The notes under the pieces: model-generated | The model's database searches: none | The model's input: the letters and a program-made list of their open reading frames with translations, nothing else | What the model was told of the DNA's origin: nothing | DNA from: Malacoraja senta | Lineage: Eukaryota | NCBI GenBank assembly: GCA_038087875.1 | Contig: CM075989.1 | Coordinates: 22,694,001-22,758,000 of the forward strand | Reading direction: 5' to 3' | DNA length: 64,000 nucleotides | Shown: piece by piece, positions 1 through 64,000 of the stretch | Layout of the letters: each line of letters opens with the position of its first letter | How positions within the stretch are numbered: the stretch's first letter is position 1 | Position numbers and translations under genes: made by a program

Positions 1-288
1 GTATGGGGTGATCACCGGTCGGCGCTGACTCGGTGGGATGTAGGGCCTGTTTCCGTGCTGTATCTCTGAGGTCCAAATGTTGACACTATCTGCAGGCGAT
101 AGGTACAAAGACCTGCTGAGGTGCTTGTACAGTTTAGGACTGTGGCCAGTGTGTGGTAATGGCGAGGTTGAGAGGGAGCCAGTTGGACAGTTTCCCAGAA
201 TATGCTACAGTTCTCAAGCAACAAATGTCCCAAGGTGTCATTCCTGGGCAATCATTCCTGTCCTAAAATCTAAATTCAATTTGTTCAG

Positions 289-318
289 GCGTCATGTAAT
301 CTGGAAGAGTGCGAGTGT
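289..318 (+). CDS. Putative small exon of a convergent plus-strand gene
   Basis: tttgttcag acceptor and gtgagt donor, 30 nt; no homology recognised. Confidence 0.25.
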
Positions 319-429
319 GTGAGTGTAATAGGCTGTGTTTTCCCTCTTCTGGGAAGCTGGGACTCAAACATAAATGGTTGTGAATAATCTACATGGTACA
401 GTTTTGAACAGATAATCGACTTGAGCGAC

Positions 430-840
430 TGAGCTTGTATCCACTGGAATTTAGAAGGATGAGAAGGGATCATTGAAACATATAAGATTGTTAAGGGTTT
501 GGACACGCTAGAGGCAGGAAGCATGTTCCCAATGTTGGGGGAGTTCAGAACCAGGGGCCACAGTTTAAGAATAAGGGATAACCCATTTAGAACGGAGATG
601 AGGAAAAACGTTTTCACCCAAAGAGTTGTAAATCTGTGGAATTCTCTGCCTCAGAAAGCAGTGGAGGCCAATTCTCTGGATGCTTTCAAGAGATAGTTAG
701 ATAGAGTTCTTAAAGATAGCGGAGTCAAGGGATATGGGGAGAAGGCAGGAACAGGGTACTGATTGTGGATGATCAGCCATGATCACAGTGAATGGCGGTG
801 CTGACTCAAAGGGCCGAATGGCCTACTCCTGCACCTATAT
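430..840 (+). mobile_element. CR1 LINE 3' fragment
   Basis: TRGHSLRI...FTQRVVNLWNSLP and conserved 3' UTR. Confidence 0.85.
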
Positions 841-1032
841 ATTCTTCTTGCAGAGACTGAGCCCTGGATTGGGCCTGTTGCAGGTGGGAAGGTGCGAGGG
901 TCTCTTGGACCCTCTGTTGCAGGGAGAGAGAAACAAATACGCTGACATAATAACCACAACCATCTTGGTTAAAAAAGACCCAACACAAAATGCAATGTGT
1001 CGGAAGTAACCGCCTAATGTGTAAGAAGGAAC

Positions 1033-1330
1033 TAGCGGTAGAGTTGCTGCCTCACAACTCCGGGGTCCCGGGTTTGATCCCGGCTACGGGCGTTGTGTGT
1101 ACGGAGTTTGTACGTTCTCCCCATGGCCTGCGTGGGTTTTCTCCGAGATCTGCTGTTTCTTCCCACACTCCAAAGACGTAAAGGTTTGCCGGCTAATTGG
1201 CTTGGTATAAATGTAAATTGTCCCTAGTGTGTGTAGGATAGTGTTAATGTGCGGGGATCGCTGGTCGGCGTGGACTCGGTGCGCCTGTTTCCGCGCTGTG
1301 TCTCTAAAACTAAAACTAAATACTAAAACT
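1033..1330 (+). mobile_element. tRNA-derived V-SINE (HE1-like)
   Basis: Similar to other copies; (ctaaaa)n tail. Confidence 0.85.
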
Positions 1331-1624
1331 CGGCAGGTCAGGCGGCATCTTTGGAGAGAAGGAATGGGCCTGAAGAAGGGTCTTGCCCCAAAACGTCACC
1401 CATTCCTTCTCTTTGCCTGTCCTGATGAGTGACTCCAGCATTTTGTGTCTACAAAATGGCAGCAGCATAACCGTGAGGTTTAACTCTTTGGAATCAACGA
1501 CACTTTATTGCCCAGTCCCTGTTGTTAAACACAGGCACTTGTGCCAAAATATACATCTGTATATGATTTAAGAAACACCCGGATTTATTTTTTGAGGATG
1601 TAAATTGAATGTTATTCTTTGAAG

Positions 1625-1675
1625 GGAGCGCAGGGACAGAAAATCCCCGAGGTTTATGTTCACGAATGGATGAAG
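1625..1675 (+). CDS. Putative exon of plus-strand gene (GAQGQKIPEVYVHEWMK, or SAGTENPRGLCSRMDE in another frame)
   Basis: ttctttgaag acceptor, AAG|gtagta donor, 51 nt in unique sequence; frame unresolved. Confidence 0.3.
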
Positions 1676-3440
1676 GTAGTATGAGACTTTTAATAAAAAA
1701 TATATTAACAATCTCACACAATCTTAGGCCCAGAGAGAAAGACGGAACACTACAAAGACCGTCACAACAAGCAGCAATATCATGGGAACTGTTCTTGGGA
1801 TTAACCAAGACTCCATGTGCTTCTAACTGCAGTCTTCTACACAGAGAAGTAGTGGAATGGAGTGGGTATATTTAAGGCAGAGATAGATAGATTCTTGATT
1901 AGTACGGGTGTCAGAGGTTATGGGGAGAAGGCAGGGAAATTAGGTTAGGAGGGAGAGATAGATCAGCCACGATTGAATGGTGGAGTAGACATGATGGGCC
2001 GAACGGCCCAATTCTACCCCTGTCACTTATGACTGAGAAGGGTTGAACCAAAAGGCTGGCAGAGATACAATGGGCAGAATGGCCTCCTTCTGAGTTCCAA
2101 TGTTCTACGATTCTATCAATGTCGCACGGCACGGTGGCACAGTGGTAGAGTTGCTGCCTTACCACGCTTACAGCGCCAGAGTCCCGGGTTCGATTTGCAA
2201 AACTCTCAATTCTCTGTTTCCAAACTTATACAGGTATTGAAACTCGAAATAACCTTGGAACGTTAATGTTATCTTTGCATAGAATTATTATCTATTCTTT
2301 ATAACTAGTGTGCCTTGTATTTTAAGTGTTGCTCGGTAAGGTTATAGCACAATATGGCATGTATCATGCATAAAGGTGAGCTCAAAGAAAGCTGTAACAC
2401 AAATGCACTATAAAACTCATGATGAATTTTGTTACTCATATATCTTTATCCATTTCACCTTACAAGAAATGTTGAGCGTCTTCTTCAGCCAAATAAATCA
2501 GAAAGAGTTCCTTTCAGTATAAATTAAAATGTGACACCTTCCAGTTTAATGCAGCAATTCAGCCTTAATATTCTACTCACAGTTTATGATCAAGGCAACT
2601 CCAGTGAAATACTGCTTTGGATGCACATTTAAATACCTGTTGAACAACACTAAGACTCAAAATGAATGGGTGGTGAATATTAATTACGTGAATATCCAAC
2701 AGTATTGCAACAAAGATAGACACAGAGTGCTGGAGTAACTCAGCGGGTCAGGCAGCATCTCTAGAGAAAAAGGATGGGGGACATTTTGAGTCATAGAGTG
2801 GTACAGTGTGGAAACAGGTGCTCCGGCCCAACTTGCCCACACCGGCAAACATGTCCCAGCTACGCTAGTCCCACTTGCCTGCGTTTGGCCCACATCCCTC
2901 CAAACCTGTCCTATCCATGTACCTGTCTAAATGTTTCCTAAACATTGGGTTTCTTCAGACCTGATCTGAAACATCAAAATGCCCCAGCATTTTGTGTTGG
3001 AGTTCCTTCCTACAAGTATGCTCAAACATGGTCTTGTAGCTAAATCTCTCTCGGTGGGATGAAGGCCCAGTTTCCATGCTGCTTCTCGAAACTGAACTAA
3101 AACAAACTTTCAAGAAAAGCAGCAAATGATCTGCCCTATCAGAATAGCCCGGGTTCGATCCTGTACGGGTGCTGTCTGTACGGAGTTTGTACGTTCTCCC
3201 TGTGGCCATGTGGGTTTTCTCCGGGTGCTCTGGTTTCCTCCCACATTCCAAAGACGTGCAGGATTGCAGGTTAAGTGGCTTCTGTGAATTGTACCTAGTG
3301 TATGTGGGATAGAACTGGTGAACGGGGTGATCGCTGGTCGGCGCGGACTCGGTGGGCCGAAGGGCCTGTTTCAACGCTGTATCTATAAACTAAACTGAAC
3401 TACACCCTTCTAAATTTCACTGCTAACATTATTTCCACAG

Positions 3441-3506
3441 TGTAACGAGAAAGGCCACCACCAGGCTGAACTCACGGGAGAGGAAAAGCACCGATATTCA
3501 CTATAA
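3441..3506 (+). CDS. Putative terminal exon of plus-strand gene (CNEKGHHQAELTGEEKHRYSL* if phase 0)
   Basis: tgctaac branch point plus atttccacag acceptor, followed by AT-rich UTR-like unique sequence. Confidence 0.3.
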   Translation, partial: CNEKGHHQAELTGEEKHRYSL

Positions 3507-5546
3507 AAGGACGGCAGCCCATCGTAGAACCACTTGCCACTGAACACGAGGAATGAAGCGTCGCTGCAATTAACATCTGGAAAAATACAACTGAGAAAAG
3601 TACAAAAATATTATCCAAAGGGGGGAAAAAAATCATTTCCATTGAACAGAGGAAGAGGTGGAGGGGAAAAGGGAGGACATTAGGCAAATTCCATAGTTTC
3701 CACTACAATCATTTTTAATGGAGCTATAATTTCCTCAATTCTCTTTATTACTCCGACTGCATCATGCAGTGTCTGACCTGACCACCAGATTAACCAGTGC
3801 TCAGTAATTAAAAAAAAAAAAATTCTCTTGTTCATTTAGGAAAAAAAAAAACGACATCCTTAACATATGGCTGACACAAATGAGCAGGCTGTTTTGGGAT
3901 CCACGTTACATTAGAATTGTTGATTACGCATGTCTGGTGGAGCCTAGTCGAATGGGCCAAAGGTATTTGATGGAGCAAATGTTTGGCCCTGCCACAGCCT
4001 GACGTAAAACAGCTTTTTTCCACGAGTAGTAGCTCTACTCCAATAACCAAAAGTCTGTAGCCTCCTTTTGCTCTGGTATTTTATTTCATTCACATGTTTA
4101 AACTATAATGTTTTATTATTAATGTTTAATGTTTTATGTGTCATTCTTAATTGTTTACTGTATGTCGTGTTCTTACTTGCGAGCGGAGCACCAAGGCAAA
4201 TTCCTTGTATGTGAACATACTTGGTCGACAAACTGATTCATTCATTCACTGGCATGTGAAAAGGAAGATGAGAACTCTAGCCAAGCTATCCCTCAGTGTC
4301 ACTGCTAAAACTATTTTAACATTTGCAAATCTCTACACAAGGTTAGATTAGTTTAGGAAGAAACTGCAGATGCTGGTCTAAACCGAAGATAGACACAAAG
4401 TGCTGGAGTAACTCAGCAGACAGGCAGCATCTCTGGAGAGAAGGAACGGGTGACGTTTCGGGTTGAGACCCTTCTTCAGACTGAGTCAGGGGAGAGGGAG
4501 ATACAGAGATATGGAAGTGTGAAAATGAGACAAAGTGGATGGCGATCATGGAAAATGTAGAATAGATCATTGTTAGCTAGCAGAAGGTAATTATTTGTCA
4601 TGTGTACCGAGGTACAGTGAAAAGCTTTTGTTGCATGCTAACCAGTCAGCTGAAAGACAATAAATGATTACAATCGAGCCATTTACAGTGTTCAGCTACA
4701 TGATAAGGGAATAACATTTAGTGCAAAGTAAAACCAGTAAAGTCCAATCAAAGATAGTCCAAGGGTCACCAATGCAATAGATAGTAGTTCAGGATTGCTC
4801 TCTCGTTGGTGAGAGGATGAACAAGCCCCTCCATTCATATGATGCCTTTAAAGTGTCAGAAATGTGCTTCACATGTAAGCTTAGTTTGGTTTAGTTTAGT
4901 TTAGAGATACAATCGCAGCAACAGGCCCTTCAGCCCACCCTGTCCATGCCGACCAACGATCCCCAACACTAGCACTATCCTACACCCTCGGGACAATTTA
5001 GAATTTTTACCGAAGTCAAATTAACCTACACATCTGTACGTCAGTGAAGTGTGGAGGAAACCGGAACACCCGGAGGAAATTGACGCATGTTACAGGGAGG
5101 TCGTGCAAACTCCATACAGACAGCACCCGCAGTCAGGATCGAACCCGGGTCTCTGGCGCTGTGAGGCAGCAACTCGACCTCTGCACCACCGTGCCACAAA
5201 TGTTGTCAAACAAAAAAATGGGCACAAAACCTACAAGGTCAAAAGACCCCCAATGCGATATATTATTCTAATATTAAAGCAAATTCTTTAAAGATAAATA
5301 TACAGTTCCAAAGGTTGCTACATATGAATGATTGCAGTAATTTATGAAGGAAATATGGTTTCACATGATCCCAGTTCTTGCATTTAAATATCAGTCATAA
5401 AACAGTAGCATGACTGAACAGTAGAGGATGCAACCAATGAACAAGATATTCTTTAAAGAAAGAGTTCTCTGATGTTGTTTTGAGGCAATCTCCCTGAAGC
5501 AACAACAATTAGTTCCTAATTGATCAAAAGACGTAACTATTTCAAG

Positions 5547-5642
5547 GGTCTGAACAAGGGTCTCGACCCGAAACGTCGCCTTTTTCCTTCGCTCCATAGA
5601 TGCTGCCTCACCCGCTGAGTTTCTCCAGCATTTTTGTCTACC
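5547..5642 (+). mobile_element. Mini Penelope-tail insertion with 13-bp TSD
   Basis: taactatttcaag at 5534-5546 and 5643-5655. Confidence 0.75.
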
Positions 5643-5719
5643 TAACTATTTCAAGTGTTTTTTCCCTAGGGATTCATTGAGCAGCAAGTAGATTGATGGT
5701 CAAGGACCAGTTTGATGTT

Positions 5720-6022
5720 TAGTTTAAGTTACTTTAGAGATACAGCGCGGGAAACAGGCCCTTCGGCCCACCGAGTCCGCACCGACCAGCGACGCCACAC
5801 ATTAACATATCCTACACACACTAGGGACAATTTACAATTACACCAATCCAATTAGCCTAGCAACCTGTACGTCTTTGGAGTGTGGGAGGAAACCGGAGAT
5901 CCCGGAGAAAACCCACGCAGGTCACGGGGAGAACGTACAAACTCCGTACAGACAGCACCCGTAGTCGGGATCGAACCCGGGTCTCTGGCGCTGTAAGGCA
6001 GCAACTCTACCGCTGCGCCGCC
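5720..6022 (-). mobile_element. tRNA-derived V-SINE (HE1-like)
   Basis: Box A ggcgcagcgg, box B ggttcgatcc, CR1-like tail, (ctaaa)n. Confidence 0.9.
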
Positions 6023-6556
6023 ATTATTTTTTTTAGCATGGACGCATGTTTTAAAGGGATGGGCCACATTAAACACAACACTATCTTAAAGGCAGGTGAC
6101 TTTCTTCAAAGTATCACTTAGTTAGAGGCTAGTGAGGTTTAAGCGCTCTCCACCAATTATATAATATAACCTTGTATTAATAGCATAACTTCTGTCAACT
6201 TAAAGTGATATATCCTACTCTGGACAATGTGGTCAGGAATCTGTTAGCAATTGTGCAGATGATTCAGAATAATCCATTTCAAATTACATTGCAATACTGG
6301 TTGATCTCAGAATGTGTAACAATTTAAATAAGATGCCATGCTCCATATGGGATTTAATCTTTCACTGACGTTCTAAATAATCTGGGTCATATTACAATAC
6401 GAATGTACCGCTTGCTCCTTGTCCAACACTAAAGGCAGCGGAAGAGAGGGTTTTTGGTTTCTGAGATTAATTAGAGTGTGTCTAGTGGGGCGGCACGATG
6501 ACGTAGTGGTAGAGCTGCTGCCTCACAGCGCCAGAGACCCAGATTCATACTGTTTG

Positions 6557-7060
6557 TATGGTACCCGGGCGTGGCGCTGACGGACGAGAAGCCGAAGCAA
6601 AGAAGTGGAAGCCAAATAACCGAATGGAAACAAAGCCGAAATGCCACCTACCCGAAAGGGTGGGACGCCTAAATGTAGACTCACCGAATGGCCGCTCTGC
6701 CGAAACGCCACCTACCCGAAAGGCGGCGTCGCCTACAAGCCAGCAAACCGAATGCCGCTCAACAGAAAAGTCAAATAACGGACATGACGTTGCTGTGGGG
6801 GGGGGGGGGGGGGCGGGACTTGTCAGCGATTGGTCCAGACCCCCGCGTCCATCACATCACTGTGGAGGGATGAACATTGTCCCACACCTCCGCTCCACCC
6901 GACCCACAGCCCGCGGAGGGTGGCCGTAGGAAAGTGGGGGCTGTCCCGAGGGATGTGCACCTTCGGCCGCTTACAACTTGGTGCTTGGGTTCAGATTGCC
7001 CAGTCACCTATGGCTTGTGTGGGAAAATGACCCTCACCCTGCCGCCGGTGAAGACTAGTT
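6557..7060. mobile_element. Unclassified GC-rich insertion with 16-bp-phased CCGAA subrepeats
   Basis: Follows a truncated SINE head; motif starts at 6620, 6636, 6652, 6668, 6684, 6700, 6716, 6732, 6748. Confidence 0.5.
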
Positions 7061-10000
7061 TCACTGTCCTGATTACGTTACTCATTCCTTCTATCCAGTG
7101 ATGCTGCCTTTCTCATTCTCCTACCTTCTCCCCAAACCCCTGACACCCGTACTAATCAAGAATCTATCTATTTATCTCTGCCTTTAAAATATCCATTGAC
7201 TTGGCCTCCACAGCCTTCTGTGGCAGTGAATTCCACAGATTCACCACCCTCTGATGTTGGGAAGAATCTCGGTTCTTGTACAGCTAAACAATGTTAAGGA
7301 TTGTGTTTTATGATTAATTGGTCCCTGGTGTTGTGTCTCCAGCATAGAAGGAATGGATGCGAAAGTGGAATCATTTAGAACTCGTGTGAACAGAATATCA
7401 TTGACTAGGTGGGCCAAAGGGCCTGTGGTCATGCTGTATCTTTCAAGCAATAAGTTGAAGTTGTCGTGTATGTTTAGTGGAGTCCACAGCCCCCCAGCCT
7501 AGAAAAACATCTGAACAATTCTCACAATGCTCCCACCGTTTCTCCTCCTGTGGAAATTCGCCTTAGTTTGTGACTTTTTGGGGTAAGTTTTCATAAGGGA
7601 TAAGAGCAGAATTAGGTAATTCGACCCATTAAGTCCACTCCGCCATTCAATCATGGCTGATCTATCTCTCCCCCCGTCAACCCCATTCTCCTGCCCCCTC
7701 CCCATAAACCCCTGGTCCATTGGTGTAAAAGGTGTTGGGGGGGGGGGGGGGGTCCGTGGATCGAGCTGCCAGAGGAAGTAGTCGAGGCAGAAACTATAAC
7801 AACATTTAAAAGACATTTGGTCAGGAACGTGGACCGGGGAGGCTTGGAGGGATATAGGCCAAATGTGGGCAAGTGGGACAGTTTGGTTAGCAAAGTAGGG
7901 CCGAAGGGCCTGTTTCTGTGCTGTATGGCTCCAAAACTATGAATTCAGTGAGAGCTCATAATGGGCTTTTCATAAGCTAATCAATATTTCATCTCATTTT
8001 TGGGAGTGAATTGAAAATCTACTATAATGTCCTCAGATGTTATTTTGCAGATTATTCAGTATCTCCATTAAATAGAATATTTTTAGACCATGTTTTGGAC
8101 AACACACATGCACAGTTAGAGGCTGGATAATAATACCTTCAGCTGGGATTTGAACCAATTTAATTCAGAATTTATATATTTATTAAAACAGCGCCAGATA
8201 TCTGGGTTCGATCCTGACCTAGGGTACTGTCTGTACGGAGTTTGTACGTTCTCCCCATGACCTGCGTGAGTTTCCTCTGAGATCTTTGGTTTCCTCCCAC
8301 ACTCCAAAGATGTGCAGGTATGTAGGTTAATTGGCTTGGTATAAATGTGTAAATGTAAAATTGTCCCTAGTGTGTGTAAGGTGGTGTTAATGTGCGGGGA
8401 TCGCTGGTCAGTGTGGACTTGGTGGGCCTGTTTCCACGCTGTATCTCTAAACTAAACTAATCAATAGAAAAAAGATCAAAATGTGTTCTCTGAATGTGAT
8501 TAAATAACACCACTCAACCCACCAAAATTTCCCTTTCAAATTGCGATTCAGCTGTATCTTTAAGGAGCGATATTCTACAACGATGAACTGTACAGATCAA
8601 GTCTAAGTATTGCCACATCTCCTGCCAAAGGTTTTTCTCTAACAGATACCAATATTACAAACAGCGACACAAAGGGTTCAGCTCCCAGTCTGACAACAAT
8701 CAGGAGCACATTGAAAATATTCATTAAAAATACCAATAGTCACCTTCAATCAGAAATGTTTAACGGTTCATTTCTGGCAGCTCACGGAGGAAAGATACTT
8801 TGAATGGCGAAATTGACAAAAGACATATAGATGACTGACTAAAGGGACATTGTCAAAGAAACCTTGGATCACATTTTTTATTCAAGGTGAGGAAGATTGT
8901 CAAGCAGCTGAGTTTGTAACCATTCTCTGCACAGTCGTACAGAGAAGTGCAGCCAACCTTTTTAATCACGTCATCTCCTGAAAGGCCCTATTTTTAAAAG
9001 ACTGATAGGAGCTAAGTCAAAGACTCATTTCTTTTTGAGGCATTGTACGCTGATGGTGACTTAGGAGCAGGATCAAAGATATATATATTTTTGGTGTGGT
9101 ATTGTGGCTTTGACTTCATCACTCCATTAACTTATTTATGCAGACAGAACAATCGAAAGAGGAACAAAATTGATATTTCTGGTATTTACAAGGAAATGCA
9201 GATGGGGGTTTTACTGAAGATAGCTCTCCATGTTCTCCAGTTCAGGCTGCACGGTGGTGCAGCGGTAGAGTTGCTGTCTTGAGAGACAGAGACCCTGGTT
9301 CGAATCTGACTACGGGTGGTGTCTGTACGGAGTATGTACGTTCTCCCCGTGACCACGTAGGTTTTCTCCGAGATCTTCGGTTTCCTCCCACATTCCAAAG
9401 ACATGCAGGTTTGTAGGTTAATTGGCTTCAATACAAATTGTAAATTGTCCCTACAGTGTAGGATAGTGGTAGTGTCCGGGGTGATCGCTTGTTGGTGGGC
9501 CGAAGGGCCTGCTTCCCCGCTGTAACTAAAATAAATCGATAAACCACTGAGTTACTCCAGCATTTTGTGTCTCTCATTGATATTTCTTCTTGCATACTTT
9601 GTGTCTCATGTTGCATCTTGGAACGGCGGTAAATACAGACCAGGTAGTCTTTGTAGTCAGTGTAGAACGCCTCAGAGGGCGATGGAGGCCGCTTCTCTGG
9701 ATACTTTCAAGAGAGAGCTAGATAGGGCTCTTAAAGATGGCGGAGTCAGGGGATATGGGGAGAAGGCAGGAACGGGGTACTGATTGTGGATGATCAGCCA
9801 TGATCACATTGAATGGCGGTGCTGGCTTGAAGGGCCAAATGGCCTACTCCTGCACCTATTGTCTATTGTCTATTGAAACAGATAATTCTCGTGACAAAAT
9901 TAGTTTTGGTATCTAACAAGATACAATCGTGGCATTGTGGCATTAGCATCTCTGGAGCGAAGGAATGGGTGATGTTTCGGGTCGAGACCCTCCTTCAGAC

Positions 10001-11008
10001 GAGTGCTGTGTTCAGTTTTGGTCACCTTGTTATAGGAAGGATGTTGTCAAACTATAAAGGGTACAGAGTAGATTTACAAACTGAAGAAGGGTCTTGAACC
10101 GAAACGTCACCCATTCCTTCTCTCAGGAGATGCTGGCTGGCCCACTGAGTTACTGCAGCATTTGTGTCTATCTTAGATTTACAAGGATGTTGCCAGGACT
10201 CGAGGGCTTGAGCTATAGGGAGAGGTTGAGCAGGCTAGGGCGAATAGATAGGGTGAATGCACTGTGCCTTTTACCCAGAGTAGGGGAATCAAGAACCAGT
10301 TTAAGATGAGAGGAGAAAAATTTACTGGGAAACTGAAGGGCAACATTTTTCTACAGAGGGTGGTGGGTGCATGGAACGAGCTGCCAGAAGAGATAATTGA
10401 GTCAGGTACAATAACAACATTTGAACAGGTACATGGATAGGAAAGTTTAGGTGGATATGGGCCAAAATGCAGGCAGGTGGGACTAGTGTTGATGGGACAT
10501 GTTGGCCAGCATGGGCAAGTTGGGCTGAAGGACCTGTTTCCAGGCTGTGTGGCTCTTTGGCTATTTAATTTACATATATCCTGCTCCAATAACTCTTAAA
10601 CTTGGAGAAGTCTTGTTTGTGACTGTTTTACATAAATCCTTTTAGTGCAGTATACACTAGAAAGACTATGATTCACTAATTGAACACAGCGAGCACTTTA
10701 CATAAGCTGCGACATGAAATACAAGAAGACCAACACCACGGCAACTGGCAATACCTCCTGTCAGCAGTTAATTACCTTGCATTTAGGAATTTACACCAGT
10801 TCGACTTTTCGCCTGATTCTTCTTCACTTGAAGCCCTTTACCCTCAATCAGCAAGTTACCTCACAAATTGCAGATATCGGTTTGTGTGGTTGTATTTGGA
10901 GATTAATAGGCAATCTGCACAGCCACTTTTTATTAGGGACTTGAGGGGTAACGTTTTCATACAAAGGGTGGCGGGTGCATGGAACAAGCTGCCAGAGGAA
11001 TATCCTTA

Positions 11009-11330
11009 AAGCCCTGTCCCACTGTACGAGTTCATTCCAAGAGCTCTCCCGAGTTTAAAAAAAAATCAAACTCGTGGTAAGCACGGAGAATGAACGTAGC
11101 GGGTACGTCGGAGCTCGGGGACGTCTCTTAGCGCTAACGGCAGGTACTCGGGAAGACTCGCTAACGGCAGGTAAGCACGGGAAGACTCGTGAAGATTTTT
11201 CAACACGTTGAATAAATGTCCACGAGAGCCCCGAGTACCGACGAGCGGCCATTACCGTAAATCTCCGAGTTCGAATCAGGGCAAACTCGGGAGAGCTCTT
11301 GGAATGAACTCGCACCGTGGGACAGGGCTT
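11009..11330. mobile_element. PIF/Harbinger-type MITE
   Basis: ~48-bp TIR aagccctgtcccac..ctcccgagttt; TTA on both flanks. Confidence 0.8.
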
Positions 11331-12225
11331 TTACGGCGGAGAATTGTGCCTTACTGTTTCCGCACTGTACAATTATATGACGCCATGACTCCGTGAATAA
11401 CTCTATGAATGACTCTATAACTCTATCCCTCTATTACAGATACAAATACGACAGGGTTTCTATACTCAGTACAGACTCAGAGAATTACCCCAGTAAAGTT
11501 CGATTCCACATCCCAATAACACACATTGATCTCAAGCAGCTAGCAGCAGCAGTCTTTTGAAACTCTGACAGGGATCTATCCAGCAGAAGGAAGAACTATA
11601 ACTGCTTCCAGGCCCACGGGATTCAGCAAACAATATATACAAAATAAAAGCACAGATACTGGGTTGTTTGGGCTTTTCTGACGCAGGCATGACCAGAGGG
11701 CACAGACAGTCCTGGAGTCAATTGGAAACGTTCCAACGGGCTACCGTTCCACATTGCACGAAAATCAGCATAACAGATAGACAATCCAATTTGGACACCC
11801 CCAGCCATCAACCACCCTCCCCACATCCCCTTGAGTTCCGCAATGCTCTTCACAAGGTCCCTTTACGCTTTGGCTTTCAATCACTGTCTTTTCCAGAAGA
11901 TCATGACACCTACGCTTATGCACCCCCCCCCCCCCCCCGCCCCCAACTTGATCACCAACATCTGCTTGCAGTTTTGAGAGATTACAAGGTGCTATCAGAC
12001 TGTACATTTACTGCATCACAAACTCAACCAGTTGACTTCATTTCCCAGCCAGCAGCTGGAGGTAATACTTATTTTTTGTTCCTTTGTTTTCACTTTCTTC
12101 CCGATGGTCTCTATAACATTGCTGCAAAGTTGATTGGAGTGCTCGCTTTCTGAATTTGATTTGGAGAACCTGGGCACTCTTCCAGCTGCCTGGAGCCAGA
12201 ATTGGCTCCAGATTCCCTTACCTCC

Positions 12226-12388
12226 TTAGCATTCCATCACCAGCCCTATCCTAGGTTCGGGGGCAGCTCCCCGGCTAATAGCACTCATCATTTCTCCATC
12301 CTTCCTGTTAATTGAGTGCAGCAGAAAATTCATCAGTGCTGCCGCCACCTTACAGGGATTCTCACCGCCAGTGTCTTCATAGAAAGTT
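12226..12388 (-). CDS. Last coding exon (TFYEDTGGENPCKVAAALMNFLLHSINRKDGEMMSAISRGAAPEPRIGLVMEC*)
   Basis: ttttaactatgcag acceptor, phase 2 start, TAA at 12228-12226. Confidence 0.85.
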
Positions 12389-12808
12389 CTGCATAGTTAA
12401 AACAAGCGTTTCGTTGCCGTCATTCTCAACTCCAACCTGACCCCGCTCCCATCGAACCACAGAGTCATTGAAAAGCACGAGGCCAGTCCATCTCACCCCC
12501 CTGCAGATCAATGCTGTCAATGCCTACTCTTTCCCATCAAGGGACCTTGTGAAGAACATAGCCTTGCAAATTAATTCCTCACAGTTCACCTATCCACTTC
12601 CCTTTTCTAAACCGATTGCTCCTGTGTCAACCCGTATACAGGCAGGGGGATGCAGATCGGGGCCATCCTTTACTTACACTTATTTTTTTCTCACATCCCC
12701 TGGTTGCCCTGTGCTTGCCTTTTTTGAATGTTTAACCTTGTGGATCATTTCAACTGTCCATCAACAAGAGCAGCAACTGTCTGTCCTCATCTTAGTCAAA
12801 TCCTCAGA

Positions 12809-13123
12809 GGGCGGGCACGGTGGCGCAGCGGTAGAGTTGCTGCCTTACAGCGCTTGCGGCGCCAGAGACCCGGGTTCGATCCCGACTACGGGTGCTGCCT
12901 GTACGGAGTTTGTACGTTCTCCCCATGACCTGCGTGGGTTTTCTCCGACATCTTCGGTTTCCAGAGACGTACAGGTTTGTAGGTTAATTGGCTTGGTAAA
13001 TGTAAACACTGCCCCCAGTGTGTGTGGGATAGTGTTAATGTGCGGGGATCACTGGTCAGCGCAGACCCGGTGGACCGAAGGGCCTGTTTCCGCGCTGTAT
13101 CTCTAACATAAACTAAACTAAAC
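12809..13123 (+). mobile_element. tRNA-derived V-SINE (HE1-like)
   Basis: Full head gggcgggcacggtggcgcagcggtag, A/B boxes, (aaact)n tail. Confidence 0.9.
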
Positions 13124-14017
13124 TGTGCTCTTTACTCTGAGAACAGCATGAGCTGAGAGTCACAGAGTCACACAGCGTGAAAACAGGCCCTTCAGCCCAA
13201 CTTGCCCACGCCGACCAACGTGCCCCATCTACACCGGTCCCAACAGCTTGCGTTTGGCCCATATCCCTCCAAATCTGTTCTATCCATGCAATTCTCCAAA
13301 TGTTTTTTTAAATGTTCTATAGTTGAAGCCTGCAGCAAACATCCCTGGAACCAATCCCATCTGCATCCCATCCATGACTTGCACATACTCACTAAAGTTC
13401 AGAGATAGTACATAAACAGACAACTCATACTCCGGTACGCTCTGACCATTGATCACATATTCACCCATATCTATAAATGTCTCAATTGTAATCCTGTATT
13501 GTCTTTCATGGACTGGATAGCACTCAACAAAAAGCCTTTCACTGTACCTCGGTGACAATAAACTGAACTACACTAAACGCCAGTTCTATGTTAACCCACT
13601 TTCACTTCCATCCCATACACACTAGGAGGAATTTACAGAGACTAAATTAACCAACAAACCTGCAGGTGCTTTGGAATGTGGGAGGAAACCGGAGCACCCG
13701 GAGAAAACCCAGGTGGTCACGGGGAGAATGTGCAGCCGTAGTCAGGATCAAACCCGGGTCTCTGACGCTGAGAGGCAGCAACTCTACCGCTGCACCACCA
13801 TGCCATAATGACCTCAACCCAACACACCACTGATGGTCTAACTATTGATTCGTGGAGGTTTTGATGTAACAGTTCTGGATATTTCTCCCCCATTGGAGGG
13901 GAACCAAATAGGTTTTTACGGGCAAAAAAAGATGCAAAGTGCTGGAGTATCTCAGCGGGTCAGGCAGCATCCCTGGAGGTACAAAAAAAGACTCAGATGC
14001 TGCCTGACCCATTGAGT

Positions 14018-14154
14018 CTTCTTCTTGTGTGTGGCGTGCACAGTCTAAAGTTGCAGGTCAACTTGTTCTATTTGATCTATTTGTTTGTGCACGTCGGGTT
14101 AATTGCATTAGTCGAAACAGGGTGGACCACGTGAAGGTTGCAATCTCCCACCCC
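14018..14154 (-). mobile_element. 137-bp non-autonomous retroposon with ribozyme head and (GAA)n tail (Vingi/ingi-like)
   Basis: TSD attgagt at 14011-14017 and 14159-14165; inserted in a Penelope remnant. Confidence 0.75.
14101..14154 (-). ncRNA. Minimal HDV/CPEB3-like self-cleaving ribozyme (predicted), copy 1
   Basis: P1 GGGGUGG/CCACCCU (G1-U wobble), P2 GAUUGCA/UGCAAUU, P3 ACC/GGU, L3 UUCACGU, J4/2 ACUAA. Confidence 0.75.
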
Positions 14155-14774
14155 ACTTATTGAGTTAATCCAGCACTTTGTGTCTTTTATTTAAACCAGC
14201 ACTTGCATTTCAACGGATGCACTCATGTACGGTACGATCTGCCTGGATGGCACACAGAACAATGTTTGTTTGCTGTTTCTTTATATACTTGACCATAATA
14301 AACCACTACCTATGACAATAGCAATATGTGCACCTTACAACACTGGGGCATATAACAATGAACTCCACTTGACTGGTTAGACATTGATAAGGATGAATCC
14401 ACTAGTCCAGGGCTTCAGATTGAAGAACGGTCTCGACCCAAAACGTGACCTAGCCATGTTCTCCAGAGATGCTGCCTGACTTGCTGAGTTACTCCAGCAC
14501 TTTATGTCCTTCTATGCAATTATTTCTTTCTTCATAAATCCATAAGTTATAAGAGCAGAATTAGGCCATTCGGCCCATCAAGTCTACTCCACCATTCAAT
14601 CATGGCTGATCTATCTTTCCCTCTCAACCCCATTCTCATACCTTCTCCCCGTAACTCCAGACACCCGTACTAATCAAATCCTTTGTACCTCACTTTCATC
14701 TAGTTTTTGATTCCCATCTAAGATCTGTTCAAGCATGTCATACTCCTGGGAACACATAATTGTACCACACTTAC

Positions 14775-14918
14775 CTGACAGTAACCAGCCTGTCATATTC
14801 TTCTGCTGTGAAGTTGTGCAGAATGTCTTGGGCAGGATTGATCTGAATGCAGTTTGCTTCATTCTGATGGCAGTCAATGAATCTACTAACACCAGGTTTG
14901 TTGTAATTGATATTCTTT
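14775..14918 (-). CDS. Coding exon (KNINYNKPGVSRFIDCHQNEANCIQINPAQDILHNFTAEEYDRLVTV-R)
   Basis: ctctcatgttcag acceptor, AG|gtaagt donor, 144 nt, phase 2->2. Confidence 0.9.
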
Positions 14919-15131
14919 CTGAACATGAGAGCTTATTGAGCAGTACCTTACCAGATCAATCCTGGATTTCATTAGAAAGCCATAACAATAATCATTCAGT
15001 GTTGGAAAATTGACTCCACAGTAATTCAATTTGTGGCACAATTACGCTGTTGAATGCTCAGTTGTGTCTGTTCCAATTTTAAGGTGAAACATGGAGTCAC
15101 CGAATCTGAAACAGGCTCTTCGGCCCTTGTT

Positions 15132-15445
15132 GGACACAAAATGCTGGAGTAACTCAGTGGGACAGGTAGCATCTCTGGAGAGAAGGAATGGGTGACGTTT
15201 CGGGTTGAGACCCTAGTTCAGAATAGTCAAGGGGAAAGGGAAATGAGAGATATAGACGATGATGTGGAGAGATATAGAACAATGAATAAAAGATATGCAA
15301 AAAAGTAACGATGATAAAGGAAACAGGCCATTGTTAGCTGTTTGTTGGGTGAAAATGAGACTTGGGTGGGGGAGGGGTGGAGAGAGAGGGAATGCCGGGG
15401 TTACTTGAAGTTAGAGAAATCAATATTCATACCATTGGGTTGTAA
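15132..15445 (-). mobile_element. Penelope-like 3' fragment (LQPNGMNIDFSNFK* plus 3' UTR)
   Basis: Same ORF end and tail as 48885..49415. Confidence 0.75.
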
Positions 15446-15948
15446 AGGGAGGGGGGGGGGAATAAACTAGAGGTGAGAAGGGGCCAGAATGAGTTGCTCC
15501 AGCATTTTGTATCTATCTTCACTGCAGTTTGCCAGCGGTCTATTAACTGTAGTAAAAAAAGATAATAGGACAGTGGTAATGAAGGGTTAAAATCTGCTAT
15601 AACATGCACTAATGTGCTCAATAATGAGATTGAATTACTCTTGCGTTAGTCGTTAGACTCTTTTGCATATCTAAAGGATGATGATTGAGTATCTGCCAAT
15701 ATAAATACAAGTGAGTGACACAGCTATGGTGTCAATCGCAGAGGAGGTCCACATGTATGGAAAATGCCTTTGAATTACTTCAGTCCACATGTCTGTTGTA
15801 ATGCATGAGGGTATTGGAATAATGGTTTTCCCCTCCTTCTGATTAACCAGGTATTACTTGTTACTAAAAAGTGTACTTCACTTTCATTAAAGCTATAGCC
15901 CTTAAAGATTGGGCGGCACGGTGGCGCAGCGGTAGAGTTGCTGCCTTA

Positions 15949-16342
15949 TGCCCCTGTCCCACTTAGGAAACCTGAACGGAAACCTCTGGAGACTTTGCGC
16001 CCCACCCATGGTTTCCGTGCGGTTCCCGGAGGTTTTTGTCAGTCTCCCTGATGGTCGAAAGTGGTTTCCGCACCTTCTATGTTCCGGCGATTACTTTTAA
16101 AAATTCAAAACCGGCCACGACTAAAAATAGGTTGCCGTTTTAAAAATCGGTAATTTTTTAGTTGAAGATAAGACCTCCCTGGTGGAATAAAACTGGGTGA
16201 AAAAAAGGTCTTACCTTCCACTACCTGCAACCTCCGGCAACCACCTTCAACTAGCATCACAACCGGCTTTGACTTAAAATATTACCGATTTTTTAAACGG
16301 CAACCTATTTTTAGTCGTGGCCGGTTTTGAATTTTTTAAAAA
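15949..16342. mobile_element. Truncated Harbinger-type MITE inserted at TTA in a SINE head
   Basis: Left end tgcccctgtcccactt; internal ~63-bp inverted repeat; right end absent. Confidence 0.7.
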
Positions 16343-18757
16343 GCCTTTGTGACCCTTTGACTTCATGAGTGGGGCAATGGGAACGCTTGATTTTTTCCCC
16401 CTTCTTAAGCTCGATTAGTTTGGTTTAATTTAGTGGTACAGCATGGAACCGTGTCCTTCAGCCCACCGAGTCCACGCAGACCATCAATCACTGGTACACT
16501 AGTTCTATATAAGCCCACTTTCGCATCCTACACACTGGGGGCAATTTACAGAGGCCAATTTTTTACCTACAAACCTGCACGTCTCCGTAATGTGGGGGGA
16601 AGCCGGGCACCTGGAGAAAACCCACACAGACACGAGGAGAACGTATAACGAAAAGCACAGACAGCTTCCGTAGTCAGAATCGAACCTGGGTCTCTGGCGC
16701 TGTGAGGCAGCAACTCTACCGCTGCGCCACAGTGCTGCTGTGAAGGTAATTCAGTTTAACGTTAAACGTCTGAGAATTTCCTTCAGGAAAATATCAGGCT
16801 CTTCAGGCAAGAATTTCTGTGCAAGCATCAAAAGCATGTGTGAGATTATAGACTGGGTATTGATATTAATCGAACTGTGAATTGCAGTGTGGTATCTCAC
16901 AGCGTTACAATGAATGAATGAATAAGTTTATTGGCCAAGTATTCACATGCAAGGAATCTACTGTAGTATCTCACAGTGTTACAATACACTATCCCAGCCT
17001 CGGAATTGGAACAAAGCCTTGGATGAATGAAATGCATATCGGTCGTAGCATGAAACCAGTCCTTTAAACTTATTTATGATGCTGAAAATGGATCTAGATC
17101 AAGTGGTGACACACACTGCCAAACCTGCCTGGCTGCCTCATGTTAGAAAACCGACTCTCGACCAAATGGAGACTTGTTCCGTTGTAATTAAAAATAACAA
17201 ATAAAATCTGCTAGAAATCTGTACCAAGCAAGTCTAACATTTCGTGACAGATCTGTAACAAGGCTAACAAGCTCACTTTTAGTGTGGGGACAAAAACCCA
17301 GATCTGCTGGAGAAAACCCACGCGGTCACGGGGAGAACGTACAAACTCCATACAGACAGCACCCGTGGTCAGGATCGAACCCAGGTCTCTGGCTCTGTAA
17401 CTCTACTGCTGCACCACCATACTGTCCCCCCATGTCATGATCCAGTTACACCTAGCCCACGATCAACAACCTTATTTGTGCAGCTATTGATTACATATAT
17501 ACCTGTACATAATACAATGCTTAATATTGTACCAGCTTCAAAGTTGTCTTGTTGAGTCTCATTGTCTGTAACTCATTTTCACCTAGACCACAGCTAACAA
17601 TGGCCTGTCTCCTTTATCATCGTTACTTTTATGCATATCTTTCATTCCCTTGTTCTATCTCTCTGTATTTCACCATCTACCGTATATCTCTCGTTGCCCT
17701 TTCCCCCTGACTCTCAGTCTGAAGAAGGGTCTCGACCCGAAACATCACCTGTTCCTTTTCTCAAGAGATGCTGCCTGACCCGCTGAGTTACTCCAGCATT
17801 TTGTGTCTCCTAGATACGTCATATGCCAGCAACAATCAATAGCCTCAGACCAAAAGGATGTAACTTTAGAAAGGCGATAAGGAGGAATTTATTTACCTCT
17901 ACAATAAACATCACCAAAGATCTTTTGAACTACCGATAACAAAACATAACGAAGTATAGAAACATCACCTATTCCTTCTCTCCAGAGATGCTGTTTGACC
18001 CACTGAGTTACTCCAGCTTTGTGAGTCTATCTTTGGTTTAAACCAGCATCTGCAGTTCCTACCAACACATATGACATATCTAGTTTGTTGAAACAGCCAA
18101 CATCATTATTGTATAGGGTGGGCAGTTAGAAGAAGTATGTAGAATGATGAGAGACATAGATAGGGGAGACCAGAATGGAAATATCAAATAATGACAGGGG
18201 CAAAGTTTAAATGAGATGTGCAGAGCAAGTTTTTTATATGAATGCAGAAGATGGTGAGTTTCTGGAATGCACTGCCAGGGGTGGTGGAGACAGATACGAT
18301 GATTCAATGGTTCAATAGTTTATTTATTCTGTACCAGTGAAAGGTACAGTGAAATACATTTTTAGTGGCAATTAGAGAATTTTAGAAGGATGATGGGACA
18401 CATCATTGAAACTTACCAAGTAGTGAAGCGCCTGGATAGAGTTGATGTGGAGGATTTTTTCCACTAGTGGAAGAGTCGAGGACCAGAGGGCACAGCCTCA
18501 CAATAAAAGAACATACCTTTAGAATGGAGAAGAGGAGGAATTTCCTCAGCCAGAGGGTGGTGAATCTGTGGAATTCATTGCTACAGATGGCTACGGAGGC
18601 CAAGTCAGTGGATATTTTTGAAGCGGAGATTGACAGATTCATGACTAGTACAGGTGTCAAGGTTTATGGTGAGAAGGCAGGAGAATGGGGTTGAGAGTGA
18701 AAGATAGATCAGCCATGATTGAATGGTCGAGTAGACTTGACGGGCCAAATGGCCTAA

Positions 18758-19045
18758 TGGGCCTGTCCCACTTACGCGATTTTTTTCGGCGACTTGCCGG
18801 CACCCGTCATAGTCGCAGCAAGTCTCCGAAAATTTTCAACATGTTGAAAATCCAGCAGCGACCAGAAAAAGGTACAACTCTTTGGGCGACTACTCACGAC
18901 CATACAGGCGACACCCCGCGACAGAATCGTACCTTTTTCTGGTCGACGCTGCATTTTCAACATGTTGAAAATTTTCGGAGACCAGCTGCGACTATGACCA
19001 ATGCTGGCAAGTCGCTGAAAAAATCACGTAAGTGGGACAGACCCT
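18758..19045. mobile_element. Harbinger-type MITE, largely palindromic
   Basis: TAA duplicated (18755-18757, 19046-19048) within CR1 tail ggcctaattctgctc, which is seen uninterrupted near 54908. Confidence 0.85.
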
Positions 19046-19387
19046 TAATTCTGCTCATATAACCTATGAACTCATGAAGTTATGAATTTTAGATAGGCAC
19101 ATCGGTGCTGGGAATGGAGGGATATGGATTATGTGCAAGCAGTTAAGAGTTGATGTTGGAGCCATGTTGGGCATGGACATTGTGGGCCAAATGGCCTGTT
19201 CCTGCGCTGTGCCGTACTGTTCTATATTCTGTACCTCAGTACACATGAAAATAATAAACCAAAGGTATCAAATTATAGATTTCTGCGCTTATAGCCATCA
19301 ATAAATAATGGTCAAGAACAAAGAACAAGAACAAGAGCAATAGGCAGCTTTGGAAAATAACCGTGCAGTGAAAAAGTTTCATCTGAT

Positions 19388-19680
19388 GGGGCGGCACGGT
19401 GGCGCAGCGGTAGACTTGCTGCCTCACAGCGCCAGAGACCCGGGTTCCATCCTGACTACGGGTGCTGTCTGTACGGAGTTTGTACGTTCTCCCCGTGACC
19501 TGCGTGGGTTTTCTCCGAGATCTTCGGTTTCCTCCCACACTGCAAAGCTGTACAGATATGTAGGTTAACTGGCTTGGTATGAATGTAAACTTGTCAGTGT
19601 TAGTGTACGGGGATCTCTGGTCGGTGCGGACCCGGTGAGCCGATGGGCCCGTTTCCGCGCTGTATCTCTAATCTAAACTG
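19388..19680 (+). mobile_element. tRNA-derived V-SINE (HE1-like)
   Basis: Full head and tail. Confidence 0.9.
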
Positions 19681-19972
19681 ATCCTGACGTGTAGTGATTT
19701 TTTTTATAAGCATCTGTTAACATTTCTTTCTGCTGAAGGCAAGTGCAACAATTGCAGTAGCAAGAATGGAAGTGCATTCTCTTGTCTCAGTCTGTTACAT
19801 GATGGAATATAAAACTTCAAAACAAAATGTGATAACAGATGTGGTCAAGGTCAGTCGATGAGAATTCAGACACAAGGAGAGAAAGCATGATCACCAGATT
19901 GAAGGAATGTTTCTCTGGTTATAACAAAGGTTGCAGAAAATAATCATTATAACACAGGCACACAAAACATAC

Positions 19973-20027
19973 TGAATAACGGCAATGCCTTGCTGGACAG
20001 TCAACACTGCCCTATTGTTGATGATAT
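19973..20027 (-). CDS. Coding exon (D-IINNRAVLTVQQGIAVI-Q)
   Basis: aaacag acceptor, CA|gtatgt donor, 55 nt; phase 1->2 bridges neighbours. Confidence 0.75.
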
Positions 20028-20046
20028 CTGTTTTCAATAAAACAAG

Positions 20047-20182
20047 TGTTCAAGAAGGAACTGCAGATGCTGGAAAATCGTAGCTAGACAAAATTGCTGG
20101 AGAAACTCAGCGGGTGCGGCAGCATCTATGGAGCAAGGAAACAGGGAACGTTTCGGGCCGAAACCCTTCTTCAGACCTACCG
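20047..20182 (-). mobile_element. Mini Penelope-tail insertion with 13-bp TSD
   Basis: tcaataaaacaag at 20034-20046 and 20183-20195. Confidence 0.75.
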
Positions 20183-20759
20183 TCAATAAAACAAGGTTTT
20201 GTTAAATGGGATAACAGGTTTGCCATGTTAAATTTAGTTTAGTTTAGAGATACAGCGCGGAAACAGGCCCTCTGAGTCCGCGCCGACCAGTGATCGACAC
20301 ACACTCGCGCTATCCCACAAACTAGCGACAATTTACAATTTTACCAAGCCAATTAGCCTACAAACACGGACGTCTTTGGTGTGTGGAAGGAAACCGGAGC
20401 TCCCGGATGAAACCCACACAGGTCCGTACAGACAGAAACCCACTCCGTACAGACAGCACCCGTTGTCAGGATCGAACCCGGGTCACTGGCGCTGTAAGAC
20501 AACAACTCTACCGCTGTGCCACTGCGCCACTGTGCCACTGTATTAAGAGGACAAGATTTAGGAAATCTTCTCATCGGTTCCATTAAGGTGAGAATTGGGA
20601 GTATCACCAGAAATGTTCATTTTTTGTCTTGAGGAGAGAAAGATCACAAAATGTTGTGGATAAATGTCAAAACTGAGGAACCAAGTCAATAAAAACACCT
20701 TTGAAGAAATGTTGGGAATGGTTAAAGAGCCCTTTCTAAAAAGGAGAATAGATTTCTTA

Positions 20760-20878
20760 TTTCTTCTTCTAAAGTTGTAGGCAACTTGTTCTATTTGATC
20801 TTATTTGTTTGTGCACGCCAGGTTGATTGCATTCGTCGAAACAGGGCGGACCAGGTGAAGGTTGCAATCTCCCACCCC
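20760..20878 (-). mobile_element. Second copy of the ribozyme-headed retroposon (~18-nt deletion near the 3' end)
   Basis: TSD tttctta at 20753-20759 and 20881-20887; high similarity to 14018..14154. Confidence 0.75.
20825..20878 (-). ncRNA. Minimal HDV/CPEB3-like self-cleaving ribozyme (predicted), copy 2
   Basis: P1 GGGGUGG/CCGCCCU, P2 GAUUGCA/UGCAAUC, P3 ACC/GGU, L3 UUCACCU, J4/2 ACGAA. Confidence 0.7.
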
Positions 20879-21299
20879 GGTTTCTTACTATTTATGGCAA
20901 CTCAAAATAAATCAAGTTGACACTTGCTGAGTCCTGTTTTATTTTGTTTAGTTTGGAGATACAGCATGGAAACAGGCCCTTCAGCCCGCCGAGTCCAGGG
21001 ACCGGCGATCCTCGTACATTAACACTATCCTACACACACTAGGGACAATTTACAATGTTAACAATTAACCTACAAAACCTGTACATCTTTGGAGCGTGGG
21101 AGGAAACTGGAGCACCAAGAAGAGACTCATGTGGGTCACGGGGGAGAACGTACAAACTCCGTACAGACAGCACCCGTAGTCAGGATCGAACCCGGGTCTC
21201 TGGAGCTGTGAGGCAGCAACTCTACCCCTGCGCCGTCGTGCTGCCCCAAAGTCATTTGAGGTGAGATTAGTTTATCTTGGTATTGTGTTCAGCACAGAC

Positions 21300-21680
21300 A
21301 TGTTGTTTGGGAACAGCTCCACCCAAGACCACGAGAAATTGCAGAGAATTGTGGACGCATCTCAGACAATCTCAGAAACCAACCTCCCAGCCGTTGACTC
21401 CATCTACACTTCACGCTGCCTGGGCAAGGCCACCAACATATCAAGGACCAGTCTCACCCCGGACACTTCCTCTTCTCCACTCTCCCATCGAGCAAGAGGT
21501 ACAGAAGTTTGAAAACGCACACCTCCAGATTCATGGACAGTTTCTTCCCGGCTGTTATCAGGTGACTGAACCATCCTACCACCAACTAGAGAGCAGTCCT
21601 GAGCTGCTATCCACCTCATTGGAGACCCTAGGACTATCTTTAATCAGACGTTACTGGACTTCATCTTGCACTAAATGTTA
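21300..21680 (+). mobile_element. Rex1/Babar-clade LINE 3' fragment
   Basis: FGNSSTQDHEKLQRIVDASQTI...RCLGKA...SRFMDSFFPAVIR. Confidence 0.75.
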
Positions 21681-21950
21681 TTTAAGAGGGAGTTAGATGT
21701 GGCCCTTGTGGCTAAAGGGATCAGGGGGTATGGAGAGAAGGCAGGTACGGGATACTGAGTTGGATGATCAGCCATGATCATATTGAATGGCGGTGCAGGC
21801 TCGAAGGGCCGAATGGCCTACTCCTGCACCTATTTTCTATGTTTCTATGTATCTATTCCCATTAAAGATACAAAATGCTGGAGTAACTCAGCGGGACAGG
21901 CAGCATCTCTGGAGAGACGGAATAGGTGACGTATCAGGTTGAGACCCGAA

Positions 21951-21986
21951 GGGTCTGAAGAAGGGTCTCGACCCGAAACGTCACCC
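21951..21986 (+). ncRNA. Minimal type I hammerhead ribozyme motif of a Penelope-like element (representative intact copy)
   Basis: gggt-CTGAAGA-a-GGGT(CTCG)ACCC-GAAA-CGTC-accc; other near-intact cores at about 17719, 23815, 27579, 42931, 47190, 52990, 59598 (+) and 4452, 56367, 58717 (-). Confidence 0.65.
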
Positions 21987-22571
21987 ATTCCTTCTCTCCA
22001 GAGATGCTGCCTGTCCCGCTGAGTTACTCCAGCGTTTTGTGTCTATCTTTGGTTTAAACCAGCATCTGCAGTTCCTTCCCACACGTTATTCTCATTATCA
22101 TGTAACTGTACACTGTGGACGGCTCGGTTGTAATCACGTGTAGTCTTTCCCGCTGACTGGTTAGCACGCAACAACGGTTTTCCACTGTACCTCGGTACAC
22201 GTGACAATAAACTAAACTAAAGTAAGGGTGATATTTCCTTCCTCTTCGTTTACAGATGGGAACATGCCAGGCAGTGCCTAATTCTCAGCAAGGTCCATCA
22301 GTAATCTGAACACCCTGGGGTTAGTCCAACTTTATGAATCTCACACCTCCAAAATCCTATTGACAGCAAATTAATTAGATATCCGAGTGGATAATTTCAC
22401 AGTTTTGTCACAATGTGACTGTCAAAGGACTAACCAGAGATGGGGTTAAACACACAACGAGGTTGGTGGGAAGGGAGGGAGGGAGGGAGGGAGGGTGGGT
22501 GGGGAGGTGACTCGTTAAAGAGATGGTGGGGGGTGTGTTGAGGGCAGAGTGAAATAAGGGGCCTGGAGGAG

Positions 22572-22890
22572 GTTTAGTTTAGTTTAGAGATACAGTGCAG
22601 AAACAGGCCCTTCGGCCCATCGAGTTCCGCACCGACCAGCAATCCCTGAACACTAACTCTATCCTACACACACTGGGGACAATTTATATTTATACCACGC
22701 CAATTAACCTACATACCTGTACGTCTTTGGAGTGTGGGAGGAAACCGGAGATCCCGGAGAAAACCCACGTGGTCACAGGGAGAACGTACAAACTCCGCAC
22801 AGACAGCACCCGTAGTCGGGATCGAACCCGGGTCTCCGGCGCTGCAAGCGCTGTAAGGCAGCAACTCTACCGCTGCGCCACCGTGCCACC
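22572..22890 (-). mobile_element. tRNA-derived V-SINE (HE1-like)
   Basis: Full-length copy. Confidence 0.9.
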
Positions 22891-23198
22891 TAGGTGAGGG
22901 TATGGGTGGGAGATGCATCAAGGGAGATGGAGGAGGGGAAAGGAACTGGGCTGCATCTACATGAACATTAAGTTCTCCAGTGTCAGGTAAGCCATTCGCC
23001 TCCTTTCCATCTCCTCCTGATCTACCCAGGACATCTCAGGCACTTCCTTCTCCCCACTCCTCCTGGCTCCCTTCATCTCAGCCCTTACCCCTCCTCCTTC
23101 AGGTCCCAGACTATTCCCCCCTTTTCTCTCTATCTCTGCTGGTAGCAGCTGTGCAGAAATTGGTTGCAGTCCATCCCACACTAGAAATGTGACATTAC

Positions 23199-23388
23199 CG
23201 TATGTGGACACAAACCATTTAGGCCAGCCCTGCTTTATAAAAGATCTAGAAATGTCAGCTTCTCTCAACAAATTATTAGTAATGCTCTCAAATTCATCTG
23301 ACATTCTGCTTCTTGCAGAGGCAATACTGTCAATAATGGGTTCACTGTGAAGTAATGCCTTTTCCATTCCATGGCAATTAAACATAAG
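23199..23388 (-). CDS. Coding exon (LMFNCHGMEKALLHSEPIIDSIASARSRMSDEFESITNNLLREADISRSFIKQGWPKWFVSTY)
   Basis: weak ggttag acceptor, G|gtaatg donor, 190 nt, phase 0->1; overlaps ORF 22957..23385. Confidence 0.85.
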
Positions 23389-24316
23389 CTAACCTTAGCC
23401 TGAGTGAAGAGTTGGGCATAGCCCAGAAATTTGGAAGAGAGGGGAGATTCACAACATTCCCTCCACAATTTTCTTCTACTGTGTGTGGATAACTCATGTG
23501 CTGGAGTAACTCACGGGACAGGCAGCATCTCTGGAGAGAGGGAATGGGTGACGTTTTGGGTCGAGACCTTGAGCATCGTCTGCTTTGATCTGTCGTTTTC
23601 ACACCTTACTCTTCCATATCTCTAGTTTCCCTCTCCCCTGCCTCGTTGCCTTGATGAGTTTCATTGTCTGTAACCCGTTTTCACCTAGACCACAGCTAAC
23701 AATGGCCTGTCTCCTCTATCATTGTTACTTATTTGCATATCTTTCATTCACCTGTCCTATATCTCTCTACATCACCATCTATATCTCTCATTTCCCTTTC
23801 CCGTGAGTCTCAGTCTGAAGAAGGGTCTCGACACGAAACGTCACCTATTCCTTGTCTTCAGAGATGCTGCCTGTCCCGCTGAGTTACTCCAGCATTCTGT
23901 GTCTACTGTATCTCAGCCAGAAACATCAGCGTGTTATCTTCATGACCAGGTGTTGCCGTTCTGCTTGGCGGACTGAACACAGAGCCAATCTCTTAGAACA
24001 TGGGTGCAGTCCAAAGTCATTTAGCAATGGCATTTGATCAAGTTGGCCTGCCAAAAACACATCCTCCCTAGTACTGTAGAGATATGAGTGAACTGTCAGT
24101 GGTGTCCAAGATCTTAAACTGGATCACTTCGATGCACTGAAGCCAGTGCTCGATTCCTGGGCCTTTCCCAAACTTGCCAGGGTTTTGCATCCAAAACAAG
24201 AGTAGAAATTCCCTTTTGCCAGATGCAATCAGCATTTAGAGCACTATCCTTATAAGGAGAAATTCTGTTGACCAGAGAGAGAGAGAGAGAGAGATTGAGT
24301 GCGCTTGCCTAAATAC

Positions 24317-24470
24317 CGTGCGGTCCTTGTACATTGGCAGGCCATGACTGAAGACATATAACCAGTGAATTACTTTTGGGAGTGGGCACTGTTGTTTAAA
24401 AGACAAATACTGCCAGCTATTTGTGCCCAGCCAGGTTCTACAGACAACAGGTCGTAAGGTTATCTGTTTC
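24317..24470 (-). CDS. Coding exon (KQITLRPVVCRTWLGTNSWQYLSFKQQCPLPKVIHWLYVFSHGLPMYKDRT)
   Basis: tttcctctctcaaccag acceptor, ACG|gtattt donor, 154 nt, phase 2->0; lies within ORF 24236..24544. Confidence 0.85.
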
Positions 24471-24869
24471 CTGGTTGAGAGAGGAAAGCTCCCGGATTGA
24501 TTCGAATCTGTGTGTCTGAAGAAGGTCCCGACGCGAAACATCACCTATCCACGTTCTCCAGGGCAGCATGGTGGCACAGCCGTACAGCTGCTGCTTTACA
24601 GCACCAGAGACCCGGGTTCGATCCTGACTACGGGTGCTGTCTGTATGGAGTTTGTACGTTCTCCACGTGACCTGCGCCAGTTTCCTCCCGGTGCTCCGGT
24701 TTCCTCCAACATTCCAAAGACGAGCAGGTTTGTAGGTTAATTGGCTTCTGGTATAATTGTAAATTGTCCCTAGTGTGTAGGATAGTGTGCAGGATGCTTG
24801 CTAGTGGGCGTGGACACGGTGGGCCGAATGGCCTGTGTCCGCACTGTATCTCTATCTCTCCAGACATTT

Positions 24870-25205
24870 CCAAGCCACTGATGAATGTCCATCCGACGCC
24901 GGAGTTCCATCTTCCCGGCAAAGAGGGCCTGAAAACATCGGACGGGCTGCGGACGCCCTGACCTCGGGTGTTTCACAGAGGAGGAGGACTGAACTTTGTG
25001 TTGCCTGTCCCCACAGTGGGAAATGTTGATTGTGTTGTGGGGGGGGCGTTCTTGTTGAATTCTGTGTTGTGTCATTTTTCTTCTTTTTTTTTTTCTATGG
25101 ATGTACGGAAACTTAATTATTTTTTCTATGTAAAAGACTTTGGTTTCAACACGAGTTGATTTAAACCTGCTATATAAATAAAATGTACTTACTTACTTAC
25201 TTACT
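24870..25205 (+). mobile_element. Non-coding retroposon fragment with L2-type tail
   Basis: tgtaaaagactttgg...gctatataaataaa(tact)n tail resembling 31670-31747. Confidence 0.5.
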
Positions 25206-25723
25206 AAAGATGCTGCTTAACCCGTTGAGTAACTCCTGCACTCTCTCTGTCCTTTTGTGTAAACCTGCATCTGCAGTTCCTTATTTCTACATATTGTTCA
25301 AAATACTGACAGACAGAATATCTCAACTCTGAAGAGGAAATCCCATTGGATTTTCCCAACCTAATCCATTTGTATTTGTGCCAGAGTAGTTCATCCATAA
25401 CATTTGTAGAACATAGAAGAGTACAGTGCAGGAACAGGCCCCTTGGTCCACAATATCTGTGCCAAGATATACTAATCTCACTTGCCTGCACATGAACCAC
25501 ATCCCTCCATTCCCTGCATATCCATATGCCTATTAAGAGCCTCTTAAATACTACGCTGATGTTTTTGTATCTAAAGTGAGCTGGATCCAATGTAACATTG
25601 AAAATCTTCATGACCAGAACATTCATTGGCAGACTAGCAAACGAGATTTTGGCCTCCCCTTTCTCAGCAACTGGAGTCAAATATTATAAGTCCATGTATT
25701 CTGACACTGTATGAACATAGTAG

Positions 25724-26572
25724 AGAGATTAGAGATTAGAGATTCCTTTATTTGTCATTCAGACCGAAAGGTCTGAACGAAATTTCGTTGCCTGCAGTCA
25801 TACATATAATAATAAATGACAAAACACACAATAAACACAAATTAACATCCACCACAGTGAGTTCACCAGGCACCTCCTCACTGTGATGGAGGCAAAAGTC
25901 TTAAAGTCTCTGTCTCTTCCCGCTTTGTTCTCCCTCTGCGCTGAGGCGATCCAGGCTTCTGATGCTGTGACCCCGCCGGGCGACGGTAAGTCAGTCCCGC
26001 GGCCGAATCCGTGCTCCGCGACGGGCCGGCTCAAACTCCGCAGCCCAGGGTGGTCGAAGCTGCCGAAGCTGCCGCCCTCCAGTCCAGCGGACGCAGCTGT
26101 AGTTGCGGGAGCCCCAGAAAAACAGGTCACCAACCTGTGACCTGCGAGCTCCCGACGATGTCGTCCACTGGGCCCGCGGCCGAGCCTCCGGATTCAGGTC
26201 GCCACCAGTGTCCTCGGTCGCCACCGCCGGAACGCCACCGCAGCCCCGAAGTTGGCCAGTCTCGCGCTGGTAAGTCCTGGCTCTGCCTCCGGAGCCTCGA
26301 GGTCGGTCGGTCGCAGTTGGAGTTGGAGTCCGGCAGCTCCGCCATTTTGGCCTCGGCGCAGACGGAGGCAGAGAAGGGGGATACGACAAGAAAAAGTCGC
26401 ATTCCCCCGAAGGAAGAGACAAAAAACATGTTTCACCCCCCCACCCCACCCCACACATACACAACCCAATAAACTAAAATTTAACTAAAACAGGACAAAA
26501 GAAAACAACAAAAAAAGTAAAAACAGACGGACTGCAGGCGAGCCGCTGCTGTACGACAGCACCGCCACTTCC
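25724..26572 (-). mobile_element. ~850-bp GC-rich non-coding retroposon with Rex1/Babar-type tail
   Basis: Stem-loop cagacc-tttc-ggtctg, then tgacaaataaa and (aatctct)n; shares blocks with 41288..41908. Confidence 0.6.
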
Positions 26573-26973
26573 CTAACGTTAGGGAACAGCCCAGCCCCCT
26601 CTCTGCCCCCCTGCCCTACACCCAGATACACACCCATTTCATTTTTTCCCACCCTCCACCCCCTCCACCTATACCCTATTCGCAGACATCACAACTAAAT
26701 CCTCTTCTCTCCATATCCTACAGCTTTTTGTCCTCATTTCATCTCAGGCCTTTGTTCACTTATCCACCAATATCTCCCCGCCTTTATCCACCTCACACTT
26801 GCCAGACTCTATTCCACTCCCAACATTTTTTTCCGGTTTCTTCCCCCAAAGCCCACTCTCTACCCCCACCCCCCACCCCCTCCAAACCATCCCCCCACTT
26901 CGTTATAATTTCAAAGACTCCATCAACTCTCCTGATTCCTTATGAAAAGAACCCTACCATGTATAGAAGACAA

Positions 26974-27492
26974 GATTTTTTCGGCGACTGTCACAGTCGT
27001 AGCAGGTGGCCGAAAAAAACGGCGATTGGACCCCCCACGACAATGTCTACGAAAACCTACCACCTAGTCGACTTCAAGCTACGGCAAGCCACCGACAACC
27101 GCTGACCATTAGGACGTCCATCTACGACCACACCTACAACAACCTACGTCCACCCGCGACAAGGAAAGACAATTCAGTCGCCGGTACCTGGCGCCGGTTG
27201 ACGTAGATTGACGTAGGTAGTCGCCAATGGAATTCACTGAAGTCAGCACTGGCGACAACCTACGACATCCTGACGACAACACCTACGTCAGGCTACGATC
27301 GTTGGCGTCAAGCCCACCGGCGCCTACTGTCGCCAAAAAGTTTTGAACATTTCAAAATCCAGCAGCGACCATTAAAAAGGTACGACTCTTTGGGCGACTG
27401 AGGAGACCATACAGGCAACCCCCCGACGACCATGTGGAGGCAGCCGAGTCGCCTGTAGTCGCCTAAAAAATCGCCCAAGTGAGACAGGGGCA
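26974..27492. mobile_element. Harbinger-type MITE, left end truncated
   Basis: Right end aagtgagacaggggca|taa; shares internal blocks with 18758..19045. Confidence 0.7.
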
Positions 27493-28512
27493 TAACTCAG
27501 TGGGTCAGGCAGCATCTCTGGAGAACATGGATAGGTGACGTTTCAGGTCGAGACCCTTCTTCAGTCTGAGAGCACAGACTGAAGAAGGGTTTCGACCCGA
27601 AACGTCAACTATCCATGTTCTCCAGAGATGCTGCCTGACCCGCTGAGTTACTCCAGCTTTTTGTGTCTGTATTCGGTGTAAACCAGCATCTGCAGTTCCT
27701 TCTAATAGCATCTCTGGAGGACATGGATGGGTGACATTGCGGGTCGGGGCAAGCTGAGGGAAGGGTCCCGACCCGAAACCTCACCTATCCATGTTTTCCA
27801 GAGATGATACCTGGCCCGCTGAGTTACTTCAGTACTTTGTGTCCTTTTTAGTATTATTCTAACACCTTGCTCTTTGACCCAAACTTGCAGCCCGGCACTC
27901 TAGATGTTCCGCCAATATTGAAACACAAGCTGAATGATGCGAAGTGGCCAACTTCCTTGATCAATGGTTATACACCTCACATTTACACCCGCTTATCCAC
28001 ATTTTCTGTGACACCATATTAAGTTGATTCATGAAGTATAATTGGGGAGCTTTAAGGTCCGCACTTGAAATGGGTTTGAATGATAAACTGGGCTGGTTAG
28101 TGAATTAAACCATTGCAATAGGATTTAAATTGACAGTAGTTCTGCATTGACTGGCCTCAGCAGCTTAGGTTAAATTCAAAAGCTCTCAAGTTCACCAGTA
28201 GTTTTAATATTTCACAGTTTTATCCTGCATATGTGTGCATCTTTTAACTTTTTGCTTCGGAGCCTGGAGAGGTAAATTGGATCCAAAGAGCACTTAAGAT
28301 ACGTTAGTGCCATTTGAGTTATCAGTTTTGGAAGAATCATTCCATTTTTTTTTTTTAAACTTTTGCTAATTTGGTGGGCTGAAGGAGCCTGTTTCCACGC
28401 TGTATCTCTGAAATTAAAAAAATAAAATCATTAAATCTGGAGTTATAATTCAGATCAGAGAATCACCAAGCCACATAGCATGGAGACAGGTCCTTTGGCC
28501 CGTTGGGTTTTG

Positions 28513-28730
28513 AGGTCCCGTCCCACTTACGCGATTTTTTCGGCAACTTGCCGGCACCCGTCATTAGTCGCAGCAGGTCGCCGAAAATGTTCAACATGTT
28601 GAAAATCCAGCGTCTACCAGAAAAAGGTACGACTCTTTGGGCGACTACTCACGACCATACAGGCGTCACCCCGCGACATGTCGATACGTGACGTCTTTAT
28701 GGTCGGGAGTAGTCGCTCAAAGATTCGTAA
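28513..28730. mobile_element. Harbinger-type MITE fragment (same family as 18758..19045)
   Basis: gtcccacttacgcgattttttcggc start; ~170 bp of similarity. Confidence 0.7.
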
Positions 28731-29391
28731 AACTTTAGTTTAGTTTAGTTTAGTGAACATGCAAACTCCATGCAGATGACACGACCGTCTAAATGCACAC
28801 TTGCTGGCTGGTTTTGTGAGAGAAAGAACTGCAGATGCTGGATAAAATCGAAGGTAGACACAAAATGCTGGAGTAACTCAGCGGGTGAGGCAGCACCGAA
28901 GTGTCTCGACCCGAAACGTCACCCATTCCTTCTCTCCGGAGATGCTGCCTGTCCCGCTGAGTTACTCCAGCATTTTGTGTCTACCTCCGGCAGGTTTTGT
29001 GAGGCAGCAGCTCTACCAGCTGCACCATTGTGCAGGGTCTGAAGAAGGGTCTCAACCTGAAACGGTGCCCATTCCTTCTCTCCAGAGATGCTGCCTGTCC
29101 CGCTGAATTACTCCAGCACTTTGTGTCTATCTTCAGTTTAAACCAGCATCTGTAGTTCCTTCCTACACACCACTGTGCCACTTGACCACATTCCTCTTGA
29201 CATTTTGCGGGGACATATTGGGATGTCTGCATGTTTTGCAGTCTCCATTCTGTCATGGTGCAAAAGCAAAAACGCATTAAACTGAATCTATATTCCACCG
29301 CAAATTAAAAGAGCCATGATTAGCAATGCAATATTCACTTTAATGATATATTCCATCTAACAGCATGCAGGATCAAAGTTTTATCTCACAC

Positions 29392-29446
29392 TTCATGGAT
29401 ATATTGTCAATATTATTGATGTATCCATTATTTTTTGATGTGCAGA
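29392..29446 (-). CDS. Coding exon (F-CTSKNNGYINNIDNISM-K)
   Basis: gatag acceptor, AA|gtgtga donor, 55 nt; phase 1->2 bridges neighbours. Confidence 0.6.
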
Positions 29447-29784
29447 CTATCATAGTGAACGGAACCAAACTTTCATCATGATGTACAAATGACAACTTCC
29501 ACATGTTCCGAGTCCAGAACAAAGTAAAATAACCTGTGATCTTTTAATTGTACTTAGCAGCTATTGATTTGGTGGCCACGTAACTGGAATGGGTCAGTGT
29601 TGTTGTTAAAACCAGCCTCTCAGTGAAAGAGCAACGGATGACATTTTAATGTCAAAAACCGTCTTGGGGAATTTTAAGCAGATGTTTTAAAAAAAATAAC
29701 CTATGAATATAAAGGCTAAAGGATGGCAGAAGTGAAAACAAGACTTTTTTTTTTGACTCGCCATTGATTTAGCCAGTGACATAC

Positions 29785-29902
29785 AGAACAACCAATTTGA
29801 AAATGTAGAAGTCAATTTGCGAGGCAATGTTAAATGCTGTCTGGTAGGGTTACTCTGAAAGGTTTGGTACATTTCCCTTACAACCTTTAAATCATTGGAA
29901 TC
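29785..29902 (-). CDS. Coding exon (DSNDLKVVREMYQTFQSNPTRQHLTLPRKLTSTFSNWLF)
   Basis: ggcag acceptor, T|gtatgt donor, 118 nt, phase 0->1. Confidence 0.8.
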
Positions 29903-30779
29903 CTGCCACAGTGACTAACGGCAGAGACGAAAGTAGCTTGAAAACTATAAGCTTCAGGTTCAAGATCCCAGGCAGGGCGGTGCCTGGTAGGTCCATTGTT
30001 GGCCGGGGAAGTTGCGACCTCAAGAGAAACAACTGTGGAACTGGTAAACCCACTAGGGTGGAGGAAGGGGGGGCAAGGAGAGATGGGGGAGGGGAGATGA
30101 AGCCACTCAAAATTTAGAACGGAGATGAGGAAACACTTTTCCACACAGAGAGTTGCGAGTCTGTGGAATTCCCTGCTTCAGAGGGTGTTGGAGGCAAGTT
30201 CTCTGGATACTTTCAAGAGAGAGCTAGATAGGGCTCTTAAAGATAGCGGAGTCAGGGGATATGGGGAGAAGGCAGGGACGGGGTAATGATTGTGGATGAT
30301 CAGTCATGATCATATTGAATGGCGGTGCTGGCTCGAAGGGCCGAATGGCCTACTCCTGCGCCTATTGTCTATGGTCTATTGTTCATACCGCTGGGTTGTA
30401 AGTTACCCGAGCAAAATATGAGGAGTTGTTTCTCCAATTTGCACGTGGCCTCGCTCTGGCAGTAAACTGACATTGGACTTTACATTGTTTAGGCCCAAAA
30501 AACCATTAGATATAGGAGCAGAATTAGGCCGTCAAGTCTACTCCGCCATTCGATCGTGGCTGAGCTATATTTCCCTCTCAACCCCATTCTCCTGCCTTCT
30601 CCCCGTAACCTTTGGCATCCTCTGAGGTACTATGGACTTTACTTTTTGCAATTCTATGGTCTAGTTACTGAGTATTACTGATTACTAGTTTAATATATAA
30701 TTGATTATTGTATGTTTATTTGTGCGTTATTGCGTTAATGGAGCTGTAGCAAGTAAGAATTTCATCGTTCCCCTGGCTT

Positions 30780-31083
30780 TAGACTTTAGAGATACAAGGT
30801 GAAAACAGGCCCTTCAGCCCACCGAGTCCACGCTGACCAACGATCCCCGTACACTAACACCATTCTACAAACTAGTGATAATTTACAATCTCCACCAAAG
30901 CCAATTAACCTGCAAACCTGTACGTCATTGGAGTGTGAGAGGAAACTGGAGCACCCGGAGAAACCCATATGGTCACGGGGAGAACGTACCAACTCCATCC
31001 ATATAGCACCCATAGTCAGGATCGAACCCGGGTCTCTGGTGCTGTAAGGCAGCGACTTTACCGCTATGCCACCGTGCCGCCCC
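30780..31083 (-). mobile_element. tRNA-derived V-SINE (HE1-like)
   Basis: Full-length copy. Confidence 0.9.
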
Positions 31084-32347
31084 ATTCTCTGCCAATAGAT
31101 GCCACTTGATGATCTAGGGCCACAGACTCAGCTTCTTGCTTGACAGAGCAGAGAATAAACATTGGGGAAGAACTTAGAGACCAATGTTCATGCCTCGGAC
31201 TAAGTGAAACAGCTTCATGAAATTGGTTGATAAACTATCAGCAACTCTATCACATAAATCAGTTTCATGTCATTTCAAATGCCATTCGAGACAATCCACC
31301 TTCAGCATGACTTTCCAAAGTCGTGAAGATAGCTGAGAAGATGATATCTGTAACTTTATTTTAAGAGTTTTTCCTCATTAAACAGTTGTCATCGAACCAG
31401 TAATTCAGAGGCTCGCACTAAAGATCAACTCCCAACTTGGCAATTTGGGAATAGAGATAAAATTCAATTCTTGGCTATAAAATGTTTTATAAGTAATGCT
31501 CATCATTTCATGCAAGGGGGCGGTAGAGCTGCTGTGTCACGGACCCAGAGACCCGGGTTCGATCCTGACCTTGGATGCTGTCTGAGAGGAGTTTGCACGT
31601 TGCACGTTTACTCTCAAGCCTTTCTTGACGTCCTCTGAGTGAGGGCTATATGTATGTATTTATGTATGTACTACCAATGTAAAGCACTTTGGCCAACGGG
31701 AGTTGTTTTTTAAATGTGCTATATAAATAAAAGTGACTTGACTTGACCTTGTGACCGCGTGGGTTTCCTCCTGGTGCTCTGGTTTCCTCCCACATTGCCC
31801 AAAAAACCAGCGGGTTTGTAGGTTATTTGGCCCTCTGTAAGTTGCCCCTGGTGTGTAGGGAGTGGATGCGGAAGTGGGATAACGTAGAACTAGTGTGAAC
31901 GGGCGTTCGATGGTCGGCGTGGACTCGGTGGGCCGAAGGGCCCATTTCCGTGCTGTATCTCTCAATCAATCGATCAATCAATTGATCAATAAATAGGAGT
32001 GAAAATGGCCCAGTATTTTATTTTGTAAGAGGACAGAATCTGTAAGTTGAGTGCTGCAATTCAGTGGCCAGTCTGCGGTGCATAAAAATCTATACAAGCT
32101 GTTACATAGATCACACTATGTCACATCCCCTGGAGAGTTTGTTTTGTAATGAACAGCACAGAAAACATGTCCACCCTAGAGGACTAAAGTGTGTCATTTA
32201 ATGAAAAGCTGTCTGTTAATAATGGAGTTCTGTTGGATTGGAACAGGATGCAGCCTTGGGGCTAGGATGGTGGCACGTGTCTCGAGTTAAGTGTTTTTGT
32301 CCTCCATTCCCTATGTATCCGAGATAGGGCAGTTCAAATAAACTCAC

Positions 32348-32420
32348 TTTTAATCTAGTGAAGCTTTCTGTTACACTTTGTCTCTCCAAGGTTCCATTTG
32401 GGATGAGATGAATCGAAAGT
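32348..32420 (-). CDS. Coding exon (LSIHLIPNGTLERQSVTESFTRLK)
   Basis: ttgtgttccaag acceptor, AAA|gtgagt donor, 73 nt, phase 2->0. Confidence 0.7.
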
Positions 32421-33231
32421 CTTGGAACACAAGTGACATCTCTTGATTTCAACCATCGCCATCATACAGCAGGAGTAATTCACCGAATACTTAAGCCTGT
32501 GCAAGTCCATCTCGTCACCTGTTTGATCTGCTTGTTTTGAAGAAAAGCCTTCCGCACTTCACTGCCATTAGTCAGTAGTACAAGGACTCGTTGATTTTGT
32601 TTTCACGGCAGCTGTAGAATTGAACCTTGGATTGTCCACATCAAATGAAATTGTTCTTTGTTCACGACCTAGCCGCCTGCATTGTGTCTGCCGCCTGCAT
32701 TGAATCCAATCACGTGCAGCAAGAAACTGCAGATGCTGGTTTACGCCGAAGGTAGTCACAAAATGCTGGAGTAACTCAGCGGGTTGGGCAGCATCTCTGG
32801 CGAAAAAGACACGGTGACAAGTCTCAAGTTGGGACCCTTCTTCAGATGGCGCCCGGAAAGGCTGCAGAGAAGATTTATGAGGATGTTGCCAGGAATTGAT
32901 GGCCTGAGCGATATGGAAAGGTTGGGACAGGCTCGGGCTTTATTCCTTGGAGGGAGGACACTGAGTGTTGCGCTGAACGAGGTGCATAAAATCATGGATG
33001 GGGAATAGAAAAGGTGAATGCACAGCCAGTTTTCCAGGGTCGGGGAATCGAGAAACACGAGGGCATACGTTTAACTTGAGAGAGGGAAATATTTAGTAGG
33101 AACCTAAGGGGTAACATTTTCATATAGATTAAGGTGGATATATAGAATGAGCTGCCAGAGAACATTGTTGAGATAGATATTATAACATGTTGAAGATGGA
33201 TTTGGACAGATACATGGAAAGGACAGGGTTA

Positions 33232-33762
33232 AGGGCTGTCCCACTTGGGCGACCTCTACCGCGAGTTCTGGCGAGTTTGCCTCGACTCATACTCGCAGCA
33301 TGGTCGCCACGAGGTCGTAGGAGGTCTTCGTAAACTCTCCTTCATGCTCGAGAGTGGTCTCCGCGTACTCGAGGCCTCAGCTAGGTCGCGGCGGGTTTTT
33401 TCAAAAATGTCAAAAAATGCCCGCGAGTAAAAAAAGGTCGCCACGGAAAAAATCGACACTTTTTTTTTACTCGTAGGTTTAGTCGTAGTAGGTCGGCATG
33501 TTAGTCGTAGGTAATCAAGGGTACTGGAAGGTAGTCAAAGCTACTCGCAGGAGGTCTTCATCATAGTCGAAGAGAGGTCACAGGAGATCGAAGGAGGTCG
33601 TCTTCACTCTCCACTATTCGATGTCCAATTTTCCCGAAGTTAGTCGTAGCTAGTCGAAGCTAATCTTCTACAGTCAAAGGAGGTCTTCAACATGACATTT
33701 TTTCAAACTTTCCTAAGCTCGTCTAAACTCGCCAATTAGGTCGCCCAAGTGGGACAGGCCCT
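33232..33762. mobile_element. Harbinger-type MITE
   Basis: TIR agggc(c)tgtcccacttgggcgacct, TTA flanks, interrupts a CR1 tail. Confidence 0.8.
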
Positions 33763-34570
33763 TTAGTTGGAGATGGGCCAAGCATAGATAAATGGGACTA
33801 GTTTAGATGGGGCATCTTGGTCAGCATGGATGAATTGGGCTGAAGGGCCTGCTTCTGTGCTGTATGGTTGTGTAACACCTGTTGTAGCTGAAGTTCTGCC
33901 TATGGTCCTAATAACTAGATGCAATCTTACAGAGTTTAATCATGTATTGCTGATTCCTGCTTGGTGATCATCTATTCTGACGTCTAATTGGACAAGTTGG
34001 ATCTAGAACAACTGGAGGTCGGAACTGTGGCCTTTTAATATATTCTACTTAGTTTAGTTTAGAGATACAGCACAGAAACAGGCCCTTCGGCCCGCCGAGT
34101 ACGAGCCCACCAGCGAACCCCACACACTAGCATTATCCTACACACACTAGGGACAATTTACCAAGCCAATTAACCTACAACATTTCAGGTTGGGACCCTT
34201 CTTCAGACACAGATAGGGAGAATGTACTGTTTAAACTCCATACAGACAGCACCCGTTGTCAGGATCGAACCCGGGTCTCTGTCGCTGTGAGGCGGCAACT
34301 TTACTGCTGCGCCACCGTGCCCCCCGCTAAGTACAGCAAGGGATGTATCGGCGATCAATAATGTTCTCAAGAGTAATCTATGTTAAGTTTGATAAATGTA
34401 TTTTCGAAAGCAAACATTGTGGCCAATATTGCAGGATAGCCATTAGCAAAGCAATGTAAGAGGGTTGTTGCTGATGCTCTGGGCCATATTTCCTGGGTCT
34501 CATGTGTGTAAAGATAGTTGTAATATATAATGAGAGCCCTCTGCAATCACTCTGAGCTGCAGAGAAATAC

Positions 34571-34645
34571 CCTTCCATTCCCTGCTGCTGTGTAATAACC
34601 AATCTTTTCAGAGTGATATTTCTTGCATCCAATAACATCGGTAAC
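34571..34645 (-). CDS. Coding exon (VTDVIGCKKYHSEKIGYYTAAGNGR); 3' boundary uncertain (34571 or 34551)
   Basis: ctttag acceptor, open frame, AGG|gtattt donor is phase 0; an alternative GA|gtgatt donor at 34551 gives the phase 2 needed by the next exon. Confidence 0.75.
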
Positions 34646-35809
34646 CTAAAGCTATTGTAAGCCATGGATTCACATCAGCAGCTTCAAAGACGAGATTGCT
34701 AACAATTCATTTCATATATGACCCTTATCTGCTCTGATATTTGACTCGTATCAAATGTCATTAGGTGCGATTCCAAACCTATACTTTCAAGGTAAGGAGT
34801 GGTGACACACGGTGACCAAGTGTATCATCTCGCCCCAAGAAATGTTTCAGTCAAAAGCATCTTTTATAGGGAGTCGCTTCTTGCCCTCGAACCCACCCTG
34901 TTAATGTTGACCTTTAAGTAAGAGCCATGACTGGATTGTATGAGATGTTAGCTGCAAGGGGGAGGTATCGATCAGATGTTAGACTAACATTTCCGACTAC
35001 CTCGGGCTATTAAATATAGAAAGGAAAGATATAAAACAGCTTGTCAGCGTTCATAAAGGGTTTGTGTGTCATTTTTAGCTATCCCCTTATACACAGCTTG
35101 ACAGATTTATGGATTTAATTATTCATTTTAGAAAGTTTGAGGTTTTTCCTTCTGCGTGGAGTTTTATAATTGTAAAAACAGCCGCGACCATCACGCCTTT
35201 CGTATTGTGAACATTTTTTAACAAAAACGACGTTGTATTTAACAAGATTCTTGTTCCAGCCTATTTCAGAATGTTTCCGTTTTTGTGAGATTTATAAATA
35301 GCAAATTTACATGAAACTAGGTTTTTGGCATTTAGACTTCATTTTATTTTATGTTTCATTGTCAACTGAAATAATAGCTCTTTAAACATAACTTGGTTCA
35401 TTCAGTAGCTTCTTGGAATCATCACCGCAAATGTGTACAAACAAATGGTAAATATCGTGCACGGTTGGACACGGGGAACTGCAGATGCTGGTTTACAAAA
35501 AAAGGACCAAACGTGCTGGAGTAACTCAGCAGGTCAGGCAACATCTCTCGAATGTAGGAATGGGTGAGGTTTCGGGTAGAGACCCTTCCTCATACGATGC
35601 TGCCTGCCCGCTGAGTTACTCCAGCATTTTGTGTCTATCTACAGTGTAAACCAGCATCTGCAGTTCCTTCCTACACATTTCGTCTGCTTATCTGGCGAGA
35701 GGCCCTGACCCGAAACGATGCCTATCCATTTTCCAGATCCGTTTTCCTGGTCCGCTGAGTTATTCCAGCAATTTTATGTCATTTTTTAAAGTTATTTTGC
35801 ACTAACTTG

Positions 35810-36168
35810 ACCTAGAGGCAGGAAACATGTTCCCAATGTTGGGGGAGTCCAGAACCAGGGGTCACAGTTTAAGAATAAGGAGTAAGCCATTTAGAACGGA
35901 GACGAGGAAACACTTTTTCCTCACAGAGAGTGGTGAGTCTGTGGAATTCTCTGCCTCAGAGGGCGGTGGAGGCAGGTTCTCTGGATGCTTTCAAGAGAGA
36001 GCTAGATAGGGCTCTTAAAGATAGCAGAGTCAGGGGATATGGGGAGAAGGCAGGAACGGGGTACTGATTGGGGATGATCAGCCATGATCACATTAAATGG
36101 CGGTGCTGGCTCGAAGGGCCAAATGGCCTACTCCTGAATCTATTGTCTATTGTCTATTGTCTATTGTA
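35810..36168 (+). mobile_element. CR1 LINE 3' fragment; others at about 9668-9875, 10176-10560, 18400-18757, 21680-21850, 30110-30380, 32850-33230, 49712-50013, 60615-60855
   Basis: Same ORF2 end and 3' UTR as other copies. Confidence 0.85.
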
Positions 36169-39059
36169 TAAAACAGAAAGAAATTGCCCGAGTCACATCA
36201 GTATCTCTAATCCATGACAAACATGACATAATTAGCATATTTGATACCGGATTTGCAAGCTTTAAAATCAATCTCCACTTGTAGCTTCAATGTTTTAACA
36301 TAGGAATTAGTCCCAAGATGATTTATATCAGGAAACAGGTAAGAAACAAAAACAGAGACAGGACACAATTGCACCAAACTTTGGATCACTCAACAACGAC
36401 AGCACAGTGCCCACACTTAGGGTGGCGCAGCGGTAGAGTTGCTGCCTCATGGCGCCAGAGACCCCGGTTCAATCCTGACCTTGGGTGCTGACTGTGCGGA
36501 GTTTGTACGTTCTCCCTGTGACCGTGTGGGTTTCCTCCCTCATTTCAATGACGTACAGGTTCGTAGGTTAAGTGGCTTCTGTAAATTGCCCCTAGTGTGT
36601 CGGATGTGAAAGTGAGATAAGATAGAACTAGTGTATGGATGGCCGATGGACTTAGTGAGCCAAAGGGCCTGTTTCCACATTGTATCTCTAAACGCTATAA
36701 CTCTAAACTCTAAACAAGAGCCACATCCTACATGGTGGTGTGAAGGAAATTTGGACACATAAGATGATAAAAAGGTAAATTGCTGCAAATTGGAAAATTA
36801 AATACTCCAGATTCTCTACTCAAAATAACCAATGTATTTATCTTAACAATGCAACTGACATTTTCTTCAGCTAAAATCAATAGGAATTTGCAAGTGACTG
36901 TATATTCCCATTGATTTTTTCCTTAGGGAAAGTAAAGTAAAAAGAATTCTCCCAAGCATGGGGAGATGAACTTCTCCACGATGGAAAGTTAAATCAACTT
37001 TCTCCTATTTCAAATAGACAGCGGTAGAGTTGCTGCCTCACAGCGCCAGAGACCCGGGTTCGATCCTGGCTACGGGTGCTGTCTGTACGGAGTTTTACGT
37101 TCTCCCCGTGACCGTGTGGGTTTCCTGCAAGATCTTCGGTTTCCCCCCACACGACAAAGACGTACAGGTTTGCGGGTAATAGGCTGGGTAAAAAAATGTG
37201 AACTGTCCCTAGTGTGCGTAGGATAATGTTAATATGCGGTGATCGCTGGGCGGCGTGCACTTGGTGGGACGAAGGGCCTGTTTCCGCTCTGTATCTCTAA
37301 CCTAATAAACTAAACTAAACTAAACTAAATGCACAAGTGTTAGCAGCTGTAATCGCTAACACAGTTACATAGGTCTGGATAATCAGAAGGATATCCTGAG
37401 GAATAGACTCCAAGCATTCACCTTATCTATGTCTCTCGTGGTTTTATAAATGTCTACAAGGTTAACCCTCATGCTCCTGCACTCCGGGGGACAAAGTCCC
37501 AACCTATCCAGGGTGGCGCAGCGGTAGAGTTGCTGCCTCACAGCGACAGAGACCCGGGTTCAGTCCGGACTACGGGTGCTGTCCGTGCAGAGTTTGCACG
37601 TTCTCCCCGTGACCATGTGGGATTTCTCCGGCTGCTCCGGTTTCCCCCAACATTCCAAAGATGTGCAGATTTGTAGGTTAATTGGCTTCCGTAATTTGTC
37701 TCTAATGTGCAGGGTAGAACTATTGTACGGGTGATCGCTGGTCGGTGCCACGCCGGCACTATCCTACACACTAGGGACAACGTACCATTTACAGGAGCCA
37801 ATTAATCAACATTGGAGTGCGGAAGGAAACCGGAGCACCCGGAGAAAACCCACGCAGGTCACAGCAAGAACGTGCAAACTCTGTGCAGACAGCGCCTGTG
37901 GTCAGGATCGAACCCGGGTCTCTGGCGCTGTGAGGCAGCAACTCTACCGCTGCGTCACCGTGCCGTTTTACGGTGAACTGATGCAGGCGAGGAGATGAAG
38001 CCAGCACAGATCAGGTTGTTTGGACAGGCGCTGAGATATCTGGTGGCCCGCTCCCTCTCCTGTCCTCTTGTTCCTCAGTTTCCACTTTGGTCAGTTCATG
38101 TGAAGGATTCAAACAAGCTTGGTCTCCCCGACCACAAACATTGCTTTAGTCACGGTGGAATGTTGGAAATCTGCCCCGAGTGTTTATCTTGAAATGAGTT
38201 CCAATGAAACCTCTTTTGGAATCTCAGAAACGTCAGCGGGGACCGTGGCAATGAGCCCCACCGCAGCAGCCCTCATGCCTTGCCTGTTTTCTTTACGCAT
38301 AGTTCAGGCTTTCAATGTCACCGCTGAGGCTCACAAAACCTTGCCTTATGCAGCCGTTTCAATGATAAGCAATCGGGCGTGACAGAGGGGAGAGAGTCCA
38401 CTTACACCATCGCTGGCAATGGTTGACAGAATGAAGGAGGGGGGGGCCCAAATGGGGGACGCCAAGAATAAAGGGGGGTGGAATCGTGGGTGGGGGAGGA
38501 GAAGCACTGAAAATGAAGTGGAGACCCAGCGGGGGGGAAGGGGGGGGGGGTGGCTGCTGCCATGTAGACGATAGGACTGCTCGAACAGTTTGTAACTTTG
38601 TCGGCACCAAAACGTGGCGACTCTTGACGAGACGCCTGCCATGTAATTCTACCGAAGAAAGACACAAAGTGCTGGAGTAACTCAGCGGGTCAGGCAGCAT
38701 CTCTGGAGGGAAGGAATGGGAAACGTCACCCATCTTTGTTTATCCAGAGATGCTGCTTGACCCACTGAGTTACTCCAGCACGTTGGTCTATCCACCTATC
38801 ACTCGCCAGGCTTAGTCCCGCTCCCATCTCTCTTCTGCCTTTCTCCTCCCTGCTACTGTCAATGTGAAGTAGGGTCCCGGCCCATTGACTGTCCATGTCC
38901 TCCAGAGATGCTGCCTGATCATTTAGTTCCTCCAGCAACTTGTGTCCACCTTTCACTGAGCCTAGTTTATTGATCATGGGCTATCTTTCCTTAATTGTTG
39001 ACTATTGAATAACTACATGTGATTCAAAGTTACATGTATTAATTTATTACGACTTCAGA

Positions 39060-39710
39060 ATGGCACGGTGGTGCAGCGGTAGTTTAGTTTATTTTAGTTT
39101 AGTTTAGAGATACAGCGCAGAAAAAGGCCCTTCAGCCCACCGAGTCCGCACCAACCAGCGATCCCCACACATTAACACTATCCTACACACACTAGGGACA
39201 ATTTACATTTACACCAAGCCTATTAACCTACATATCTGCACGTCTTTGGAGAGTGGGAGGAAACCAAAGATCTCGGAGAAAACCCACCAGGTCACGGGGA
39301 GAACGTACAAACTCCGTACAGACAGCACCCGTAGTCGGGATTGAACCTGGGTCTCCGGCGCTGCAAGCGCTGTAAGGCAACAACTCTACCGCTGCGCCAA
39401 CGTGCCACCCAGTTGCTGCCTTACAGCGCTAAAGACCCGGTTTCGATCCTGACTACAGGTGCTTGTCTGTGTGGAGTTTGTACCTTCTCCCCGTGACCTG
39501 CGTGGGTTTTTCTCCAAAAACGGTGGTTTCCACCCACATTCCAAAAATGTACGGGCTTGTACAGTAGGTTAATTGACTTGATAGAAATATAAAAATTGTC
39601 CCTAGTGTAGGATAGTGTCAGTGTGCGGGGATCGCTGGTCGGCGCGGACTCGTAGGGCCTGATTCCGCGCTGTATCTCGAAACTAAAACTAAATTAACTA
39701 AAAACTAAAA
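39060..39710. mobile_element. Minus-strand V-SINE nested inside a plus-strand V-SINE
   Basis: Plus head to 39081, inverted full copy to 39410, plus copy resumes at agttgctgcc. Confidence 0.85.
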
Positions 39711-40239
39711 TCCTGAACGTTGATTGAAGAGTGTGATGGAAAAGTTCAAAATATCACTGGAGAATTGTTCATGTTGTATGTTGCTGTTTGATTAAACTGT
39801 GGGTACTTGACGTACTTATTACCGAGGTACGGATTTGAGCAGTAGTCTACAATTTCCAAGATCTGTCTGACAGCCTCATCTATAACCATAGATATCAAGG
39901 GGGTAACAATTACTTGATTAATCAAACATTAATTGACTACAGCTGTAGACAATTAAAATTTTATTACAAAATTACTTTTAAAATGTGCCATCCTTTTCTC
40001 TCCCACGCTCCCTTCTCTGCAAGACAATTCTCCCCCTACAGTTTTCACGCCATTTGTAAATAAAAATGTTGATCATCGTGTCATTAGGATTATATTAAAA
40101 TAGTTACATTTTTCAAACCAATTATATAATATTAAAATAAGACAGGCATTCAGGAAGTAAGTTAATGTCCTGAATGCAATAAAAGAGCAGACATTGTTGA
40201 TATCACCACAGACTCACCAATGGAACACAATTATTGCCC

Positions 40240-40503
40240 GAGCCAGCTGCCTGCCCCTTTGTCCGCACCCGGGGTTATGTCCGCACCCGGGTGATACTAG
40301 AAAGATACTACGCGCTGTCCACGGGCATCCTGAGGGATTTCCGGGTGTTGAATGTATCCTGGACAAGGATTGTAATATAGTTTTTAGTAGTTTACTTTGT
40401 ATATTTGTTTGTCTTGTACTATGGTGGTGGGTTCTGTTTTGTTTTATTGTGTTGTAAATATTATTTTTATATTTGAATAAATATTTTTGATTTAAAAAAA
40501 AAA
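40240..40503 (+). mobile_element. Tx1/L1-clade LINE extreme 3' fragment with polyA tail
   Basis: CLPL..GYVRTRVILERYYALSTGILRDFR..GVECILDKDCNIVF, T-rich UTR, AATAAA, A10; flanked by degenerate ~21-bp direct repeat. Confidence 0.65.
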
Positions 40504-41287
40504 TGGAACAAAATTATGGCCCTAACTGATTATTTAAATACTGTGGTAATTTTTGAAGACTGTTTAGGGTTCACTTAATATCACATTTTGCAGGTCTGTC
40601 AGTCTCCTAAACACTATAAACCACAAAAAACATAGAAAATAGGTGCAAGAGTAGGCCATTCAGCCCTTTGGGCCAGCACCGCCATTCACTGTGATCATGG
40701 CTGATCATCCAAAATCAGTACCCCTTTCCTGCTTTTTCCCCATTAATGTATCAGCCTCCACCACCACCTCCAGCAGTGAACCCACCTGCGTAAATGAGTG
40801 ATAATGGAATTGCCCCATAGAAATATGAATGTCCAATACAGCCCAACATCTTCAGGCAGAAGCTAATAATGGCTGCTCCATGCATCAACCAAAGGCCAGT
40901 GGCATTTATAGTTAATCATACACTCCCTCCATACAAGATAGCGTCATAGCATCATACAACATGGAAACAGGCCCTTCGGCCCAACATGCCCACACTAACC
41001 AACATGCCCCATCTACACCAGTCCCACCTACCTGCGTTTGCCCCATATCCCTCTAAACCTGTCCTATCCATGTACTGTACCTGTCTAAATGCTTCTTAAA
41101 CATTGCGATAGTCCCTGCAGTCATCAGCCATACTTTAATATTTTCTCTCCAGATGTGATTCATATTTACTTATTTTCATTCATTCAAAATTTGAAATATA
41201 ACTTGCAATTTAATAATATCTTATTACACAATAACTACATTGGGGTGCCCTGAAAAAAAACTATCATTATATTAAAATTAGCAGCCA

Positions 41288-41908
41288 CCGGGTGGCGCCC
41301 ACAATGGCCTCCTCACCAACAGTCTGTCATCCATTCCTTCTTTGTGCTTTATAGTATGTGTTAAATGTATGTTTTAGTGTTCTTTAGCTTGTTTTATGTT
41401 GGGGGGGCGGGGGGGGGGGTTGGTTGGGCGAAACTTTTTATAATCTCTTACCTCGACGGAGATGTGATTATTTTCCGTATCGTATTCCAGTCCACACTGC
41501 GGCCTGACATCGTGGAGCTGGCGACCTCTGTTGGGGATCGACCTTGGATCTCCAACCGCGGGAGCCTGCGGACTTTAACATCGTGGAGCTCGAGGTCCCT
41601 GGTTAGAGACCGACTTCGGGAGCTCCAAGCCGCAGGAGCTTCGACCGCCCCAACGCGGGGGCTCCGATCGCCAGCTGCGGATGGTTCGACTGCCCCGACC
41701 ACGGGAGAATAAAGAGGGAAGAAGATTAGACTTTATTACCTTCCATCACAGTGAGGAATGTGGGGAATCTGCTGTGGTGGATGTTTGTGGTAACTTTTAT
41801 GTAGTTGTGTGTCTTGTTGCTTTTGTTTAAGTGCGGCTGTATGGTAATTCGAGTTTCACTGAACCTTAATTGGTACACGTGACAATAAAATAGCCTTTGC
41901 ACCTTTGA
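41288..41908 (+). mobile_element. ~620-bp non-coding retroposon with Rex1/Babar-type tail
   Basis: GC head, T-rich block, G-run, ccatcacagtgagga block, ggtacacgtgacaataaa tail. Confidence 0.6.
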
Positions 41909-44047
41909 AAATGTTATTTTTTGAACATCTGTAGATGAGACCTAACCCAAAACATCATCTGTCCATATTCTCCAGAGGTGCTGCCTGACTCGCTGAGTTA
42001 TTCCAGCACTTTGGGTTTTTTTTGTACATTCACATCTGCAGTTCCTTGTGTTACTCTTGTGTGTTTTAATATTCCTCTGCTTGTTTTTATTTTCTACGCA
42101 TGTAATATTTAGAGTCACAGAATTAGTCGTAGAGTTGAGCAGCAGGAAAACAGGCCGTGTTGACCAAGATGCCCCTTCGACACCAGTCCCTCCTACTCAC
42201 ATCTCTATAAACCATCACTATCCATGTACCTATCCAGTGTGAAAAAAGGTTTTGCTACTTATATAAGGTAATTGTTGATCTCAAAGCATAAAAGAATATT
42301 TCTGGCAATTTCTAGAAACCTGTTATTCAAAAACCATGCATTTCTCAATCCTTCATTTTAGCTTAGAGATACGGGATCTCCAGCCCACCGAGTCCGCGCC
42401 GACCAGCGATCCCCGCACATTAACACTACCCTACACACACGAGGGACAATTTTACATTCAACCCAAGCCAATTAACCTACAAACCCGTACGTCTTTGGAG
42501 TGTGGGAGGAAACCGAAGATCTTGGAGAAAACCCACGCAGGTCACGGGGAGAACGTACAAACTCCGACAGACAGCACCCGTAGTCAGGATCGAACCCGGG
42601 ACTCTGGCGCTGTGAGGCAGCAACTCTACCGCTGCCACCCGATCCTGATAAATGTCAGTATTTTTGCTGGTTGCAGATATATAATTAGGTTTGAAAGTTT
42701 AATCTGATGGATATTCTGCTCTACAAACCAACAGGTTTACTAATCACCGACTGAGCATTTCTGCTCAATTAGAACAGCAAGAAATTTAATCGGGCAAAAA
42801 TCTTATTTTATCATTTCATATCTTTTGATATCCTCGACTTGCTTCAGTCTGTGCACACCCTGATGTAATGTGACAACATATTTAATACTCAGAACAAAAG
42901 TGTATTTGAGATGTACCAGAGATGATCAGCCTGAAGAAGGGTCTCGACCAGAAACGTCACCCATTCCTTCTCTCCAGAGATGCTGCCTGTCGTGCTGAGT
43001 TACTCCAGCGTTTTGTGTCCATTTATGATCTGAAAATAGTTAGGATTGATGGAATCAAGTTTAATTTTAAAAAAACATTTCATCTCCTTTCTAACACAGA
43101 TTCATGCTTCAGAATAGAATTCAGTGTGTAATCAAATCCAAGTTCCTATAGCTCCTTTATAAAAGACAAGCATTGCATAAGATTTGGGAGTTATTTGGGC
43201 ATTATTCTTAATTTTAAATATATATTGGCACAGCGATAGAGTTGCTGCCTCATAGCGCCAGAGACCCGGGTTTGATCCAGACTACAGGTGCCCGTCCGTA
43301 CGGAGTTTGTACGTGACATGCGTGGGTTTTCTCCGGGTGCTCCACACTCCAAAGATGTACAGGTTTGTCGGTTAATTGGCTTGGTATCAAATGTAAATTG
43401 TCCTTACTAGAATAGTGCTAGTGTGCAGGGATCACTGGTCGGCGCGGACTCGGTGGGCCGAAGGTCCTGTTTCTGCGCTGTATCTCTAAACTACACCAAA
43501 TTAAAAAGTCAAATTTCTCACAATATATTTGAGAAAAAAAACAAGCGTTGCATAAGATCATGGTGTTATTTAGCCAGTATTCTTAATCTTAAATAAATAT
43601 CATCATCTTGCTCCTGGGAAAATTGAGCATTCAGCCAGGAATATCAGCTCTGGCTCGCAGCAGGATTGCTGATGTTGGATAAAGGAACAGAAATCCTCAG
43701 TAGATTTTGATTGTCTTAGCTTACAACCGATAAGGCACTCAAGATGCAAAAACTGTCTCTTTTAATTTCTCTTGCATTTAGAAACATCCCACCTCTCTGT
43801 GTACAGATGTTTTGATTAGCAACTGCACTTAAGCTGGTCAGATCCTTGGATTAATGATGGATAATTTGCCGCAGGTTGGTACAGCAAAGACTCAGCACTC
43901 CATAACGCCCGTCCCTGCTGCCATCTGGGCCCAAGCAGCTGTTCCGATTAGTTTCTGTGCCCAGATGTGTCATATGAGACATCTCCGTTAATGCACAGCG
44001 GCACTGCTACTCTGTAGTGTACATCATACTGTTTGGCAGCTAATTAC

Positions 44048-44072
44048 TTTGATGGTGTGTAGAGGAGAGAAG
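44048..44072 (-). CDS. 25-nt coding micro-exon (S-FSPLHTIK)
   Basis: atgcag acceptor, AAA|gtaatt donor; phase 2->0 exactly bridges the flanking exons. Confidence 0.65.
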
Positions 44073-44645
44073 CTGCATTTTGTAAAGAGGACTCTTACAA
44101 ACAGCACTACGCCACCTGTCACTGTGGAGCCCTGTGTTACGTGATTGATGTCATTTGACCACCAGCCTTCCCAACAAACATCCAGATGACACAAGTTCAA
44201 ACAAATTTTGTTCAAAGCAATGTCTGAATTAACCTGTTAACTTTGAAGCAACTTATCCGAGGTTTGTTTGAGTTCTTACGTTTAACTTAAACGCTCATAA
44301 AAGAACAGCCTTTGACTAAAGCAGAGACATAAAATTAGCTTCAGTTTTGGCTAGATGTAGTTATTTAATAAATCAAAGTGTTTGCTGCAGTTTATATTGC
44401 ATTTGTGCAAAATGTTAAACTCACCATAATCTTTCATATTTCAGGAAACTTAACACGATAGTGTAGGAATTTGATTAGAATTTTCTCTATTTTACTACCA
44501 CTCAGTTAACACATGACTATGTCTACAATATCCATTTTTAATTCAATATGCACTTGAATATCTTTCCACTGAATCTTTGCAGCCTTTTTTCACAGTGTCA
44601 ACATCGAATAGAATTGGCTCCAGATTTAAATCCAGTGCGGTAAAG

Positions 44646-44955
44646 GTTTAGTTTAGTTTAGAGATACAGCAATGGAAACAGGCCCTTCGGCCCACCGAGT
44701 CCGTGCCGACCAACGATCCCCACACTATACTGCACACACTAGGGACAATATACATTTACACCAAGCCAATTAACCTACAAACCTGTACGTCTTTAGAGTG
44801 TGGAAGGAAACTGAAGATCTCGGAGAAAAACCAGGCAGGTCACAGGGAGAACGTACAAACTCTGTACAGACAGCACCCGTAGTCGGGATCGAACCCGGGT
44901 CTCTGGTGCTGAAAGTGCTCTAAGGCAGCAACTCTACCGCTGCGCCACTGTGCTG
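44646..44955 (-). mobile_element. tRNA-derived V-SINE; about 40 copies/fragments in window (e.g. near 3148, 4880, 8188, 9249, 13580, 16415, 20232, 20945, 24561, 34048, 36420, 37020, 37510, 42357, 43225, 46232, 47670, 51538, 53508, 55372, 58052, 61612, 63005)
   Basis: Recurring gacagcacccgtagtcaggatcgaacccgggtctctggcgctg core on either strand. Confidence 0.9.
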
Positions 44956-45179
44956 AGCAAGAATACAAACCTGCCACCTCCTGAGTAAAACCTTTCACTT
45001 TATTCTCCAGATAGAATAACTAGTGCCTGCAGCATTGCTCTCGCTGTGCTTGGAGAATTACACATTACTCCAAGTCTAGCTTTTAAAAATTGTGGGTACA
45101 TTGAGACTGATTAACAGCAAGGATATTCAACAGGCTGTGATGTTCAATCAAATCTACAGGTGTGTTAATCAAGTAGGTA

Positions 45180-46180
45180 ATAATAATAATAATAATAATA
45201 AGAATAGATTTTATTTATATAGCGCTTTTCAGGACTCAAAGTCGCTTTACAATTGAGAGTCAAGAATAAACAAAACAAAATAGAGCAGTAAGACAGAGAT
45301 GCAAAGGGGAGGGGAACATGGGACTAAGGATATGCAGAGGTGAAGAGATGGGTCTTGAGGCGGGACTGGAAGATGGTGAGGGACTCAGAATTTCGGACCG
45401 GTTGTGGGAGGGAATTCCAGAGCCTGGGAGCTGCCCTGGAGAAGGCTCTGCCTCCAAAAGTGCAGAGGTTTGATTTCGGAGTGGAGAGGAGACCAGCTGA
45501 TGTGGATCTGAGGGACCATGAGGGTTGGTAGGGGGAGAGGAGGTCAGTGAGATAAGGGGGGGCCAGGTTGTTGAGGGCTTTGTAGGTGAGGACCAGGATT
45601 TTGTAGGTGATCCGGTGGGAAATGGGAAGCCAGTGAAGTTCTTTGAGAACTGGGGTGATGTGGTGCCAGGATTTGGTGTGGGTAATGAGTCGAGCGGCTG
45701 CATTTTGGACCAGTTGGAGTCGTTTGATGCTGCTGGAATTGATTCCGAAAAGAAGAGAGTTACAGTAGTCCAGTCGGGAGGAGATGAAGGCATGGATGAG
45801 TCTTTCAGCAGCGGGGGGTGTGAGAGACTATCTGATTTTTGCAATGTTGCGGAGGTGAAAAAATGATGTTTTGACAACATGGCGGATGTGAGGCTCAAGG
45901 GAGAGGGTTGAGTCAAAGATCACGCCAAGGTTGCGTGCCTGAGGAGATGGGGAGACAGTGGTGCCGTCGATAGTGAGAGTGGGGTTGTTAATTTTAGTGA
46001 GTGTTGATTTGGTGAGCCAATGAGGAGAAATTCTGTTTTGCTACTGTTTAATTTAAGGAAGTTGAGTTGCATCCAAGATTTGATGGCTGATAGGCAGGAG
46101 TTGATATGGGAGAGAGGGGGGTGGTGGGGGGACTTGGTGCTGAGATAGATCTGGGTGTCATCAGCATAGCAGTAGTTCAC
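45180..46180 (-). mobile_element. L2-clade LINE 3' fragment (degenerate RT C-terminus)
   Basis: YCYADDTQIYLS...KLNSSKTEFLLIG in ORF 45920..46180; frameshifts; (tat)n tail. Confidence 0.85.
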
Positions 46181-46547
46181 AACAGGGTATTTCTTCCCTT
46201 TGGTGGGATATCATGATATTTTAAAATGTTTTTTATAGATACAGTGTGGAGACAGGCCCTTCAGCCAACGAGTCCGTACAGACCATCGATGACCCAAACA
46301 CTAGTTCTATGAATATCCCACACAATGTGGGAGGAGACTGGAGCACCCGGAGAAAACCCACGTGGTCACAGGGACAATGTACAAACTCCGTACAGACCGT
46401 GCCCGAGGTCAGGATCGAACCCGTGTCTCTGGTGCTGTAAGGCAGCAATTCTATCGCTGTGCCACCTCGCCTCCCATAGATTTCTCCAATTTCAAGTGAC
46501 CACTGCACTCCCTCTATCTCCGCCCCTCCCTCACCCTGGTCGACTAA

Positions 46548-47040
46548 ATAGGCAATAGACAATAGGTGCAGGAGTAGGCCATTCGTCCCTTAGAGCCAGC
46601 ACCGCCATTCATTGTGATCATGGCTGATCATCCACAATCTGTACCCCGTTCCTGCCTTCTCCCCATATCCCCTGACTCCGCTATCTTTAAGAGCCCTATC
46701 TAGCTCTCTCTTGAAAGTATCCAGAGAACCAGCCTCCTCCGCACTCTGAGGCAGAGAATTCCACCACTCTCTGTGTGAAAAAGTGTTTCCTCATCTCCGT
46801 TCTAAATGGCTTATCTCTTATTCTTAAACTGTGGCCCCTGGTTCTGGACTCCCCCAACATCGGGAACATGTTTCCTGCCTCTAGCATGTCCAAACTCGTA
46901 ATAATCTTATATGTTTTAATAAGATATCCCCTCATCCTTCTAAATTCCAGAATGTACAAGCCCAGCCGCTCCATTCTCTCAGCATATGACAGTCCCGCCA
47001 TCCCGGGAATTAACCTTGTGAACCTACGCTGCTACTCCCT
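46548..47040 (-). mobile_element. CR1 LINE 3' fragment
   Basis: ORF 46696..47001 GLSYAERMERLGLY...TRGHSL; (ctattgt)n tail. Confidence 0.85.
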
Positions 47041-47882
47041 CAATAGACTTGCTAGTTTCACTGCTCGTAACCCTTCCTTATCACCTCCTCCGCAGCCAAC
47101 ACTGGATCATTGTGGGCTCCACCTTTCCTTGGCTCTGGTTTGTTCTGTACCTATTCATACCTCTAGTTTCCCTCTCCCTGACTCTCAGTCTGAAGAAGGG
47201 TCTCGACCCGAAATGTCACCTCTTCCTTCTCTCCAGAGATGCTGCCTGTCCCGCTGAGTTACTCCCGCACTTTGTGCCTACCTTCGGTGTAAACCAGCAT
47301 CTGCAGTTCCCTCTGACAAATCCAACTCAAGTGTTACCCCCGAGAGCTTACAGGGAAATGCCAGCCATTTGTCAAAGACATATTCACTCAATGGAATGAA
47401 CATAATTCATAACAGACAGACAGCTTGTGGGAGAGTGATTTATTTATTGTTTCTCCAGTAATACGTTCAAAACAGAAAGTTGTGTTACATGAAAGCAATT
47501 CACAGTTTGTGCAAGAAGATCAAATCCGAATGAATTGAACAAAAAAAAAACACACAAAAAATATTCAAACTGCTCGGCAATTGTGTAACATCTGTGGAAA
47601 AAGGGAAGTAGACTTAATCTCAGGTCAATGGGCTTTCTGTCAAAGAGAAATACCAGTCACGAGAAATACTGGGTGGCACGGTGGCGCACTGGTAGATTCG
47701 CTACCTTACAGCGCCAGAGACCCGGGTTCGATCCTGACTACGGGCGCTGTCTGTACGGAGTTTGTACGTTCTCCCCGTGACCAGCGTGAGTTCTCCCCGA
47801 GATATTCAGTTTCCTCCCACACTGCAAAGACGTACAGGTTTGTAGGATAATTGGCTTGGTATGAATGTAAATTGTCCCCAGT

Positions 47883-48291
47883 CATGACTGACCATGGGTG
47901 ATGTGTGGTCGGATGCAAGCCTGGGGGATCGATGTCATATGGAGGACAGGCTGTTGCCCATGCAGCACGTCCCCCCTCTCCACGTCGCTGATCGATCCAA
48001 AGGAACAGCAGGGCCGTTACAGTTTGGCACCAGCGCCGTCGCAGGAGCTGCCAGAGCGAGGTTGTAGACAACGACGAACTCCCTTAGGGGCTCCGACTCC
48101 GGATTTTCTTGAGATTTACTCCAGGAGCCTTTTCCATGACTGGATATGGCCACAAGGCAGTGGAGGTTTTAAATCAGAGTTTTCCCTCTCCTTGATGGAC
48201 CGCCTTCCCAGGCTGACGAGCCCCATCTGCCCGAGACTCGTGGGGGTGGGAGCGTCTACCTTCCCGTGCAGGTCTATAGCACCTTCCCACA
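47883..48291 (-). mobile_element. Non-coding element resembling an RTE-clade 5' UTR, inserted in a SINE
   Basis: ggagagggaaaactctgatttaaaacc motif on the minus strand; ccagt on both flanks; SINE resumes after it. Confidence 0.5.
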
Positions 48292-48884
48292 GCCAGTGTG
48301 AGTAGGACAATCTTAATGTGCAGGGATCGCTGGTCGGTGCGGACTCGGTGGGTCGAAGGACCTGTTTTTGCACTGTATCTCTAAACTATACTAAACTAAA
48401 GCTTTTTTTAAAGTCCTTCCTAGGAAATAGACATCATAGAAACATAGAAAAATAGCAGTAGGCCGTTTGGCCCCTTTGAGCCAGCACCACCATTCAATAT
48501 GATCATGGCTGATCATCTAAAATCAGTATCCCGTTCCTGCTTTTTCCCCATATTCATTGATTCCTGTAGCCCTAAGAGCTAAATCCAAATGTATCTATCT
48601 AAAGTAGCATCCAGTTGCATTGAGGCGGTGTGGGCCAGTGAATCATACCCATGTTTTATGGACATTTAGGATTTTATTAGTGGCAGCTTTCGTCTGGTCC
48701 GAATGAAGGCAGGAATGGAAACAAATAAAGGAGAATAACACGGGGTCTCAGTGTTTGCACAAATGAGACGATGAAAATCTGGTACACAGAGCCAGCAGGT
48801 GTGAACATGTCGTTCAACAAAACCTGAGATGATTCCCTTCACAAGAGCGGGAAAATACTGATTGACCACAAAGAGTGGACACAG

Positions 48885-49415
48885 GAGAATCTCGCTGAAC
48901 AGTCCACCTTGGTCTACGCGATCTCCCGGTTGCCAAACACTACAACTGCCCCTCCCATTCCCACACTGACATCTCTGTCCTGGGCCTCCTTCACTATCAG
49001 AGTGAGGCCCAGCGTAAATTGGAGGAACAGCTCAGAGCCCAGCGGTATGAATATTGATTTCTCTAACTTCAAGTAACCCCCTTGCATCCCCCCTCTCTCT
49101 CTCTCTCTCTGTCCCTCCCTCACCCTAGTCATCGTACTAGTTTCACTGTCGTCCTGTTGAGTTTTACCATCTGTATAACTGGTTATCACCTTCTCCACAG
49201 CCAACAATGGACCATTGTGGGCTCCACCTATCCTTGATCATCATGGCTGGTTTAATTTGACCTTTTGACATAACTTTCATTCATTTGTTCCATGAAGCTT
49301 TTCATTTCTCTTATTTCCCTCTCCCCTGGCTCTCAGTCTGAGAAGGGTCTCGACCCATAACGTCACGATAATATTCCTTCTCTCCAGAGATGCTGCCTGA
49401 CCCGCTGAGTTACTC
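48885..49415 (+). mobile_element. Penelope-like element 3' fragment: GIY-YIG endonuclease C-terminus, 3' UTR and hammerhead remnant
   Basis: Translates DLPVAKHYNCPSHSHTDISVLGLLHYQSEAQRKLEEQ...PSGMNIDFSNFK* (stop 49074-49076); ctg-agaagggtctcgaccc at 49338. Confidence 0.8.
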
Positions 49416-50388
49416 AGAAATGCAATGTAGGAAGGAACTGCAGATGCTGGTTTAAATTGAAGGTAGACACAAAATGCTGGAGTAACTCAGCGGGACGAGC
49501 AGCATCTCTGGAGAGAAGGAATGGGTGATGGTTTGGGTCGAGACCCTTCTTCATTGCAGAGTCATACAGCGTGGAAACAGGCTCCAAGGCCCAACTTGCC
49601 CACACCGACCAACATGACCACCTGTAGTCAGGATCAAACCCAGGTTTCTGGCACTGCAAGGCTGAAACTCCACCACTACGCCACCATGCCGCCCTAAGTT
49701 CTCTGGTTTCCTCCAGAACCAGGGGCCACAGTTTAAGAATAAGGAGTAAGCCATTTAGAACGGAGACGAGGAAACACTTTTTCTCACAGAGAGTGGTGAG
49801 TCTGTGGAATTCTCTGCCTCAGAGGGCGGTGGAGGCAGGTTCTCTGGATGCTTTCAAGAGAGAGCTAGATAGGGCTTTTAAAAATAGCGGAGTCAGGGGA
49901 TATGGGGAGAAGGCAGGAACGGGGTACTGATTGGGGATGATCAGCCATGATCACATTGAATGGCGGTGCTGACTCGAAGGGCCAAATGGCCTACTCCTGC
50001 ACCTATTGTCTATCCCAAAATACCTGTGGATTGGTAGGTTAATTGGCCCTTGGTGTGTAGGACCTGTGTCTCCTACCATGTGCCTCTTACCAAAGATAGA
50101 TAGATTCTTGATTAGTACTGGGTGTCAGAGGTTATGGGGAGAAGGCAGGAGAATGGGGTTAGGAGGGTGAGATAGATCAGCCATGATTGAATGGTGGGAT
50201 AGACTTGATGGGCCAAAGAGCCTAATTCTACTCCTGCCACTTATGTCCTTATGACCTCATGTACATCTTTTTTTCCTGAAAGTCCTTTAGTGTGTTGTAG
50301 TTTTTAAAAAATACCCTATTTCATTCTAGCACCAGGCAGGCAACACCCTGACATTTATTATTGTTTCTTAAACATAAAACATTCTTAC

Positions 50389-50475
50389 CTCAGAAAGTAG
50401 GCTTTTTGGACAAGTTTATGCTGCAACTTAATGGCAGTCAGTTGCCAGTAGTTTTCCCTCGGCCTTGTGAGTGGC
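50389..50475 (-). CDS. Coding exon (R-PLTRPRENYWQLTAIKLQHKLVQKAYFL-S)
   Basis: aag acceptor (in-frame alternative 12 nt downstream), AG|gtaaga donor, 87 nt, phase 2->2. Confidence 0.8.
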
Positions 50476-50847
50476 CTTTATCCACAGAGTCATGAATATA
50501 GACAGGGACTGCATTCATTGTTCTTGGGCTGAAGTAGACTTTACCCCCTTTTCCCTCGCTCTCTGTCTCTGTCTCTTTTTTTTTCCAGCGTGAACAAGCT
50601 TTGTCCGTTGCTGATGCTTCAGCCAGAGTTATTCTGTGCTCCAGTGAAACTGTATGAAGTCTGTGTGTTGTTTGAGGAGCTGTTTCGCCTGTCAGCGAGA
50701 CAAAGGGAACTTCTCTGAACCAAGCCTGCCAGTGGGAACAGTTGAAAGCTGTTTCACCATTTATTGTAGCTGTCATTGAAAGAACAGAGACAGTGTGATG
50801 TTTAAAAGTTACAAGCATTTCATTATAGACAAGTAATGAACACCTAC

Positions 50848-50981
50848 CTGAAGCTTTCAGATGAAATATTTAATTGGTTTGCAACTGACAGATAAATACT
50901 CTGCAGTTCGGTTTTTTCAGTTCTGCAAAGTTCTAAGATCTCAGCTGACACATTCATATTTCCATGAGGTGCAAAGATTAT
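50848..50981 (-). CDS. Minus-strand gene, most 5' coding exon found (IIFAPHGNMNVSAEILELCRTEKTELQSIYLSVANQLNISSESF)
   Basis: tag acceptor, AG|gtaggt donor, 134 nt open frame, phase 0->2, joins next exon in frame. Confidence 0.8.
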
Positions 50982-51794
50982 CTAGCGGGCACACTTCAGT
51001 CCTCTGGTTGCGAGCTTTAAAAGAAGAAATTGTCTCGGTAGTCCTTAAATGGTCTGTTAAGGAGAGAAGCCGCTGCAGAATGTGTCGTAGAACAGGTGCT
51101 TCTGGCTGTGGTACTAACTCATACTGTACAGTGTGGAAACAGGCCCTTCAGCCCACTTGCCCACTCTGACCAACATGCCCCATCTGCACTAGTCCCGCAG
51201 GCCGGTGTTTGGCCCATATCCTTCTAGACGTAACCCATCCATGTACCTCACCAACACGTTGTGATAGTACCCACCTCAATTACCTCCCAGGGACACCCAT
51301 CGGAAAACCACGTGGTCTCAGGGAAGAGAAGCTTATCCCGATGGCAGGAATATGAATGAAGAAGAAGTATGAATAAGTTTATTGGCCAAGTATTCACATA
51401 CAAGGAATTTGCCTTGGTGCTCCGCCCGTAAGTGACAACATGACATACAGTGACAGTTAGGAATGACACATAATACATTAAACATATCTAGACCAAAGTA
51501 GCTTAAAGAACTCGGAAACAAAATACATATGCAACATAGTTCCCCGTGACCTGCGTGGGTTTTCTCCGAGATCTTCAGTTTCCTCCCACACTCCAAAGGC
51601 GTACAGGTATGTAGGTTAATTGGCTTGGTGAATGTGTAAATTGTCCCTGGTGTGTGTAGGATAGACTGTTAATATGCGGTGATCGCTGGTCGGCGCGGAC
51701 CCGCTGGGCTTAAGGGCCTGCTTCTGCGCTGTATCTCTAAACTAAACGCAACAGGACAGGCATCTTTTAGTTTAGTTTAGCAGGCCCTGTTTCC

Positions 51795-51945
51795 ACACAC
51801 ACGCACACAGACACAGACACAGGCGCAGACGCAGACGCAGACGCACACGCACACGCACACGCACAGGCACACGCACACGGACACGCACACAGACACGCAC
51901 ACAGACACGCACACAGACACAGACACAGACACACACACACATGCA
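51795..51945. repeat. Compound (CA)/(CACG)/(CAGA) microsatellite
   Basis: Directly visible simple repeat. Confidence 0.95.
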
Positions 51946-54269
51946 CGCCAGCAAACCTATACATCTGTGGGAGGAAACCAGAGCACCCGGAGAAAACCTA
52001 CGCGGTCACGGGGAGACCGTACAAACTCCGTACAGACAGCACCCGTAGTCAGGATCAAACCTGGGTCCCTGGCGCTGCAAGGCAGCAACTCTACCGCTGC
52101 GCCACCGTGCCGCCCAGCTTCAAAGGGAATTTCTGGTCCATGTTTACTCGTGGCCTTTTGAACTTCATAATCTTCTTAAACATTTAATATTTCATTAAAA
52201 TCACGTTATGCAATCTTTAGTCCCAACAATGCTCCATATATATAGATCTCCACATTGTGGGAAAGTTCAGGAGGCTAATCCGGATTTTTGTTACTTAATA
52301 TTGCAGTTTATAAGAGGGATTTGCACAGGGAAAATTCGGTGGGAAACAGCTGTGTGTGTCTTTTCCACAAATGAGAACAATCTTTTTGCCCTCAGGAGTG
52401 GAACCCAGCACTCTGCCCAGTCCCAACCTTTCAAAACAAGCAATGATTTAAAAGAGAGTCTATCTAGACTGAGAATAAAAGCCAGCTCATCGTGGTCATG
52501 TTATAGCCATCTATTCTGTCGCGCTTGTGAAGTGACACAGACACGTGGGGTTTGGGGAGAATTTGGAGATTGGTAAAAATTTAAAACTTTTTCAAAAGAT
52601 CAGGGAATTGAGTTCCATGGGGAACCTGGGTAGCGGGTGGAGTTGCTGCCTCACAGCGCCAGATATCCAGGTTCGATCCTGACTACGGGTGCTGTCTGTA
52701 CGGAGTTTGTACATTCTAACCCGTGACCGCGTGGGTTTTTTCCGGGTGCTCCCGCACTCCATAGATGTAGAGTGGGAACAGTCAGAGGGGAGTTAATATT
52801 TCGGGTAGTTGACCCTTCATGAGGAGTGAACAGGGGAGGAGAGTGTGAGGGACAGGGATGTTAGATCCAATGATGAGCATGAAGACAACATCTACTGCAT
52901 CTACGGAAGGAACTGGGCAGAAAACCCTTCTTCAGACTGATGGAGTTCAAGGGAGAAATCTGCAAAAGAGAGATAGGGGTGGACAAAGACTGAAGAAGGG
53001 TCTCGACCCGAAACGTCACCCATTCCTTCTCTCCAGAGATGCCGCCTGTCCCGCTGAGTTACTCCAGCACTTTGAGTCTATCCTCGCAAGTGATGGGTGG
53101 GAACAGAGGAGACGGACTGATTGACAGATAGTTTGGAGATAGTTTGAGTTTAAGTATCAGTTTAGTTCCAGTTTGAGTTTAGTTCATGGAGCAAGGTCCA
53201 ATGAAAAGCTTTTGTTGCATGCTAAAGATATTGACAAAGCCTGGAGCTGAAATAGAGACAAAAGGGGATATGATAAGGAAGAGATGATGTGATATGTAAA
53301 GCCAGAGGAAGGGATAATGGGTGGAAGTGGGCAGCAGGGATGGGGGGGGTGGGGAATGAAGTGGGATAAAGAGGGTCTCAGTGCAGGGAAGGTGGGAAGA
53401 TGAGTGGGAGGAAGGAATGAATCAGGCTGACGAGAGCAGGGGGACAAGGTGTGTGCGTAGGGGAGGGGAGGGGAGGAAGAAACAAGATGCGGTATATTGG
53501 TGCCTTATAGTTTCGTTTAGTTTAGATACAGTGCCGAAACAGGCCGTTCGGACGACCGGATCCATGCCCACCAGCGATCCCCGCACTTTAACACTATCCT
53601 ACACACAATAGGGACAATTTGCAATTTACCAACGCTAATTAGCCTACAAACCTGCACGTCTTTAGAGTGCGGGAGAGACCCGGAGAAAACCCACGCAGGT
53701 CACGAAGAGAATGTACAAACTCCGTACAGACAGCACCCGTGGTCAGGATCCAAACCTGGTCCCTGGCGCTGTGAGGCAGCAACTCTACCGCTGCACCACC
53801 GTGCTGCCCTTATGGTAGAATGAATGTGGGGAAAGATGTGTACCAATTATATTTACTGTGCATATCTCATGAATAAAATATATCTTTGAAATATAAACTT
53901 TCATGTCCCACCATGCAGAACAGCACTGGAAGAGGCATGCTGGTTAAACTCATCGCAACTTGCTTGGTGATGTTTCCACATAGGTCTGGATCGAATGAAT
54001 GTGGAGAGGATGTTTCCACTAGTGGGAGAGTCTAGGACCAAAGAACTTTACGAAGGAGATGAGGAGGAATTTCTTTAGTGGTGAATCTGTGGAATTCATT
54101 GCCGCAGAAGGCTGTGGAGGCCAAGTCGGTGGATATTTTTAAGGCAGTGATAGATAGATTCTTGATTAGTACGGGTGTCAGGGATTATGGGGAGAAGGCA
54201 GGAGAATGGGGTTAGGAGGGAGAGGTAGATCATCCATGATTAAATGGTGGAGTAGACTTGATGGGCCAA

Positions 54270-54903
54270 AGCAAGAGGATTTGAGTATAGGAGCAGGGAG
54301 GTTCTACTGCAGTTGTACAGGGTCTTGGTGAGACCACACCTGGAGTATTGCGTACAGTTTTGGTCTCCAAATCTGAGGAAGGACATTATAGCCATAGAGG
54401 GAGTGCAGAGAAGGTTCACCAGACTGATTCCTGGGATGTCAGGACTTTCATATGAAGAAAGACTGGATAGACTTGGCTTATACTCGCTAGAATTTAGGAG
54501 ATTGAGAGGGGATCTTATAGAAACGTACAAAATTCTTATGGGGTTGGACAGGCTAGATGCAGGAAGATTGTTCCCGATGTTGGGGAAGTCCAGGACAAGG
54601 GGTCACAGCTTAAGGATAAGGGGGAAATCCTTTAAGACCGAGATGAGGAAAAACTTTTTCACACAGAGAGTGGTGAATCTCTGGAACTCTCTGCCACAGA
54701 GGGTAGTTGACGCCAGTTCATTGGCTATATTTAAGAGGGAGTTAGATGTGGCCCTTGTGGCTAAAGGGATCAGGGGGTATGGAGAGAAGGCAGGTACGGG
54801 ATACTGAGTTGGATGATCAGCCATGATCATATTGAATGGCGGTGCAGGCTCGAAGGGCCGAATGGCCTACTCCTGCACCTATTTTCTATGTTTCTATGTT
54901 TCT
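54270..54903 (+). mobile_element. CR1 (HER1-like) LINE 3' fragment nested in another CR1 tail
   Basis: ORF 54313..54807 LVRPHLEYCVQFWSP...TRGHSL...FFTQRVVNLWNSLP; (ctatgttt)n tail. Confidence 0.9.
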
Positions 54904-56394
54904 AAATGGCCTAATTCTGCTCCTATAACTTATGAACTTAAGAACTAAAAACTCAGGGGGCTACACCTCTGATCAATCTAGCTTCTGTTACCCTTGACAG
55001 ATTACAAAGCATGTGCATATTAGGGATAAATTGTGGCGATGAGCAATGAACATGTATATATAATACTGGATCATACACTTCAATTGTTTGGTATGTCTCC
55101 ATAAACTACTAACACTGTGGTACTCAAGCTGAAACCATTAACCAAAATTTATGGTTAAGATTAAATTTGTATAGAGGCACGAATATATCTGAATAGCAAG
55201 TTATATTTTATCTTTCTTTCACCAGTGCATTAAGCGACCTTGAACTTTCACATCGTAAAATTATTCCAGATTGTTATTCATTTCCAAAGTGGCATCCATT
55301 AGCTAGCGTTCTACAGCACTTAAAGGCTTTGAGGCCCAATGGCCTTGCAACCAGCCACAGTGATATGGAATACAGTGGTAGAGTTGCTGCCTTACAGCGC
55401 TTGCAGCGTCGGAGACCCGAGTTCGATCCCGACTACGGGTGCTGGCTGTGCGGAGCTTGTACATTCTCCCTGTGACCTGCGTGAGATCTTTGGTTTCCTC
55501 CCGCACTCCTAAGACCTACAGGTTTGTAGGCTAATTGGCTTGGAATAAATGTAAAAATTGTGTGTGGGATAGTGTTAATGTGCGGGGATCGCTGGTCGGC
55601 GTGGACCCGGTGTGCCGAAGGTCCTGTTTCCACGCTGTATCTCTAGACTAAACTAAACTAAAGTGGGAAACCAAGCATCAGCCAGCGGCGGTAGACAAAA
55701 ATGCTGGAGAAACTCAGCGGGTGAGGCAGCGTCTATGGAGCGAAGGAAATAGGTAACATCACCTATTCCTTCGCTCCATAGATGCTGCCTCACCCGCTGA
55801 GTTTCTCCAGCATTTTTGTCTACCTTCAATTTTTCCAGCATCTGCAGTTCTTTCTTAAACACATCAACCAGCACCTGTCATCTTTATTTCCAGTTTGTAC
55901 TGTCAATGTGGACAGCTTTGTCAATCAACAATTTCAACCACTAAACTCAGCTGTCTGATAACAAGCTGATTTTCACATCTCCGGGACAAAGCAAATCTGC
56001 CTCAATAAGCAAACTTCCCACTTGACAACTCCACAGGACAGCCTTCTACATAGAAAACCCATGATTCTTGCTTGCAATGACTATCAACCGTGTCTGCCAA
56101 GAATGAATACAAATGCAGTCAAAGCGTCTTCCTTTGAAACAGGCATTTACGCTTCAGATTCCTAAGGTGCTTGATATGGAATTTTGTTTTTTAACGCTGC
56201 TATTAAGCAATTTGTGAAATATTATTATCTTAAAGAAGTCATATCAATATAAGTTATTGTTGATGTGTATGAAGGAACTGCAGATGTTGGTTTAAACCAA
56301 AGATGGAAACAAAAAGCTGGAGCAACTCAGCCGGACAGGCAGCATCTCTGGGGAGAAGAAATGGGTGACGTTTCGGGTCGAGACCCTTCTTCAG

Positions 56395-56665
56395 AAACTG
56401 AAAACACGGAAGACGCTGTCCCTGAGTCTGGTGAAGCTTCTGTCCCTTCTGCCAAATGCGAGCAGGGAGAGGGAGAAATGTCGGCGGTGGGACAGGTCTT
56501 CAATTACGTTGGCTGCTTTTCCGAGGCAGCGTGAAGTGTAGATGGAGTCAATGGTGGGGAGTGTGGTCTGTGTGATGGACTGGGCTACATCTACAAACCC
56601 TCTGCAACCTTGCAGTCTTGGGCAGGGCCGTTTCCAAACCAAACTATGATGTAACCTGACAATAT
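56395..56665 (-). mobile_element. Rex1/Babar-clade LINE fragment
   Basis: VDVAQSITQTTLPTIDSIYTSRCLGKAANVIEDLSH in ORF 56391..56723. Confidence 0.7.
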
Positions 56666-57539
56666 GCTTTATATGGGTGGTGAATCTGTGGAATTCATTG
56701 CCACAGACGGCTGTGGAGGCCAATCAATGGATATTTTTAAGGTGAAGATTGACATATTCTTGATCAGTACGGGTGTCAGGGGTTACGGGGAGAAGGCAGG
56801 AGAATGGGGTTGAGAGGGAGAGATAGATCATCCATGATTGAATGGCAGAGTAGAGTTGATGGGCCGAATGGCCTAATTCTACTCCTAGAACCTGTGAACT
56901 TCCATTAAAATATATTAAATAATTATTATATAAAAATAATAATGTGTTTAACAGATGTGACTCTGCTCTTTTAAGATGATCCTTAAAGACTCTTATAACC
57001 AACTTTTTCTCACCTATCTAATATCTCCTCACATTCCCAATATGGAATTTTGTTTCATAACACACCTGTTCAACGTATAATATCATCTTAAGCTAGTCAT
57101 ATAAATGTTAGCTGTTGATATTTTTCTCGTGTCACTCTGTGCAGCTAGGAACTCAAAAATGCAGTGACATTTGAAAGGGAACAGAGAACAAAAATGCCAA
57201 CTATCCTCTGGCATTTCTGTAGGCAGACGCAAATTAATATTAACATGCAAGGAAATGTTGATGATATTTTGTTACATTTCTGAAGCCACGCCAGCAGAAA
57301 CATGTTGCATTAGTTCCTGTATTTCCAATCATTATTAGTGAGGCTGGCATCCCTTGGTCATTGCCGGGTGCCCTTGGAGTTGGGCATTAAATTCCAGCCT
57401 CACCGCCCTTGTGAGATTTCTTCCAGGTCTACTGTGCATGTTGTGTGATGATTATATAGAGTTGGTTTTGACCAACAAAATGGCAGTGGATTTCTAAGTC
57501 AGAATAGTGAGGTTATTGGAAGAAATACTTACATAAAGT

Positions 57540-57750
57540 CTGATGAAGGGTCTCTACCCGAAACACCGCCCATGGGGTCTGAGGAAGCATCCTGACCCAA
57601 AACATTGTCTGTCCATTGAGCCTGAAGAAGGGTCTTGACCCAAAACATTGCCTGTCCATTGAGTCTGAAGAAGGGTCTCGACCCAAAGCATTGCGTTCCA
57701 CTGAGTCTGAAGAAGGGTCTTGACCCAAAAGGTTCTCTGTCCATTCCATC
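57540..57750 (+). repeat. Tandem array of five ~39-43 bp units, each built on a Penelope hammerhead core
   Basis: CTGANGAAG starts at 57540, 57579, 57622, 57665, 57707. Confidence 0.85.
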
Positions 57751-58145
57751 CACAGACTCTAGAAACAAGGAACTGTAATTGCCAGTTTACAAAAGAAGAC
57801 ACAAAGTGCTGGAGTAACTCAGTGGGTCAGGCAGCATCCCTAGAGAAAATAGATAGGTGACATTTTGGTTAGGGACTATCCACAGATACTACCGACCCGC
57901 TGAGTTCCTCCAGAGCTTTGTTTTACATAAAGAATGAGACATAATGAAACAGGTCCTTTAGCCACCGAGTCTGTGCCAAGCATCAACCACCATTTTACAC
58001 CAATCCACTATAACCGACAGTTTTAATCTCCACACATATTCTTCTTTCTTCTTTTAGAGATACAGCGTGGAAACAGGCTCTTCGGCCCACTGAGTCCTCA
58101 CTGGCCAGCGATCCCCGTACACTAGCACTATCCGACAGATTAGGG

Positions 58146-58367
58146 TATGGCGAGCGAATAAGCAAGCCACGCGTGGTGGATTAAAGAGATCTTTATAGAT
58201 GAAATAAAGAGATCAACACACACATGAATGGGGGATTGTGACCCGGGACTCTATACTTATACTAGGGCACACACCTATACCCTGTGACAACTCCTTCCCG
58301 CCATTGCCCAGTCACGTGACCTTACCCCCGACTGCCGACGGTTCGCTACCCACCAGGTGGCACCACA
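58146..58367. mobile_element. Solo LTR (Gypsy-like) inserted in a SINE
   Basis: Ends tatggcg...caccaca (degenerate TG..CA inverted termini), 4-bp TSD aggg. Confidence 0.6.
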
Positions 58368-58654
58368 AGGGGCAATTTATAATTTTTAAACGAAGCCAAA
58401 TTAATCTACAAACCTGCACGTCTTTGGAGTGTGGGAGGAAACCGGAGCACCCAGAAAACCCCCACAAGGTGATGGGGGGAACGTACAAACTCCATGCAGA
58501 CAGCACCCATAGGCAGAATCGAACCCATGTCTCTGGCGCTGTGAGGCAGCAACTCTACCGCTGCACCACCGTGCCGTAATTTTGTTCAATGGTCCAGTGG
58601 TCGTGGAAGCCTGATTCCACAAACAGAGACTTTAACAATTTTATTGGTATTAAT

Positions 58655-58990
58655 AGATACAAAATGCTGGAGTAACTCAGCGGGACAGGCAGCATCTCTG
58701 GAGAGAAGGAATGGGTGACGTTTCGGGTCGAGACCCTTCTTCAGACTAAATCTTCGGCTTAAACCAGCAAGATGCTGCCTGTCCCACTGAGTTACTCCAG
58801 CATTTTGTGTCCATCTTCGGTTTAAACCAGCATCTGCTGTTCCTTCCTCCACCTGTGTAAGAAAGAACTGCAGAAGCTGGTTTAAATCGAAGGTAGACAC
58901 AAAATGCTGGAGTAACTCAGCGGGTGAAGCAGCATCTCTGGAGAGAAGGAATGGGTGACGTTTTGGGTCAAGACCCTTCTTCAGACTGAT
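58655..58990. mobile_element. Composite of three Penelope-tail pieces in alternating orientation
   Basis: Repeated gctggagtaactcagcggg and its reverse complement; flanked by ttattggtatt on both sides. Confidence 0.7.
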
Positions 58991-61900
58991 CTGACATTAT
59001 TGGTATTGATATTAGATTATTATTGTTACGTACAATGAGAAACAGTAAAAGGCATTTGTTTATATGACCGATAATATTCGAAAAACCAAAGTTCCATTAA
59101 CTGTAGGAGATGACAGTGGTTGGGAGAAGTTCCATTGCAAACTCCGAGTACAGAGGCACATCGGTTTGTTAAATGACCCCTTTTAACTTTTTTTTTTGAG
59201 GGAGGGATATTTGTTAAAATTCCTGCATGCTTTATCCTGCCATGGTCAAAGTTGACAAAGTAAACTCAGTCAAGCTGTAAATCCCGAGCGTATTTTAAGT
59301 ACTGTTGTCTCATATTCATGTCCAGAGTACGAGGTGTGTGTTTATAAATTTAGGATCATGAGCTGAATATGAAAAGGCCATAAATATTGTACTTTCAGAA
59401 ACAGGATGAAAAAAAAATTGCACTTAATGTTTTTTCTCGAGATTGCCAAGTTTTTCAGAGCCAATGAGTTATGGATGTTCGCGTGGATTTGCAGAGAGCA
59501 GAACATGAATATGCAGGGAATGGAGGGATGTGGATCACGTGCAGGCAGAGATTAGACAATTTGGCATCATGTTCGGCATGAACATTGTGACCCATGGCTG
59601 ACGAAGGGTCTCGACCCGAAACGTCACCTATTCCTTTTCTCCAGAGATGCTGCCTGAGTTACTCCAGCATTTTTTTTATCTGTCTTGGGTGAAAACCCGC
59701 ATCTGCAGTTCCTTCCCGAATATTTATAAAGGTTATGCATGCAGGGTAAATCCAACGAGTTTGTGATTCTACAAACATGACTTGAAATGGATTAACAAAC
59801 CAATTTTTTTTTTAAAGAGAGGTAAAGTGGGAAGTCTGTGGAGGAGAGAAAAGAACGGACTGAGTGGGATTTGGAAAATTCACATGAAAACTGTGTCGGT
59901 ACGAATTTCATTAAAAAAAAGCATTCCCAACGGAAAAGATTTTGGATAAACCCTGGGAACTGGGACCAGCTGTAAAAGAAAATTCCTTCAATACCACAAT
60001 AGGGACAGGGCAGTCCAACCAGGGAGGCTAGCCACACTAGATACGCGCGGTCTCAAATTAATGATGGATACTGATGTTTAAAATTCTGGGTGATTTTTTT
60101 TTTCCCCCCTCTTTAAATTCACAAGGGAAAAGATGAAGAACTTGCTTTTTTTCCAAATAAATTCATCCCAAGTGAAAACTGAGTGACATCAAAACAAGAG
60201 ATGGAAGATGCAGATAGAATAAACTGAAAACAAATGCATCCCTCGGGATGGATTAAATGTATTCTGAAATACTGAATTGCTGTTAAAACACAAAGTACCA
60301 GCACTATCACAGAAGGATAAATGCTTAACCAAGAAAACCAGTGCCAAAGTGGTATCTAAACTACGCACTAAACTACGCACCTATACGCACTAAAGGTAGA
60401 CAAAAGTGCTGGAGAAACTCAGCGGGTGAGGCAGCATCTATGGAGCGAAGGAATAGGTGACGTTTCGGGTCGAGACCCTTCTACAGACTGACCAACGAAC
60501 GATTCCTAGATTGGGGATATTCTAAGGGATTCTGCAATTTTCTCTTTTTGCCCAGGGAATGGTGGAGGCCACGAATGTGTTGCCAGGGGGTGGTGATGGA
60601 GGCAGAGACGATTATAGAAACATAGAAACATAGACAATAGGTGCAGGAGTAGGCCATTCGGCCCTTCGAGCCTGCACCGCCATTCAATATGATCATGGCT
60701 GATCATCCAACTCAGTATCCTGTACCTGTACCTGCCTTCTCTCCATACCCCCTGATCCCTTTAGCCACAAGGGCCACATCTAACTCCCTCTTAAATATAG
60801 CCAATGAACTGGCCTCAACTACCTTCTGTGGCAGAGAGTTCCAGAGATTCACCATTATCGTTTTTGTCACTTAAGAGGCTTTTAGATAGGCGCATGGATA
60901 TGCAGAGAATGGAGGGATATGGATCACTTGCAAACAGAGGAGATTAGTTCAACTTGGCATCATGTTCACCATGGACGTTATGGGCCGAAGGGCCTGTTCT
61001 TGTGCTGTACTGTTCTATCTTCACAGCTATGTTCATCAGACCTTCAGATTGCCTGATGAAGGGTCCTGAACCAAAACATGAGTTAGTCTGGGAGGCTGCC
61101 TGTCCCACTGAGTTACTCCAGCTTCTTGTGTCTATCTTGGGTGTAAACCAACATCTGCAGTTCCTTCCTACACACTAAGTTTCGGGATTGTAGTAGATTT
61201 TTTTGGGGATGTTTCGTAATCATATCTTGAGCATTATTCCATTCAGCCTGGTTGAATGATTGCATTTATTTCCACAGGGATCTTTATATGAAATGTTAAT
61301 AGAGAGAGATCACAACACGGACTGCTCTGCGATATTGAACCACACTTCTAGTTTCATGCTGGGAATTTCATTCTCTGGGCAAGAATCAGAATTTCCAAAT
61401 ATTTGACCATGTTTGGTACGTTTTGAAGATCCGAATCCGATATTCTTATTTACAAACATGGCCAGTAAGAAGAACGTGTGAAAAGAATATTTAATTTGAT
61501 TTATTACTCAGAGCGTTTTATTCCTGTTTCCGTCACATTGTTTGCTGGCCAAATGTTGGGAAATTATCATCTCAGCTCCTGCCTTTTATCTTTCTAAAGA
61601 TCAGGAAGCAGGAAACCGGCCCTTCGGCCCATGCCGACTAATGATCACCCCGTACACTAGTTCTATCCTGGACTAGGGACAATTTACAGAAGCCAATCAA
61701 TCTACAAACCTGCACGTCTTTGGAGTGTGGGAGGAAACCGGCGCACCCAGAGAAAACGCAGGTGGTCACTGGGAGAACGTGCAAACTCTGTACACATAGC
61801 GCCCGTAGTCAGGATCGAACCTGGGTCCCTGGTGCTGTAATGGCGGCAAATCTACCGCTGCGCCACCGTGCAGCCCTAGAGGAGGAAACGGACAGGCGAC

Positions 61901-62521
61901 ATTTTGGGTCGGGACCTTCTTCAGGCTGATTGAAGGTCGTTGGAGAGGAGAGGCCAACTGGTGTGCAGGATCACGGGGAAAGCGTAAAGGGCTATTCCGT
62001 CTACAAGGAGCCGCCACAGGCACAATGGGCCAAATGGACTCCTTCTGTAGCTTGTGCTCAATGACGATATGATTCTAATGCAGCATTTTGTTTTCTATGG
62101 CATACTCAACTTATCACAAAGCCACAACATGTTTAAACCCTGCCTCTCTTCTCTGTAACTCCTGCATGAATAGGATAATATTCAGTAAGGTTCTGTCAAT
62201 GTAGCCAATCAATAAAAGGTCTCAGCAGGGTTAGCAGTCAATAAGTCTTTATTCTTACATTAGAAGTGGTCATTTATCTGAGGCAAGGAGGGAATTTCTC
62301 TCAGCTCATTTCCAAAGGGTGACGACCTGTAGCCTTTGTAGCCCTGAAGAGAGTGTGCTTTGCCTTTATCGCCGAACGTCAATGACAATCCCTTCAGAAC
62401 GTACAGACCCTCAACTACAACCTGAGAGATTTCAAGCTATTGAAGTTATGTTTTTATTCAGCCGTGCAAAAAGGCAAGAAAAAGTAAAAACATACTCTGC
62501 CCGAACTGTACAAATACATAA

Positions 62522-62944
62522 AGGGCCCTGTCCCACTTTCACGAGGTAATTCACAAATTCTCCAGAGTTTTCCCCTTGATTCTAACTCGCAGAATGTTCA
62601 TAACGAGTCCATAGGAGGTCGTAGGAGTCCGTGGATATATCGTAGCGGCCCGTTATGCCAGCCGTAGGTACTCGTGCAATCAGGTAAGTCGGGACGTTTT
62701 TTCCAGCCCGATAAAAAATGTGCACGAGTAAAAAAAATGGTCGGGATGAAAGAAATTGCAACTTTTTACTCGTAAGGAGGGCATCGAAATAGTCGTGGGA
62801 ATTCGTAGACATACTCGTAGGAGTTCGTGAACATAGTTGTGGAAGGTCGGAGGAGTTCGTAGATTAGCACGATCTTGATTTTGTTTTAGGTCCTCTAAAC
62901 TCGGCAGAGGTTTTGAATTAAGTTGTGAAAGTGGGACAGGCCCT
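62522..62944. mobile_element. Harbinger-type MITE
   Basis: TIR aggg(c)cctgtcccactttcac, TAA flanks. Confidence 0.8.
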
Positions 62945-64000
62945 TAAGGAACATTCTCCCGACTGCATGATATTTGAAAAGAAAAGTCGACTTTACATTA
63001 GACTTTCCAGAGACAACACGGAAGCAGTCCCATCGGCCCACCGAGTCCGCACCGACCAGCGATCACCCCGTACACTAGCACCACCCTGCACACACTTGGG
63101 ACAATTTACAATTTTCACCGAAGCCAATTAACCAACAAACCTGTACGTCTTTGGAGTGTGGGCGGAAACCGGAGATCCCGGAGAAAACACACGTGGTCAC
63201 GGGGAGAACGCACAAACTCCGTAAGGACAGCACCCGTAGTCAGGATCGAACCCGGGTCTCTGGCGCTGTGAGTCAGCAACTCGACCGCTGCGCCACTGCA
63301 AAAAGATAAGAAAAAGTAAAAACATACTCTGCCTGGACTGTAGAAAAACACCGGGAGCATAAAATTGGAAAAGGAAAAATCAACGTAAATAATTATAAAA
63401 GGTGGACAAAAATACTGGAGAAACTCAGCGGGCGAGGCAGCATCTATGGAGCGATGGAATAGGGCAATAATAGTTTCAATTATGAATAATTATAAACTAT
63501 TGCCTGGATTTGAGGAGAGGTTTGGCAAAGTTGGATTGTTTTCCCTAGATTGCCAGAGGTTGAGGGGAGACCTGGTAGAATTATTCAAAATTACGTGAGG
63601 TATAGATATGGTAGACAGTCAGGGTCTTTTATATATTTAATAGGAAGATGAGGAGCACCGTTTTTTACACAGAGGGCAATGCATATATGAACCAAGCTGC
63701 CAGCAGAAGGGGTTGATGCAGATACAATAACAATATTTACAAGATATTTGGACAGGATGATGTGTAGGGAAGAACTACAGATGCTGGTTTAAATCGAAGA
63801 TAGACTCAAAATGCTGGAGTAACTCAGTGGCACAGGCAGCGTCTCTGGAGAGAAAGAATTGGTGACGTTTCAGGTCGATCGAGACCCTTCTTCAGACTGA
63901 GACTCAAGGGCAGGGGCAAAAAGCTGTTACACTTTTCTCCTCAATTTGAGCTGCAGTAGCTGAAGACATCAAAGCAATGGTAAGAGTGCTGGAGTAACTC

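Follow-up and report, generated by a model that had tools for sequence, protein, structure and literature searches.

A short retroposon family of Malacoraja senta with a predicted P4-less HDV/CPEB3-type ribozyme head and Vingi-like LINEs as its likely partner

Two short repeats in Malacoraja senta are members of a non-coding retroposon family of ~135 nt that is present in about 10^4 copies, and the first 54 nt of the family element are predicted to adopt a P4-less HDV/CPEB3-type ribozyme fold. Both repeats lie on the minus strand of the window (the whole stretch of DNA that was analysed: 64,000 nucleotides of contig CM075989.1, C13:22,694,001-22,758,000, from a 1.94-Gb genome), where interspersed repeats are plentiful. 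In our view it is probable that RNA of this family excises itself at its first base, G1, by means of the ribozyme head and is then copied by the protein of a Vingi-like LINE. The second of the two copies (copy 2) is ordinary when taken alone. The interest lies in a family of SINE size that has no recognisable Pol III head, in which an apparent minimal self-cutting RNA seems to define the unit that is copied, and for which cellular RNA ends match the predicted cut site. The elements of copy 2, together with the place of copy 1, are as follows.

20879..20889, minus strand: 5′ TSD copy, probably 11 bp, adjoining G1 and 9/11 identical to 20751-20761
20872..20878, minus strand: copy 2, predicted P1 5′ strand, with the predicted scissile position at G1 (20878), which pairs as G1.U36
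20860..20869, minus strand: copy 2, predicted P2 5′ strand (7 nt) and P3 5′ strand (3 nt)
20853..20859, minus strand: copy 2, predicted L3 (7 nt), with G25C at 20854
20841..20852, minus strand: copy 2, predicted P3 3′ strand, P1 3′ strand and J1/4 (G37-C22 forms the single-pair P1.1)
20825..20840, minus strand: copy 2, 5-nt stub that replaces P4, J4/2 with the predicted catalytic C (20835), and predicted P2 3′ strand
20770..20824, minus strand: copy 2, A-rich non-coding body from which ~18 nt of family sequence are missing
20762..20769, minus strand: copy 2, (AAG)n microsatellite tail
20751..20761, minus strand: 3′ TSD copy of copy 2
14007..14165, minus strand: copy 1 with its 11-bp TSD (14155-14165 and 14007-14017), G1 at 14154

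The element has a variable TSD, a 3′ microsatellite tail, no ORF and dispersed copies, as befits a non-autonomous non-LTR retroposon. The original prediction, made from the letters alone, had placed the 5′ end of copy 2 at G1 and had described it as a second insertion 6.7 kb from the first, and both statements hold, the two G1 positions being 6,724 bp apart. It had also read a 7-bp TSD with 2 extra nucleotides. The exact 7-bp repeat is real (20753-20759 and 20881-20887), but the additional nucleotides are probably not extra, because a reading of 11 bp abuts G1; the TSD of copy 2 is thus probably 11 bp long and contains two transitions. The TSD of copy 1 is likewise 9/11 identical when read as 11 bp, and a match of at least 9/11 abutting G1 is found in 54 of 65 family copies, against 0.8% of 3,000 mismatched pairs.

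Within the head (positions 1-54) the copies differ exactly at the four places that had been listed: position 25 in L3, position 32 in P1 (U-A in copy 1, U.G in copy 2), position 45 in J4/2 and position 54 at the end of P2 (G.U in copy 1, G-C in copy 2). At 32, 45 and 54 it is copy 2 that has the family majority base and copy 1 that has the derived base (A32, T45 and a private T54), and G25C is the sole derived change in the head of copy 2. The view that these differences preserve the fold is sustained for positions 32 and 54, which still pair, but not for the L3 change, which hits the G25.U20 metal-binding pair: G25 is present in 56 of 62 non-gap family rows and is replaced by C25 in copy 2. 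With G25A, the C. briggsae ribozyme showed no cleavage that could be observed within 60 s (PMC13635239). Since G25C alters a residue of the metal site, copy 2 is probably impaired, and is predicted to be a poor cutter. The deletion said to be confined to the 3′ body is real and amounts to ~18 nt when measured on the family reference, or 21 gap columns in the alignment with copy 1, but it takes out the 3′ arm of a predicted body stem together with the terminal motif that precedes the tail, and a separate 1-nt deletion lies at position 98. With G25C and without the 3′ arm and terminal motif, copy 2 is probably a dead end.

In the genome, C or T at position 25 occurs at 204 places; of the 100 such places listed, 72 have C and 28 have T. 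That G25C marks an amplified subfamily was considered and rejected, as 20 copies were fetched and the 10 with C belong to various subfamily backgrounds, which points to a recurrent CpG change and not to a lineage. Copies with G25C seem clustered near contig ends (for example C4:84-86 Mb and C3:87-90 Mb), possibly through GC-biased conversion, and copies with G25T are commoner within the interior of C1.

The predicted fold was approached from several sides. A descriptor of the HDV double pseudoknot matches only the two copies in the window, and shuffled sequences give 0.1 matches per window (2 in 20). Both copies can form the nested double pseudoknot of P1, P2, P3 and P1.1, in which P1 has 7 bp and the cleavage site is occupied by G1.U, and both have the catalytic-type C of J4/2 followed by N-A-A (C44, as in 58 of 64 non-gap family rows). 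L3, J1/4 and J4/2 of a near-majority copy are identical to the Rfam consensus of CPEB3, as is the L3 of the family majority. Rfam matches an 81-nt stretch of this near-majority copy only to two HDV-type families, HDV-F-prausnitzii and CPEB3, with weak E-values of 0.69 and 0.67, and the scores of the element lie far below the cut-offs (11.8 versus 35 bits for CPEB3, RF00622, and 14.4 versus 44). No match was obtained with Rfam at gathering level across the whole window, nor any HDV-type family in an E-value scan of 8 kb. Nested MFE folding gave no support (z = +1.36 for copy 2), as is expected of a method that cannot form pseudoknots.

Comparison of the two copies, on which the original prediction had leaned, proves little, because stem changes from copy to copy are no more pair-preserving than chance. 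Among 65 copies (two duplicates dropped), pairing survives in 16 of the 56 stem changes, where 22.7% would be expected (p = 0.34), and non-CpG stem positions are substituted at 2.67% against 2.37% elsewhere (p = 0.53); the expectation that substitutions in stems would be more structure-preserving was not borne out, and pairing kept between two copies fails as a structural argument. Family copies decay neutrally after insertion. Such a pattern is expected of dead copies and says nothing against the fold. The structural evidence for the predicted fold lies instead in other head families: the layout 7/2/7/3/7/3/7/2 recurs in at least four of them in this genome, with P1, P2 and P3 strands that differ in sequence yet are complementary. 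The single pair P1.1 is C-G in CPEB3-type heads and G-C in RTE heads. The heads of the RTE-A and RTE-B LINEs combine P2/P3 sequence like that of the element (the nearest sequence to the P2/P3 5′ strands of copy 2, at 20860..20869, is that of RTE heads of the same genome) with an unrelated self-complementary P1, a G-C P1.1 and a long P4; the automatic P2 partner of RTE-A is poor, so that only its P1, P3 and P1.1 count. The RTE-B head has no match in Rfam. The family head is predicted to cleave itself 5′ of G1.

The high genomic copy number that had been suggested from two insertions is borne out by pattern searches of the genome, which give 3,230 matches to the exact 24-nt head, 3,159 to the exact tail and 0 to controls. 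Capture-recapture, based on the exact head in 19 of 70 tail-selected copies, yields ~11,900 copies (8,300-18,800), probably an underestimate, and evenly placed samples (2 copies in 400 kb) yield ~9,700 (1,200-35,000). The tail-selected copies are the 70 that come first among the 3,159 tail matches, and every one lies on C1. When 5′ ends and TSD lengths were tabulated, as had been proposed, the ends proved not to be scattered: the alignment starts at position 1 in 56 of the 70 copies, at position 2 in 8, at position 3 in 2 and at position 5 in 1, with 3 headless copies, so that 67 of 70 start at G1-G5. A TSD scoring at least 7 flanks 65 of the 67 headed copies (null 7.5%), with a length mode of 11-13 bp. 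Of these 65 TSDs, 30 end at G1, 17 at +1, 4 at +2 and 1 at +5, and the other 13 stop 1-7 nt before G1. The core is intact in 27 of 65 sampled copies, and the common head variants (positions 8, 32 and 45) all fall at unpaired or pair-keeping sites. The element is present under eight organism labels, none of those listed being recorded as RNA, which carries no information on expression. Among individual copies, one carries an internal inversion inside the ribozyme head (L172), and a variant with A1 and A22 (L157:1489-1590 and L169:1457-1527) has a broken P1.1, with A1-U36 in L169; the A22 loop occurs in 6 of the first 100 core matches listed.

A related organism, in which 79-86% of words are present, has RNA of the element with ends at G1. 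Its raw reads (~1-5% of each run) were mapped on the near-majority copy; they stem from many copies and are not assignable to copy 2. In the single-cell run X21, 1,618 reads have an unaligned 5′ part before G1 with a 30-nt consensus (agreement 0.79), which we take to be a template-switch adaptor. Its three closing Gs add to the four Gs of the element, which argues against strand invasion, as for a true RNA end. The adaptor ends at the same place in 549 and 708 reads of runs X23 and X24 (agreement 0.41 and 0.44), mixed with flank reads, and contigs of run X16 contain flanks only, with no adaptor at G1. Poly(A) follows element positions 124 (188 reads) and 131 (338 reads) and may reflect internal priming on the tail. 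Hundreds of reads enter the element from varied flanks, so much of the element RNA is uncut. A control on the RTE-B head, which starts with C, was shallow, with 23, 23, 27 and 20 reads in the runs, none of which carried the adaptor directly before the head. Uncapped RNAs undergo template switching mainly if they start with G (PMC8754658), and this preference could explain both the strong signal of the element and the absent signal of RTE-B.

An adaptor joined at G1 fits cleavage or a transcription start alike, and G1 could be the start site of an internal promoter, either a Pol III-like one or one that doubles as a ribozyme in the manner of Pr77, with cleavage absent or secondary. The stub in place of P4 appears to resemble a degenerate B box, and along most of the element plus-strand reads in X21 are ~3 to 5 times as numerous as minus-strand reads. 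The heads of L1Tc and NARTc are both promoter and ribozyme (PMC4035085). We regard a promoter as unlikely, however: the tRNA, 5S or 7SL head of a classical SINE was not found (ARAGORN returned 0 tRNAs in 3 loci, and Rfam no Pol III RNA), the start falls exactly at the HDV scissile position across families with unrelated P1, and many reads run in from flanking DNA.

With the CPEB3 model (RF00622, cut-off 35 bits), 39 of 59 scored genome places pass, the best at 64.2 bits. Most of the top matches belong to the heads of a young LINE of 3.1 kb, 8 copies of which were fetched (96-98% identical; loci L318-L325, for example C1:217550400-217555400). It has one ORF, in which Pfam finds Exo_endo_phos (APE) and RVT_1 only, without RNase H, and its protein has a homologue in Anolis at 50%; LINE open frames of 1014 and 1008 aa occur at C8:934635 and C4:35486636. 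Vingi elements are compact, with a single ORF for an APE endonuclease and reverse transcriptase and no RNase H, and form the sister clade of Ingi (PMC13708176), a description that the young LINE fits by its sequence. At least five further divergent Vingi-like families (~50% protein identity) are present, most with an (AAG)n end. The young LINEs begin with GGGG, have L3, J1/4 and G1.U36 in common with the element, and end in (AAG)n with TSDs of 11-12 bp.

The remaining matches to the CPEB3 model comprise at least four short families. One is a second P4-less mini-family of ~170 nt (L308, L310, L314-L317) with C-C-A-A in J4/2 and an (AAG)n tail, the 3′ end of which is 87% identical to the divergent Vingi-like LINE of L340. 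Three more short families have CPEB3-like heads that retain P4 (L292/L296/L300; L299/L301/L303/L309/L312; L302/L305/L311/L313).

The 3′ end and the target sites of the element also resemble those of Vingi-like LINEs. The element has the terminal motif A(C/T)(A/T)CG-N1-2-AAGA, which was defined after inspection of the sequences. Among Vingi-like ends the motif was seen in 11 of the 20 divergent ones and 5 of the 8 full-length ones, and all 30 RTE-A ends lack it. A T two bases before the TSD is found in 35 of 57 copies of the element, 13 of 17 Vingi-like LINEs (p = 0.39) and 4 of 17 RTE-B copies (p = 0.011), the Vingi-like sample being the 17 with a clear TSD among 32 examined of 40 fetched. TC precedes the TSD in 17 of 57 copies of the element, against a background of 6%; neither window copy has TC before the TSD when this is read as 11 bp. 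An RTE partner was the first reading, and was demoted after the heads recovered with the CPEB3 model, the target bias and the terminal motif favoured Vingi-like LINEs, which on these sequence features are likely to be the best-fitting partner. Non-exhaustive searches for a LINE that carries the head or the tail of the element itself gave only altered short copies for the head (6 matches) and nothing that is a LINE for the tail (11 matches), and blastn of the element body against all Vingi-like and RTE copies fetched gave no homology. Bipartite non-autonomous elements, which keep the 5′ end of a LINE, are reported only from RTE, Ingi, Vingi and R2 (PMC5786205); among the copies fetched in the non-exhaustive searches, no single autonomous LINE had both 5′ and 3′ blocks alignable to the element.

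The head is not uniformly Vingi-like: positions 10-29 are identical to RTE-B at 18 of 20 places and to the Vingi-like head at 13 of 20, and it is possible that the head is chimeric or derived from RTE. In an alternative reading, the 5′ end is still fixed by the ribozyme and the protein comes from an RTE-clade LINE or from both clades, the head perhaps being of RTE origin or a chimera of RTE and Vingi. In its favour, RTE-A has an (AAG)n end, RTE-B yields many ribozyme-headed internally deleted derivatives, TSDs of 10-12 bp are typical of RTE (PMC6007223), and R2/R1 hybrid SIDEs provide a precedent for mixed origin, with head and tail from different LINE clades (PMC3414825). Set against this are the lack of the terminal motif in the RTE-A ends, a target bias unlike that of RTE-B, and the G1.U36, L3 and P1.1 polarity of the element, all of Vingi type; we regard this alternative, too, as unlikely. 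Only 6 of 22 RTE-A copies gave a usable TSD, too few for an estimate of their target bias. About 500 places in the genome match the RTE ribozyme core. Thirty of them were fetched, and the majority proved to be RTE-B derivatives with internal deletions, ~270-750 bp long and ending in (GTAA)n; their TSDs measure 8-15 bp and abut +1 in 11 of 17. The joined forms of these derivatives were also seen in the RNA reads of the related organism, and a further RTE-type ribozyme, whose P1 differs, heads an element of ~430 bp at L254:7860-8287 (minus strand).

That the fold is a mere vestige, with G1 starts resulting from the whole copying of a short unit and an RNA signal that is a library artefact at a run of Gs, would suit the neutral substitutions, the minority of copies with an intact core, the RTE-B control and the G bias of template switching, but is very improbable, as the RNA 5′ end must still be defined in each round of copying, the adaptor Gs are additional to those of the element, and the three common head variants avoid disrupting pairs.

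Self-excision at G1 followed by copying through a Vingi-like protein can be divided into five steps. A copy of the element would be transcribed inside a longer host RNA, as the reads from varied flanks in the relative indicate. The 54-nt double pseudoknot would then cleave just 5′ of G1, where RNA ends are found, and the released RNA would end in or near the (AAG)n tail. A Vingi-like endonuclease and reverse transcriptase, the putative partner, would nick targets resembling T-C|A and prime on the tail, which would leave the observed target bias and TSDs of 11-13 bp. Because the element RNA is short, nearly all insertions are full length from G1, as observed, and the resulting copies decay neutrally.

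In this the element would work like NARTc/SIDER and the R2 SIDEs (reviewed in PMC6765202). NARTc, RIME and SIDER, of the trypanosomatid L1Tc/ingi clade, are likewise short non-coding retroposons in which an HDV-like ribozyme head releases the RNA (PMC4035085), and their partner LINE belongs to the Ingi group, of which Vingi is the sister clade (PMC13708176). The present element differs in residing in an animal, in its 54-nt P4-less head with an L3 identical to that of CPEB3, in its number of about 10^4 copies, and in having no alignable 5′ or 3′ block in common with a found partner beyond the terminal motif. The R2 SIDEs of Drosophila are also non-autonomous elements with a ribozyme-defined 5′ end, but are rare and site-specific in rDNA (PMC3414825), whereas the family described here is dispersed and abundant. 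Minimal HDV-like or theta ribozymes have the same P4-less HDV fold, and four tested members cleave themselves in vitro; nearly 99% of them are reported from Caudoviricetes phages, linked to tRNAs, in contrast to the retroposon studied here, and the eukaryotes surveyed were human, mouse and protists (PMC10879173).

The mammalian CPEB3 ribozyme (RF00622) has L3, J1/4, J4/2 and G1.U36 identical to those of the element, which differs in its lack of P4, its other P1-P3 sequences and its score of 11.8 bits. It is a single intronic copy that is reported as not having been found outside mammals (PMC8233481), and yet the heads of Vingi-like LINEs here reach 64 bits on its model, which suggests a retrotransposon origin of the CPEB3 ribozyme. 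On balance we lean towards a scheme in which Vingi-like LINEs carry a 5′ CPEB3-type ribozyme and have repeatedly spawned promoter-less mini-retroposons (two of them P4-less), the mammalian CPEB3 ribozyme being a domesticated 5′ end of this kind. If so, these genomes provide the outgroups that the CPEB3 literature calls missing, and young LINE heads well over the CPEB3 cut-off make the origin of that ribozyme directly testable.

New here are a CPEB3-type head without P4 in an animal family of about 10^4 copies, RNA ends at its predicted cut site, and LINE heads above the CPEB3 cut-off in a non-mammalian genome. No paper on the element family or on a link between Vingi and CPEB3 was found among the top literature matches; Repbase, Dfam, subscription journals and supplements may already hold the family. 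Some 10^4 potential cut sites are dispersed in host DNA, and with about 4 in 10 sampled copies retaining an intact core, some could shorten host transcripts. Vingi elements serve as gene-insertion tools, a use for which self-cleavage in their 5′ UTR may be relevant. Within the window itself, a repeat of ~300 bp adjoins copy 2 (20935-21240) and is far more abundant than the element, with ~40 similar places, and LINE-like ORF fragments lie at 54262-54807 and 45324-45827.
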